IMG/VR virus record: IMGVR_UViG_3300022177_000061
Coordinates: 1-42,174 of that record
From: a virus
Lineage: Duplodnaviria; Caudoviricetes
DNA length: 42,174 nucleotides
Strand: one strand, 5' to 3'
Shown here: positions 1 to 42,174 of the stretch, one piece after another
Layout of the letters: each line of letters opens with the position of its first letter
Numbering within the stretch: position 1 is the stretch's first letter
The notes under the pieces: generated by a model
Seen by the model: the letters and a program-made list of their open reading frames with translations, nothing else
Told to the model about the DNA's origin: nothing
The model's database searches: none
Program-made: the position numbers and the translations under genes

Positions 1-1317
1 ATGATCGAGGTAAAATTCTATCTTAATAACGCCAAATCTGAAAGCACGACAATCTACGCTGTCGTTCACTATCATAATAAACGCTACAAATATCCTACCG
101 GAATAAATGTCAAACCGGAGCATTGGAATCCAACTAAATATCGCTGCAGAATTAAGGCTGACTTTCTTGACGCAAGTTTTATTAATGACCAGCTCGAGTC
201 TTGGGAGAATCTCATAATAGGAGTGTTCGAGGAGTTTGTTGTAGAACTGATAACTCCATCTCAATATTCCTTCAGGCAGGCTGTAAAAAAACGACTGGAA
301 GATCTTACTCATAAAGAGCCGACTAATAAAAGCGGGCTACTCGAGTTTATGATTCAGTATACTGAAACAGTATCAAGGTCAAACAGAACACTAAAAAAAT
401 ATGGCACGACAATAAACCTGTTTAGGAAGTATCAAAAAGAAAAAAGGACCACCCTTGACTTCGAGGATATTGATATTGACTTCTATGAGTCATTTAAGAA
501 GTGGATGTATAAGGACAACTATTCGGTTAACTACTTCGGCGACATTATCAAGAATATCAAAATGTTTATGAATGAAGCGGAGCAAAGGGGACTACATAAA
601 TCTACTGGCTTTAAAAACAAAAAGTTTAAAACTTTATCGGAAGAGGCGGATACAATCTCTTTATCAATAGAAAAGCTCCTGAAACTCTATAACGTTGAAA
701 TTACAGAAAAAAACATTTCGGACCTTAACGAACAGCTGATAATTGAAGGAGTAAAAACCGATATTCGACCGCATAATATTCAAAGAAGGATTGTTTCATT
801 AATCGATACCAGAGATAGATTCCTTATCGGAGCATTTACGGCTCTTCGATATCAGGATTTCAATGCCCTTAGCGGGTTATCACATAACTCAGAATATATA
901 TCGAGGAGAAATCAGAAAACCGGCAAGTTAACTTCCATCCCTATGCATCCAATAATCAAAAACATACTTAAAAGCAGAGGTGATGTACTACCTCCTAGTA
1001 TTTCCAATACGAAAATGAATAAAGGATTAAAATTACTCTGCAGATTAGCTGGCCTGACAGAACTTAAAGAGGTGAGCATCACTAAAGGGGGTAAACGCAT
1101 TTACCATATGCTTCCAGAATACCAACTGGTAAGCAGTCATACGGCTAGACGATCCGCTTGCACTAACATGTACAAAGCCGGAATACCAAGCCCAATTATT
1201 ATGGCCTTTTCCGGGCATACCAAAATCGCAAACTTCATGAAGTACATCCGGATCGATGCCGAGGAGGCAGCCATACAGATGAAGGACCACCCGTTCTTTA
1301 ACCAGGCAATTGAATAA
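1..1317 (+). CDS. int: Tyrosine recombinase / phage integrase (arm-binding N-domain, SAM-like domain, catalytic domain)
   Basis: Catalytic set ALRYQD (R), QKTG (K), SSHTARRS (HxxR), SGH, KYI (Y); N-terminal KYPTGINVKPEHW arm-binding motif typical of Bacteroidota integrases. Confidence 0.95.
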   Translation: MIEVKFYLNNAKSESTTIYAVVHYHNKRYKYPTGINVKPEHWNPTKYRCRIKADFLDASFINDQLESWENLIIGVFEEFVVELITPSQYSFRQAVKKRLEDLTHKEPTNKSGLLEFMIQYTETVSRSNRTLKKYGTTINLFRKYQKEKRTTLDFEDIDIDFYESFKKWMYKDNYSVNYFGDIIKNIKMFMNEAEQRGLHKSTGFKNKKFKTLSEEADTISLSIEKLLKLYNVEITEKNISDLNEQLIIEGVKTDIRPHNIQRRIVSLIDTRDRFLIGAFTALRYQDFNALSGLSHNSEYISRRNQKTGKLTSIPMHPIIKNILKSRGDVLPPSISNTKMNKGLKLLCRLAGLTELKEVSITKGGKRIYHMLPEYQLVSSHTARRSACTNMYKAGIPSPIIMAFSGHTKIANFMKYIRIDAEEAAIQMKDHPFFNQAIE

Positions 1318-1343
1318 AAAAAGCTGCCCGACGGACAGCCTTT
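1316..1343 (-). terminator. Intrinsic terminator of the late operon (possibly bidirectional)
   Basis: Minus strand AAAGGCTGTCC-GTC-GGGCAGCTTTTTTTT: hairpin with G-U pairs plus U tract, between convergent genes. Confidence 0.75.
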
Positions 1344-1362
1344 ATAGATATGGTTTCAACCA

Positions 1363-1947
1363 TCAAGGAGGTTTTTTCTTCTTCAGGCTTATCCGCCAGA
1401 CAATCGACAATGTATGCGTCTTCTCATTCACCCCATAAGCATAAGAATAACCAGCTCCCCGAGGTGTCATCATAACCAGTGCCGGTCCAAAGTCGGACCG
1501 CTCCTCCGGAGTTAAAGCAAACATTGCCCCGGCATAAAGCTTTAGTCTTTCAGGATCCGCAGGCAGGATTGTGGTAGAATGGATGATCGAGGTCGGCTTC
1601 CTGTTGGCAAAATAGAGCTTCCGTCCCTGGAGCCTGTTCTGAGTCACCGTATCCAGGACCGCGATAAATGCTGAGCTGTCATCCTTCAATGTATCCAGGT
1701 AAACAACCTGGGCAAAGTAATCCCTCAGTATGGCAGCAGTATCAACAAACATCCGCCGGCCGGTATCAACAAAAATGAAGTAAGGATCCGGACGGGACAA
1801 TTCAATTACCGAGGGGATTACATCCCCCGGGACCGTATCAACGCGATAACCGGCCGTCACCTCCGGGCACCGGTGGCATTCTCTCTGAAGGAAAATGATC
1901 CCTATCAGGATGATAATGATGACATAGTGAGGGATTGTTCTTTTCAT
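1363..1947 (-). CDS. Membrane-anchored protein, candidate spanin-like lysis protein
   Basis: Probable start MKRTIPHY at 1947; N-terminal hydrophobic helix then QREC; DT-rich linker; C-terminal amphipathic beta strands; last gene of late operon. Confidence 0.5.
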   Translation of the reverse strand: MKRTIPHYVIIIILIGIIFLQRECHRCPEVTAGYRVDTVPGDVIPSVIELSRPDPYFIFVDTGRRMFVDTAAILRDYFAQVVYLDTLKDDSSAFIAVLDTVTQNRLQGRKLYFANRKPTSIIHSTTILPADPERLKLYAGAMFALTPEERSDFGPALVMMTPRGAGYSYAYGVNEKTHTLSIVWRISLKKKKPP

Positions 1948-1957
1948 GGATAGGGTT

Positions 1958-2290
1958 TTAAAGGATTTCGATTTTCTCAATAAGGCTCAGGTTGTGCTGT
2001 GTCACCCGGGCCTCTTTATCCAGGGAGGCAGCTGCCTCCTTCAGGATGCTTATTTCGGCCTCAGAAAGCTCATACTCGAACTCAGCTGATTTTGCCTTCT
2101 CATTCCAGGCAACTCCCTGATGGCTGAATGTCAATCCATATTTATCAATCTCTGCAGGCTTGAATTCCGTTTTAAGGATCAATCCCCGGACAATGATCTG
2201 CTGCAGTTTGTTTCCTTGCTGTGGGAGGATGTCTGCCAGGATCACCCTTTCTTTGATGTTGAGCTTGAGTTTCTTTGATTCTGTTTTCAT
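1958..2290 (-). CDS. Hypothetical protein, possible tail-fibre assembly chaperone
   Basis: 110-aa ORF directly after the tail fibre gene, good AAAACC-ATG start context. Confidence 0.55.
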   Translation of the reverse strand: MKTESKKLKLNIKERVILADILPQQGNKLQQIIVRGLILKTEFKPAEIDKYGLTFSHQGVAWNEKAKSAEFEYELSEAEISILKEAAASLDKEARVTQHNLSLIEKIEIL

Positions 2291-2298
2291 GGTTTTGA

Positions 2299-4905
2299 TT
2301 ATGTTAATGGTACACTTAAGCTTGACATTGATTTTATATCAGTTACGATGCCTCCGGAGAAGGTTACTGATGCCCGGGTGTAGATAAGGGTCTTGGTTAT
2401 TGAGTTGTATGAGCAGCCGGTCAGAATAGTTGCTGTGCCTGACTGACCGTCCGACCCTGATACGGCAAAACCGAAATTGCTTTCAAAAATGCCGTCCTGC
2501 CTGATGATTGCAACCGAACGGTTGTTCGTGTCGCCGTTGGCTGTATTCCATATCTCGATATTAGTGCCATAGCCGGATGACGAATGCGTCTCTGACGCCC
2601 GTGCCATGATGCCTGCCGGGCTGCCGTAGCCGGAGCCGTTATAAGCATCAAAAGTCACCGCCCCGGCATAGTCATATCGCGACAGGTAGGTTATTCCTGC
2701 TCCGTGACTCTGCAGGCGCAGTACCCCTCCCGGGGTTGCTTTTGTCAGCTTTACCTCACCGGCGGCTATCAGGTTTGATCCTGCATCAATGCCGCCTGAA
2801 ACAGTAAGCAGGTTGGTTGAGTTATTAAAGGCTAACTTGCTGTTTGCATAGTAAAAAGTATTGTTTGTGAGGTAGTACTCCGAAACAACCATGTCGTTGT
2901 AAGAAGTATAAATGCCTGTCTTATTGGTTCCCAGGTAACCATCGGCCATCAGAATCCCGCCAGCCCCTGCCTTAAACAGCCATGCATGGACTTCATCTGC
3001 TGGATTGATCGGGCTTACATTAAAGTTACCGGCATCCCTCTCCCAGTACTGGGTGGGCTGAACTGTTGCAACCTTGATAATACCTGAGGAGTCTGCTGAC
3101 AGGTATCTTTCGCCGGTACCAGTCAATTTGCTGCTAGATATCCCGAATTTGTCAAATAGTACTTGAGCGGAATCAGGTTTGCCGATATTCGTCCAGAAGA
3201 AAATCCCTTCTTCGGCAGACATGTAAACCTCGGTATTACCAAATTCATCGACGATCTCCTTTGACTTGATTTGGATAGTATTGTATTGCGCTCCTGGGAG
3301 TGATATAATATGGTCGGTATTGACCCAGTTTGATCCGTTGTAGAGCAGCATTTGCCCGGCGGAGGGGCTGACCAGGGCAACGTCAGAAAGCCCGGCAAAT
3401 GAGTGATTGTGCGATGCGGTGGCGAAGGCTGAGTAATGTAGGCCATCTAAAAGGTCAGCGTTAAGATTGGTAACAAGATTTGTATTTAACATACTACCTC
3501 CTGAAAGAGGAAGGTAAGAGTGTGTATGAGATGTAATGTTACCAGTTAAAACAGCTTCAACATCAGCTTTAGTAAGAGTTACAGCACCTGTTCTTGTGTT
3601 GAATGAATCAACCTTTGTGCCAGTGAGATAAGTAGTAGTATCTAATACCCAAGTATTAGCTGCAGTTTTCTTAAGAAAACCACTTGTACCTGTTAATCCT
3701 GCAATTGCTGTTAAATCTGCATCTAAAGGTTGATATACACCAGAATGATCGTGAGCTATCGGGGCAAACCTAGCATCACTTTCAGTTTCAGTGAAATACC
3801 TGTCATCGTGGTTATGAGCTGAAGGTGGAAAAGATGTTGGTTTGTTGGTTAAGTTGTTGTAGTCAAGGTAATAGATTCCGTGTTGGCCGTCTAAAAGATC
3901 AGCATTCAGATTCAATACTTTAGAGGAAGATGCGACGACTAATGGAGCAGTCCCCGTAGCGATTGTTGATTGTAAAATAGTACCTCTTACTAATGCTGGG
4001 AAAAATACATTTTGACTAGAATCATAAGAATATATTGAACCTAGACCTGCAAGATTACTAGGAGTCTGCCATCCGACTCCACCGAAACCTAGTATTTTAA
4101 AGATTTCAAGACCTGTATATGAGGCACTATAACCAGTTTGTCCGAATGTAAATCTTACTTGTCCATATTGACTAGCAGCTATATTCCCATATGTGGTGAT
4201 TCCACTTGTATTAATGACATTATATCCACTCCAACCAGCAACAGAAGTCTGATTAGAGAATGTCGTCCACGTGTCAATTGCATCTACGTAATTCGCCTGA
4301 GTTCTAGCATCAATAGTACACCAAGAACCAATGGAGCCATAGGTTCTTAAATAGAGAATGAACTTATTTAGAACCGTGTATATTTGACCAGCTGTATTTA
4401 TAGTTACCCGAACTCGATAATTCGTATAATCAGTTCCTGCTGGATACCCACCACCTCCAACTTTTATATTCCCGCCATTCCCACTGAGTAGTCCAACTTT
4501 ATTTGCATCTGATGTACTGTAAGTTAGCCAAGTAGCCCCACCATCTTGTGAATATTCAATTATTATAGCAGCAGCAGCAGTAAATGCGAATCTGTTCGCA
4601 CCTAGAGGTGGCACCATAGCAGCATCAATAGGAGAATAACTCTCTGATAGATTTTTCCCACCCCAGGTGAGATTAGCTTCAGCACGATAATAACTACCCT
4701 CTTGACCATCGAGCAAATCAGCATCTAAACCCGAACCAGCTCCATCGTTTCCTGAATCCCACATCTTTCTTTCATCCCCAGCCGAAGTGCGGTGGTAGAA
4801 GTTATTGTCTGACTTGGGATAGAAAGCCGAAAAGCCGGCGGCCGGATTACTGCCGGAACTGACATGTACAAAGTCTTCCTGAACAAGAATCTTCTTTGAA
4901 GCCAT
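2299..4905 (-). CDS. Tail fibre / receptor-binding protein
   Basis: Three (L/N/D)ADLLDG repeats, HNHDDRY and HxH metal-binding fibre motifs, G/S/T-rich composition, position after tail tip genes. Confidence 0.85.
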   Translation of the reverse strand: MASKKILVQEDFVHVSSGSNPAAGFSAFYPKSDNNFYHRTSAGDERKMWDSGNDGAGSGLDADLLDGQEGSYYRAEANLTWGGKNLSESYSPIDAAMVPPLGANRFAFTAAAAIIIEYSQDGGATWLTYSTSDANKVGLLSGNGGNIKVGGGGYPAGTDYTNYRVRVTINTAGQIYTVLNKFILYLRTYGSIGSWCTIDARTQANYVDAIDTWTTFSNQTSVAGWSGYNVINTSGITTYGNIAASQYGQVRFTFGQTGYSASYTGLEIFKILGFGGVGWQTPSNLAGLGSIYSYDSSQNVFFPALVRGTILQSTIATGTAPLVVASSSKVLNLNADLLDGQHGIYYLDYNNLTNKPTSFPPSAHNHDDRYFTETESDARFAPIAHDHSGVYQPLDADLTAIAGLTGTSGFLKKTAANTWVLDTTTYLTGTKVDSFNTRTGAVTLTKADVEAVLTGNITSHTHSYLPLSGGSMLNTNLVTNLNADLLDGLHYSAFATASHNHSFAGLSDVALVSPSAGQMLLYNGSNWVNTDHIISLPGAQYNTIQIKSKEIVDEFGNTEVYMSAEEGIFFWTNIGKPDSAQVLFDKFGISSSKLTGTGERYLSADSSGIIKVATVQPTQYWERDAGNFNVSPINPADEVHAWLFKAGAGGILMADGYLGTNKTGIYTSYNDMVVSEYYLTNNTFYYANSKLAFNNSTNLLTVSGGIDAGSNLIAAGEVKLTKATPGGVLRLQSHGAGITYLSRYDYAGAVTFDAYNGSGYGSPAGIMARASETHSSSGYGTNIEIWNTANGDTNNRSVAIIRQDGIFESNFGFAVSGSDGQSGTATILTGCSYNSITKTLIYTRASVTFSGGIVTDIKSMSSLSVPLT

Positions 4906-4906
4906 T

Positions 4907-6088
4907 TTAGCCGATTACTGTTACCTGGTATTTATTGGCTGCAGGAGCAGCATTAAAAGCAATCACAACAGAGGTTGCATTCGGAATGGTTACATCCACC
5001 TCAACCTCTGCAAACGGAGTGGCCGTATCGCGGACACTGACAGATACATTCTGTGTGGCCAGCCCGTGGTTGATGGTGTAAGAAGTTGCACTGGTGGAAA
5101 GAACCTGACTGTACTTCCTGGCCAGAGAAATGGATCCTCCAACATTCAACACACCGGCAAGAGTCGCTGGGGTGACTGCTCTTTCGGTATCAGAGCCTGC
5201 AGATACTTCAGCCTGCGTTGCAAGCTCAATCAAACCCCGCTGGGTAGTAGTAGCCGGTCTGTTATCAAGGGTATGCTTCAATCCAGCCGGATGGACCGCC
5301 CGGGTAGTGTCGGTTCCGGTCAAAGATTCGGCACCGGTGGCTAATTCTACAATACCCTTCTGGGTCTCACTTGCATCCAGGATGTCAGGGATATTCTTAT
5401 TGACAAGTGTCCAGTGTGCCAGGGTTGTTGGATTATCCTGTTTTGCGATGATCATATCGCCAACCTGGACGGCCTCCCCATGGAATGAGCCGGCCACCGT
5501 CACAACGTAAGTATAGCCCTGCAGTACTGCCCCTGCAGCTGGGGTTGTCAAATTGGGAGTGTTTGTCGCAGCATCATAACCACCTTTAAACACCAGCGCA
5601 CCGGTGACTGCATTCTGGAGAGCAGATATCAAATCATTGATCTTACTTGCAGACCACAGGTTCGTTGTTGAAGTCAGGTTATCATTCAGCTCCCTGTGGA
5701 TGTTGGCAGTACCGATATGTGTGTCGATCTGAGCATGGGTATTGCTCCCAATCTCGCTCAGGTCCGAGTGCGCGAGCTGTTGCATCCTGGCTTCTGTTGC
5801 ACTGAAAGCCCGGAGTACGTGCCCCACTGAAGCACCGGAAATGGTATGCTCGGCTCCAAGGGCCGTGGCTGTAGCGAGCACGTGGGACTTTGGAGTTCTG
5901 GGATCATTCAGATCATCCATTGTAAGCCAGGCAGTACCGGACCATACCCTGAGTTTGTTCAGCGTAGTATCAAAGTACATCTGCCCATATACCGGACTGG
6001 CTGGAGCTGTGGCCAGGTTCTCAATCCGGACCTGAACCAGTTGGTTGCGATTAAGGTCGATATCGACCAGAAAAATTTTACGTGCCAT
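4907..6088 (-). CDS. Tail fibre / fibre adaptor protein
   Basis: Repeated A(S/T)xTQ(K/R)G(I/L)(V/I)ELAT...AV(H/T)PA fibre motifs; PVYGQMYFDT motif; C-terminal NHGL...VSV beta domain. Confidence 0.8.
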   Translation of the reverse strand: MARKIFLVDIDLNRNQLVQVRIENLATAPASPVYGQMYFDTTLNKLRVWSGTAWLTMDDLNDPRTPKSHVLATATALGAEHTISGASVGHVLRAFSATEARMQQLAHSDLSEIGSNTHAQIDTHIGTANIHRELNDNLTSTTNLWSASKINDLISALQNAVTGALVFKGGYDAATNTPNLTTPAAGAVLQGYTYVVTVAGSFHGEAVQVGDMIIAKQDNPTTLAHWTLVNKNIPDILDASETQKGIVELATGAESLTGTDTTRAVHPAGLKHTLDNRPATTTQRGLIELATQAEVSAGSDTERAVTPATLAGVLNVGGSISLARKYSQVLSTSATSYTINHGLATQNVSVSVRDTATPFAEVEVDVTIPNATSVVIAFNAAPAANKYQVTVIG

Positions 6089-6093
6089 TGTGT

Positions 6094-6606
6094 TTAGTTT
6101 AAATCAGCATACCCGGCAAAAGGTGCAGAGAATGCGACGGTTAAAGAATTGAGATCAATATGTGTAACCTCCCCTTCTATCTCATTCCCTGAGGAATCAG
6201 TTATGGTCACGGAAGGTATTTTGCCAAAATTGTGAACAACATTCCATAAGGCTTCCGGGATGCTTTGAGTATGCCTGTACTTCCGATCATCAGAGAAAGG
6301 TTCCGGGAAAACTACAATCACCTCCTTTGTCCAAACTCCGGAATCCCAAATAAGCAAGGCCAGCTCTCTTTCTTCGACTACTAAATTGAAGTGCTGATAA
6401 TAGCCTGGCAAAGAGGTTATGTAAACTCGAGGACCTGATGGGGTTCCGGGATTGGTATTCAAATTTGCGACACCTCGAAACTCCCTCAGCCCTACTTCGG
6501 AAATCATGGCCAATAAGACTTCTTGCATATTCTGGCCAGTAATTTCTTCATTGAAATTTGGCCGGACTATGCCTTGAATGTAACTTATGAGTGCCTCGTA
6601 TGCCAT
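6094..6606 (-). CDS. Tail tip / fibre attachment protein
   Basis: Probable start MAYEAL at 6606; NEEITGQNMQEVL N-motif; C-terminal HNFGKIPSVTI beta domain like that of the next gene. Confidence 0.65.
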   Translation of the reverse strand: MAYEALISYIQGIVRPNFNEEITGQNMQEVLLAMISEVGLREFRGVANLNTNPGTPSGPRVYITSLPGYYQHFNLVVEERELALLIWDSGVWTKEVIVVFPEPFSDDRKYRHTQSIPEALWNVVHNFGKIPSVTITDSSGNEIEGEVTHIDLNSLTVAFSAPFAGYADLN

Positions 6607-6610
6607 GTGT

Positions 6611-7501
6611 TTAGAAATAGTCAGGATTATAATCAGGATTAAAGTCTCCAAGCTGGCTCCCCTGCCCTTCGGTGATGGAATAGACATTTTCTGCCGGCAC
6701 CATCTCAATCTGCCATCCGGCAAAGGGGTATTGTTTCTCCCTGATGGCTTCGAACTTCGCCCCTTCATTCTTCACATACTGCCGGCCATTGATCTCAACA
6801 TAGGCCAGGGAAAGGATCCTGTTGATTTTGTCTGCCATCCAGTTCGGGAGTCCTCCCCCTGGGCCAAAGGTGAATTTGTAAACATTGAATGGAATGGAGC
6901 TTAACAGCACGATATCGCGAAGCTGATCCACGTAAAAAGTATCCTTCGATGCCGGAGAAAAGCCCTCAGAAGCCAGCCCCCCTTCCACCCGGAGTTGAAA
7001 GAATCTCCGGGAATGAACCAGTCCGGTAGGATAGAAAGCAACATCGAATTCGTTGCCGTCGTGGGAGTATTCTATCAGCAGAGATTCGGGCAAGTCCTCG
7101 ACGATTTCAAACTTTTCTGAAATATGATTCACGAATGTTTGCACTCCGTCAACCAGAATCTCTGGCTTAAGCTGTATGTAATAAGATCCAGGCTGCAGGC
7201 TTTCTATGATCTGATCCGTTGACCGAGGAGACCAGACATCGTAATCTCCATAGCTTCCGATCAACCCCCCGGTGTAATAAGCCACTATTTCAAAGGACTC
7301 GTTTAGGACCTCGTAGCCCATTGAGAACCAGTTGTTTTTAAGCAGCAAAACCTGGAACATCAGCTTATCGGTAGCGCAGAACTTCTGGACATATATCGCC
7401 TTCTCCTCGAAAGAAGGGATTAGATCACAAGCAGATTTCCCGCCTGCAAGAGGCCGGAACCGGAGCGGATTTAGGTACGGTATAAGCACAACCTTTGTCA
7501 T
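6611..7501 (-). CDS. Putative tail tip / baseplate protein
   Basis: 296 aa, ATGA-coupled to the upstream gene, between tape measure and fibres; ends DFNPDYNPDYF. Confidence 0.6.
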   Translation of the reverse strand: MTKVVLIPYLNPLRFRPLAGGKSACDLIPSFEEKAIYVQKFCATDKLMFQVLLLKNNWFSMGYEVLNESFEIVAYYTGGLIGSYGDYDVWSPRSTDQIIESLQPGSYYIQLKPEILVDGVQTFVNHISEKFEIVEDLPESLLIEYSHDGNEFDVAFYPTGLVHSRRFFQLRVEGGLASEGFSPASKDTFYVDQLRDIVLLSSIPFNVYKFTFGPGGGLPNWMADKINRILSLAYVEINGRQYVKNEGAKFEAIREKQYPFAGWQIEMVPAENVYSITEGQGSQLGDFNPDYNPDYF

Positions 7502-8991
7502 CGAATTAATTTGGTTAGGTCGTTATTTGGCCCTGAGAGCAGCGTCAATCGAGCCGATGATTTTCCATAAAGTTTGATCCCGCACTTTAGGACAAAGCCC
7601 ACGTACTCTTCTCCTTCATAAGTAAAGGAGATGCAGCCATACGGGCTTTGCATGATTGTTTGAGCGAAGTCCCTGGGGATCTGAGCATCAAATTCGAGCA
7701 GTACTGGTTTGAAAAAGAAAGGATCTTCGGTCGGGAACCCCGAGCCTTCGTAAAGGAAATTACCTCCGGATACTGCCGTTTCATTATTCTTATTATCGAA
7801 CTGCGACGAGGCAAATGCCACCGGCAGCCCACGCTTGCCCACTAAGCTGTTGACATAAAATTCATTATTCATCAGGATACGTACCGGGCTGATGCGGGTG
7901 TTGCGGGTTGAAATTATCCCGGGAATACCAACCTTACGGATCTGCCCGAACTCCGGGACCCGGTACTCATCGTCCCCTTCCTGAAGTACAATCAGAAACG
8001 CCTCCGTATCCTGCGACTCGTCATCCGGATGTTGGATACAATACTGAATCCCCGTCCAATCTGCCCGGAACCGGGTTGTAAGGTCATGTTCCTTTTCAAT
8101 GCCGACAGCCGGACCGACAAAAACTGACTCACAGTTAAATTCATACTTGCTGGACAGATCCGAGTACGATGGAGTGACATGTCCCGTCTTAATCCTGCTG
8201 CATAAGAACTCCTGAGCCGGTGTCACCTTAAGGTTGGATGCCTTGCCAAGGTCATACACCTGAGTATCTGCAAACAACTGTGAATAGCTTTTGAACACCA
8301 GGGTCTCCTTCCCCTGTATCACCTCCACACCGGCAGAGCATCCCGTAAGAGCTCGAATTGTCTGCAAAACATCATCGAACGATGCATTGATCGAATACAG
8401 CGTAGAGCCTCTGAGAGCCATCCCGGTGGTTAGCGCGATGTATTCAAGCGGGGCAGTAATTACCGCTGTATTCAACCCGAACTCTCCCAACGCATAACGG
8501 CCTTCCGTCACCTGGTCGAAAACGGCCTGCAAAAGCCTAATTAAATCCGTATTCTCGATGACGACATTCTCCACCTTAAAACGGGAAGGACTGGGGACAA
8601 AAACGTTAATGTCATACCGGGTTTTTCCATTTGCTTTGATGAAGTTGGAAAGGCCGGCATCCTTAACCGTGATCTCAACCGAATGCTGGCCATCGATGAA
8701 AGTGGTAAAATCAAAAATCCCGGAGAACTCCGTATGATAAGTCAGGGTCATCCTGTTGAGCTTGCGGATCTCTAGCTTGACACCGGTATTGATAAAGTCT
8801 TGATAGAACGCTTCCCGGAGGATCCGGGCACCGTCTTTCATAAATTTCAGATTGACCGTATATGCCCGCAGCACTCCGAGCATGGATGTGGACCTCTCAA
8901 TATTTACAAGCGTCTCATCCCATCCTTCCGGTGAGTATTGCAGTACAGTGGAATCGTACCCTCTTGATATGATATAAATCAAATCCTTCAT
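7498..8991 (-). CDS. Putative distal tail / baseplate hub protein
   Basis: Start MKDLIY at 8991 overlaps the tape measure stop (TGATG); first gene after TMP. Confidence 0.6.
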   Translation of the reverse strand: MKDLIYIISRGYDSTVLQYSPEGWDETLVNIERSTSMLGVLRAYTVNLKFMKDGARILREAFYQDFINTGVKLEIRKLNRMTLTYHTEFSGIFDFTTFIDGQHSVEITVKDAGLSNFIKANGKTRYDINVFVPSPSRFKVENVVIENTDLIRLLQAVFDQVTEGRYALGEFGLNTAVITAPLEYIALTTGMALRGSTLYSINASFDDVLQTIRALTGCSAGVEVIQGKETLVFKSYSQLFADTQVYDLGKASNLKVTPAQEFLCSRIKTGHVTPSYSDLSSKYEFNCESVFVGPAVGIEKEHDLTTRFRADWTGIQYCIQHPDDESQDTEAFLIVLQEGDDEYRVPEFGQIRKVGIPGIISTRNTRISPVRILMNNEFYVNSLVGKRGLPVAFASSQFDNKNNETAVSGGNFLYEGSGFPTEDPFFFKPVLLEFDAQIPRDFAQTIMQSPYGCISFTYEGEEYVGFVLKCGIKLYGKSSARLTLLSGPNNDLTKLIR

Positions 8992-11900
8992 CAGATCCTT
9001 ACGTTGCGGTTCAGGTACTCCTGGAAGCTGTTCCCGTTGCGGATGACCTTCCACAGACCTTTCTCAGTAATATTGAGATGAAATTCCTTCTTATTGCGGA
9101 TCGTATCTGCCAGCATGGAAAAGCCAGAGTAAAGCCCTGCAACCTCCTTTTCCAGCCTTCTGAAGTCATAAGAGGATAATGGAGCTGGCGAGGGTGAAAT
9201 TGGATGCTGGGCAGTCATTTCAGCAAGGCCAACCAGATCCTTGTTCGGAATAACCCTTGCCCGGGCCGGGAGAAATGTGATCGTTGGCTTGTCCGGGGTC
9301 AAGAATGTCTCTCCAGACGGGTATTGAATTGCCTCCATCCCCTGATCTCCAACGATCGCCCATTCTGCAGGACCGGTTTCACGGCCACGCCAGTACTTCG
9401 GAAGTGGCTGGGCTGCAACCGCAGCAGCTTGAGCAATTCCAATACCGGCAGCAATAGCAGAAAAGACAATTGTTGAAGCTCCGAAATCTGCTTTAGGAAA
9501 TTCTGCCCAGATCTTGGATATCGCCATGGCTGTGTTGATAGCAATTTGGAATATTGCTGCAGCTTTTGCAAATCTGGCCTGTTCTAATTCAATTTTCCTT
9601 CTTTGGGCATCCCTTTGTTTGTCTTTGGCATCATACTTCGCATTGATCTGATCAATCATGGCTTTATTGTTGCCAGCTCTGGCCAGCTCCCGTTCCTTTT
9701 CCTCCTCATCCTTCCTGGCAGCAGAGTCAATATTCTGTAATCTGGTTTCAAATGAAGCTTCTGCAAACGCTTTAGTAGTATTAAAAAGCTCTTGGCCAAG
9801 CTCAGTTAACATCTCATTTAATTTCTCCTGAGCAACCTGCTGTTTATCAATATTACGTATTGAATTAGCAGTCTTGGCATCATCCAAGGCCATCTGAGCT
9901 GCAACAAGTTTTTCTTCTGCAGCCAGGGTATCAGCGCCCATTGCCTTGAGCTTGGCAAGCTCTTTCTCTGCATTCTCGACAGCATTCTCAGCTTTCTTGA
10001 TGCCGTACTTTGACTCTACCTCTTCGACCTTTTTTGCATACTCTTCAGAAGTAAGGAGTTTATTCTCTAGCTGGTCCCGGAGACTCCTCAGCTCTATTTG
10101 CCGCGACCGGTCAAGAGAAAGAACCCTGGTGCGGGATTCTACATCCAGCTGGGCAATCAGGAAATTATATGATTCATCGGCAGACAGTTTATTGTACTTG
10201 TCAATGATGGCCTGCTTATCGATCCCGGTCTTTTCGGCTTCGGCCAGTTCAATATCCCGCTGAAGATTGAGTGAACGGAGCTTCAATTCAAGTTCTTCAT
10301 CGGATCCCTGCTTTACTGCCGCAAGCCTTACATTGACAAGCTCAAGCTGCTTCTGATTGGCTTCAATGCCTGCCTGGGCAATTAGTTTTTCTTCCTCAAT
10401 AGAAAGTTCTTTCCGGGTATTCAGGATCATCTCCTGTATTCTTTCCCTTTGCTCTTTATTCAGGTTTTCTTCCGCCTTCAGCTGATTTTGCAACCCCTCC
10501 TTCTTTACCCGGTACTGCTCCCTTAAAGCAGCCAACTCCTTGTTAAAACCATCATCCATTAAAGCAATTCGGCTTTCATTCAGCTTTGCAATAGTATCCT
10601 GCTCATTCTTTAAAAAATCATTAGCATATTTCTTCCGGATGTCTTTTTCTGCCTTGGCGCCATTCTCCCTGATCAGCGCTATCAGCTCCTCATTACCCTT
10701 TGCAGCTTCAATCTTTTCATCCATATTTACTTTGATGGCAGCCAGCTCTTTTGCCAGGCCAGTCTTCATATTCTCAACCCGGAGTTTAGAAATGTCTTTC
10801 TGCTGCTGTTCTTCACGGGCCTTGTCATTAAACTTCTCCAGCTCCGGAAGCAACTCAGAGTAAGAGGTGATAAGACCATCAACCCTATCCTTCTGATCCC
10901 CCAGCCTGTCAGTGAGAGTTTTGGCATTCATGGCGCTGGCAATAAAAACATTCCCGCCTGACTTCATAAGGTTCCAGGTCTTATCCCAAAAGCCCAGGCC
11001 ATCAAGCAGTGTTTTGTTTTGCTCCTTCATCGCCTCGGTCATCAGCTGCTCAATTGCAGCAGCCTTTGCCTTGACCATAATCCCCTCGGCCGTATTCCTG
11101 TATGCATCGGCAAGTAGTTCTTCAGACTCAAGCACCTCTTTTGTAAGTTTCCCGTACTGGCCAAACTTATCATTATACTCAGCAACCGCTTTTGTGAGAT
11201 CTCCCCGCCCTTTTCTTGCCTCATCTATCCTTGTTTTTAACAGGGAGAATTGTGCAATTTCCTGGGAGGAGTTTTCAATGGTCTTTTCCTGAATGTCATT
11301 AACCAGCTGCTGGCTGTCGGACACCTTTGTCAATACCCGGTAGAGTGCAATACCTCCGGCAATCAGCCCTCCAACCGCAGCAAGTAGCAGCCCGACTGGA
11401 TTCGCCAGCATAGCCTTGTTTAATGCCCACTGGGCTGCGGTTGCCAACTTTCGGGTTACAATGCCGCCTGTCTCAGCTTTTGTCTCTGCATAAGTAAGGG
11501 CTATCTTGATTTTCTTTTGTACAATCTCGGCAAGGCTGGCCGCTGCGCTTTCCTTTTGCAACGTGGTCTGTACCGCCCTGAGGCCATTCAGCACTGCCAT
11601 TGCTGCCTGAAGCTTTACAAAGGTTTGCTGTAGTTCCTCATTCTCCACTCCCAGCAGCGCCGAGGCTCCCTCGATGGCCGTATAAGCCCCAGCCAACCCT
11701 TCAGCGACAGAGATAAGTTGGTCTAATCCATGAGTGTCGGAAGCCAGTTTCTTCACTTCAGCCCTGGCATCATCAAAGGCATCCCGCATTTCACCGGCAC
11801 GAAGTGACAGTTCTTTGAACACTTCAGAATCTTCAAGCCCCTCCATTTTCATCGTGGCCAGCTGCTCCGTCATTAGCATCAGCTCCGTTCTCATCGACCG

Positions 11901-12758
11901 GCCGGCAATGGCATAATCCCCGACATTGCGCTGGTGGTTCCCGATTGTAGCATCATACTCCTTTAGCCCTTCATCCAGCTTATTGATCTCATTCAAGAGC
12001 TGGCCCCCGATGGCAGAGTTATTTTTCTGCTCCTCAGATAGACTCCGGTATGCTTCCTTCAGCTTATTCAGGATGAGCGATTTTTCAGAAGCAGTTCCGG
12101 ATGCAGCCTGCTCGATTTTCTCCTCCATTTTTATCCGGCTTGTCAGTTCGCTTACCGCAACCTTCAAAGTGTTCTGCTCATTCAATAACCGCTGCTGTGC
12201 GAACATAAACTCCTGCGATGTTTTTGCCCCGCTTTTGTATGCCTTTTCATTGTCCCGGATTGATGCATTTACTTCCTTTAACCTTGCCTGCTCTTCGGCC
12301 AGGCGCTTAATATTTTCCTGTTTGGTACCAAGAACTGAGTTGATGACATCTTTCAGCTCTTTTGTCAACTTCACCTCTTCAAAGATGGCAGACACTTTTT
12401 TCAGCGACCAGGTAGCCTCATCCTGGGTTGCTTTGCCTGATGCCTGGCTGGTAGATATCCTTTCCTTCTCAATGCTGATCAGTCGCTTTTCGAGCTCCAT
12501 CCGCTCAGAAGTGACCTTATTCAGCTGGGCAGTAAGGTTCTCAACATCTTTAAGGGCCTTCTCCATCTCTGCAGATGCTGCAGCAGTATCCTTAATGGAT
12601 TTTGCTTGGCCGAACCCCTCAAATTTTATTTTTGCGCCTGCCTCCGCGATGGTCTCAATCTGGTCCAATATGCGCTCAAGGCTCCCAGTCAGGAACTTGA
12701 TTTCATCCTGAATTTTAGGGATGTCAGCAATTGAATCAATTCTACCTTTCGAAGCCAT
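8991..12758 (-). CDS. Tail tape measure protein
   Basis: 1255 aa, helical/coiled-coil, RNVGDY and ANPVGLLLAAV motifs, hydrophobic stretches, C-terminal GPAEWAIVGDQGME motif. Confidence 0.9.
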   Translation of the reverse strand: MASKGRIDSIADIPKIQDEIKFLTGSLERILDQIETIAEAGAKIKFEGFGQAKSIKDTAAASAEMEKALKDVENLTAQLNKVTSERMELEKRLISIEKERISTSQASGKATQDEATWSLKKVSAIFEEVKLTKELKDVINSVLGTKQENIKRLAEEQARLKEVNASIRDNEKAYKSGAKTSQEFMFAQQRLLNEQNTLKVAVSELTSRIKMEEKIEQAASGTASEKSLILNKLKEAYRSLSEEQKNNSAIGGQLLNEINKLDEGLKEYDATIGNHQRNVGDYAIAGRSMRTELMLMTEQLATMKMEGLEDSEVFKELSLRAGEMRDAFDDARAEVKKLASDTHGLDQLISVAEGLAGAYTAIEGASALLGVENEELQQTFVKLQAAMAVLNGLRAVQTTLQKESAAASLAEIVQKKIKIALTYAETKAETGGIVTRKLATAAQWALNKAMLANPVGLLLAAVGGLIAGGIALYRVLTKVSDSQQLVNDIQEKTIENSSQEIAQFSLLKTRIDEARKGRGDLTKAVAEYNDKFGQYGKLTKEVLESEELLADAYRNTAEGIMVKAKAAAIEQLMTEAMKEQNKTLLDGLGFWDKTWNLMKSGGNVFIASAMNAKTLTDRLGDQKDRVDGLITSYSELLPELEKFNDKAREEQQQKDISKLRVENMKTGLAKELAAIKVNMDEKIEAAKGNEELIALIRENGAKAEKDIRKKYANDFLKNEQDTIAKLNESRIALMDDGFNKELAALREQYRVKKEGLQNQLKAEENLNKEQRERIQEMILNTRKELSIEEEKLIAQAGIEANQKQLELVNVRLAAVKQGSDEELELKLRSLNLQRDIELAEAEKTGIDKQAIIDKYNKLSADESYNFLIAQLDVESRTRVLSLDRSRQIELRSLRDQLENKLLTSEEYAKKVEEVESKYGIKKAENAVENAEKELAKLKAMGADTLAAEEKLVAAQMALDDAKTANSIRNIDKQQVAQEKLNEMLTELGQELFNTTKAFAEASFETRLQNIDSAARKDEEEKERELARAGNNKAMIDQINAKYDAKDKQRDAQRRKIELEQARFAKAAAIFQIAINTAMAISKIWAEFPKADFGASTIVFSAIAAGIGIAQAAAVAAQPLPKYWRGRETGPAEWAIVGDQGMEAIQYPSGETFLTPDKPTITFLPARARVIPNKDLVGLAEMTAQHPISPSPAPLSSYDFRRLEKEVAGLYSGFSMLADTIRNKKEFHLNITEKGLWKVIRNGNSFQEYLNRNVRI

Positions 12759-12765
12759 TATTTGT

Positions 12766-12773
12766 TATATTTG
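12766..12773 (+). promoter_or_regulatory. Bacteroidota -7 promoter element (TATATTTG) for the antisense moron gene
   Basis: Exact TAnnTTTG, 4 nt before ATG 12778. Confidence 0.5.
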
Positions 12774-12777
12774 ATCC

Positions 12778-13047
12778 ATGAAAGAAAGCGACAGAGAACC
12801 TATGCAACCACAAAAAAAAGGCAATACCCCCTGGGAAAAACTTGGCCTGGATGTCGTTGAATATGCCCGGCTGATGAAAAGTGTAGAAGAGGATATCCAA
12901 AAGCAAGCAGATAAAATCAGATTTGAGCGCGAATGCAAAAAGTACGAGAAGGAGCCTCCTTTCGTTTTTGCCGGCTTGGGCTGTATATACTGGATATTAA
13001 TATTTGCCATTGGGTTTTTCTTTGCGTTTGTTCTGGTTGAGAGATAA
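12778..13047 (+). CDS. Small membrane protein (moron) on the opposite strand within the tail operon
   Basis: 89 aa, charged helical N-part and C-terminal TM helix (FVFAGLGCIYWILIFAIGFFFAFVLV); own -7 element. Confidence 0.6.
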   Translation: MKESDREPMQPQKKGNTPWEKLGLDVVEYARLMKSVEEDIQKQADKIRFERECKKYEKEPPFVFAGLGCIYWILIFAIGFFFAFVLVER

Positions 13048-13620
13048 TTGTATTTCCCTTTCTCTTCTTTTGATCATCGCGACGTATTCACTGACAGTAA
13101 CCTCCCTGGCATTTACACGGAACCCCATGAATTTTGACAGTTCCACCAATGCTTTCTGGAAGTAATCCTCGGTTAGGTTCTTACCATCGGATTCTTTAAG
13201 GAGCTTATCATACTCAACCAGGGACTGGTCCAGGGCAATTTCCACGGATTTGCTCTTTGTCATCACAGCCTTAATATCCCTGAGATATCCTTCCGGATCC
13301 TGAAGATTGAATTTGTAATTGTACCCGAACCGCCTCAGGGTTGAAACTGCCCTGGTACTGTACCGGTAGCCCAGCACTTTCACACACAAGCGGATTGACA
13401 GAAGCTTACTCTGCAGGCCTCCGATTTCACGGGAGAGATTTACCAACCTTTGATACTGAGGGGATCCGGAGAGCTCGCAGTACTCCGTAAAGAGCTGTTC
13501 CCAGGCATCGTTTATTTGCTTGTAAGTGGCTTTCCCATAGATCACCAGCCGGGAAAGGTTTTTGTTTACCAGGGCATCGATGAAAACATCAAGAGGCGTT
13601 TGACTGCAGCGGGTGTACAT
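12997..13620 (-). CDS. Hypothetical protein, probable tail assembly chaperone
   Basis: Probable start MYTRCSQ at 13620; immediately upstream of TMP; C-terminal VTVSEYVAM motif resembles pre-TMP chaperones. Confidence 0.55.
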   Translation of the reverse strand: MYTRCSQTPLDVFIDALVNKNLSRLVIYGKATYKQINDAWEQLFTEYCELSGSPQYQRLVNLSREIGGLQSKLLSIRLCVKVLGYRYSTRAVSTLRRFGYNYKFNLQDPEGYLRDIKAVMTKSKSVEIALDQSLVEYDKLLKESDGKNLTEDYFQKALVELSKFMGFRVNAREVTVSEYVAMIKRREREIQLSLNQNKRKEKPNGKY

Positions 13621-13801
13621 ACTCAACCGGTGTCTGCCGCTCCGCCTCCGGGTCATCCACCGCCATAAAGCCGAAATCCCCTTCCGTATTACGGTAGAGG
13701 AAAACCTCGGTATTCTCCATTGCAGCCCACTTGATGGCAATCCGTTTGATGTTGTCATAGTTCAACCTTTCTTTGCTTTGCTTTATGCAATTAGGAGGCA
13801 T
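13589..13801 (-). CDS. Hypothetical protein
   Basis: 70-aa ORF filling the gap in the co-directional operon. Confidence 0.55.
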   Translation of the reverse strand: MPPNCIKQSKERLNYDNIKRIAIKWAAMENTEVFLYRNTEGDFGFMAVDDPEAERQTPVEYVHPLQSNAS

Positions 13802-13806
13802 CTTGA

Positions 13807-14049
13807 TCAGGAGGATTGTTCAGTCAATTTCTGCTTGAACAGAAAGTACATTGCAGGGCCAGCTATGGTTGTAAAGAGAGTGCCGGCAGAAGTGCAGACA
13901 AGGATAATGGACTCTTTGTTTTGAATGCCTGCGATTACAACATAGCATGCCAGGAATAAGGCCATAAAGATGATAATGCTTCCGGTCATTCTGCTGTTTG
14001 ACTTCACCCCGGGAGACTCTTCCCAATATCCGGTTTTCATGTTTTCCAT
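13807..14049 (-). CDS. Two-TM membrane protein, holin-like
   Basis: 80 aa, two hydrophobic helices, KSNSRM N-motif, near the endolysin. Confidence 0.55.
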   Translation of the reverse strand: MENMKTGYWEESPGVKSNSRMTGSIIIFMALFLACYVVIAGIQNKESIILVCTSAGTLFTTIAGPAMYFLFKQKLTEQSS

Positions 14050-14052
14050 TGC

Positions 14053-14466
14053 TTACAATCCTGTTATCACTTCCATCGATTCCATCAATTCCGGGAAGAA
14101 AACTTCCTGGTTGTAGTACTCCTGGTTGGATGGAGTGAGTCCGTATATCTCTTCTCCGTATCTTTCCTCAAGATCATATAAGTCCGTAGCAAGGATTTCG
14201 AACTCCTGAGAGTCCACATCAAGCTGAAAGGACCCGTGAAAGGATCCGGTATCGTAAAGCATGATCGGACCGGCAGGCTTTCCAAACATTGTAACCGAGG
14301 TATAAGAGTAGTCCGGCATCTTGGTTCTGTCGGCCCGGATCCCATGCAACAGCTGTTCCCGGTTAAGACTGAGCATTGACTCTCCTGTTCTGCCGATGGC
14401 AGCAAGGGCCTCCCTCTGAATGTCCAGTTCAGACAATGCTTCATATAAATCCAGGGCAGTAACCAT
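14053..14466 (-). CDS. Putative virion morphogenesis / tail completion protein
   Basis: LYDTGSFHGSF motif resembles DTG motifs of HK97-gp10-like neck proteins; acidic; in late operon. Confidence 0.45.
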   Translation of the reverse strand: MVTALDLYEALSELDIQREALAAIGRTGESMLSLNREQLLHGIRADRTKMPDYSYTSVTMFGKPAGPIMLYDTGSFHGSFQLDVDSQEFEILATDLYDLEERYGEEIYGLTPSNQEYYNQEVFFPELMESMEVITGL

Positions 14467-14469
14467 TGA

Positions 14470-14856
14470 TCAGGCTTTTTTCAATTTCTCAATCTCACTT
14501 TTGAGCCTTCCGTTCTCGCTCATGATATCATTGAGCTTCTTACTCTGCTCCTCAAATTTGTGGCTCAGTTCATTTAACTGACTTTTCAACTCAGAGTTCT
14601 CTCTTTTGAGGCCATCGATGTTTTCATTGTAGATCTTCAGCTGGGCATTCAGATTCTCTGCAGCTTCTTTCCAAATATCGACAGCCTTACCCAGGTTCTC
14701 AATCTGCTGGGTCTGTGCCCGGGTCTCTTCAAGTTTTGCCTGGGCTTCTACCAGGCGAGCATCCGCATTGTTTTTCCTGCGTCCAAAAATCCATCCCCCC
14801 ACTCCGGTAGCAATGCTAGAGCCAAATAGTATCAATAAGCTTTCGGGTGTATCCAT
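14470..14856 (-). CDS. Holin-like protein (N-terminal TM plus coiled coil)
   Basis: TM helix followed by GRRK, then a long heptad coiled coil; TAATG-coupled to the endolysin. Confidence 0.55.
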   Translation of the reverse strand: MDTPESLLILFGSSIATGVGGWIFGRRKNNADARLVEAQAKLEETRAQTQQIENLGKAVDIWKEAAENLNAQLKIYNENIDGLKRENSELKSQLNELSHKFEEQSKKLNDIMSENGRLKSEIEKLKKA

Positions 14857-15245
14857 TAGAATTTGAAGTAAGTTTCAGGGTTAACCCAGTTTCCGTTTTG
14901 TTTAACTGTAAAATGAAGGTGAGGGCCAGTACTGCCCCCTGTGTTCCCACTTTTAGCAATGACATCGCCAGCATTAACAATTTCTCCAACCTTTCTTAAC
15001 TGCTGATCAAGATGGGCAAATCCAAAGCGGATCCCTGTTCTTCCTATCATGGCCATACACTTACCACCCTTCTCATTCTCCCAGACCTCCGATATCCTTC
15101 CAGAATCCGGTGCCAACACATCGGTCCCAATAGGAGCGGCAATGTCAAGGCCATTATGGAAGGATCCAATCTTGCCGGTGATGGGGTGTTTTCTTGGGCC
15201 AAACCTACTCGTCACCCTCCCGCTTATCGGTTTTTGAAAGTTCAT
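14856..15245 (-). CDS. M23 family metallopeptidase, probable endolysin
   Basis: VTSRFGPRKHP, HNGLD (HxxxD), AHL, GNTGGSTGPHLHF (HxH) motifs. Confidence 0.9.
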   Translation of the reverse strand: MNFQKPISGRVTSRFGPRKHPITGKIGSFHNGLDIAAPIGTDVLAPDSGRISEVWENEKGGKCMAMIGRTGIRFGFAHLDQQLRKVGEIVNAGDVIAKSGNTGGSTGPHLHFTVKQNGNWVNPETYFKF

Positions 15246-15426
15246 TATCCTGCTTTTTTGCCAGTTTGTACATTGATTTTAGCTGAGCCTTACGGACTTT
15301 CTGATCCCGTGCCAGGTAAAGTTTAGAGTCGTAAGCTTCCACGAATTCCTTTTCCGATGAAAAGGAAAGGACGTGGGCCACGTTTACCGAAGCCCCGTCC
15401 ATTTTTATAAACACGTCCTTTCCCAT
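15205..15426 (-). CDS. Hypothetical protein after major tail (tail chaperone position)
   Basis: 73-aa ORF with GGAGG upstream; contains in-frame A AAA AAG heptamer near its end. Confidence 0.6.
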   Translation of the reverse strand: MGKDVFIKMDGASVNVAHVLSFSSEKEFVEAYDSKLYLARDQKVRKAQLKSMYKLAKKQDNELSKTDKREGDE

Positions 15427-15441
15427 GACAATGCCTCCGTT

Positions 15442-16368
15442 TTAGGATAAGGTAGATTTCAGAATTCCGGCTTCATATCCATTCTCAGGATATCCTCCCA
15501 CATTGGCAGCTGCCAACACAGAAGGGGCAGCCAGGGTGATTACATGCTCACCGGTACCGGTAAAGCTCACATCCCATCCACCAGCAGCTTCATTCTTGGC
15601 CACGGAAGTCACTGTTACCGGGGCTCCATTCTTGGTAACCTTCCAGAGTTCACCGGCTGCAAGAGCATCGCCAAAGGCTTCAAAGATGTCCACCTTGTCA
15701 CAGGCTGTCTGGATGCCAACAGTTACCATACCGGCAGTAACAGCAAGCTGGACCAGCTCCAGATCGATCAGACCTTTTACAGCCTCCTCGATATCCTGCT
15801 CCACTTTCACGAATGCAACCTTCTCATTGAACTCCTCCGGCTTTGCCAAAGCAAACCGAACATTGAAGATTGCAGCGTTACTTGCATCGTTTGCCTTGAA
15901 TGGTTTGGCATAGAAGAAATCCATTGTGAAACCGGTGATTCCGCCTTCCACTCTGGTACCATAGATTACGTTGTTCGAATCAACAAACAGGACTTTCTTG
16001 TTTGCCTTGTTGAATGACCTCAGCTTGTTATTCAGGCAAAGGCCACCCTTCACGATCCGGAACATCCAGTCATACTTACCCTCTTTTACGACCTGTTTGG
16101 AGCCATAACCGAGTGTTGCAATTGTCTCCTCTTCGGAGTTGTCAGTGATTTCTTCAAAGCGGAAAATCGGGTGGATCCGGTCGCGACCGGTAGCGAGGGT
16201 AAGCTCCTGGAGCTTCGTAATGATGTCCGAAATATCGGCATCAGCAATGATGGTTGATTTGTCAATCAGGATCGCCCCGACAAACTTATCAGGAGCAAAA
16301 TCACATCCGGGAACACCGGTGTTTGCTCCCAAGACAAGGACACAACCAGGATTATTTAATTCAGCCAT
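15442..16368 (-). CDS. Major tail (tube) protein
   Basis: 308 aa, beta-rich, after tail terminator position; NTGVPGC N-motif; probable C-terminal Ig-like extension. Confidence 0.7.
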   Translation of the reverse strand: MAELNNPGCVLVLGANTGVPGCDFAPDKFVGAILIDKSTIIADADISDIITKLQELTLATGRDRIHPIFRFEEITDNSEEETIATLGYGSKQVVKEGKYDWMFRIVKGGLCLNNKLRSFNKANKKVLFVDSNNVIYGTRVEGGITGFTMDFFYAKPFKANDASNAAIFNVRFALAKPEEFNEKVAFVKVEQDIEEAVKGLIDLELVQLAVTAGMVTVGIQTACDKVDIFEAFGDALAAGELWKVTKNGAPVTVTSVAKNEAAGGWDVSFTGTGEHVITLAAPSVLAAANVGGYPENGYEAGILKSTLS

Positions 16369-16371
16369 TGA

Positions 16372-16884
16372 TTAGCATTTAATTGGTTTGACATTCAGTG
16401 ATAAATTCTTGATTTCAATACAGTCCACAAAGTCGTTGAAGATGTTACCCTGGTTCCCATACAGTCCATTCCTGCCCCAAAAAAGCCGGTCAACCTTGAT
16501 GTGCTTCACCTGCTTTACTGTTGATTCATTGAAGTAACCTGACCTGGCAATAACCCGGATCAACTCTTCATAAATCGGGTACAGGTAAGGCCGGAATGAT
16601 GCATCATACCTCTCCGGAGCTTTCATGGTATTTCTTGTCAACACTGCGATGATCATCTGTAACTTTACTTTGGTGAAGTCTCCCGATTTATCCTCTTCGA
16701 AGTCCTGGAATAGAGCCACGAGGGGATATTTACCGGCAGATGCAGTCGGATTCTTAGTCAGTTCAGTAAGGCTGTCAGTGATCTCCTTCGGGTGGCCATG
16801 CATGTAATTCAAAGACATGCCCAGGCTGGCGGATACGCTATCCGTGATACTCCGGAAGATATCGATGATTACAGGCGTTTTCAT
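16372..16884 (-). CDS. Putative tail terminator / head-tail connector
   Basis: KYPLVALF motif, size and synteny. Confidence 0.55.
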   Translation of the reverse strand: MKTPVIIDIFRSITDSVSASLGMSLNYMHGHPKEITDSLTELTKNPTASAGKYPLVALFQDFEEDKSGDFTKVKLQMIIAVLTRNTMKAPERYDASFRPYLYPIYEELIRVIARSGYFNESTVKQVKHIKVDRLFWGRNGLYGNQGNIFNDFVDCIEIKNLSLNVKPIKC

Positions 16885-17384
16885 ATTCCAAAAGTGTTGA
16901 CGGGTGAAAGCGTATATTCATGCTCCAGGTCAAATTCAGGATATGTTTCAGCATTCTGGATCACCCAGGAAAAGACTGCTCTGCCCTTCCGGACAGCATC
17001 ATTGTAGGCCCGGGACATTTTATCGGTATTGAGAACGACATTGGCATTCTCCCCCACCGCTTCAATCTCCCCAAGGCCGGAACTGGTGGATAGACGGTCG
17101 CGGAAGTAATGGTAGTACACGTAGCCGGCAATAGGCGACAGCTTCGTGGTTTCATTTACAAGTCTATTCTTCAGATCTACCCACCTTTGTTCCGGAGTCG
17201 CTGCAGAAATGCCTGTCTGAAATTCAGTAGACAAGTCAGGGCCGAGAACCTCATCGAGGAACTCCGGTTCATACTTACTGATGAACCGGTTCAGTTCCTC
17301 AACATTCCCTGCCGGAATTTGACCCACTCCTGTGAGGTTTGGGACGAGCATTTCTCCAACGAAATATGTTTGATTGATCAGCAT
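16881..17384 (-). CDS. Putative head-tail adaptor
   Basis: 167 aa helical, after head genes, ATGA-coupled to the next gene. Confidence 0.55.
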   Translation of the reverse strand: MLINQTYFVGEMLVPNLTGVGQIPAGNVEELNRFISKYEPEFLDEVLGPDLSTEFQTGISAATPEQRWVDLKNRLVNETTKLSPIAGYVYYHYFRDRLSTSSGLGEIEAVGENANVVLNTDKMSRAYNDAVRKGRAVFSWVIQNAETYPEFDLEHEYTLSPVNTFGI

Positions 17385-17833
17385 TACTCAAGCCAGACTT
17401 TAAACTCACATTTGGTGATACGTGATTTCTGCGCTGTGGCCGTCGCATCCAGCCCAAGCTTGTAGAACCGGTATCGGTTAGCGGTTGTATTGCTGATTAT
17501 GATAGTAGTGTCAGAGCTTGTACCTTTCCACGTCACAGCTGTACCGATATTTGTCCAGCTTTCATCCTCAAACTTTTTGCCCTGCAGGAGTACAGCAACA
17601 TTCGGAGATCCGGAAATGCTGTCCAGAGAAATAAGCCAATCCTGAGTCTGCTTCAGATGGCTATTGGCGTTCACCTCAAAATGATATAACTGGTCATTGT
17701 TGGTGATGGTGTCAGCTGCGCCCATGGCAAACGAATGGAATGTTTTCGTTTGCGACAAGGTCACTGCTTTATCCTGTGCACTTACCGCAGTAACGCAGAG
17801 GATCAGAGAGATTAAAAACAGAAAGTGTTTCAT
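17384..17833 (-). CDS. Signal-peptide-bearing beta-sandwich protein in the head module (decoration/cement-like)
   Basis: MKHFLFLISLILCVTAVSA|Q Sec signal; VLLQGKKFEDESWTNIG...RYRFYKL jelly-roll-like pattern. Confidence 0.65.
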   Translation of the reverse strand: MKHFLFLISLILCVTAVSAQDKAVTLSQTKTFHSFAMGAADTITNNDQLYHFEVNANSHLKQTQDWLISLDSISGSPNVAVLLQGKKFEDESWTNIGTAVTWKGTSSDTTIIISNTTANRYRFYKLGLDATATAQKSRITKCEFKVWLE

Positions 17834-17863
17834 TTTTCACTTAAAGATTTAGGTTAAACAATG

Positions 17864-18043
17864 TTAAGCCTTTGCCGAAGCCTTTTTCCCTGGGTCGACA
17901 GCCCAGCCTTTCTTCTTCAGCAACTCAGCCTGGGTCGGGTGCACTTCGTATTCCTGTCCGGCAAACATGTGCTTTGCCTCTTCGGTAGCTACGATCTTCA
18001 CCTTATCGGTGAGCTTGATCGCTTTCTTTTCTTCTTTTGCCAT
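17864..18043 (-). CDS. Small basic protein after the capsid gene (59 aa, absent from the ORF track)
   Basis: Translated by hand: MAKEEKKAIKLTDKVKIVATEEAKHMFAGQEYEVHPTQAELLKKKGWAVDPGKKASAKA; AATCAAA-ATG start; resembles small post-capsid proteins. Confidence 0.75.
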   Translation of the reverse strand: MAKEEKKAIKLTDKVKIVATEEAKHMFAGQEYEVHPTQAELLKKKGWAVDPGKKASAKA

Positions 18044-18097
18044 TTTGATTATTGATTAATAATTACTTAAAAAAAGGGAAAGTCGTATTGCATAGGA

Positions 18098-19486
18098 TTA
18101 CGCAACAACCTCTTCGATTGCAGCCTTGATGGTCGCGAAATCTCCATATAGGAAGGCGCTCTTCTGGTGCTCCTTGATATAGGACATGAGTCTCTTTTCG
18201 CCCAGAACGGTAACAAGGTTCTTGGTGAAGTCATCATTCTCCCAACCGAGGGTAATTTCAAAGGCTACATAGTCCCGAATGTTGAGTTTAGTCCAGTCTC
18301 CAAGCAGGAATTTGCCAACAGCAACGGTGTTGGATTCAACCACCCTGATGCCGGAGATAATAGTCCCATCGGCAGTCGAGAACGGAGGCAGGATATAATG
18401 ACCATCAGATGCCTTGGTAAGCTCCATGTTGGCCTTATCAATCGGGTTTACAAAAACCACATTCGGGATCTGGTTCAGGGTAAAGAGCTGGGTGATTGCA
18501 GCCTTGATAGCATCAAAATTATTAGCCTCCTTGGTGAGAACCGTAGTCAGAACATAGGTGGTGGACTGCTGGATCACTCCAAGAAGATTGTCACCCAAGC
18601 CATCACCGTTCAGCAGATCACTTTCCTCCTTGATGTCAACGACCTCAAGAATCTCACTCTTGAGTTCAGCTACGAAGTTGGGAATGTCCTGCATGGTTTC
18701 GGTGGTGAACTTTGCACCTACAGCGATTTTCTTAGCCTTTGAATCCCGGGTCCTGACCTGGAAACTGATCATTGGTTTCAGGTCGCCTTCACCGATGAAT
18801 TCAGCATCACCCTGTTCATTGTATTTCTCCGCCCACACATGAAGGGGGCTGGTGGTGGTGGCTACCGAAGCAAAAGACCTGAGAAACCTTGCATTCCTGG
18901 GAGCCCTGTCCCATCCGGAGTCCATTGTCGGCATCGGGATATAAGAGCTTGCCGGATTGACAGCATTGGCTGTGGTAATCGGAATATTTGCAGCCTTCAG
19001 TTCAATCTTAAGCTTCTGCCCGGGAGCAGCCTTGATAGCATCCATCAGGCTCTTTTCCTTAATCTGATCCTTAATCTGCTCTTCGAATGATTTAAATACC
19101 GGCGGTTTGCTTCCGGCATCCTTAAGAGCAATGATCTCCAGGCCCTGTTTTTCGATGACATCATTAAGCTTTTTAAACTCCTCATCATCGGCCAGATTGA
19201 GTTTCATCTCTTTGATCTTTGCCGCGATAGTGTCGAGCATCTTTTGCTCAGTGATGTACTCCTTGTCGTACTTCTCCTTTGCCTTCTCGATGGTGTCGGC
19301 CAGTGCCTTGTACATGGCCTCTTCCTTGCCCTCCAGGGTCACCCCTCCAACAACGATTGCCATCGCAGTAGTGGCACCAAAGGCTTTCTCAGGATTTGTC
19401 GCAAAGGAAAGTCCGGCAATAATCCCGATAAGAATCACCGACAGGATCATCAGCTTTTTCAGCCTCTTTTCTTTTAACTTTTTCAT
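18098..19486 (-). CDS. Major capsid protein, HK97 fold, with delta domain and an N-terminal hydrophobic extension
   Basis: AEFIGEGDLKP, KKIAV, LLNGDG..NLLG, DGHYILP, GKFLLGDW, DDFTKNLVTVLGEKR motifs; follows the prohead protease. Confidence 0.92.
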   Translation of the reverse strand: MKKLKEKRLKKLMILSVILIGIIAGLSFATNPEKAFGATTAMAIVVGGVTLEGKEEAMYKALADTIEKAKEKYDKEYITEQKMLDTIAAKIKEMKLNLADDEEFKKLNDVIEKQGLEIIALKDAGSKPPVFKSFEEQIKDQIKEKSLMDAIKAAPGQKLKIELKAANIPITTANAVNPASSYIPMPTMDSGWDRAPRNARFLRSFASVATTTSPLHVWAEKYNEQGDAEFIGEGDLKPMISFQVRTRDSKAKKIAVGAKFTTETMQDIPNFVAELKSEILEVVDIKEESDLLNGDGLGDNLLGVIQQSTTYVLTTVLTKEANNFDAIKAAITQLFTLNQIPNVVFVNPIDKANMELTKASDGHYILPPFSTADGTIISGIRVVESNTVAVGKFLLGDWTKLNIRDYVAFEITLGWENDDFTKNLVTVLGEKRLMSYIKEHQKSAFLYGDFATIKAAIEEVVA

Positions 19487-19488
19487 TT

Positions 19489-20286
19489 TTAATTAACTGA
19501 TTGATTTGACAATAATTGAAATTCAAGTGCTTTCGCAACCTTTTCGTAATCAACTGGCACCGGCTTGCTTTCCTGCTTGAGTGCGGTCTGCGGCTCAACT
19601 TCAGCAAGTGATACGTGTTTCGCGATAAGTCTGCGGATTTCGTATTGAGTCTCAGGGTCAATGCCCTTGAGGATACGTTCAGTTTCACGAACCAGGGCAT
19701 TGCGCTCTGATTCGATTGTTTCTGCCTTCATCCCGGTGAATGGGGTGTTTTCATCGGCTCCCATGGTTACGACACTGCCTTCAAACAGGAGCAGTTCATA
19801 GCAGATAAAGGCATCCGTGACAGTCCCATCAGGAAGGGTCCATTCTCCCCACTGGCACTTATCCCATACGTAGCGGATACCGATGGAGTGTTGGTTGAGG
19901 GTCCCGGAATTGTACTGCTCAAGCACCCGATCTCCCTGGGGTATCTTGTCAATGTAAGCCTCGAAGTATAACCCGGCATCATCCTCCCTCAGAACTTTGA
20001 AGTGACCGATAGGATCCTTCATGTCATGCATGTAGAGGTAGGCGATCTTGCGGGCTGTTTTTGATTCCGGACCACGTTCCTGGATGGACTTGGCAAAGCA
20101 GCCTTTGATCAGAACATCTCCATCATCCTGCATGTTGCCGAATGAGGTCAGGTACCCGGACACAATCCGGGTGTCTGTGTCAGCAGATTTAATCTCAGCT
20201 GAACAGCTTTTGAAAATAACAGGCCTTGCAGCTAATGCAGCCTTGGCGGCCTTTTTTGCCTTAATGGCTAATTCCTTAGCATCCAT
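19489..20286 (-). CDS. HK97-family prohead protease
   Basis: VSGYLTSFGNMQDDGDVLIKGCF, LYMHD, GLYFEA, HSIG, LFEGSVVTMGAD motifs. Confidence 0.92.
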   Translation of the reverse strand: MDAKELAIKAKKAAKAALAARPVIFKSCSAEIKSADTDTRIVSGYLTSFGNMQDDGDVLIKGCFAKSIQERGPESKTARKIAYLYMHDMKDPIGHFKVLREDDAGLYFEAYIDKIPQGDRVLEQYNSGTLNQHSIGIRYVWDKCQWGEWTLPDGTVTDAFICYELLLFEGSVVTMGADENTPFTGMKAETIESERNALVRETERILKGIDPETQYEIRRLIAKHVSLAEVEPQTALKQESKPVPVDYEKVAKALEFQLLSNQSVN

Positions 20287-21723
20287 TTATGAATACATTA
20301 TTGCGTTTGCATCCTGTTCAGCAAGGCCAAACAGGACAATTAAAATTTGACGTTTACGATTATCCGGGATGTTCGTATCTGCAATGATCGCTTGCATTGC
20401 CTGTGTGCCTCCTACTCCTAACTTGACCGCCAGCGGCATAGACTGAATATCACTTAAGAATCTGTCTCCCTCAGTCCCCCGTGTATCGAAATCGAGGTTA
20501 ACCAGGAATTCATTCAGTGTTATGATATTCCTCTCAAGAAGGGGTAGGTTTGCATTGACTCTTGATAATAAAGCATCAGCCTTTTCCTTTTCTGATTGCT
20601 GAAATACATCCAGATGATCATAGTAAACCGAGAGCCTTAACCCTTGCTTGTCAAGCTCAAAAAAGTTAGTGAAGGTCTCGGCCCAGCCATCGGCCTCCGG
20701 GATGATCGTATCCTGGTAGAGTGACTTCTTTGCCTCCCCAACATTGGAATACGTGGATCCTTCTTTGAACCCCAGCAAATACATCGGGTAATCGTAGTTG
20801 TCGGCTATCTGCCTGACATCATCCTGAATCTCTTCGAATAACATCAGGTCCTTAGTCGGGAAAGTCATCGGCTGCCATTTCAGATTCGCATTGGTGATGA
20901 TCACCTGATACTGGTCCTTGCCAAGGCCGTACTTTCTGTAATCTTCCTGAACCTCTTTCTTTTCTTCGCCCTGCAGGGGGACTGCTCCTGCAGCATCCCG
21001 GGTCTGATTTGACAGGATGCCGAGAGCTCCCTTCCTGGTGATGAGCACGTTCCGGGCTTCGTAGGCAGCAACAATGTTGGAGATGGGATCCTGGAGCGAT
21101 GCCAGCCGGCTCTGCCCCCGGGTAACATCTGTGGAATTCTGGTTGATGTCCCTGATATGAATTACACTGCCATCAGGCATAGGAGTGATTGATCCGTTCA
21201 GACTGATGTCATATCCTTCAATGATATCGGCCAGTTCTGTCTGAAAATAGTGCTTGCCGGTAAGCCTTACGTTGATGATCCAATTCGGGACCACCCACAG
21301 GGCTTTGACTTTTGATTTGTCAGTGAACCCGGCCGGGATGATGGCAAAGAAGAAGACCTCTCCGAACACCTGCTCATAAACTTTGGCCTGTGATAATAGC
21401 TGATTCCAGGACTGCAGGGGATTGGGTTTCTTAAGAAGCTTCTGTAATCCAGTCACATTTGCCCCGGTAGCTTCGTTGTTCTCCTTGTCGAGGATCCACC
21501 ACTTACCGTTTGTGAATGCCCGAGCCTTGCGGTTGATGATCCCGTTTACAGGTGGGCAGATATTATAAGCGGCACTTTGGCCCAGGATGGTTGCTGTTTC
21601 TTTAACAGTTTTCGGGAAACCAAAAGCGTAAAAGAACTTACCGTTTTCGTCTTTAACGACAGATCTGGCCGGGGAATTGAAACCAAATAATGACTTAAGA
21701 GAGAAGGAGGCCATGGCGAGCAT
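20287..21723 (-). CDS. Portal protein
   Basis: LLKKPNPLQSW, VIHIRD, GQSRL, STYSNVGEA, ITLNE motifs; between terminase and protease; start could be 21714. Confidence 0.9.
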   Translation of the reverse strand: MLAMASFSLKSLFGFNSPARSVVKDENGKFFYAFGFPKTVKETATILGQSAAYNICPPVNGIINRKARAFTNGKWWILDKENNEATGANVTGLQKLLKKPNPLQSWNQLLSQAKVYEQVFGEVFFFAIIPAGFTDKSKVKALWVVPNWIINVRLTGKHYFQTELADIIEGYDISLNGSITPMPDGSVIHIRDINQNSTDVTRGQSRLASLQDPISNIVAAYEARNVLITRKGALGILSNQTRDAAGAVPLQGEEKKEVQEDYRKYGLGKDQYQVIITNANLKWQPMTFPTKDLMLFEEIQDDVRQIADNYDYPMYLLGFKEGSTYSNVGEAKKSLYQDTIIPEADGWAETFTNFFELDKQGLRLSVYYDHLDVFQQSEKEKADALLSRVNANLPLLERNIITLNEFLVNLDFDTRGTEGDRFLSDIQSMPLAVKLGVGGTQAMQAIIADTNIPDNRKRQILIVLFGLAEQDANAIMYS

Positions 21724-21735
21724 TTAAGAGCTCAC

Positions 21736-21743
21736 CAAATATA
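21736..21743 (-). promoter_or_regulatory. -7 promoter element (TATATTTG) upstream of portal
   Basis: Exact TAnnTTTG in an 82-nt AT-rich gap; no TTG at the 20-nt spacing. Confidence 0.5.
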
Positions 21744-21805
21744 TATACTAAAAAATGGGGATATTTTGAAAGTTATTGAAATAAAAGGGTGAGTTATCGG
21801 CGACG

Positions 21806-22957
21806 CTATGTTGAATTACTCACCGCAGCATAGCGAATAGCATCCCACATGTGGTTGTATTTGTCGACCGGCTCATTTAGCTGAATGCCATCGATCATGC
21901 GCCACTTATAGTTTTCGGCCTCTTTTTTGGCTGCTGGATCCCGGACCAGGTGGATGTTAAAGTTCTTAACCTTCCCGATTCCGAACTTTATCTTCTTTGT
22001 CTTAGCCGGGAATATCTTGATCCCTCCCCTTCTGATGTGTGCTATCCTGGTCAGGTTCTCACTGTCCGCCCAGTACTCCCCTTTTGCATCAATCTTCCTG
22101 ATCACCTCAAGACATTCATCATCTGATTCGATCGGGGTGTAAGTAAGCAACTTTGCATAAAGGTTCCGGCCAGAGATCCTGATCCGGACGATGGCCGTCG
22201 GGTCAATCGTATAACCCCAGTCAGCTCCATAGAATTCAGCCTCGTAATCTTCCGGCAGTTCATCAATCCACTTCACTTTTGGATAGATTAACCCTTCAGG
22301 AGATGCTCTCAGGCCAAGGCCATAAACCTGCCACATGTAATCATCCGCTGTCCCGTTTGCAACATTGTCAGGGTTCCCTGGATCATAAGTCCGAATCTTA
22401 TCCTTTTCGGCTACTGAAACGAATGGGTTGTCTAGTAATGTAGATTTAACAAAAACTACATCTGGTCTTTTCTCTAAGTCAAAAATCCAGTGATCGCTTG
22501 CGGATGGGTTGTAATCCATCCACCAAAATTTTCGGCAACGTTGTTCCAACTGGTCAAAGAACCCCCGCTCAATACCATTCAGGGCCTCATTGATAAAAAA
22601 GAAATCAGACCCCATCCCATGAAACTTTGAAACTTTATCAGCCCCTAAAAAGTTTACTTTACTTCCAAGTAGATTGAACGTGGTAACATCTTTGTTTTTG
22701 AATGGTGATTTCAGATTGATCTGGTTCAACCGTTTGTCGTAGTCATCAAAGAGGGTTGTTTTGAAACTGTTGTATGTTTCGCGGACGTTATTGATTATTA
22801 TTCTTTCGCTGGAATTGGATGTCAGGTATAGCTGGAAGTCAACCCCGGACCATGTTTTCCCAGAGCGACTACCGCCCTCCAACACCACACCTCTGTATCC
22901 TGATTTGTAAGCATTGACAAGAGCCCTGAAATTTTTATTGATCAGTTTCTTGCTCAT
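21806..22957 (-). CDS. terL: Terminase large subunit (PBSX-like)
   Basis: GGSRSGKT Walker A, FFINEA Walker B, DYNP, GADWG..DPTA and NHMWDAIRYA nuclease motifs. Confidence 0.93.
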   Translation of the reverse strand: MSKKLINKNFRALVNAYKSGYRGVVLEGGSRSGKTWSGVDFQLYLTSNSSERIIINNVRETYNSFKTTLFDDYDKRLNQINLKSPFKNKDVTTFNLLGSKVNFLGADKVSKFHGMGSDFFFINEALNGIERGFFDQLEQRCRKFWWMDYNPSASDHWIFDLEKRPDVVFVKSTLLDNPFVSVAEKDKIRTYDPGNPDNVANGTADDYMWQVYGLGLRASPEGLIYPKVKWIDELPEDYEAEFYGADWGYTIDPTAIVRIRISGRNLYAKLLTYTPIESDDECLEVIRKIDAKGEYWADSENLTRIAHIRRGGIKIFPAKTKKIKFGIGKVKNFNIHLVRDPAAKKEAENYKWRMIDGIQLNEPVDKYNHMWDAIRYAAVSNST

Positions 22958-23354
22958 TCAGCTCCTCCTCAGTGGGGAATAATGCAGCTATCCTTTGTTT
23001 GTCATTAACAGTAACCTCGGTCTTTTCGACATACAGGCCTTCGAGCTTCGCAATGTCCTGAAGTATGGCCAGTGCAACCCCTGCCGGTTTACATGCTTTT
23101 TTGTCCTGAAGATCGCGGAATAACTTAAGCCTGGAATGAATGTGAAATTGCTTACGAGCCTCGATATCTTTTTCTTCCAGTTCCCGAAATCCCTCATAAG
23201 CCTTGCGGATGTATTTATAAGCCTGCCTTACATTGATATCCCATTGCGCAGTACATTGGCGGACGATATCTGCGGAGCTGTGTCCTTGCATCATCCATTC
23301 CTGGACTGCCCGGGTTCGTTTGTCAGTTTCAAGCTTGGTGGACTTTTTTCTCAT
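22935..23354 (-). CDS. Putative terminase small subunit
   Basis: N-terminal HTH-like region, helical core, directly upstream of and overlapping terL. Confidence 0.6.
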   Translation of the reverse strand: MRKKSTKLETDKRTRAVQEWMMQGHSSADIVRQCTAQWDINVRQAYKYIRKAYEGFRELEEKDIEARKQFHIHSRLKLFRDLQDKKACKPAGVALAILQDIAKLEGLYVEKTEVTVNDKQRIAALFPTEEELNEQETDQ

Positions 23355-23355
23355 C

Positions 23356-24717
23356 TCACATAAAATCTTCCATTTTCAGGCTGCCATTCAGATGTTGAAT
23401 CTCAGGCTTAATGTTGTTTTTCTGGCAGTGTTTTATGTACCTTACAATAGTGGTTTGAACGTGCTTTGGCTCAATCTCAGTACCGATGCATTTGCGTTTG
23501 GTCTTTTCACAGGCGATCAAGGTAGATCCGGATCCAAGGAAAAAGTCCGCAACGACATCACCCTGGTTTGTGGTGTCCAGGATTGCATCTGCAAGCATTA
23601 CGACAGGCTTGGGAGTTGGATGGTTTTTGAGCTGGTCCCTGTCGGGATTTTTTAAGGAGTGCCCGGATGGGTAGTCCCATACGTTTGTCCTTACCCTGTC
23701 TATCAGGTCAATATGGGAAAGATGTTTTTCGTCACCGTTCTTGAAAATGAAGCACAGTTCATGTTTTGCTCTGTAAAATGACCCATTGGCCATAATGTCC
23801 TTATTCCATACGCACAGTTGTTTCGGGATTGGTGATCCATAAACGGCCTGAGCAGCTTCTGTCATGTGCCAGACGTGTCTCCAGTCCATAAAAATAAAAT
23901 GAATGGATCCGGGCAATGAATAACTGCAACCGGTTTGCATAATGCCTTTCAGGAAGTTGGCAAATTCAATGTCTGTCATTTCTCCGGCTCCCATTGCAAA
24001 ATCAGTGTGTTGGACTTGTCCCTTATTACCGATCTCATCAGCGGCAAGATTGTAAGGTGGATCCGTCAGGATGATTCTTGCCGGGGCATGCTCAAAGAAT
24101 GGTTTAACCAACTCACTGTGCCGGAAGTCCGAACAAACCACAATATGATCCCCAAGCTTAAACTGATCTCCCTTTATCACGATGATCTGTTCTTCGTTTA
24201 CCTCCGGGATCTCCTCTTCTTCATCATCAGGTTCGTTTAAGTCGAACATGTCAAACTTTTGCTCAAACCTGTCGATTGAGAATTCCGGCAGATCCATCTG
24301 CTCCCTGAGCTCTGAGAAGTCCAGTTCATACTCCTTCATGAAGTCAAACAACCCCTGCTGGCTCACCCGGGCATAAATGGATGAATAGATCGTTACCAGC
24401 TTTGCTGCCTCTTTCTTATTCTCGCAGTGGATGAATGTGGCCGGCAAAAGGTATGGAACATAATATCCTTCCTTAAGGAGCTGCTCAAGCATTAGGGTTC
24501 GATGTTTGCCATCAAGGCAGAAAATAGTTCCATTTTCCGGATCCTCCCACACGTAAAAAGGCTGGGTGAAATTGTTTGCCAGGATGGAAGCTTTGAGCCG
24601 GTGTGCAGCGTCGGGTTCCAAGTCTTTAAAGCCTTCCTGCTGGATAAACTTAAAATCCTGCCAGTTGACATTTTCTGTTTTGAGTACTCTGGAAGAGAGG
24701 GTTGCAGTGGTATCCAT
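23356..24717 (-). CDS. ParB-like domain fused to an N6-adenine/N4-cytosine DNA methyltransferase (beta class)
   Basis: LDGKHR ParB motif; TDPPYN, HPTPKP, DFFLGSGSTL, GTEIEP. Confidence 0.9.
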   Translation of the reverse strand: MDTTATLSSRVLKTENVNWQDFKFIQQEGFKDLEPDAAHRLKASILANNFTQPFYVWEDPENGTIFCLDGKHRTLMLEQLLKEGYYVPYLLPATFIHCENKKEAAKLVTIYSSIYARVSQQGLFDFMKEYELDFSELREQMDLPEFSIDRFEQKFDMFDLNEPDDEEEEIPEVNEEQIIVIKGDQFKLGDHIVVCSDFRHSELVKPFFEHAPARIILTDPPYNLAADEIGNKGQVQHTDFAMGAGEMTDIEFANFLKGIMQTGCSYSLPGSIHFIFMDWRHVWHMTEAAQAVYGSPIPKQLCVWNKDIMANGSFYRAKHELCFIFKNGDEKHLSHIDLIDRVRTNVWDYPSGHSLKNPDRDQLKNHPTPKPVVMLADAILDTTNQGDVVADFFLGSGSTLIACEKTKRKCIGTEIEPKHVQTTIVRYIKHCQKNNIKPEIQHLNGSLKMEDFM

Positions 24718-24723
24718 CGGTGT

Positions 24724-24751
24724 ACTATTTTGAACTATTTTGACAAAGTTA
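24724..24751 (-). promoter_or_regulatory. -7 element TAACTTTG (24744-24751) followed by a tandem 10-bp repeat
   Basis: Plus strand ACTATTTTGA x2 (24724-24743) adjacent to CAAAGTTA, upstream of the MTase-terminase block. Confidence 0.45.
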
Positions 24752-24837
24752 TATCCTGGCGGGGTGTTTGGTAGTCAGGTTCGATAACTTTAGGAGTTAT
24801 TGTTCATGCCGTTATTAATCCATAAAAACCTGATTCC

Positions 24838-25077
24838 TTAATCAGACCAGTGTCCGAGAAGTTCCGTTAACATTCTCGCTTGGTTGAATGAAATTGGCAT
24901 ACAATTCAACTCTTCAATTGTGACATCATGAGTTAACAACTCTTTGCCTTCATAGGTAAACTCAATCTCCATACAACCAAGTTTGTAGCGGTTAGTATGA
25001 AATTGATCATGGCTGTATTGTTTAACAAGTTTCCAACCAAGCTCTTTAATTTGTTCTTCAGTCATTTTTGTTTCCAT
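24838..25077 (-). CDS. Hypothetical protein
   Basis: Probable start METKMTEEQ at 25077 with A-rich leader. Confidence 0.6.
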   Translation of the reverse strand: METKMTEEQIKELGWKLVKQYSHDQFHTNRYKLGCMEIEFTYEGKELLTHDVTIEELNCMPISFNQARMLTELLGHWSD

Positions 25078-25088
25078 TATTTGTGTGT

Positions 25089-25292
25089 TTATTTGACTTT
25101 TTTTGGAAAATGAAGTGTGCATGTGAATGACCATTTTCCCCAGAGGAGTGCGAAAGAACATTCTATGTGGTACATCCAGTTTTGTCCACCAATGGTGATG
25201 GCCGGCAGGATGATAAAGAACAGTTGATTCTCCCCCATGACCTCATTGAATGTTGTAGTCACCTTCACTCTTGATTTTTTGCGCTGGTTCAT
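25089..25292 (-). CDS. Hypothetical protein
   Basis: Tightly packed co-directional 67-aa ORF. Confidence 0.5.
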   Translation of the reverse strand: MNQRKKSRVKVTTTFNEVMGENQLFFIILPAITIGGQNWMYHIECSFALLWGKWSFTCTLHFPKKVK

Positions 25293-25296
25293 CTGG

Positions 25297-25488
25297 TCAC
25301 ATGTTTTTGAACATGAATATTAACAGGTAGTACACTACGATTACGCAGATTATGATAACCGCCAGTTTAGCGATTGCCCAGAGTGGCCCGTATTGCTTAT
25401 AAAAATCAATGACCGGGATGACAATCACGTCTGCAACGATATAGGCTACAAGAGCCAGGAACAAGATGTTGGCAAGAACCTTTTTCAT
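25297..25488 (-). CDS. Small two-TM membrane protein
   Basis: Start MKKVLAN at 25488 (ATGA overlap); two hydrophobic helices. Confidence 0.6.
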   Translation of the reverse strand: MKKVLANILFLALVAYIVADVIVIPVIDFYKQYGPLWAIAKLAVIIICVIVVYYLLIFMFKNM

Positions 25489-25721
25489 GGTTTTTCGGAG
25501 TTGGATAGCGAATAAGATTTCAGCGTCATGCCGCACTTACACTTTACGCCTACTTTCAGTTCAATCAATCTGTCACATACAGGACAGTTCATATATTTGC
25601 GTTTTTCGTTTTCCGTCAGGATTTCTTCAAGCACGTTCCTTATCTGTACCCAGGTAAATACATCGTTCATGTATTTTACTTTCAACCTCCGCTGCACTTC
25701 GTTGATAAGTTTTGCTTTCAT
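25485..25721 (-). CDS. Small Zn-ribbon protein
   Basis: CPVC...CKC; ATGA-coupled on both sides. Confidence 0.55.
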   Translation of the reverse strand: MKAKLINEVQRRLKVKYMNDVFTWVQIRNVLEEILTENEKRKYMNCPVCDRLIELKVGVKCKCGMTLKSYSLSNSEKP

Positions 25722-26026
25722 GGTTTGGCATTTTGTAGCCGGTCGATCTCTGCTGCGATCAAGGCTCCGGCCTTTTGCAGTTCGCGGATACGGTTTTCAG
25801 GTGAGGGTTTCCACCATTTTGCAAGCCAATATTCTGGCCACATAGGAGCAGGGGGAGTTTTATATCCACCCCTTATCTCACCTTTCATAAAAGGAGCAAA
25901 AGCATAGGCTGCTGCTGCTGCCGCCAATTCTCCCTCATCCTGTTCCTGGTCATGGGCTGAATCAAAACCCTCGACCTCAATTTGCCTTTGCCTTTCTTCG
26001 GCAATAAGTTCAATCCCTGTTTTCAT
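25718..26026 (-). CDS. Conserved phage protein of unknown function
   Basis: IAEERQRQIEVEG...HD...GELA.AAAAYA...WP...WWKP...RELQKAGALIAAEIDRL pattern widespread in phages. Confidence 0.75.
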   Translation of the reverse strand: MKTGIELIAEERQRQIEVEGFDSAHDQEQDEGELAAAAAAYAFAPFMKGEIRGGYKTPPAPMWPEYWLAKWWKPSPENRIRELQKAGALIAAEIDRLQNAKP

Positions 26027-26036
26027 AGTAATAATT

Positions 26037-26312
26037 TTAAGCCGTTTTACTTAAGTCAATTTCTCTGCAAGCAAAGCCCTTTGTCCATCTGGCACGTGGC
26101 ATTGAGTCGTTTTTTATAAGAAACTCAATTGTGGGATGCTTTTGACATGGTTCTCCTGATTTGTATTTTTTCATATCAACTATAAATCCATGGCCAAATC
26201 TGACATCAAGGATTTTATAAGTTGCTTCAGGAAGTGCTTTTTTTGAGAAAAGTGCACCGGAAAAATTGGATTCTGTTCCAATTTCATCAAGGTATTTTTG
26301 AGGTATTTTCAT
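26037..26312 (-). CDS. Hypothetical protein
   Basis: Probable start MKIPQ at 26312; AT-rich. Confidence 0.55.
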   Translation of the reverse strand: MKIPQKYLDEIGTESNFSGALFSKKALPEATYKILDVRFGHGFIVDMKKYKSGEPCQKHPTIEFLIKNDSMPRARWTKGFACREIDLSKTA

Positions 26313-26472
26313 TTTTCTCCGGCCTCCCTGCCGGTATTGGTTTATTTGTTTCACATTTGCCAACTCCCCAATTTGCGCCGTTATCCATTACATGTTTTTT
26401 CTGACAGTGATCAGACATGCAGGCATGATAGACGCAGGTCGGATCATTGATTTTGCACTTCTGCGGTTTCAT
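26287..26472 (-). CDS. Small Cys/His-rich hypothetical protein
   Basis: Probable start MKPQKC at 26472; fills the gap between neighbours. Confidence 0.4.
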   Translation of the reverse strand: MKPQKCKINDPTCVYHACMSDHCQKKHVMDNGANWGVGKCETNKPIPAGRPEKNENTSKIP

Positions 26473-26926
26473 CACTGCCGGTCTGGTTATTACTTGGATG
26501 AGGCTCCCCGCAGAACTCGCAAGGGAGATACCCTGACTCGGTGGCAGGAAAATAGTGGTCACAATAACCCTCCGGCATCACCTCATCAACACTTCCGGCA
26601 GGGATGATCATCACCCGGCCGTGAGACGTTTTTATCTTGATATTATCCGTCACTGGCCCAAACTCCCCCTCTTTTGCCTCAAGCAATTTGCCGTTTCCTG
26701 CCCTGGTGTGCACCATGCGGCCAACGAATTGCCTGAGGGTCTTTTCTGTGTGCTGGCAGAATTGCATTTCGCGCATGGTCAGCTCTATCTTTGCTTTAAC
26801 ATTGTGCCTAGCAAGGTCCTGGATGATGTTACGTTTGAATTGCTCCGGATCTTCTTCTGTTTTTATATCACAGTTCATAATTACCTCCGGATCCAGCTCT
26901 ATCCTGATTTTTGTAATGTGGTACAT
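26444..26926 (-). CDS. Hypothetical protein with C-terminal Zn finger
   Basis: CDH...CEFC; GGAGG upstream of ATG. Confidence 0.6.
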   Translation of the reverse strand: MYHITKIRIELDPEVIMNCDIKTEEDPEQFKRNIIQDLARHNVKAKIELTMREMQFCQHTEKTLRQFVGRMVHTRAGNGKLLEAKEGEFGPVTDNIKIKTSHGRVMIIPAGSVDEVMPEGYCDHYFPATESGYLPCEFCGEPHPSNNQTGSDETAEVQNQ

Positions 26927-26942
26927 TTTACCTCCTTTGCTG

Positions 26943-27680
26943 TTAATAAATTCTTTTGCGCTTCGAGTTGCGGTAATTGTACAGGTCTTCCATGTGTGTA
27001 AGGTACTCCTTATGGCTCTGCCGGTTTTCTATCTTCAGGCTGTGAAGATTGAGTTTATCGATGAACTCGGTCAGGTTAAACTCCTTGCTGGCCGTTAGGG
27101 TCTCAAGCGCCTGCAGGAAGTTGCGCGAACGGTATGATTCACAATAGTCCCTGAATTGTTTTGCTACCTCCATGAACTTTGTGGCAGAGTCGAGAAACGT
27201 TGCTTTGAACAGGCCATCCCGCATGATGTCAATCCTTCTTATGCCCTTAACCTTACCTTCCATCAATAAGCTCACAGCAATGCCCAGGTTCAGCTGGTAC
27301 TTGTCCGTAAACTCTCTCAAGGTAACGTAATGAATGTTTCCCGTGTCTATGTAGCAGTTTACATAGTCCTTGTCCTTCCATTTACTGGCATTTTGATTCA
27401 TCTCCGCGATCTGACGGAGGGTAAAGTCCGGAACGATCACGTAAAACACTTTCATTTTCAATTCCCGGCATGCCGCAAACCGGTGCTGTCCGTCGATGAT
27501 ATAACCATCCCGATTGACCATTATCGGGCAGTAGCGGAACAGGTCTAATCCGTTCTGAACGCTTTCAGCGATCCGGTTAACCTTCGCGGTGTTTAAATCA
27601 CGGTTCCCATGCAAGAACCTGAACTTCCCGTAATCGGAAGAGAAGTAAACCTGCAACGTTGACAAATTTTCTTTTTCCAT
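26943..27680 (-). CDS. ParB/Srx-like N-terminal domain protein
   Basis: Start MEKENL at 27680; GNRDLN, PIMVN..GYIIDGQHRFAAC motif. Confidence 0.8.
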   Translation of the reverse strand: MEKENLSTLQVYFSSDYGKFRFLHGNRDLNTAKVNRIAESVQNGLDLFRYCPIMVNRDGYIIDGQHRFAACRELKMKVFYVIVPDFTLRQIAEMNQNASKWKDKDYVNCYIDTGNIHYVTLREFTDKYQLNLGIAVSLLMEGKVKGIRRIDIMRDGLFKATFLDSATKFMEVAKQFRDYCESYRSRNFLQALETLTASKEFNLTEFIDKLNLHSLKIENRQSHKEYLTHMEDLYNYRNSKRKRIY

Positions 27681-27690
27681 TGTTTTGAGA

Positions 27691-28146
27691 TTAATAGTTG
27701 CACAATTCAGTATTAAGGGAAACATCCCGAACTCTCTGAGGTAAAACCTTTCTCCCTTCCCTGAGCTTTAGCTTGTCAGAGTCAGGATCCAGCATATTTG
27801 CCAGTATACTTTCTCGCTCCTCCGCAAAAGGGAACAAAATTTCCATAATCTCATTAACCCTGTTGCGGTATTCTCTATTCGAACCGTAGAGGTTGATCAC
27901 TGTGTTCTTTGCATGCCAGATAGTCCCGTTTGACTGCCTGAACTCGAATGACAAATCTTCATGTGTCATTCCGCATGCATATTTCATAATTGATGTCGCC
28001 AGCTGGCGGGGTTCAACAAATTCGCGCTCCCTGGTTTTGCGATACAGGTCGACGGTTTTAATGCCATAGAAATCGGCAACCTTTTTTAAAATCAGGTTCT
28101 TTGAGTGCTGGCCAATGCCCGGGAAAACATAGTGCGAAGGCATCAT
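27691..28146 (-). CDS. DnaA C-terminal (domain IV)-like helix-turn-helix protein
   Basis: VADFYGI...L..KTREREFVEPRQLA...F.Q...TIWHA matches the DnaA domain IV pattern. Confidence 0.75.
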   Translation of the reverse strand: MMPSHYVFPGIGQHSKNLILKKVADFYGIKTVDLYRKTREREFVEPRQLATSIMKYACGMTHEDLSFEFRQSNGTIWHAKNTVINLYGSNREYRNRVNEIMEILFPFAEERESILANMLDPDSDKLKLREGRKVLPQRVRDVSLNTELCNY

Positions 28147-28487
28147 GACAAGTAATCTTTTATGGTTTTTTCGAATTCATCAAAGGACCGGCACAGGGCA
28201 TATTTGTTGCCGGCAGCAATAACATCATTTTCCCATTCTCTCTGGGATGGTGATTGATCCCCGGAGGGTGTTTTCATTTCGATACAAAGAGCGCCATAGC
28301 CGTTCCGGGGAGCAAGAAGGATCAGGTCTGCAACCCCAGGTACAACCCCCATGGCTTTAAATATCTGGGCTGTTACTTTGCTCCTTTTGCCACCGTTGGG
28401 GACATGGAACAGGAGCTGCTTCAGCTTCGGGTACTGGTACCGGAACCACTTGACACATTCGCTCTGCAATTTATCTTCCTCACTCAT
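28143..28487 (-). CDS. VRR-NUC domain nuclease (Holliday junction resolvase-like)
   Basis: EDKLQ, FHVPNGGKR, GVVPGVADL, IEMKT, QSPSQ. Confidence 0.9.
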   Translation of the reverse strand: MSEEDKLQSECVKWFRYQYPKLKQLLFHVPNGGKRSKVTAQIFKAMGVVPGVADLILLAPRNGYGALCIEMKTPSGDQSPSQREWENDVIAAGNKYALCRSFDEFEKTIKDYLS

Positions 28488-28489
28488 TC

Positions 28490-29290
28490 TTACCTCCTGT
28501 CGGGTGCTTTGGGATCAAATGAAATCAGGTTGAACATCTCCCTCATCCGGCTCCGAACCCTGGCCCCATAGATTTCCTCCACCTGGTCAGCTGTCAGGTT
28601 GGTGGTAATGTGGGTTTGGCAGAATTTCACATCATCATAGCGGTTCATCAGAACCTCTTCCATCGGGAGTAACTTGTCGCCATAGTTTTTCCGTTCCTCC
28701 TTGGTTCCGCCAAGGTCATCAAAACAATACCCGAATTCCTCATGCCCATAGCTGTTTTCAGTCCGGAGCTTATTCTTACTGAAGGTTTCAATGGCTGAGA
28801 ATCCCTGCTCTGCGTAGTCATAACCAACCTTCCGGCAGGGAACCAGGATGTAGCTATGGAAGGGATTATTCATGAACAGCTGCATGATGGTTGTTTTACC
28901 GCAGCCGGTTGGTCCATTCAGGGAGATCCCCTTTTTAAGGCTCAGGCCATATTTGGCGCATTCGTTTTCTGATCCGGAGAAATAAGCGCTCAGCATCTTG
29001 AGAATTCGTTCATTATGCTGGTCGAACTTGTATCCGGGAGTAGTCCGGACGGCCACACGTTTTACAATCTCAAACAGCTCCTCGGGGTTGGGCCTGGGGT
29101 ATTTCTTCTCAGACCGCACTTTCTTCCAGTACTCCTCCTGGTAAAGCTTTGCAGCTTTTTCGGCCCGGGCCTTCCGGAGTGCTTCTTTGGTTTCTGCCTC
29201 TGTGAGCTCAATATGGCCGTAATCAATAGGCTCCATAGGATCCTTGCTCGATTGCAACGTGAGGATCCCTTTTCCGATCGTCGTTTCCAT
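28490..29290 (-). CDS. P-loop ATPase, DnaC/IstB-like helicase loader
   Basis: GPTGCGKTT, CFDDLG, HITTNL, YGARVRSRMREMFN; follows the initiator. Confidence 0.85.
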   Translation of the reverse strand: METTIGKGILTLQSSKDPMEPIDYGHIELTEAETKEALRKARAEKAAKLYQEEYWKKVRSEKKYPRPNPEELFEIVKRVAVRTTPGYKFDQHNERILKMLSAYFSGSENECAKYGLSLKKGISLNGPTGCGKTTIMQLFMNNPFHSYILVPCRKVGYDYAEQGFSAIETFSKNKLRTENSYGHEEFGYCFDDLGGTKEERKNYGDKLLPMEEVLMNRYDDVKFCQTHITTNLTADQVEEIYGARVRSRMREMFNLISFDPKAPDRR

Positions 29291-30005
29291 TGAATGTTGG
29301 TTTTAATTTGTCGTCGTATTTACCTTCGAGGGTTTTTACAAAATTCTCCGGCTTGATAAGCCAGTCAAAGTCCGCAGTCCAGCCACGTTGATTCTGGCCG
29401 GCCAGGAAAGAAGATTTTGAAGCATTTTCCAGCACCTGGATCACTTTTTCATAACCATGCTCCCGTATTCTGGCATTTAAAGCCTTTCTTCTCTTTTCAG
29501 TGAGAATTTTAACCGGTTGCAGGTTTTTACAAATCTGATTATACTGATCAATTATTTTTGATGCCGGAACTTGGATATCCCCGACAGGGGATTCAGGAAG
29601 AGAATCTATTTCTTTATCTTTTCTACTTATATGTCTTATGTTGTCTAAACGATTTTCACCATTTAGGCTATCGCTTAGGCTACTGTTTTGGCTATGGTTT
29701 AGGCTAATGCTTTGGCTAAATTCTGTTAAGCCTAAAATGAAGTACTGCGTTTTTTCTCGCTTTACTTTTCCACTTTCAAAACGAATAAGACCATATTGCT
29801 TTAACTTGTTCCTTAGATCGATCAGCTTCGGCTCTGATACACCTATCTCTCCACAGATGTACCTGTTGGATTGACTGAAGGGATTCTTCCACCCCAATGA
29901 ATTGCAGGTATCCAATAACTTGAAATACAGATGCGTCTCATAAGGGGTAAATGAATGCTCCTTGTTCAACTTCCAATATCGATTAATAAGTTCAATGTAA
30001 GTCAT
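29223..30005 (-). CDS. Phage replication initiator protein
   Basis: MTYIELIN.YW...LYFKLLDTCN.LGW winged-helix N-domain; repeat linker; C-terminal FLAGQNQRGWTADFDWLIKPENF.K.LEGKY. Confidence 0.85.
   Translation of the reverse strand: MTYIELINRYWKLNKEHSFTPYETHLYFKLLDTCNSLGWKNPFSQSNRYICGEIGVSEPKLIDLRNKLKQYGLIRFESGKVKREKTQYFILGLTEFSQSISLNHSQNSSLSDSLNGENRLDNIRHISRKDKEIDSLPESPVGDIQVPASKIIDQYNQICKNLQPVKILTEKRRKALNARIREHGYEKVIQVLENASKSSFLAGQNQRGWTADFDWLIKPENFVKTLEGKYDDKLKPTFNGNDDRKRDPHVAIEQGSYGAY
29659..29718. repeat. Five 12-bp-period iterons, probable phage replication origin
   Basis: TT(A/T)GGCTA ending at 29670, 29682, 29694, 29706, 29718, inside the initiator gene, next to an AT-rich tract (about 29600-29650). 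Confidence 0.75.
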
Positions 30006-30010
30006 ACAAG

Positions 30011-30301
30011 CTAAACTTCAGGGTAAATCACTTCCTTAGGGTATGCGGCCACCCGCATCTCATCACTCATAACCTGGACATGTTCATCAAATACATGGAG
30101 TATCTGAGCATTAAACTTCACCGCTCCATCATTGACAATCACTTTCTGCCCCATGTACAAGGTTTCCCGCCAGGCCTTCAGGGAGTCTTTCTCGGAGTTC
30201 TTTAAGATCCGGATCAGGAAATAACTCGCGATTAGTACTACCCCAGCCATCAGGGTCTGAAGTAGATACACCCACTCAATCCAATCATAATATTTACTCA
30301 T
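30011..30301 (-). CDS. Small membrane protein
   Basis: N-terminal TM helix plus small beta domain. Confidence 0.6.
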   Translation of the reverse strand: MSKYYDWIEWVYLLQTLMAGVVLIASYFLIRILKNSEKDSLKAWRETLYMGQKVIVNDGAVKFNAQILHVFDEHVQVMSDEMRVAAYPKEVIYPEV

Positions 30302-31956
30302 GCTTCAACTAATTGAGGTTGGTTAAAGAGATCCGCAACCAGGTCAACGATATTCTCCTCCACCTGCTCTGTAGCCCCGGTGACCGTTGATGCAATCTCG
30401 CGCTTGGTTTGAATAATCCGGTAGATCTTTTCATCGATCGTATTCTGACCGAGGAAGTAGGTGCATGTAACAGAATCCAGCTGACCGATACGGTGGCACC
30501 GGTCCTCACACTGATCACAATCAGCAGCGGTCCATGGAAGTTCCACGAAAGCCACACGTGAGCTGGCAGTTAGGGTAAGCCCTACCCCTGCAGCTTTGAT
30601 GCTGCAGATGATAAGCTTTGTATCAGGGTTCTTTTGAAAGGAATCAACAGCATGTTGTCTCTCACTGGCAGAATCGCTTCCTGTGATGGTTACAGCTTTA
30701 GGGTACTGCTGATGGATGGCAGATATCACCTCTTTCAGGTGTGCGAAGATTACTAGCTTCTCCCCGGACTCAAGGATATCATCGACGAATTCAAAGACAT
30801 CCTTTAGTTTCCCCCGGGCAGAGATATTTTTCAGAATTCCGATCATTACCATGATCTCTCCCCTGAGAGCCCTGGCGATCTTTTCATCATCGGCATCCTT
30901 GTATTTGATCAGGTATTGAACCAGGCTCGCTTCAGCATCGGCATACTCCTTCCGGGTCGAAATGTCACAGAGTGCGACCTGGCGCATCTTTGCCGGCAGA
31001 TCTTTAAGTACATCCTGTTTATCCCTCCGGTAGAAGCAATTCAGGTTCAGCTTATAATTCAACTCGCGGAGGTTTGAGGCCTCATTTGGCCCTGAGCAGT
31101 ACCTCTGGACAAAATTCTTGTAGCCACCAAAAGCCTGCATCTGCTCAATGATCCCCAGCTGACTGATAAGATCCTTGGGCTTATTGATTACCGGGGTACC
31201 GGTTAAGGCCAGGATATACTCCTTGCCGGTGCAGATGCCTTTTGTGAACTTGGTCTGCTGCGTGGCCAGTGATTTCACCCGATGGCTTTCATCAATAATC
31301 ACTGACTGGAATATGCCGGTAAACTGTTCTTTAAACTTGATATGGTTTAACCGCAACTTACCATTCTCAGGTTTATTGATACTCTGGACGAAATATTTTT
31401 TCAGGCTTTCATAATTCACGATGAAAACCTGCGTAAGGCCCGAGCTCCAAAACAGGTGAAAGTTCTGTTTGACATTATCGTTCAGGATCATGGCCTTTTT
31501 ATCCGTCCACATGTGCCACTCCCTTTGCCAGTTGATCTTCAGTGATGAAGGACAGATAATCAGGCAGGGAAAAGCATCTGCAGCAAGAATTGTCGCGATG
31601 GCCTGAGCTGTCTTACCGAGCCCGGGCTGGTCTCCAATGATGACCTTCTTTTTCTGCAGAGAATAGGCCACCCCGTTTGCCTGATATGGAAACAGGTTCA
31701 TCTTAAGCGGGATGGCTTCTTTTAGTTGGGGCATCTCCGGGAGTTCCCCGATCTGTTCATCTTCGATATCAATCCCGAACTGAAAATTGTATCGTTGGCC
31801 AAAGCTCCGAACCACGGCCTCGTGTACCTCGGGGACTACCCAGCATTTATTTGTAGGGTCAAAACCCCTTCCTGGCAGCTCCTTGACTTTCTCCACCAGG
31901 AAGGGAGAGTATTTAAATTGTATCCGGAAGAATTTCCCTTGTTTTGTGATCAGCAT
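30298..31956 (-). CDS. SNF2-family helicase with N-terminal HARP-like domain
   Basis: DQPGLGKT, IIDESH, LTGTP, AAGVGLTL, QCEDRCHRIGQ; N-terminal F.YSP.LVE.VK.LPGR.FDP..K.W. Confidence 0.9.
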   Translation of the reverse strand: MLITKQGKFFRIQFKYSPFLVEKVKELPGRGFDPTNKCWVVPEVHEAVVRSFGQRYNFQFGIDIEDEQIGELPEMPQLKEAIPLKMNLFPYQANGVAYSLQKKKVIIGDQPGLGKTAQAIATILAADAFPCLIICPSSLKINWQREWHMWTDKKAMILNDNVKQNFHLFWSSGLTQVFIVNYESLKKYFVQSINKPENGKLRLNHIKFKEQFTGIFQSVIIDESHRVKSLATQQTKFTKGICTGKEYILALTGTPVINKPKDLISQLGIIEQMQAFGGYKNFVQRYCSGPNEASNLRELNYKLNLNCFYRRDKQDVLKDLPAKMRQVALCDISTRKEYADAEASLVQYLIKYKDADDEKIARALRGEIMVMIGILKNISARGKLKDVFEFVDDILESGEKLVIFAHLKEVISAIHQQYPKAVTITGSDSASERQHAVDSFQKNPDTKLIICSIKAAGVGLTLTASSRVAFVELPWTAADCDQCEDRCHRIGQLDSVTCTYFLGQNTIDEKIYRIIQTKREIASTVTGATEQVEENIVDLVADLFNQPQLVEA

Positions 31957-32159
31957 TACTTGAAGTTTAGTCGTAGTTGTCTGTCCTGTTTGATCTCAAA
32001 ATTGTACTCATTTATAAGTGCTATGGCAAACCGGTTTTTGATCAGGTAAGCGAAATCCTCAAAAGCAATTATTACCTGAAGCTTTCTCCCATCAACCTGG
32101 GCTCCGGCCTTTTTGGCCTTGTACGTGAGGTTATACCTGCGCTTCACTTTGGGATCCAT
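31956..32159 (-). CDS. Hypothetical protein
   Basis: 67 aa, TAATG-coupled to the helicase. Confidence 0.6.
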   Translation of the reverse strand: MDPKVKRRYNLTYKAKKAGAQVDGRKLQVIIAFEDFAYLIKNRFAIALINEYNFEIKQDRQLRLNFK

Positions 32160-32160
32160 G

Positions 32161-33879
32161 TTAAAGGGATTTACCAGTACTGGCTTTAAGGTCCTCGATC
32201 AGCTTATCAATTTTCTCCTTCCGCTTGAGGTATTTCCCCTGCAACTCCAGCTCCACCTGGGTCAGCTGTTCAGGGTATCTCTCCCGGGCGATCTCAATAA
32301 GGGCTTTGGCCTCACTAATCAAGTAAATTGGATTTGCACTGTCAAGCTCTCTCCGGAGCCAGTTGCGGATTATTTTCAACCCTTGCTCGGGTGAAAGTTT
32401 TAAAGCTGCAGGCAGCTTTTCTTCATTTTTAATATACCAGTTCTTTTGATCACCATAAATCTCCACCTCCAGTTCATCCGTGACCCTCGACAGCATGATT
32501 ACGTAAAGCGCTGTCATTTCATTTTCAGACAGCTGATCCGTGATGTTATGATACCCCTCATCCTTCAGCAGCCCTTTGGCAGAAACATAGAGCTTTTCGA
32601 ATGTCAGCTCCTGGTTCCTGCGGTCCTTGGCTTCAAGCTCCTGAATCTGTTGACCGGCATAATCTGTTCCCGTATTGCCGCTGCTCTGAGATTCTTCCTG
32701 CTCCCGAGGCTCCAGAAAAACCACCTTTCCCTTGTTGTTGCCGGCCAACATGAAGGCTTTCCTGAGAACGCCTGCGCTTAGCTTCTCCTGATACTCCTTA
32801 ACCTCCTGCTCATAGTCAATCATTTCACCTTCATAATCAGTAAGAGCTTCAACATAATCTTCATGCTCATCAAAGTCTGATTCTTCAGGCTTCTCAGGTT
32901 GCTCAGGTTCATTAACTTCCATCCATCCGGTTTTCCATGACACCTCAACCGCCGGAGTGCCATTCTTTTTCATGCCGGCCACCCTTTTTTCTTCCTCGCC
33001 ATACAGATAGCCAGGATAGGCAAGGATAACACCGGGTTCATCCTCCTGTACCCTCTTCAATTCACGATCAAAATGAATGTCGGATTTGCGTTTGAAACAA
33101 GACCTGTCAAGGCAAACCCCGGTACTGGGTGAATCCGGAAAAAGGATCAGGTTTGAGGCTGTGTTCTTGGGGCAGGTAGTACATGGCCCGGCCTTCTTAT
33201 CCAGCGTTTTGTCATCAAGGCTGAAAGGAGCCTCCTCAAGTTTTAAGGTAAATTCCCGCTCGATGTTTCGTTTCAGCTCCTTGATGGTAAAACCGGTCCA
33301 ATACGATTCCTTCCGGTGTTCTTCGGAATAGCTGTTATCATAAAGCTCCTTCTGATCCTTTGGCTGAAGTTTGCAGATCTCGGTTGCATGGCCTAAACCG
33401 ATGACATCCTGATTAAGCAGGTTCTTAAATTCCGGGATCAGATCGTTCAGTTTCAGCCGGTGACGGATGTAATACTCAGATTTCCCGAACCTGGTTACCA
33501 AGGTTGGAATGTCATACTTCCTGTGGGTGATCAGGTTCTGAAATGCCTCTGCTTCTTCAAGTGGGCTAACATCCTTCCGCTGCAGGTTCTCTGTGATCAT
33601 CAGGTCCAGCGCTTCCTGGTCCTTCAGTTCCCGGACAATGGCTGGAACTCTCTCAAGCCCTACCTGCTTAGCAGCCCTCCATCTGCGCTCTCCACAGACC
33701 AGTTCATAAGACTCCAACCCTTTCTTAAAATGTGATAACCTTAGGATGATGGGTTGTAAAATACCAACCTCGGTTATTGACTTTGAGAGCTCAGCGATGG
33801 AATTCTCATCAAAGGTTTTCCGTGGATTTAGTTCGCTGGATCGGATGTCACCAGTACTGATGTACTCAATTGTTTGCAT
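32161..33879 (-). CDS. ParB/RepB/Spo0J family protein with Cys cluster and acidic repeat
   Basis: NPRKTFD, GILQPI, YELVCGERRWRAA, ENLQRKDVSPLEEA, HTH; CTTCPKN...CLDRSC. Confidence 0.9.
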   Translation of the reverse strand: MQTIEYISTGDIRSSELNPRKTFDENSIAELSKSITEVGILQPIILRLSHFKKGLESYELVCGERRWRAAKQVGLERVPAIVRELKDQEALDLMITENLQRKDVSPLEEAEAFQNLITHRKYDIPTLVTRFGKSEYYIRHRLKLNDLIPEFKNLLNQDVIGLGHATEICKLQPKDQKELYDNSYSEEHRKESYWTGFTIKELKRNIEREFTLKLEEAPFSLDDKTLDKKAGPCTTCPKNTASNLILFPDSPSTGVCLDRSCFKRKSDIHFDRELKRVQEDEPGVILAYPGYLYGEEEKRVAGMKKNGTPAVEVSWKTGWMEVNEPEQPEKPEESDFDEHEDYVEALTDYEGEMIDYEQEVKEYQEKLSAGVLRKAFMLAGNNKGKVVFLEPREQEESQSSGNTGTDYAGQQIQELEAKDRRNQELTFEKLYVSAKGLLKDEGYHNITDQLSENEMTALYVIMLSRVTDELEVEIYGDQKNWYIKNEEKLPAALKLSPEQGLKIIRNWLRRELDSANPIYLISEAKALIEIARERYPEQLTQVELELQGKYLKRKEKIDKLIEDLKASTGKSL

Positions 33880-33902
33880 TGTCGTATTGTTTTGGTTAGT
33901 AA

Positions 33903-34442
33903 TTAGGCTGCTTCACTGTTTTCCTGATCTTCTTCATCAAAGGGGATTTCAAGCTGCTTGATGGCATACTTATTCTCGAACAGGTACTGTTCTACCTCGT
34001 AAACTGCAGCATTGATGGCATCGGCAAGCTCCGGGGCAAACTCATACGGATCCACCTCATCAACATACCGGATAAATGGGGTAATGATGTTCAGGACTTT
34101 TCCGGAGGCAAACTCCCGGGAACCGATCAGGACCACTCCTTCGTTATCATCCTCCCCACCGATGGAGAACCCCTTCACCCGGTAATCTGAAAGCAGGGAC
34201 AGGTCGAAATTCTCAATGGATTCCCCGGTAATCAGTTCGCTTTTCTTGAAATCACAGGTTTTTACCATGTGAACCTTCAGCCGGTCAAAAGCGGCAATCA
34301 GGTCATCATGAACCAGGGTATTGCACTTTTTCAGAATTTCATTTGTAACTGATCCACCTCCAGGGGTGTTGATGGTTTCCTCGAGGTTGACCTCAAGGCT
34401 TCGGTCTTTAAGCTTGGCTTTTTTGACTGTGATGGTTGACAT
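33903..34442 (-). CDS. Hypothetical phage protein with acidic C-terminus
   Basis: 179 aa, strong start context, ends LEIPFDEEDQENSEAA. Confidence 0.7.
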   Translation of the reverse strand: MSTITVKKAKLKDRSLEVNLEETINTPGGGSVTNEILKKCNTLVHDDLIAAFDRLKVHMVKTCDFKKSELITGESIENFDLSLLSDYRVKGFSIGGEDDNEGVVLIGSREFASGKVLNIITPFIRYVDEVDPYEFAPELADAINAAVYEVEQYLFENKYAIKQLEIPFDEEDQENSEAA

Positions 34443-34630
34443 GGTTTTGTGTTTTGAGGTTCATATTGGGGGATGGAAATTTTCTTGCCGGTGACTCTTT
34501 CGTACTGATCGAGATGGTATTGACTTGCTTGGGTAACATAGGATCCTGAAGGCCCGGAGGCCCTCAGGATGTTGGTTTCTAAAAACCTGGATTCATCAAT
34601 TATTGTGGTAATACTGTTCAGCTGAATCAT
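34331..34630 (-). CDS. Hypothetical protein
   Basis: ATGA-coupled to the upstream gene but overlaps the next gene by 112 nt. Confidence 0.4.
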   Translation of the reverse strand: MIQLNSITTIIDESRFLETNILRASGPSGSYVTQASQYHLDQYERVTGKKISIPQYEPQNTKPCQPSQSKKPSLKTEALRSTSRKPSTPLEVDQLQMKF

Positions 34631-35094
34631 GGCAGCGAGATAGTGAGGTAAGATGTGGTAGCTGTTTGCGGTGGCCGGATGATTTCCCCGGTGTTCACAT
34701 CAGGAATCTCCATCCCTGGCTTGATGGTTTTCAGGAAGGTCTCGCGCTGCTTTACCTTTTCCTTCATCTCTGCCAGCTGAGCGGAGAGCTCGTTGTAGAC
34801 CGAATCTCCACACTCGTTGAAATAGAAGGTTGTCTTGGAGGCCTTGGTGATCTTGGTTCCCATGAAGCCGATAGTCTTTTCAGGATACTTTTCTGCTTCC
34901 TGAAGAACGACCTCTTTCACTTCAGGCCGTTTCCGGATGGCAGAGATGGTTTCCTCAAGGTTCTTGAGCATGACCTCAAACTCAAGGGGGTTCCGGACTC
35001 CGGAGGTGATTTCATCAACGCACATCTGTACGAAGACCTCCCTTTCCTTTTTGCTCGCTGGCAGGTAGGTGAATTGTGATATTGCTGTTTCCAT
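34627..35094 (-). CDS. Hypothetical protein in the recombination module
   Basis: 155 aa, C-terminal DVNTGEII.PP motif common in phage early proteins. Confidence 0.65.
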   Translation of the reverse strand: METAISQFTYLPASKKEREVFVQMCVDEITSGVRNPLEFEVMLKNLEETISAIRKRPEVKEVVLQEAEKYPEKTIGFMGTKITKASKTTFYFNECGDSVYNELSAQLAEMKEKVKQRETFLKTIKPGMEIPDVNTGEIIRPPQTATTSYLTISLP

Positions 35095-35106
35095 AATTAA
35101 AGTGAT

Positions 35107-35400
35107 TTAAAGGTTTTCAAATTCTTTTTCAAGCCTGGCAATTTCCTCCTCTACATTGGCTTTGTAGATCTTCATGAACTTGTAGATCGGGAATGGCACG
35201 AACTTGTTATCAATCATGCGGACTTCATCAGAGAACCAGGGACTGAAGCCAAACTTGGCTATTCTGCCATCCCTTGATACCGGGTTCCCCTTGTACTCGC
35301 TGTATTTGTTTGTTTCTTTGAAAACAGATATTAGGTGATCCTTCAGGTCTTTGATTTCTTTCTGAAGGGCATTGCCTTTCTGTAAGGTTTCTTGGTTCAT
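35107..35400 (-). CDS. Hypothetical protein
   Basis: 97 aa, TAATG-coupled. Confidence 0.6.
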   Translation of the reverse strand: MNQETLQKGNALQKEIKDLKDHLISVFKETNKYSEYKGNPVSRDGRIAKFGFSPWFSDEVRMIDNKFVPFPIYKFMKIYKANVEEEIARLEKEFENL

Positions 35401-36059
35401 TATGCAACTTGTTTTAAAAGGTGGGTGAAATTTTTAATTCTGATGTACTCCGCGAAATCGCGGACCAGTTGATGAACATCCTCCCCCATGCGATCATAGG
35501 CAAGGCATTCTAAAGGTTCGTATGGAATGATGGTTACCCCGGGTAGACGGTTGTTATAAATGCCGGTGTAATTGCAGATCTCGAACAGGTCATAATAGAA
35601 TACCGGCACCTGGAACATGTCGAGGTAGAACCGCCACTGGAAGGAGTTGATGTACTCAATTGCTGAGGGGGGAGAGAACTTTGTTTTAGCATCCCGGATA
35701 CAAAGCCCCTCCACACCATCAGCCCGAGCTGATACCTGGATGATGAAATCTCCGGCATCGTACTTCTTGAATATAGGAACCTCTGACACCATTTTGGGGT
35801 GGTCGTTTTTATAGTTGACGGCCACCTGTGCCTGCTCCTGTGAGAAATAAATACCATCCGAATAAAGCTCCCCGGTGACAAACTCCCGGTTATACTTCTC
35901 GATGATCTTATGAAATGCTCCGCCGATTTTGGTCTTATCGTTACCGATGAATTTACCGGTGATGGCATCCAGGAGAGCCTCCTCAGTATCAAACTGAGTG
36001 AGGCCTTCCCGGAACCTGCGGAACTTTTCCAATACAGATACTGAAACCCTGTAAACCAT
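35400..36059 (-). CDS. PD-(D/E)XK exonuclease-like protein
   Basis: GGAFH, SEVP, ARADG, RDAKT, FQWRFY motifs; next to the Sak4-like ATPase. Confidence 0.75.
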   Translation of the reverse strand: MVYRVSVSVLEKFRRFREGLTQFDTEEALLDAITGKFIGNDKTKIGGAFHKIIEKYNREFVTGELYSDGIYFSQEQAQVAVNYKNDHPKMVSEVPIFKKYDAGDFIIQVSARADGVEGLCIRDAKTKFSPPSAIEYINSFQWRFYLDMFQVPVFYYDLFEICNYTGIYNNRLPGVTIIPYEPLECLAYDRMGEDVHQLVRDFAEYIRIKNFTHLLKQVA

Positions 36060-36062
36060 GGC

Positions 36063-37064
36063 TTAAGCGTTTGCGGGTGCAGTTTCATTCTTTGCATTGC
36101 GTCTCCTCTCAGAAGGCAGCTGAATATTGTTGCCGGTTGGAACCGGGGCCGGGCGCTGGGGCGTCTGGGCCTGAGGCAATTCAAAGCACTTCTTTTCTTT
36201 GTTTACCACAAAGCCAAGCGCCTTGGAGCGGTCTATAATCAGCTTTTCAATAACGGACCGGTAAGATGGCGGCAGTTCTTTTGCAACTGCGAGCAGCTCG
36301 GTAAGCTCATCCGGATCCTCACAACCTTGGACCTCCTGTTGATATGCATGCATCTTATCAAGGGCCTCCTTTTGAGCTTCGGACATCGAGCGGATAGCAT
36401 CCTTAACTGCAATAATCAAGGAGGACATGAAATGGTTGAAGTCCTGACTGCTTTCATCCGGGATCTCGATCAGAGGCAGCCTGGCAACGTTCTTGCCGAT
36501 GGTGGTATCGGTAGGTTCAAACTGAATTGTCCGCTTGTTGTTAACGGTCTTCATGTAACCAACCTGGTCGGCAATGCGAAGCAGAAGGTTGTAGGACTGG
36601 CCGGTAACATCCGGAATCTTCTTCAGGATATCGCCTTCCTTCTCATCCTTGGCATGGGCGATAATTACCAGGTCTGCATTTTCGCTCCTGCGGTTGCTTA
36701 CAAAAACTTTGAATTCGTCACCTATGGCGCCATAGGCAGCGAGTTTGTTCTTGGTGTTCTTGTAGTCCTGTTTGATGACGTAAGCCATCAGGAAGTCATC
36801 CAGAGCTGCCTTTGCCGTATCGATGCCGATGGTATCGTAATCAGCAAATGTGCCGGCCTTCTCTTCTGCCAGGACATCCTCCCATTTGCTCACAAGCAAG
36901 GTATCCTGGCGGTTAATACTCCGGTCCACTCCCCTATCGAAGTCAAGCAATAGTGGATTTTTGGCCGTGTTAAACAGGGAGGTTTTCCCGATCCCTGGCT
37001 CCCCATAAAGAACGATCACAACCGGACGTTCGGGGAGGCTTTCTTCTTTTCTCAAAATTGGCAT
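36063..37064 (-). CDS. AAA ATPase, Sak4-like single-strand annealing protein
   Basis: LYGEPGIGKTS, LLLDFDRG, TIGIDT, IIAH, ADQVGY. Confidence 0.85.
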   Translation of the reverse strand: MPILRKEESLPERPVVIVLYGEPGIGKTSLFNTAKNPLLLDFDRGVDRSINRQDTLLVSKWEDVLAEEKAGTFADYDTIGIDTAKAALDDFLMAYVIKQDYKNTKNKLAAYGAIGDEFKVFVSNRRSENADLVIIAHAKDEKEGDILKKIPDVTGQSYNLLLRIADQVGYMKTVNNKRTIQFEPTDTTIGKNVARLPLIEIPDESSQDFNHFMSSLIIAVKDAIRSMSEAQKEALDKMHAYQQEVQGCEDPDELTELLAVAKELPPSYRSVIEKLIIDRSKALGFVVNKEKKCFELPQAQTPQRPAPVPTGNNIQLPSERRRNAKNETAPANA

Positions 37065-37166
37065 TGTCGTATTGATTTAGGGTTAATAAGTTTCTTAGTT
37101 ATCGATTGCATTTGCCTTGCCTCCCGTTGTATCTTTACAGCTCTCAGCAAAGTCGTATTGCTTTCT

Positions 37167-37406
37167 CTAAAAAGCCTTGTCAGCAATGGCAGGGCTTTTT
37201 TCGTATGTGTACCCCAGGTGCTTTTCAATCAAGCCTTTCATAATCGGCCTGGGGATGTGGATGTACATTCCATGCGCCATGCAGCACTGATACTGCAGGT
37301 AAGCGAAGACCATACTCAGTTCTTTGCTGTGGCTGACCTGGTCGACGGTAAATTTGGCTTTGAACTCATCAAAGAGCTGTCGTACTGTTTTCTCGGGTGT
37401 TTCCAT
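37167..37406 (-). CDS. Hypothetical protein
   Basis: 79 aa with A-rich leader just after the tRNA. Confidence 0.55.
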   Translation of the reverse strand: METPEKTVRQLFDEFKAKFTVDQVSHSKELSMVFAYLQYQCCMAHGMYIHIPRPIMKGLIEKHLGYTYEKSPAIADKAF

Positions 37407-37426
37407 GATGTTGTTTTTGGGTGTAC

Positions 37427-37502
37427 TGGTAGCGGGAGCAGGATTCGAACCTGCGGCCTAGGGGCTATGACTCCCTCGAGCTGACCTCTGCTCTATCCCG
37501 CC
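37427..37502 (-). tRNA. tRNA with CAT anticodon, initiator (fMet)-like body, atypical anticodon arm
   Basis: GGCGGGA-TA-GAGC AGAGGTCA GCTC-G-AGGGA GTCATAG CCCCT-AGGCC-GCAGG TTCGAAT CCTGC-TCCCGCT-A-CCA; 76 nt, encoded CCA. Confidence 0.85.
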
Positions 37503-37849
37503 GTTGTATTTCGTCCTCTTTTTATTTGGTAATGAGCATTGAGAATCAGAAACTGTTTATTCCGCTTGCGCTTGATTGATTCCACATCAAACTTCAGCAC
37601 CTCCGATAGCCGAAAGCGGTAATGATCCTTATCATCGTCTCGAAGTTCAGGTACTACTACCCCCTGCTTTATCCATCTTTTCAGGGTTATTTTTGATATG
37701 GAATGGATCAGGCAGAAATGCTCCCCCGTTACTATTACATTGTAAAATCTATCCGGGTTGTAGGAATAAATCTTCTTTGCCTCCTGAAATATCATATCCT
37801 TGAGGTCATCGGGGTTCATCCCGTGCAATAAGGTTGATTCAGTATTCAT
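37493..37849 (-). CDS. Excisionase-like HTH DNA-binding protein
   Basis: ISKITLKRWIKQG...YRFRLSEV MerR/Xis-type winged HTH. Confidence 0.65.
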   Translation of the reverse strand: MNTESTLLHGMNPDDLKDMIFQEAKKIYSYNPDRFYNVIVTGEHFCLIHSISKITLKRWIKQGVVVPELRDDDKDHYRFRLSEVLKFDVESIKRKRNKQFLILNAHYQIKRGRNTTAG

Positions 37850-38337
37850 ATAAGGCCTGCTTTTGCTGCGAGTGAAACAATGTGATATTTAGAAGTGCAA
37901 CCGGTTTTTGCCCGGATGTTGCGGAGAATGGCTATGACTGTGTTATGTGCGATAGAGAGCATGTCTGCTACCTGTTTGTCGGCATAGCCCTCGGAGATCT
38001 TCTTAACGATCTCAACTTCCCTTGGGGTAAGCTTTACATCGTTGATGTAATTGCATTTTGTGCCGTCGCAATCGGTCAACTGGCCCTTAGTGACATCGGG
38101 GATATCGTTCCATCCGCCAACATATTCTCGTATAAATCCGAATACAAGATCATTGCCCGGGGCAAACCGGCATTTCAATTTTTTATAATCCGGATGGGAT
38201 ACTGCCATCTCCAGGGCAATGAGATAATACTTTGAACCGGGGGTTACTTCATGCACCTCACCGGCTTCCAGTGCATAGTAACTCCCCTCCTTTTCGAAGA
38301 ACTCTATGTGGTCCGGGGATATCAGCGCCTGGTTCAT
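37846..38337 (-). CDS. LuxR-type HTH transcriptional regulator
   Basis: LTPREVEIVKKISEGYADKQVADMLSIAHNTV...NIRAKTG. Confidence 0.85.
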   Translation of the reverse strand: MNQALISPDHIEFFEKEGSYYALEAGEVHEVTPGSKYYLIALEMAVSHPDYKKLKCRFAPGNDLVFGFIREYVGGWNDIPDVTKGQLTDCDGTKCNYINDVKLTPREVEIVKKISEGYADKQVADMLSIAHNTVIAILRNIRAKTGCTSKYHIVSLAAKAGLI

Positions 38338-38564
38338 ACTGCCTCCTTTTGCAGTACATCCTCTGTAAGGATGTCTTCAGGATTAACCGAAAGCCCCTCG
38401 GAGATGATCTGTACAACCTTATAGGAGGTAAGCGGGCCATTTGAGGAATTCTCTTTCAGAAACCTCCATAAAGAGTAGCGGGAGGTTTTGAGTTCTTTGA
38501 TCAGCGCCCTTTTCACATCGTGACGGCCGTTGACCCTTTCGATGATTTCAATCTTGAGTTTCAT
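38334..38564 (-). CDS. Cro-like HTH protein
   Basis: 76 aa, XRE-like helices, ISEGLSVNPEDIL tail; early operon divergent from the repressor. Confidence 0.6.
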   Translation of the reverse strand: MKLKIEIIERVNGRHDVKRALIKELKTSRYSLWRFLKENSSNGPLTSYKVVQIISEGLSVNPEDILTEDVLQKEAV

Positions 38565-38618
38565 GTTACTTAAATTTTGGTATTGCTTTTTGTGAAACTT
38601 TGTTCTATTTTTGAAACC

Positions 38619-38891
38619 TTATTCCTTTGTAAGGAATTGGTAAGTTGAATGCATTGTGGTGATGAAGTCGTTGGTGGCAAAGTCGCCCTTGTCTTCGTGG
38701 CAGCTTTTGCTGTGATGCGCTGCATGGAATCTTCTTGAGAAGTCGTGCGGACTGCTGGCCAGTGCTAGGAAGTCAAGGACCACATCAGGCAGGGTGAACC
38801 CCTCAGTATCTGAGGGTGTGAATGGTTTTACTATGCTCAGGGCTTCAGCTTTCATAATGTCCCTGCTGGGGATGTCTTCAAAGAATTGCAT
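38619..38891 (-). CDS. Hypothetical protein, first gene of the early lytic operon
   Basis: Probable start MQFFED at 38891 with CAACAAACA leader. Confidence 0.55.
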   Translation of the reverse strand: MQFFEDIPSRDIMKAEALSIVKPFTPSDTEGFTLPDVVLDFLALASSPHDFSRRFHAAHHSKSCHEDKGDFATNDFITTMHSTYQFLTKE

Positions 38892-38922
38892 TGTTTGTTG
38901 CTTTGTTGGTGTAATTATGACA

Positions 38923-38953
38923 CAAATATACAACAATGTTCAAGTTTATGCAA
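38923..38953 (-). promoter_or_regulatory. Early lytic promoter 1 with palindromic operator
   Basis: Minus strand TTG-N20-TATATTTG: TTGCATAAACTTGAACATTGTTGTATATTTG. Confidence 0.8.
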
Positions 38954-38996
38954 CTTTTTGCAAGTTTTTTTTCAATATATTTCAATATTTCTACAA

Positions 38997-39353
38997 ATGA
39001 CTGACAAAGAAAGGCTTGAGAGTGTAATTAAATACTCAAAGAAGAGTGTTAATGCATTTGCAGTGTCTTTGGGCTTGGACAGGAGTACAAGAATTTACAA
39101 TATTATTAACCAGAAGAATGGGATTAGCTCTTCTATCGCTAATCTGATTACTTCGAAATACACTGAAATAGACTACGACTGGCTCCTAACCGGAGAAGGC
39201 GAGATGCTGAAGGCAGATCAGGAACCGGCCGTGGAATCCCAGCCACCAGGCAAGCTTTACGAGATTATCCTCAAACAGCAGGAAACCATCGCAAAGCTCA
39301 CCGACCGGCTGCTAAAACTCACCGAAGACTTTAAACCTAACAAGGACCATTAA
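38997..39353 (+). CDS. CI-like repressor 1 (HTH plus coiled coil, no S24 peptidase domain)
   Basis: Start MTDKERL at 38997; F...LGL HTH; DWLLTGEGEML; divergent from the early operon. Confidence 0.8.
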   Translation: MTDKERLESVIKYSKKSVNAFAVSLGLDRSTRIYNIINQKNGISSSIANLITSKYTEIDYDWLLTGEGEMLKADQEPAVESQPPGKLYEIILKQQETIAKLTDRLLKLTEDFKPNKDH

Positions 39354-39364
39354 ATCAAAGAACG

Positions 39365-39586
39365 ATGAACAAAAAAGATTTGAATCCTGGGGACACCGTT
39401 TGGCTTTCGCATGATGATACTACCAAGTACACCTATCTTGGAGAAACAGCCATAATTCCAAGCATCAAGAATGAAGGTTATATCCCGATCCATAAGGCTG
39501 AGCTTGGCGTATTCGCATACAACCCTGGGCCTAATCGCGAGCTAAAGATGATTCTCTTGCCTTATGAAGCAGTGAATAAGGTATAA
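39365..39586 (+). CDS. Hypothetical protein (small SH3/KOW-like beta protein)
   Basis: LNPGDTVWL motif; follows repressor 1. Confidence 0.55.
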   Translation: MNKKDLNPGDTVWLSHDDTTKYTYLGETAIIPSIKNEGYIPIHKAELGVFAYNPGPNRELKMILLPYEAVNKV

Positions 39587-39755
39587 GCTCCCCTTTGCGA
39601 ACATAATGCTCAGCTTCAAAGGCATCCTGCGGACAAAGCTCTCCGCCAGGTCTTTTTGACATCTCAAGCAATTTGAGCCGGATATCGGTGTCGTCCAGCA
39701 CAGTTATTTCTTCAATAACACGACCGTCAGGGTCGTAAACAAAGTTTTTTTTCAT
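39531..39755 (-). CDS. Hypothetical protein
   Basis: Probable start MKKNFV at 39755; 3' overlap with the plus-strand ORF. Confidence 0.45.
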   Translation of the reverse strand: MKKNFVYDPDGRVIEEITVLDDTDIRLKLLEMSKRPGGELCPQDAFEAEHYVRKGELIPYSLLHKARESSLARD

Positions 39756-39779
39756 GGTCAATAATTAATTTGATAAGTG

Positions 39780-39959
39780 ATGAGTGAAAATGAGAATGAA
39801 GTTTGGTCAGAGGAGAATGAAATTGATCTTCTCAGGCTTCAGGTTGACTTCCTGATTGAGCATCTTTTAACCGATGAGCAAAAGGCGGAGATGGCCGATT
39901 TTAAGGATAAGGCTAAGAAGATGAACCGGAACCTACCAATTGGCGGAGGTAGTTTTTAA
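39780..39959 (+). CDS. Small acidic hypothetical protein
   Basis: Probable start MSENEN at 39780; helical, protein-like composition. Confidence 0.5.
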   Translation: MSENENEVWSEENEIDLLRLQVDFLIEHLLTDEQKAEMADFKDKAKKMNRNLPIGGGSF

Positions 39960-40116
39960 TCCTCCGGAAAAGGCTTTCTTTGAATACGAGTGGTTTGCCA
40001 TACGGCATTCCTACAATCATCTGCCGTTTGTCAGTTGCGATGTAGATACGGCCGGGCTCCAGGTCCTTGGGCAGGTTTGCCAATTTTCCGCGAGCTTGTA
40101 GCATTGGTGTTGCCAT
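39913..40116 (-). CDS. Hypothetical protein downstream of promoter 2
   Basis: AAACAGCAAAC-ATG leader; LEPGRIYIATD motif. Confidence 0.55.
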   Translation of the reverse strand: MATPMLQARGKLANLPKDLEPGRIYIATDKRQMIVGMPYGKPLVFKESLFRRIKNYLRQLVGSGSSS

Positions 40117-40147
40117 GTTTGCTGTTTTTGAGGGTTAAACCATGTCG

Positions 40148-40178
40148 CAAATGTAGAACATTGTTTAACGTTTATCAA
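40148..40178 (-). promoter_or_regulatory. Leftward promoter 2 with palindromic operator
   Basis: Minus strand TTG-N20-TACATTTG: TTGATAAACGTTAAACAATGTTCTACATTTG. Confidence 0.75.
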
Positions 40179-40231
40179 GGTTAATTTAAACTTTGCTCTA
40201 TTTTTAATGTAATTTTAATATTGTCATCATT

Positions 40232-40630
40232 ATGACAGTTAAAGAAAGGCTACTGGAATTTATCAAATACAAAGGCATTCCTGTAAGGAAGTTTGAATCC
40301 ATTGTTGGCCTTTCTAATGGATATGTCGGGAATATGAGGGTTTCTATTCAGCCTGATAAAATTTCGAGTATCGCTCTAAAATTCCCTGAACTTGACACCG
40401 GCTGGCTTCTCACAGGAGAGGGTAGCATGCTGAAAGAGGACAAGAAAGATCTGCCGGTAGAGAGCCAGGCGGCCATAGATAATATTTCAAAGGCCCTGGA
40501 GATCATCCAGAACCAGCAGGCGGCAATAACAAAGCTGAGCGATGCCGCTTTAATTCAAGCCCGGAACATTGAAAAACTTTTAGAGGGCAACCATCTACCT
40601 GGTACGAACCACGACCGCAAAGCCGGATGA
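40232..40630 (+). CDS. CI-like repressor 2 (HTH plus coiled coil, no S24 peptidase domain)
   Basis: MTVKERL..FIKYKGI....FE..VGLSNGY; FPELDTGWLLTGEGSML, typical Bacteroidota phage repressor N-domain. Confidence 0.88.
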   Translation: MTVKERLLEFIKYKGIPVRKFESIVGLSNGYVGNMRVSIQPDKISSIALKFPELDTGWLLTGEGSMLKEDKKDLPVESQAAIDNISKALEIIQNQQAAITKLSDAALIQARNIEKLLEGNHLPGTNHDRKAG

Positions 40631-40653
40631 GGGTGGTGTACCGGAAATTGAGC

Positions 40654-40661
40654 TATATTTG
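40654..40661 (+). promoter_or_regulatory. -7 element TATATTTG for the membrane-protein pair
   Basis: Exact TAnnTTTG 23 nt before ATG 40685. Confidence 0.5.
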
Positions 40662-40684
40662 ATTGTTAAACCAATACTATAAAA

Positions 40685-40975
40685 ATGAAAAATTCAGATT
40701 TTGTTACTGACGTTTACAGATCAATCAGATTCGGTGTTCCTGCCGAAAATCGTCAAACAGTTAAAATGGAGTTTGACAGAATCCTTAAGGTAAACAATGA
40801 CCTTCCGGAGGCAGAGTTCAGAGATGTATTTTTAAAAGAAGCAAAGCCATTTATTGAAACCTATGCAAGGTTGGATGCCAGACGGGAGCTGAAATATATC
40901 AGGATGATCCTGTTTACCTTTCTGATTATGATTGTTCTTGGCGCACTTATCGCAATCCTTTCAAACATTGACTAA
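40685..40975 (+). CDS. Membrane protein with C-terminal TM helix
   Basis: MILFTFLIMIVLGALIAILS. Confidence 0.7.
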   Translation: MKNSDFVTDVYRSIRFGVPAENRQTVKMEFDRILKVNNDLPEAEFRDVFLKEAKPFIETYARLDARRELKYIRMILFTFLIMIVLGALIAILSNID

Positions 40976-40986
40976 ATTATACTCTT

Positions 40987-41406
40987 ATGACAACAATAGA
41001 TTCATTACAGAAAGCGGAAAGAGAGATTGTTATTGACTTTGGACTTGAACATGTCAAGCAATCAATCCTAAAGATTTATAATACTCCTGGGGCAAAATAT
41101 TCCCTGTATAAAGACGGAGCAAATCTGGTATTCAACACCTTTCATTCCTCAATATCAAATGGTCTTAATCCTGCGGTTATGGACATAACAATTGAGGATG
41201 CCGGTGACAATAAAACAAAGGTTAAGATAGCTGTAACAAATACCCACGGTGCAAAGGCGTCAAATTCAATATTGTCAGGGTTGCTTACCGACTACTTAAA
41301 CGTTTTAGGGCAGGTACTATCTAATCAAAGCTATCAGGTCCCCAAGAGCGGCTGTATGCTTTTAATACTGGCAGGAATAGCCACAGCAATTCTGTTCGCA
41401 ATATAA
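40987..41406 (+). CDS. Tail-anchored membrane protein
   Basis: Alpha/beta domain plus KSGC-MLLILAGIATAILFAI C-terminal anchor. Confidence 0.7.
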   Translation: MTTIDSLQKAEREIVIDFGLEHVKQSILKIYNTPGAKYSLYKDGANLVFNTFHSSISNGLNPAVMDITIEDAGDNKTKVKIAVTNTHGAKASNSILSGLLTDYLNVLGQVLSNQSYQVPKSGCMLLILAGIATAILFAI

Positions 41407-41486
41407 CTTGTTCTAACCCCCCGGCACGCAACTTGCGGTTGTTAAGTTACAATTTGCAATAATTGTGATTTAATTACGAAACATTG

Positions 41487-41517
41487 TTGCACAGATGAAT
41501 GTTTAAGTATAGTTTTG
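41487..41517 (+). promoter_or_regulatory. Promoter of hicB-hicA
   Basis: TTG (41487-41489)-N20-TAGTTTTG (41510-41517); AACATTGTT at 41480-41488 overlaps the -33 element. Confidence 0.7.
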
Positions 41518-41539
41518 CACACCCAATAAATGGATCCTT

Positions 41540-41926
41540 ATGGGAGAAAAAACCAACCTTTCCTTTGAAGGCACCTGGAAAAGCCATGAGCATACTGTAG
41601 AAGTAAAGCTTCCGATGATTTTATTTGAAGAAGACGGCACTCATATTATGTATTGCCCGGCTCTTGATGTTAGTGGATATGGCTATAATGAAACAGAAGC
41701 GAAGCGTTCTTTTGAATTGTCTTTTGCTGAGTTCCTTAAGTTTACTACTAACAAAAGGACTCTTCATAAAGTTCTTACAGCTATGGGATGGTCAATAAGA
41801 AGCAAGAGCAAACCAATGATTCCTCCCCCAATCTCCAGGCTTCTGGAAGATAATGAAAACTTCAGGAATATTTTTGACAACTATCCATACCGGAAGGTGG
41901 ATGAATCACTTTGCATTCCGGCATAA
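41540..41926 (+). CDS. hicB: HicB-like antitoxin
   Basis: FEEDG..IMYCPALDVSGYG.NETEA..SF partial RNase H fold; adjacent to hicA. Confidence 0.8.
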   Translation: MGEKTNLSFEGTWKSHEHTVEVKLPMILFEEDGTHIMYCPALDVSGYGYNETEAKRSFELSFAEFLKFTTNKRTLHKVLTAMGWSIRSKSKPMIPPPISRLLEDNENFRNIFDNYPYRKVDESLCIPA

Positions 41927-41937
41927 ACACCCTTTGA

Positions 41938-42174
41938 ATGGGAGGTGAACACTTAAGGAATATACCGCTCAGAACAATCAGGGATTACCTATCCTGGAAA
42001 GGATTAAAGGTATATAGAACTAAGGGTGGACATGAAACATGGGGCTGTACTGGCCTTCTCCGCCCAATAGTGATCCAGACTCATGTGGATCCGGTCCCTG
42101 AGTTTATCGTCAAACAGATACTCCGAAACCTTAACACGAACAGAGAAGATTTCATTAATTTTCTCCGGTCATAG
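41938..42174 (+). CDS. hicA: HicA-family mRNA interferase toxin
   Basis: 78 aa basic; GLKVYRTKGGHETW (catalytic His), PIVI..H, VKQIL. Confidence 0.85.
   Translation: MGGEHLRNIPLRTIRDYLSWKGLKVYRTKGGHETWGCTGLLRPIVIQTHVDPVPEFIVKQILRNLNTNREDFINFLRS

Follow-up and report, generated by a model that had tools for sequence, protein, structure and literature searches.

The HK97-type major capsid protein encoded by this provirus carries a hydrophobic leader of 51 residues ahead of its entire delta domain. The leader is specific to capsid proteins among the relatives that could be assigned, is kept by close homologues and is often absent further away. We give about an even chance to a reading in which it forms an N-in/C-in two-helix membrane hairpin that tethers the capsid precursor and is removed before the shell closes. 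The window, the whole stretch of DNA analysed here (42,174 bases), is a provirus record from IMG/VR; the closest named relative of the provirus lies in a Bacteroidales MAG, with 85% capsid identity.

The capsid ORF (18098-19486, minus strand; 462 aa) matches PF05065 (Phage_capsid) with an E value of 3e-23 over residues 192-433 and belongs to a head module ordered terminase-portal-protease-capsid, with the terminase, a PF04860 portal and a PF04586 protease upstream (Table 1). A profile of 34 capsid relatives matches HK97 gp5 at E 3.5e-47, aligned from HK97 residue 10, and aligns 9lbm gp3 from its residue 7, while the HK97, 9lbm and 9osb chains (385-395 aa) align only from profile position ~60. 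Because HK97 gp5 and the two solved capsids align only past the leader, the leader is an add-on placed before the whole delta domain. At the delta/core junction, residue 164 is Lys or Arg in 86 of 91 family representatives, to which 224 capsid sequences were reduced, and AlphaFold2 places the delta helices within residues 54-124 at low pLDDT. By fold, delta domain and adjacent protease, the capsid protein is a member of the HK97 family. It resembles HK97 gp5 in gene order, in a coiled-coil delta domain of similar length, in the conserved junction Lys and in a gp4-type protease, and differs from it by the extra 51-residue hydrophobic leader before the delta domain. Elsewhere in the window, tyrosine integrase, N6/N4 DNA methylase, SNF2 helicase and ParB-family genes (1-1317, 23356-24717, 30298-33879) fit a temperate phage.

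Table 1 Features of the capsid gene and of the head module, in positions of the window
Feature	Positions	Strand	Evidence
Leader n-region, residues 1-11, net +6	19454..19486	-	Net +3 to +7 in 32/32 related leaders
Leader helix 1, residues 12-30, transmembrane-length, uncharged	19397..19453	-	KD19 2.48; no D/E/K/R at 14-30 in 32/32; helix 2-30 in low-confidence AlphaFold2 model
Polar turn N31-P32-E33-K34, predicted periplasmic loop	19385..19396	-	Pro32 in 27/32; charges at 14-46 confined to 31, 33, 34; helix break at 31
Leader segment 2, residues 35-51, marginally hydrophobic, Gly/Ala-rich, Gly47-Gly48 near end	19334..19384	-	Best KD19 1.35; uncharged 35-46 in 32/32; Gly47 25/32, Gly48 22/32
Coiled-coil delta (scaffolding) domain, residues 52-164, predicted maturation cut after K164	18995..19333	-	Profile alignment to HK97 gp5 and 9lbm gp3; K/R164 86/91
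HK97-fold capsid core, residues 165-462	18098..18994	-	PF05065; PHROG 10; PDB HK97 matches
HK97-family prohead protease (S78), without hydrophobic N-terminus	19489..20286	-	PF04586; TIGR01543 74.2 bits, cut-off 59
Portal protein, without hydrophobic N-terminus	20287..21723	-	PF04860
Terminase large subunit	21806..22957	-	PF04466

The first-pass annotation had described a basic start, a transmembrane-length stretch, a turn and a second hydrophobic stretch, and these features are present as described in residues 1-51 of the 462-aa ORF (19334-19486, minus strand). The best 19-residue Kyte-Doolittle (KD) mean is 2.48, at residues 12-30, and the second stretch reaches a maximum of 1.35. In a 15-residue window the N-terminal hydropathy of the capsid protein is 2.93, compared with 1.37 for the portal, 1.01 for the protease and 0.51 for the terminase, which bears out the earlier remark that these three proteins carry no such signal. 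Across 32 aligned leaders, which were selected by similarity to the query so that part of their uniformity arises by construction, the n-region is charged +3 to +7 in every case, positions 14-30 and 35-46 are charge-free in every case with charges between them only at 31, 33 and 34, and Pro32 is present in 27. The span corresponding to residues 12-51 measures 40 residues in 26 of the 32 and 39-41 residues in 30. Small residues recur at positions 16 (97%), 21 (88%), 35 (100%) and 41 (84%), much as on a helix-packing face, and Gly47 and Gly48 are found in 25 and 22 leaders, respectively. Stretches of ~40 residues with a central turn can form helical hairpins, and a charge-free 19-mer with a basic n-region, a Pro turn and a weaker segment would give the leader the look of a helical hairpin with a cytoplasmic N-terminus.

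The second segment is weak. The mean KD of residues 35-51 is 1.62 across the 32 leaders (range 0.85-2.18), its 19-residue mean reaches 1.6 or more in only 10 of 29 leader-bearing representatives when the window is placed automatically, and V45-L51 could be a soluble beta-turn instead of a membrane segment. AlphaFold2 draws leader helices at residues 2-30 and 32-45 with pLDDT of ~35-51, and with leader and delta domain mostly below 50 only the helix boundaries are usable. Prediction of residues 1-125 as a three-copy complex gave scores of 0.01, 0.47 and 0.01 against a mark of 0.42 and is weighed neither way. PHROGs gave no known domain for residues 1-51, and NCBIfam returned for them only a match to SLATT_4 below threshold (E 0.08).

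Two other kinds of leader occur in the family. The capsid ORF of locus L029 (from 3473; 574 aa) has a leader with four hydrophobic segments, a ~45-residue polar loop and a short basic loop, and such long polar and short basic loops agree with what membrane topology rules would predict. A third type (P0015, P0018 and L085:3680-5062, also P0023, P0043, P0062 and P0081) consists of ~35 basic, non-hydrophobic residues and ends at a Tyr-Lys/Arg-Ser motif followed by a Gly/Asp-rich linker. Several of the hydrophobic leaders likewise end in a Gly-rich linker, a hint of a processing site of its own.

Met1 is the likely start of capsid translation. As had been noted from the DNA, its ATG lies 2 nt past the protease stop in an A-rich context, preceded by TTAATTAAAA. 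Met1 and Lys2 are present in 32 of 32 related leaders. Met42, in contrast, is present in 13 of the 29 filled rows of the leader alignment and lacks the A-rich upstream context of Met1, and Met58 is present in three of 29 leader-bearing representatives, so that the first Met is favoured over both of the inner ones. Codons 2-41 evolve with pN/pS of 0.12-0.44 in six of six pairs from five close loci, with no stops and no frameshifts, which points to purifying selection at the protein level, relaxed as in a targeting signal; in the same six pairs the delta domain gives 0.09-0.22 and the core 0.05-0.10. A mis-called start or an artefact is ruled out by the protease-adjacent ATG, the pN/pS values and the invariant Met1 and Lys2.

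A use of two starts would be compatible with a hairpin tether: a minority of chains would begin at Met1 and serve as anchors for the capsomers that nucleate assembly, and most would begin at Met42 or nearby and be soluble. Leaderless relatives such as L043 begin where the sequence resembles, by eye, segment 2 of L005 and L020, and two starts would remove the geometric problem considered below. With Met42 in less than half of the filled rows and without an A-rich upstream context, however, we find such a division extremely unlikely.

A profile built from the leader alone (14 leaders, 53 positions) was searched against 1.84 billion representative proteins and gave 23 matches, three of them training rows, and every one of the 23 began at residue 1. 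Capsid proteins account for 21 of them (14 by PF05065, six by the query delta/core and one as the L005 capsid start), and two were not assigned. Where the cores of these matches were found, they are 24-42% identical to the query; in P0026 the leader is 65% identical and the core 28%. L171 (G133:C55:3647-7474) is a PF05065 capsid that BLAST does not match significantly to the query, and its leader looks similar and in its second half resembles query-type leaders; it scores only 9.4 bits on the leader profile and may be a look-alike rather than a homologue. P0026 and L171 suggest that the leader has been swapped between distant capsid cores.

Such swapping, together with patchy presence, is typical of accessory traits and raises the question of a role outside assembly, either as a freed membrane peptide (in lysis timing or exclusion) or as a device that, until late, sequesters the capsid protein from host defences able to sense it. 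Being fused to the late protein made in the largest amount would also count out leader copies. We consider a role of this kind quite unlikely, since the phage has separate lysis-type genes (13807-15245) and since no free-standing full-length leader homologue was identified among the 23 profile matches, two of which were not assigned. The lysis-type genes, on the minus strand, lie inside the tail module upstream of a tape-measure-like gene and comprise an M23 peptidase, a TM and coiled-coil protein with a weak spanin match, and an 80-aa two-TM protein.

A hydrophobic N-terminus is found in 31 of the 120 capsid homologues listed and in 13 of the closest 14, where the sole leaderless one is a truncated call of 289 aa. 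Among the 91 family representatives it is present in 29 and absent in 62, and the N-terminal KD maxima follow a bimodal distribution, with 61 no higher than 1.0, 29 at 1.8-3.0 and a single value of 1.4 between the two groups. Conservation of the hydrophobic N-terminus, to which the earlier reading had looked as a check, thus holds among the nearest relatives and breaks down across the family, where even sister pairs differ (L005/L006, L020/L104, L084/P0076), as do the prophages of Dysgonomonas hofstadii (L082, with leader) and D. macrotermitis (L083, without). On a quick core tree, which cannot separate gain from loss and for which starts were checked only where DNA was available, leader presence requires at least 16 changes, eight of them forced by well-supported branches, compared with a shuffled mean of 24.8. 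On these comparisons the leader is conserved but optional, with at least eight gains or losses. Annotation error as the source of the leaderless relatives is ruled out where the DNA was examined: among leaderless loci with DNA and a protease match, 143 of 145, many of them near-copies, start -8 to +11 nt from the protease stop, and two are broken.

Among 201 genomes drawn from the order to which the Bacteroidales MAG belongs, 10 contained PF05065, at 11 places. Four places were dropped (one was broken, two ran off the end of a contig and one scored below the cut-off), and four of the seven intact loci, centre genome included, have the hydrophobic leader, which makes it common in the sampled Bacteroidales prophages. 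A second Bacteroidota draw (201 genomes) yielded a leader in one of five loci, and the 30 best-scoring PF05065 loci of a 201-genome Pseudomonadota draw, a set biased to top Pfam scores, yielded none. The cultured Bacteroidota phage relatives snusmum9-1 and phi19:1 are without a leader. The annotated capsid protein of the Mesorhizobium phage vB_MseS-P1 (PP232116.1; L088:1456-2802), a cultured, inducible phage of an alphaproteobacterium, has the same leader layout; at only 7.1 bits on the leader profile, it may be a look-alike and not a homologue. Its paper reports purified virions (PMC11409702); in the available text the terms 'signal' and 'transmembrane' are absent and the leader goes unmentioned, and a term search of one supplement gave no peptide map. 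Two close capsid homologues carry the source name 'uncharacterized membrane protein', a warning to annotators that capsid homologues can be so named. At L086:2288-3205, a 305-aa ORF between portal and protease has a start resembling the delta/core junction and may be a second capsid-like gene.

In the mechanism we favour, the leader would insert with its N-terminus inside according to the positive-inside rule (PMC13031457), and segment 2 would bring the chain back to the cytoplasm. Subunits or capsomers tethered in this way would be concentrated in two dimensions, or protected from aggregation. The HK97 delta domain lines the prohead interior, its residues 2-66 forming trimeric towers of ~100 Å around the portal that point inward (PMC10275583). 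Because the N-terminus of the delta domain is on the inside, the anchor must go before closure unless membrane is enclosed; with a tether at every delta tip and with the delta domains pointing inward, it cannot last to a post-assembly cut at K164 under the same proviso. Release would most likely follow a host signal-peptidase-type cut just past the Pro turn (A35-F36-G37), after which the marginal segment 2 would slip from the bilayer; alternatively, the cut could fall near Gly47-Gly48 and so on the cytoplasmic side. The capsid protein of the window has an expected mass of 51.0 kDa at full length, and of 46.9, 45.7 and 32.8 kDa when it begins at residues 38, 52 and 165, respectively. Anchor removal would thus precede closure of the shell, and ordinary HK97 maturation at K164 would then take place inside the closed prohead. 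Not every leader has the proposed peptidase site: position 35 holds a small residue in 32 of 32 leaders, position 37 does so in 23 of 32, and Val stands there in seven. Frequent loss of the leader implies no more than a modest gain in efficiency.

A different order of events had been proposed in the first-pass annotation, with all subunits anchored until the prohead protease cuts near residue 164. The predicted cut site is supported by Lys or Arg at this position in 86 of 91 representatives, and the release of finished proheads by this cut conflicts with HK97 geometry (PMC10275583). Taken literally and with HK97 geometry, the proposal would have the lattice spread as a coat over the membrane and close around a small protein-rich vesicle, which we regard as distinctly unlikely. 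The conserved Lys/Arg164 would suit it, as would the SPN3US proheads, which remain membrane-bound without protease (PMC7411985), and 415 hairpins would fit into a vesicle with an outer radius of 100-130 Å, covering 44-83% of its area, if T=7 and 160 Å2 per hairpin are assumed. Against it, DNA packaging would require that lipid and hairpins had first been cleared or could be tolerated, leaderless sisters whose gene set is the same build heads without a leader, and no membrane-scission gene is evident in the head module. We attach very little probability to a fully membrane-templated route of assembly in tailed phages, PRD1-like in topology. In it, the hairpins would fix a layer of HK97-type capsid subunits to the inner membrane on its cytoplasmic side, and the layer would close around a protein-rich vesicle of 20-25 nm that acts as a transient internal scaffold.

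The inward geometry also allows that the leader never stays in a membrane, and that the hydrophobic tips of the delta towers cluster as a protein core at the prohead centre. The clustered tips would help to nucleate or size the shell and would be destroyed along with the delta domain. The ~100-Å inward towers of HK97 delta residues 2-66 (PMC10275583) would favour such an arrangement, 415 leaders would fill a sphere of ~86 Å radius if T=7 is assumed, and an extra cut would be unnecessary. We nevertheless think it unlikely, in view of the strict asymmetry of positive-inside type and the charge-free 17-mers in 32 of 32 leaders, and of the multi-segment L029 leader with its polar loops. An exposed 19-residue hydrophobic N-terminus is, moreover, expected to engage membrane-targeting machinery, which counts against a purely internal core.

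A further reading has the leader as a Sec/SPase I signal, or an N-in/C-out signal anchor, that takes some or all of the capsid protein to the periplasm. The query has an n-h-c layout with Pro at -6 (P32) and small residues at -3/-1 (A35, G37), SignalP 6 gave Sec/SPI on unrelated Porphyromonas phage capsids (PMC10367356), and a neighbouring 149-aa gene has a true signal peptide. However, both the n-region (11 aa) and the h-region (19 aa) are long beside the signals of the 149-aa family, which measure ~19-20 aa, and a conserved charge-free second segment comes after helix 1. An A-x-A-Q-like motif with Gln at +1, in the sense of the Q rule of PMC10367356, is found in one of 29 leader-bearing representatives and not in the query. 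DNA, terminase and portal are cytoplasmic. We judge export very unlikely, and the earlier preference for tethering over Sec export is upheld insofar as the pattern of the 32 leaders appears to fit a hairpin better.

Removable N-terminal leaders are known from the capsid and scaffold proteins of Staphylococcus phage 80alpha, where they are short, not transmembrane and cut by the host protease Prp at a Phe-Ala motif. The putative hairpin shares with them its place on the capsid protein and its predicted removal; a conserved Phe-Ala site of Prp type was not found in the 32 leaders (Phe28 in 14, Ala29 in six). Signal peptides on capsid proteins already appear in the literature: one sentence in print, on a different family, gives SignalP-predicted signal peptides for the MCPs of the Porphyromonas gingivalis 'Nixviridae', and the authors suggest that the prohead protease removes them (PMC10367356). 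These resemble the query in being Bacteroidales prophage capsid proteins with a signal-like N-terminus, and differ from it in their 668 aa, their assignment to PHROG 21862 rather than PHROG 10 and their short single hydrophobic stretch; in the accessible part of the paper, the sentence comes without a membrane model or experiment (PMC10367356).

T4 and SPN3US assemble heads at the inner membrane, and in SPN3US release depends on proteolysis (PMC3185693, PMC7411985). The T4 prohead is held through its portal vertex by a separate chaperone (PMC3185693), whereas the candidate anchor of the query is on the capsid subunit and is optional. The procoat of filamentous phages (f1/M13) offers a second likeness, as a coat precursor in the inner membrane whose leader is cut by a host peptidase (PMC3185693); its fold is unrelated, its mature coat is transmembrane and its virion is extruded, whereas the HK97 core of the query must end soluble. 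By analogy, the query capsid would resemble T4 and SPN3US in assembling at a membrane and procoat in having an inserted leader, and would belong with neither.

HK97-type heads are the textbook case of soluble self-assembly, and a membrane tether step would be unexpected for a capsid of this type. According to the available part of a 2011 review, T4 was at that time the only phage whose proheads had been shown to associate with a membrane (PMC3185693), and SPN3US was later added as a second case (PMC7411985). A description of a hairpin anchor on HK97 capsids was not found in the literature searched, most subscription papers being outside reach. If the favoured reading is true, a swappable anchor encoded in the capsid gene would bring the membrane into the assembly of the most widespread capsid fold and give a direct handle on the site of tailed-phage head nucleation. 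It is testable in cultured material, with phage vB_MseS-P1 and with two Dysgonomonas prophages, that of D. hofstadii, which has the leader, and that of D. macrotermitis, which lacks it.

Two ORFs downstream of the capsid gene, the 149-aa gene (17384-17833, minus strand) encodes a short classic signal peptide followed by Gln, as in the Q-rule type. Genes listed together with it are L084:5037-5486 and L085:5122-5532, and others at L108, L172 and L177. Signal-peptide genes of 136-259 aa lie directly behind the capsid gene in six of 35 distinct loci, and no link to the capsid leader was seen among these loci (one of 10 leader-bearing versus five of 25 leaderless). The 149-aa protein has a predicted jelly-roll fold (pLDDT 83), for which a fold search gave generic jelly-roll matches only. 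It may be a head-decoration protein or an adhesin that is exported and would not encounter the capsid before lysis.
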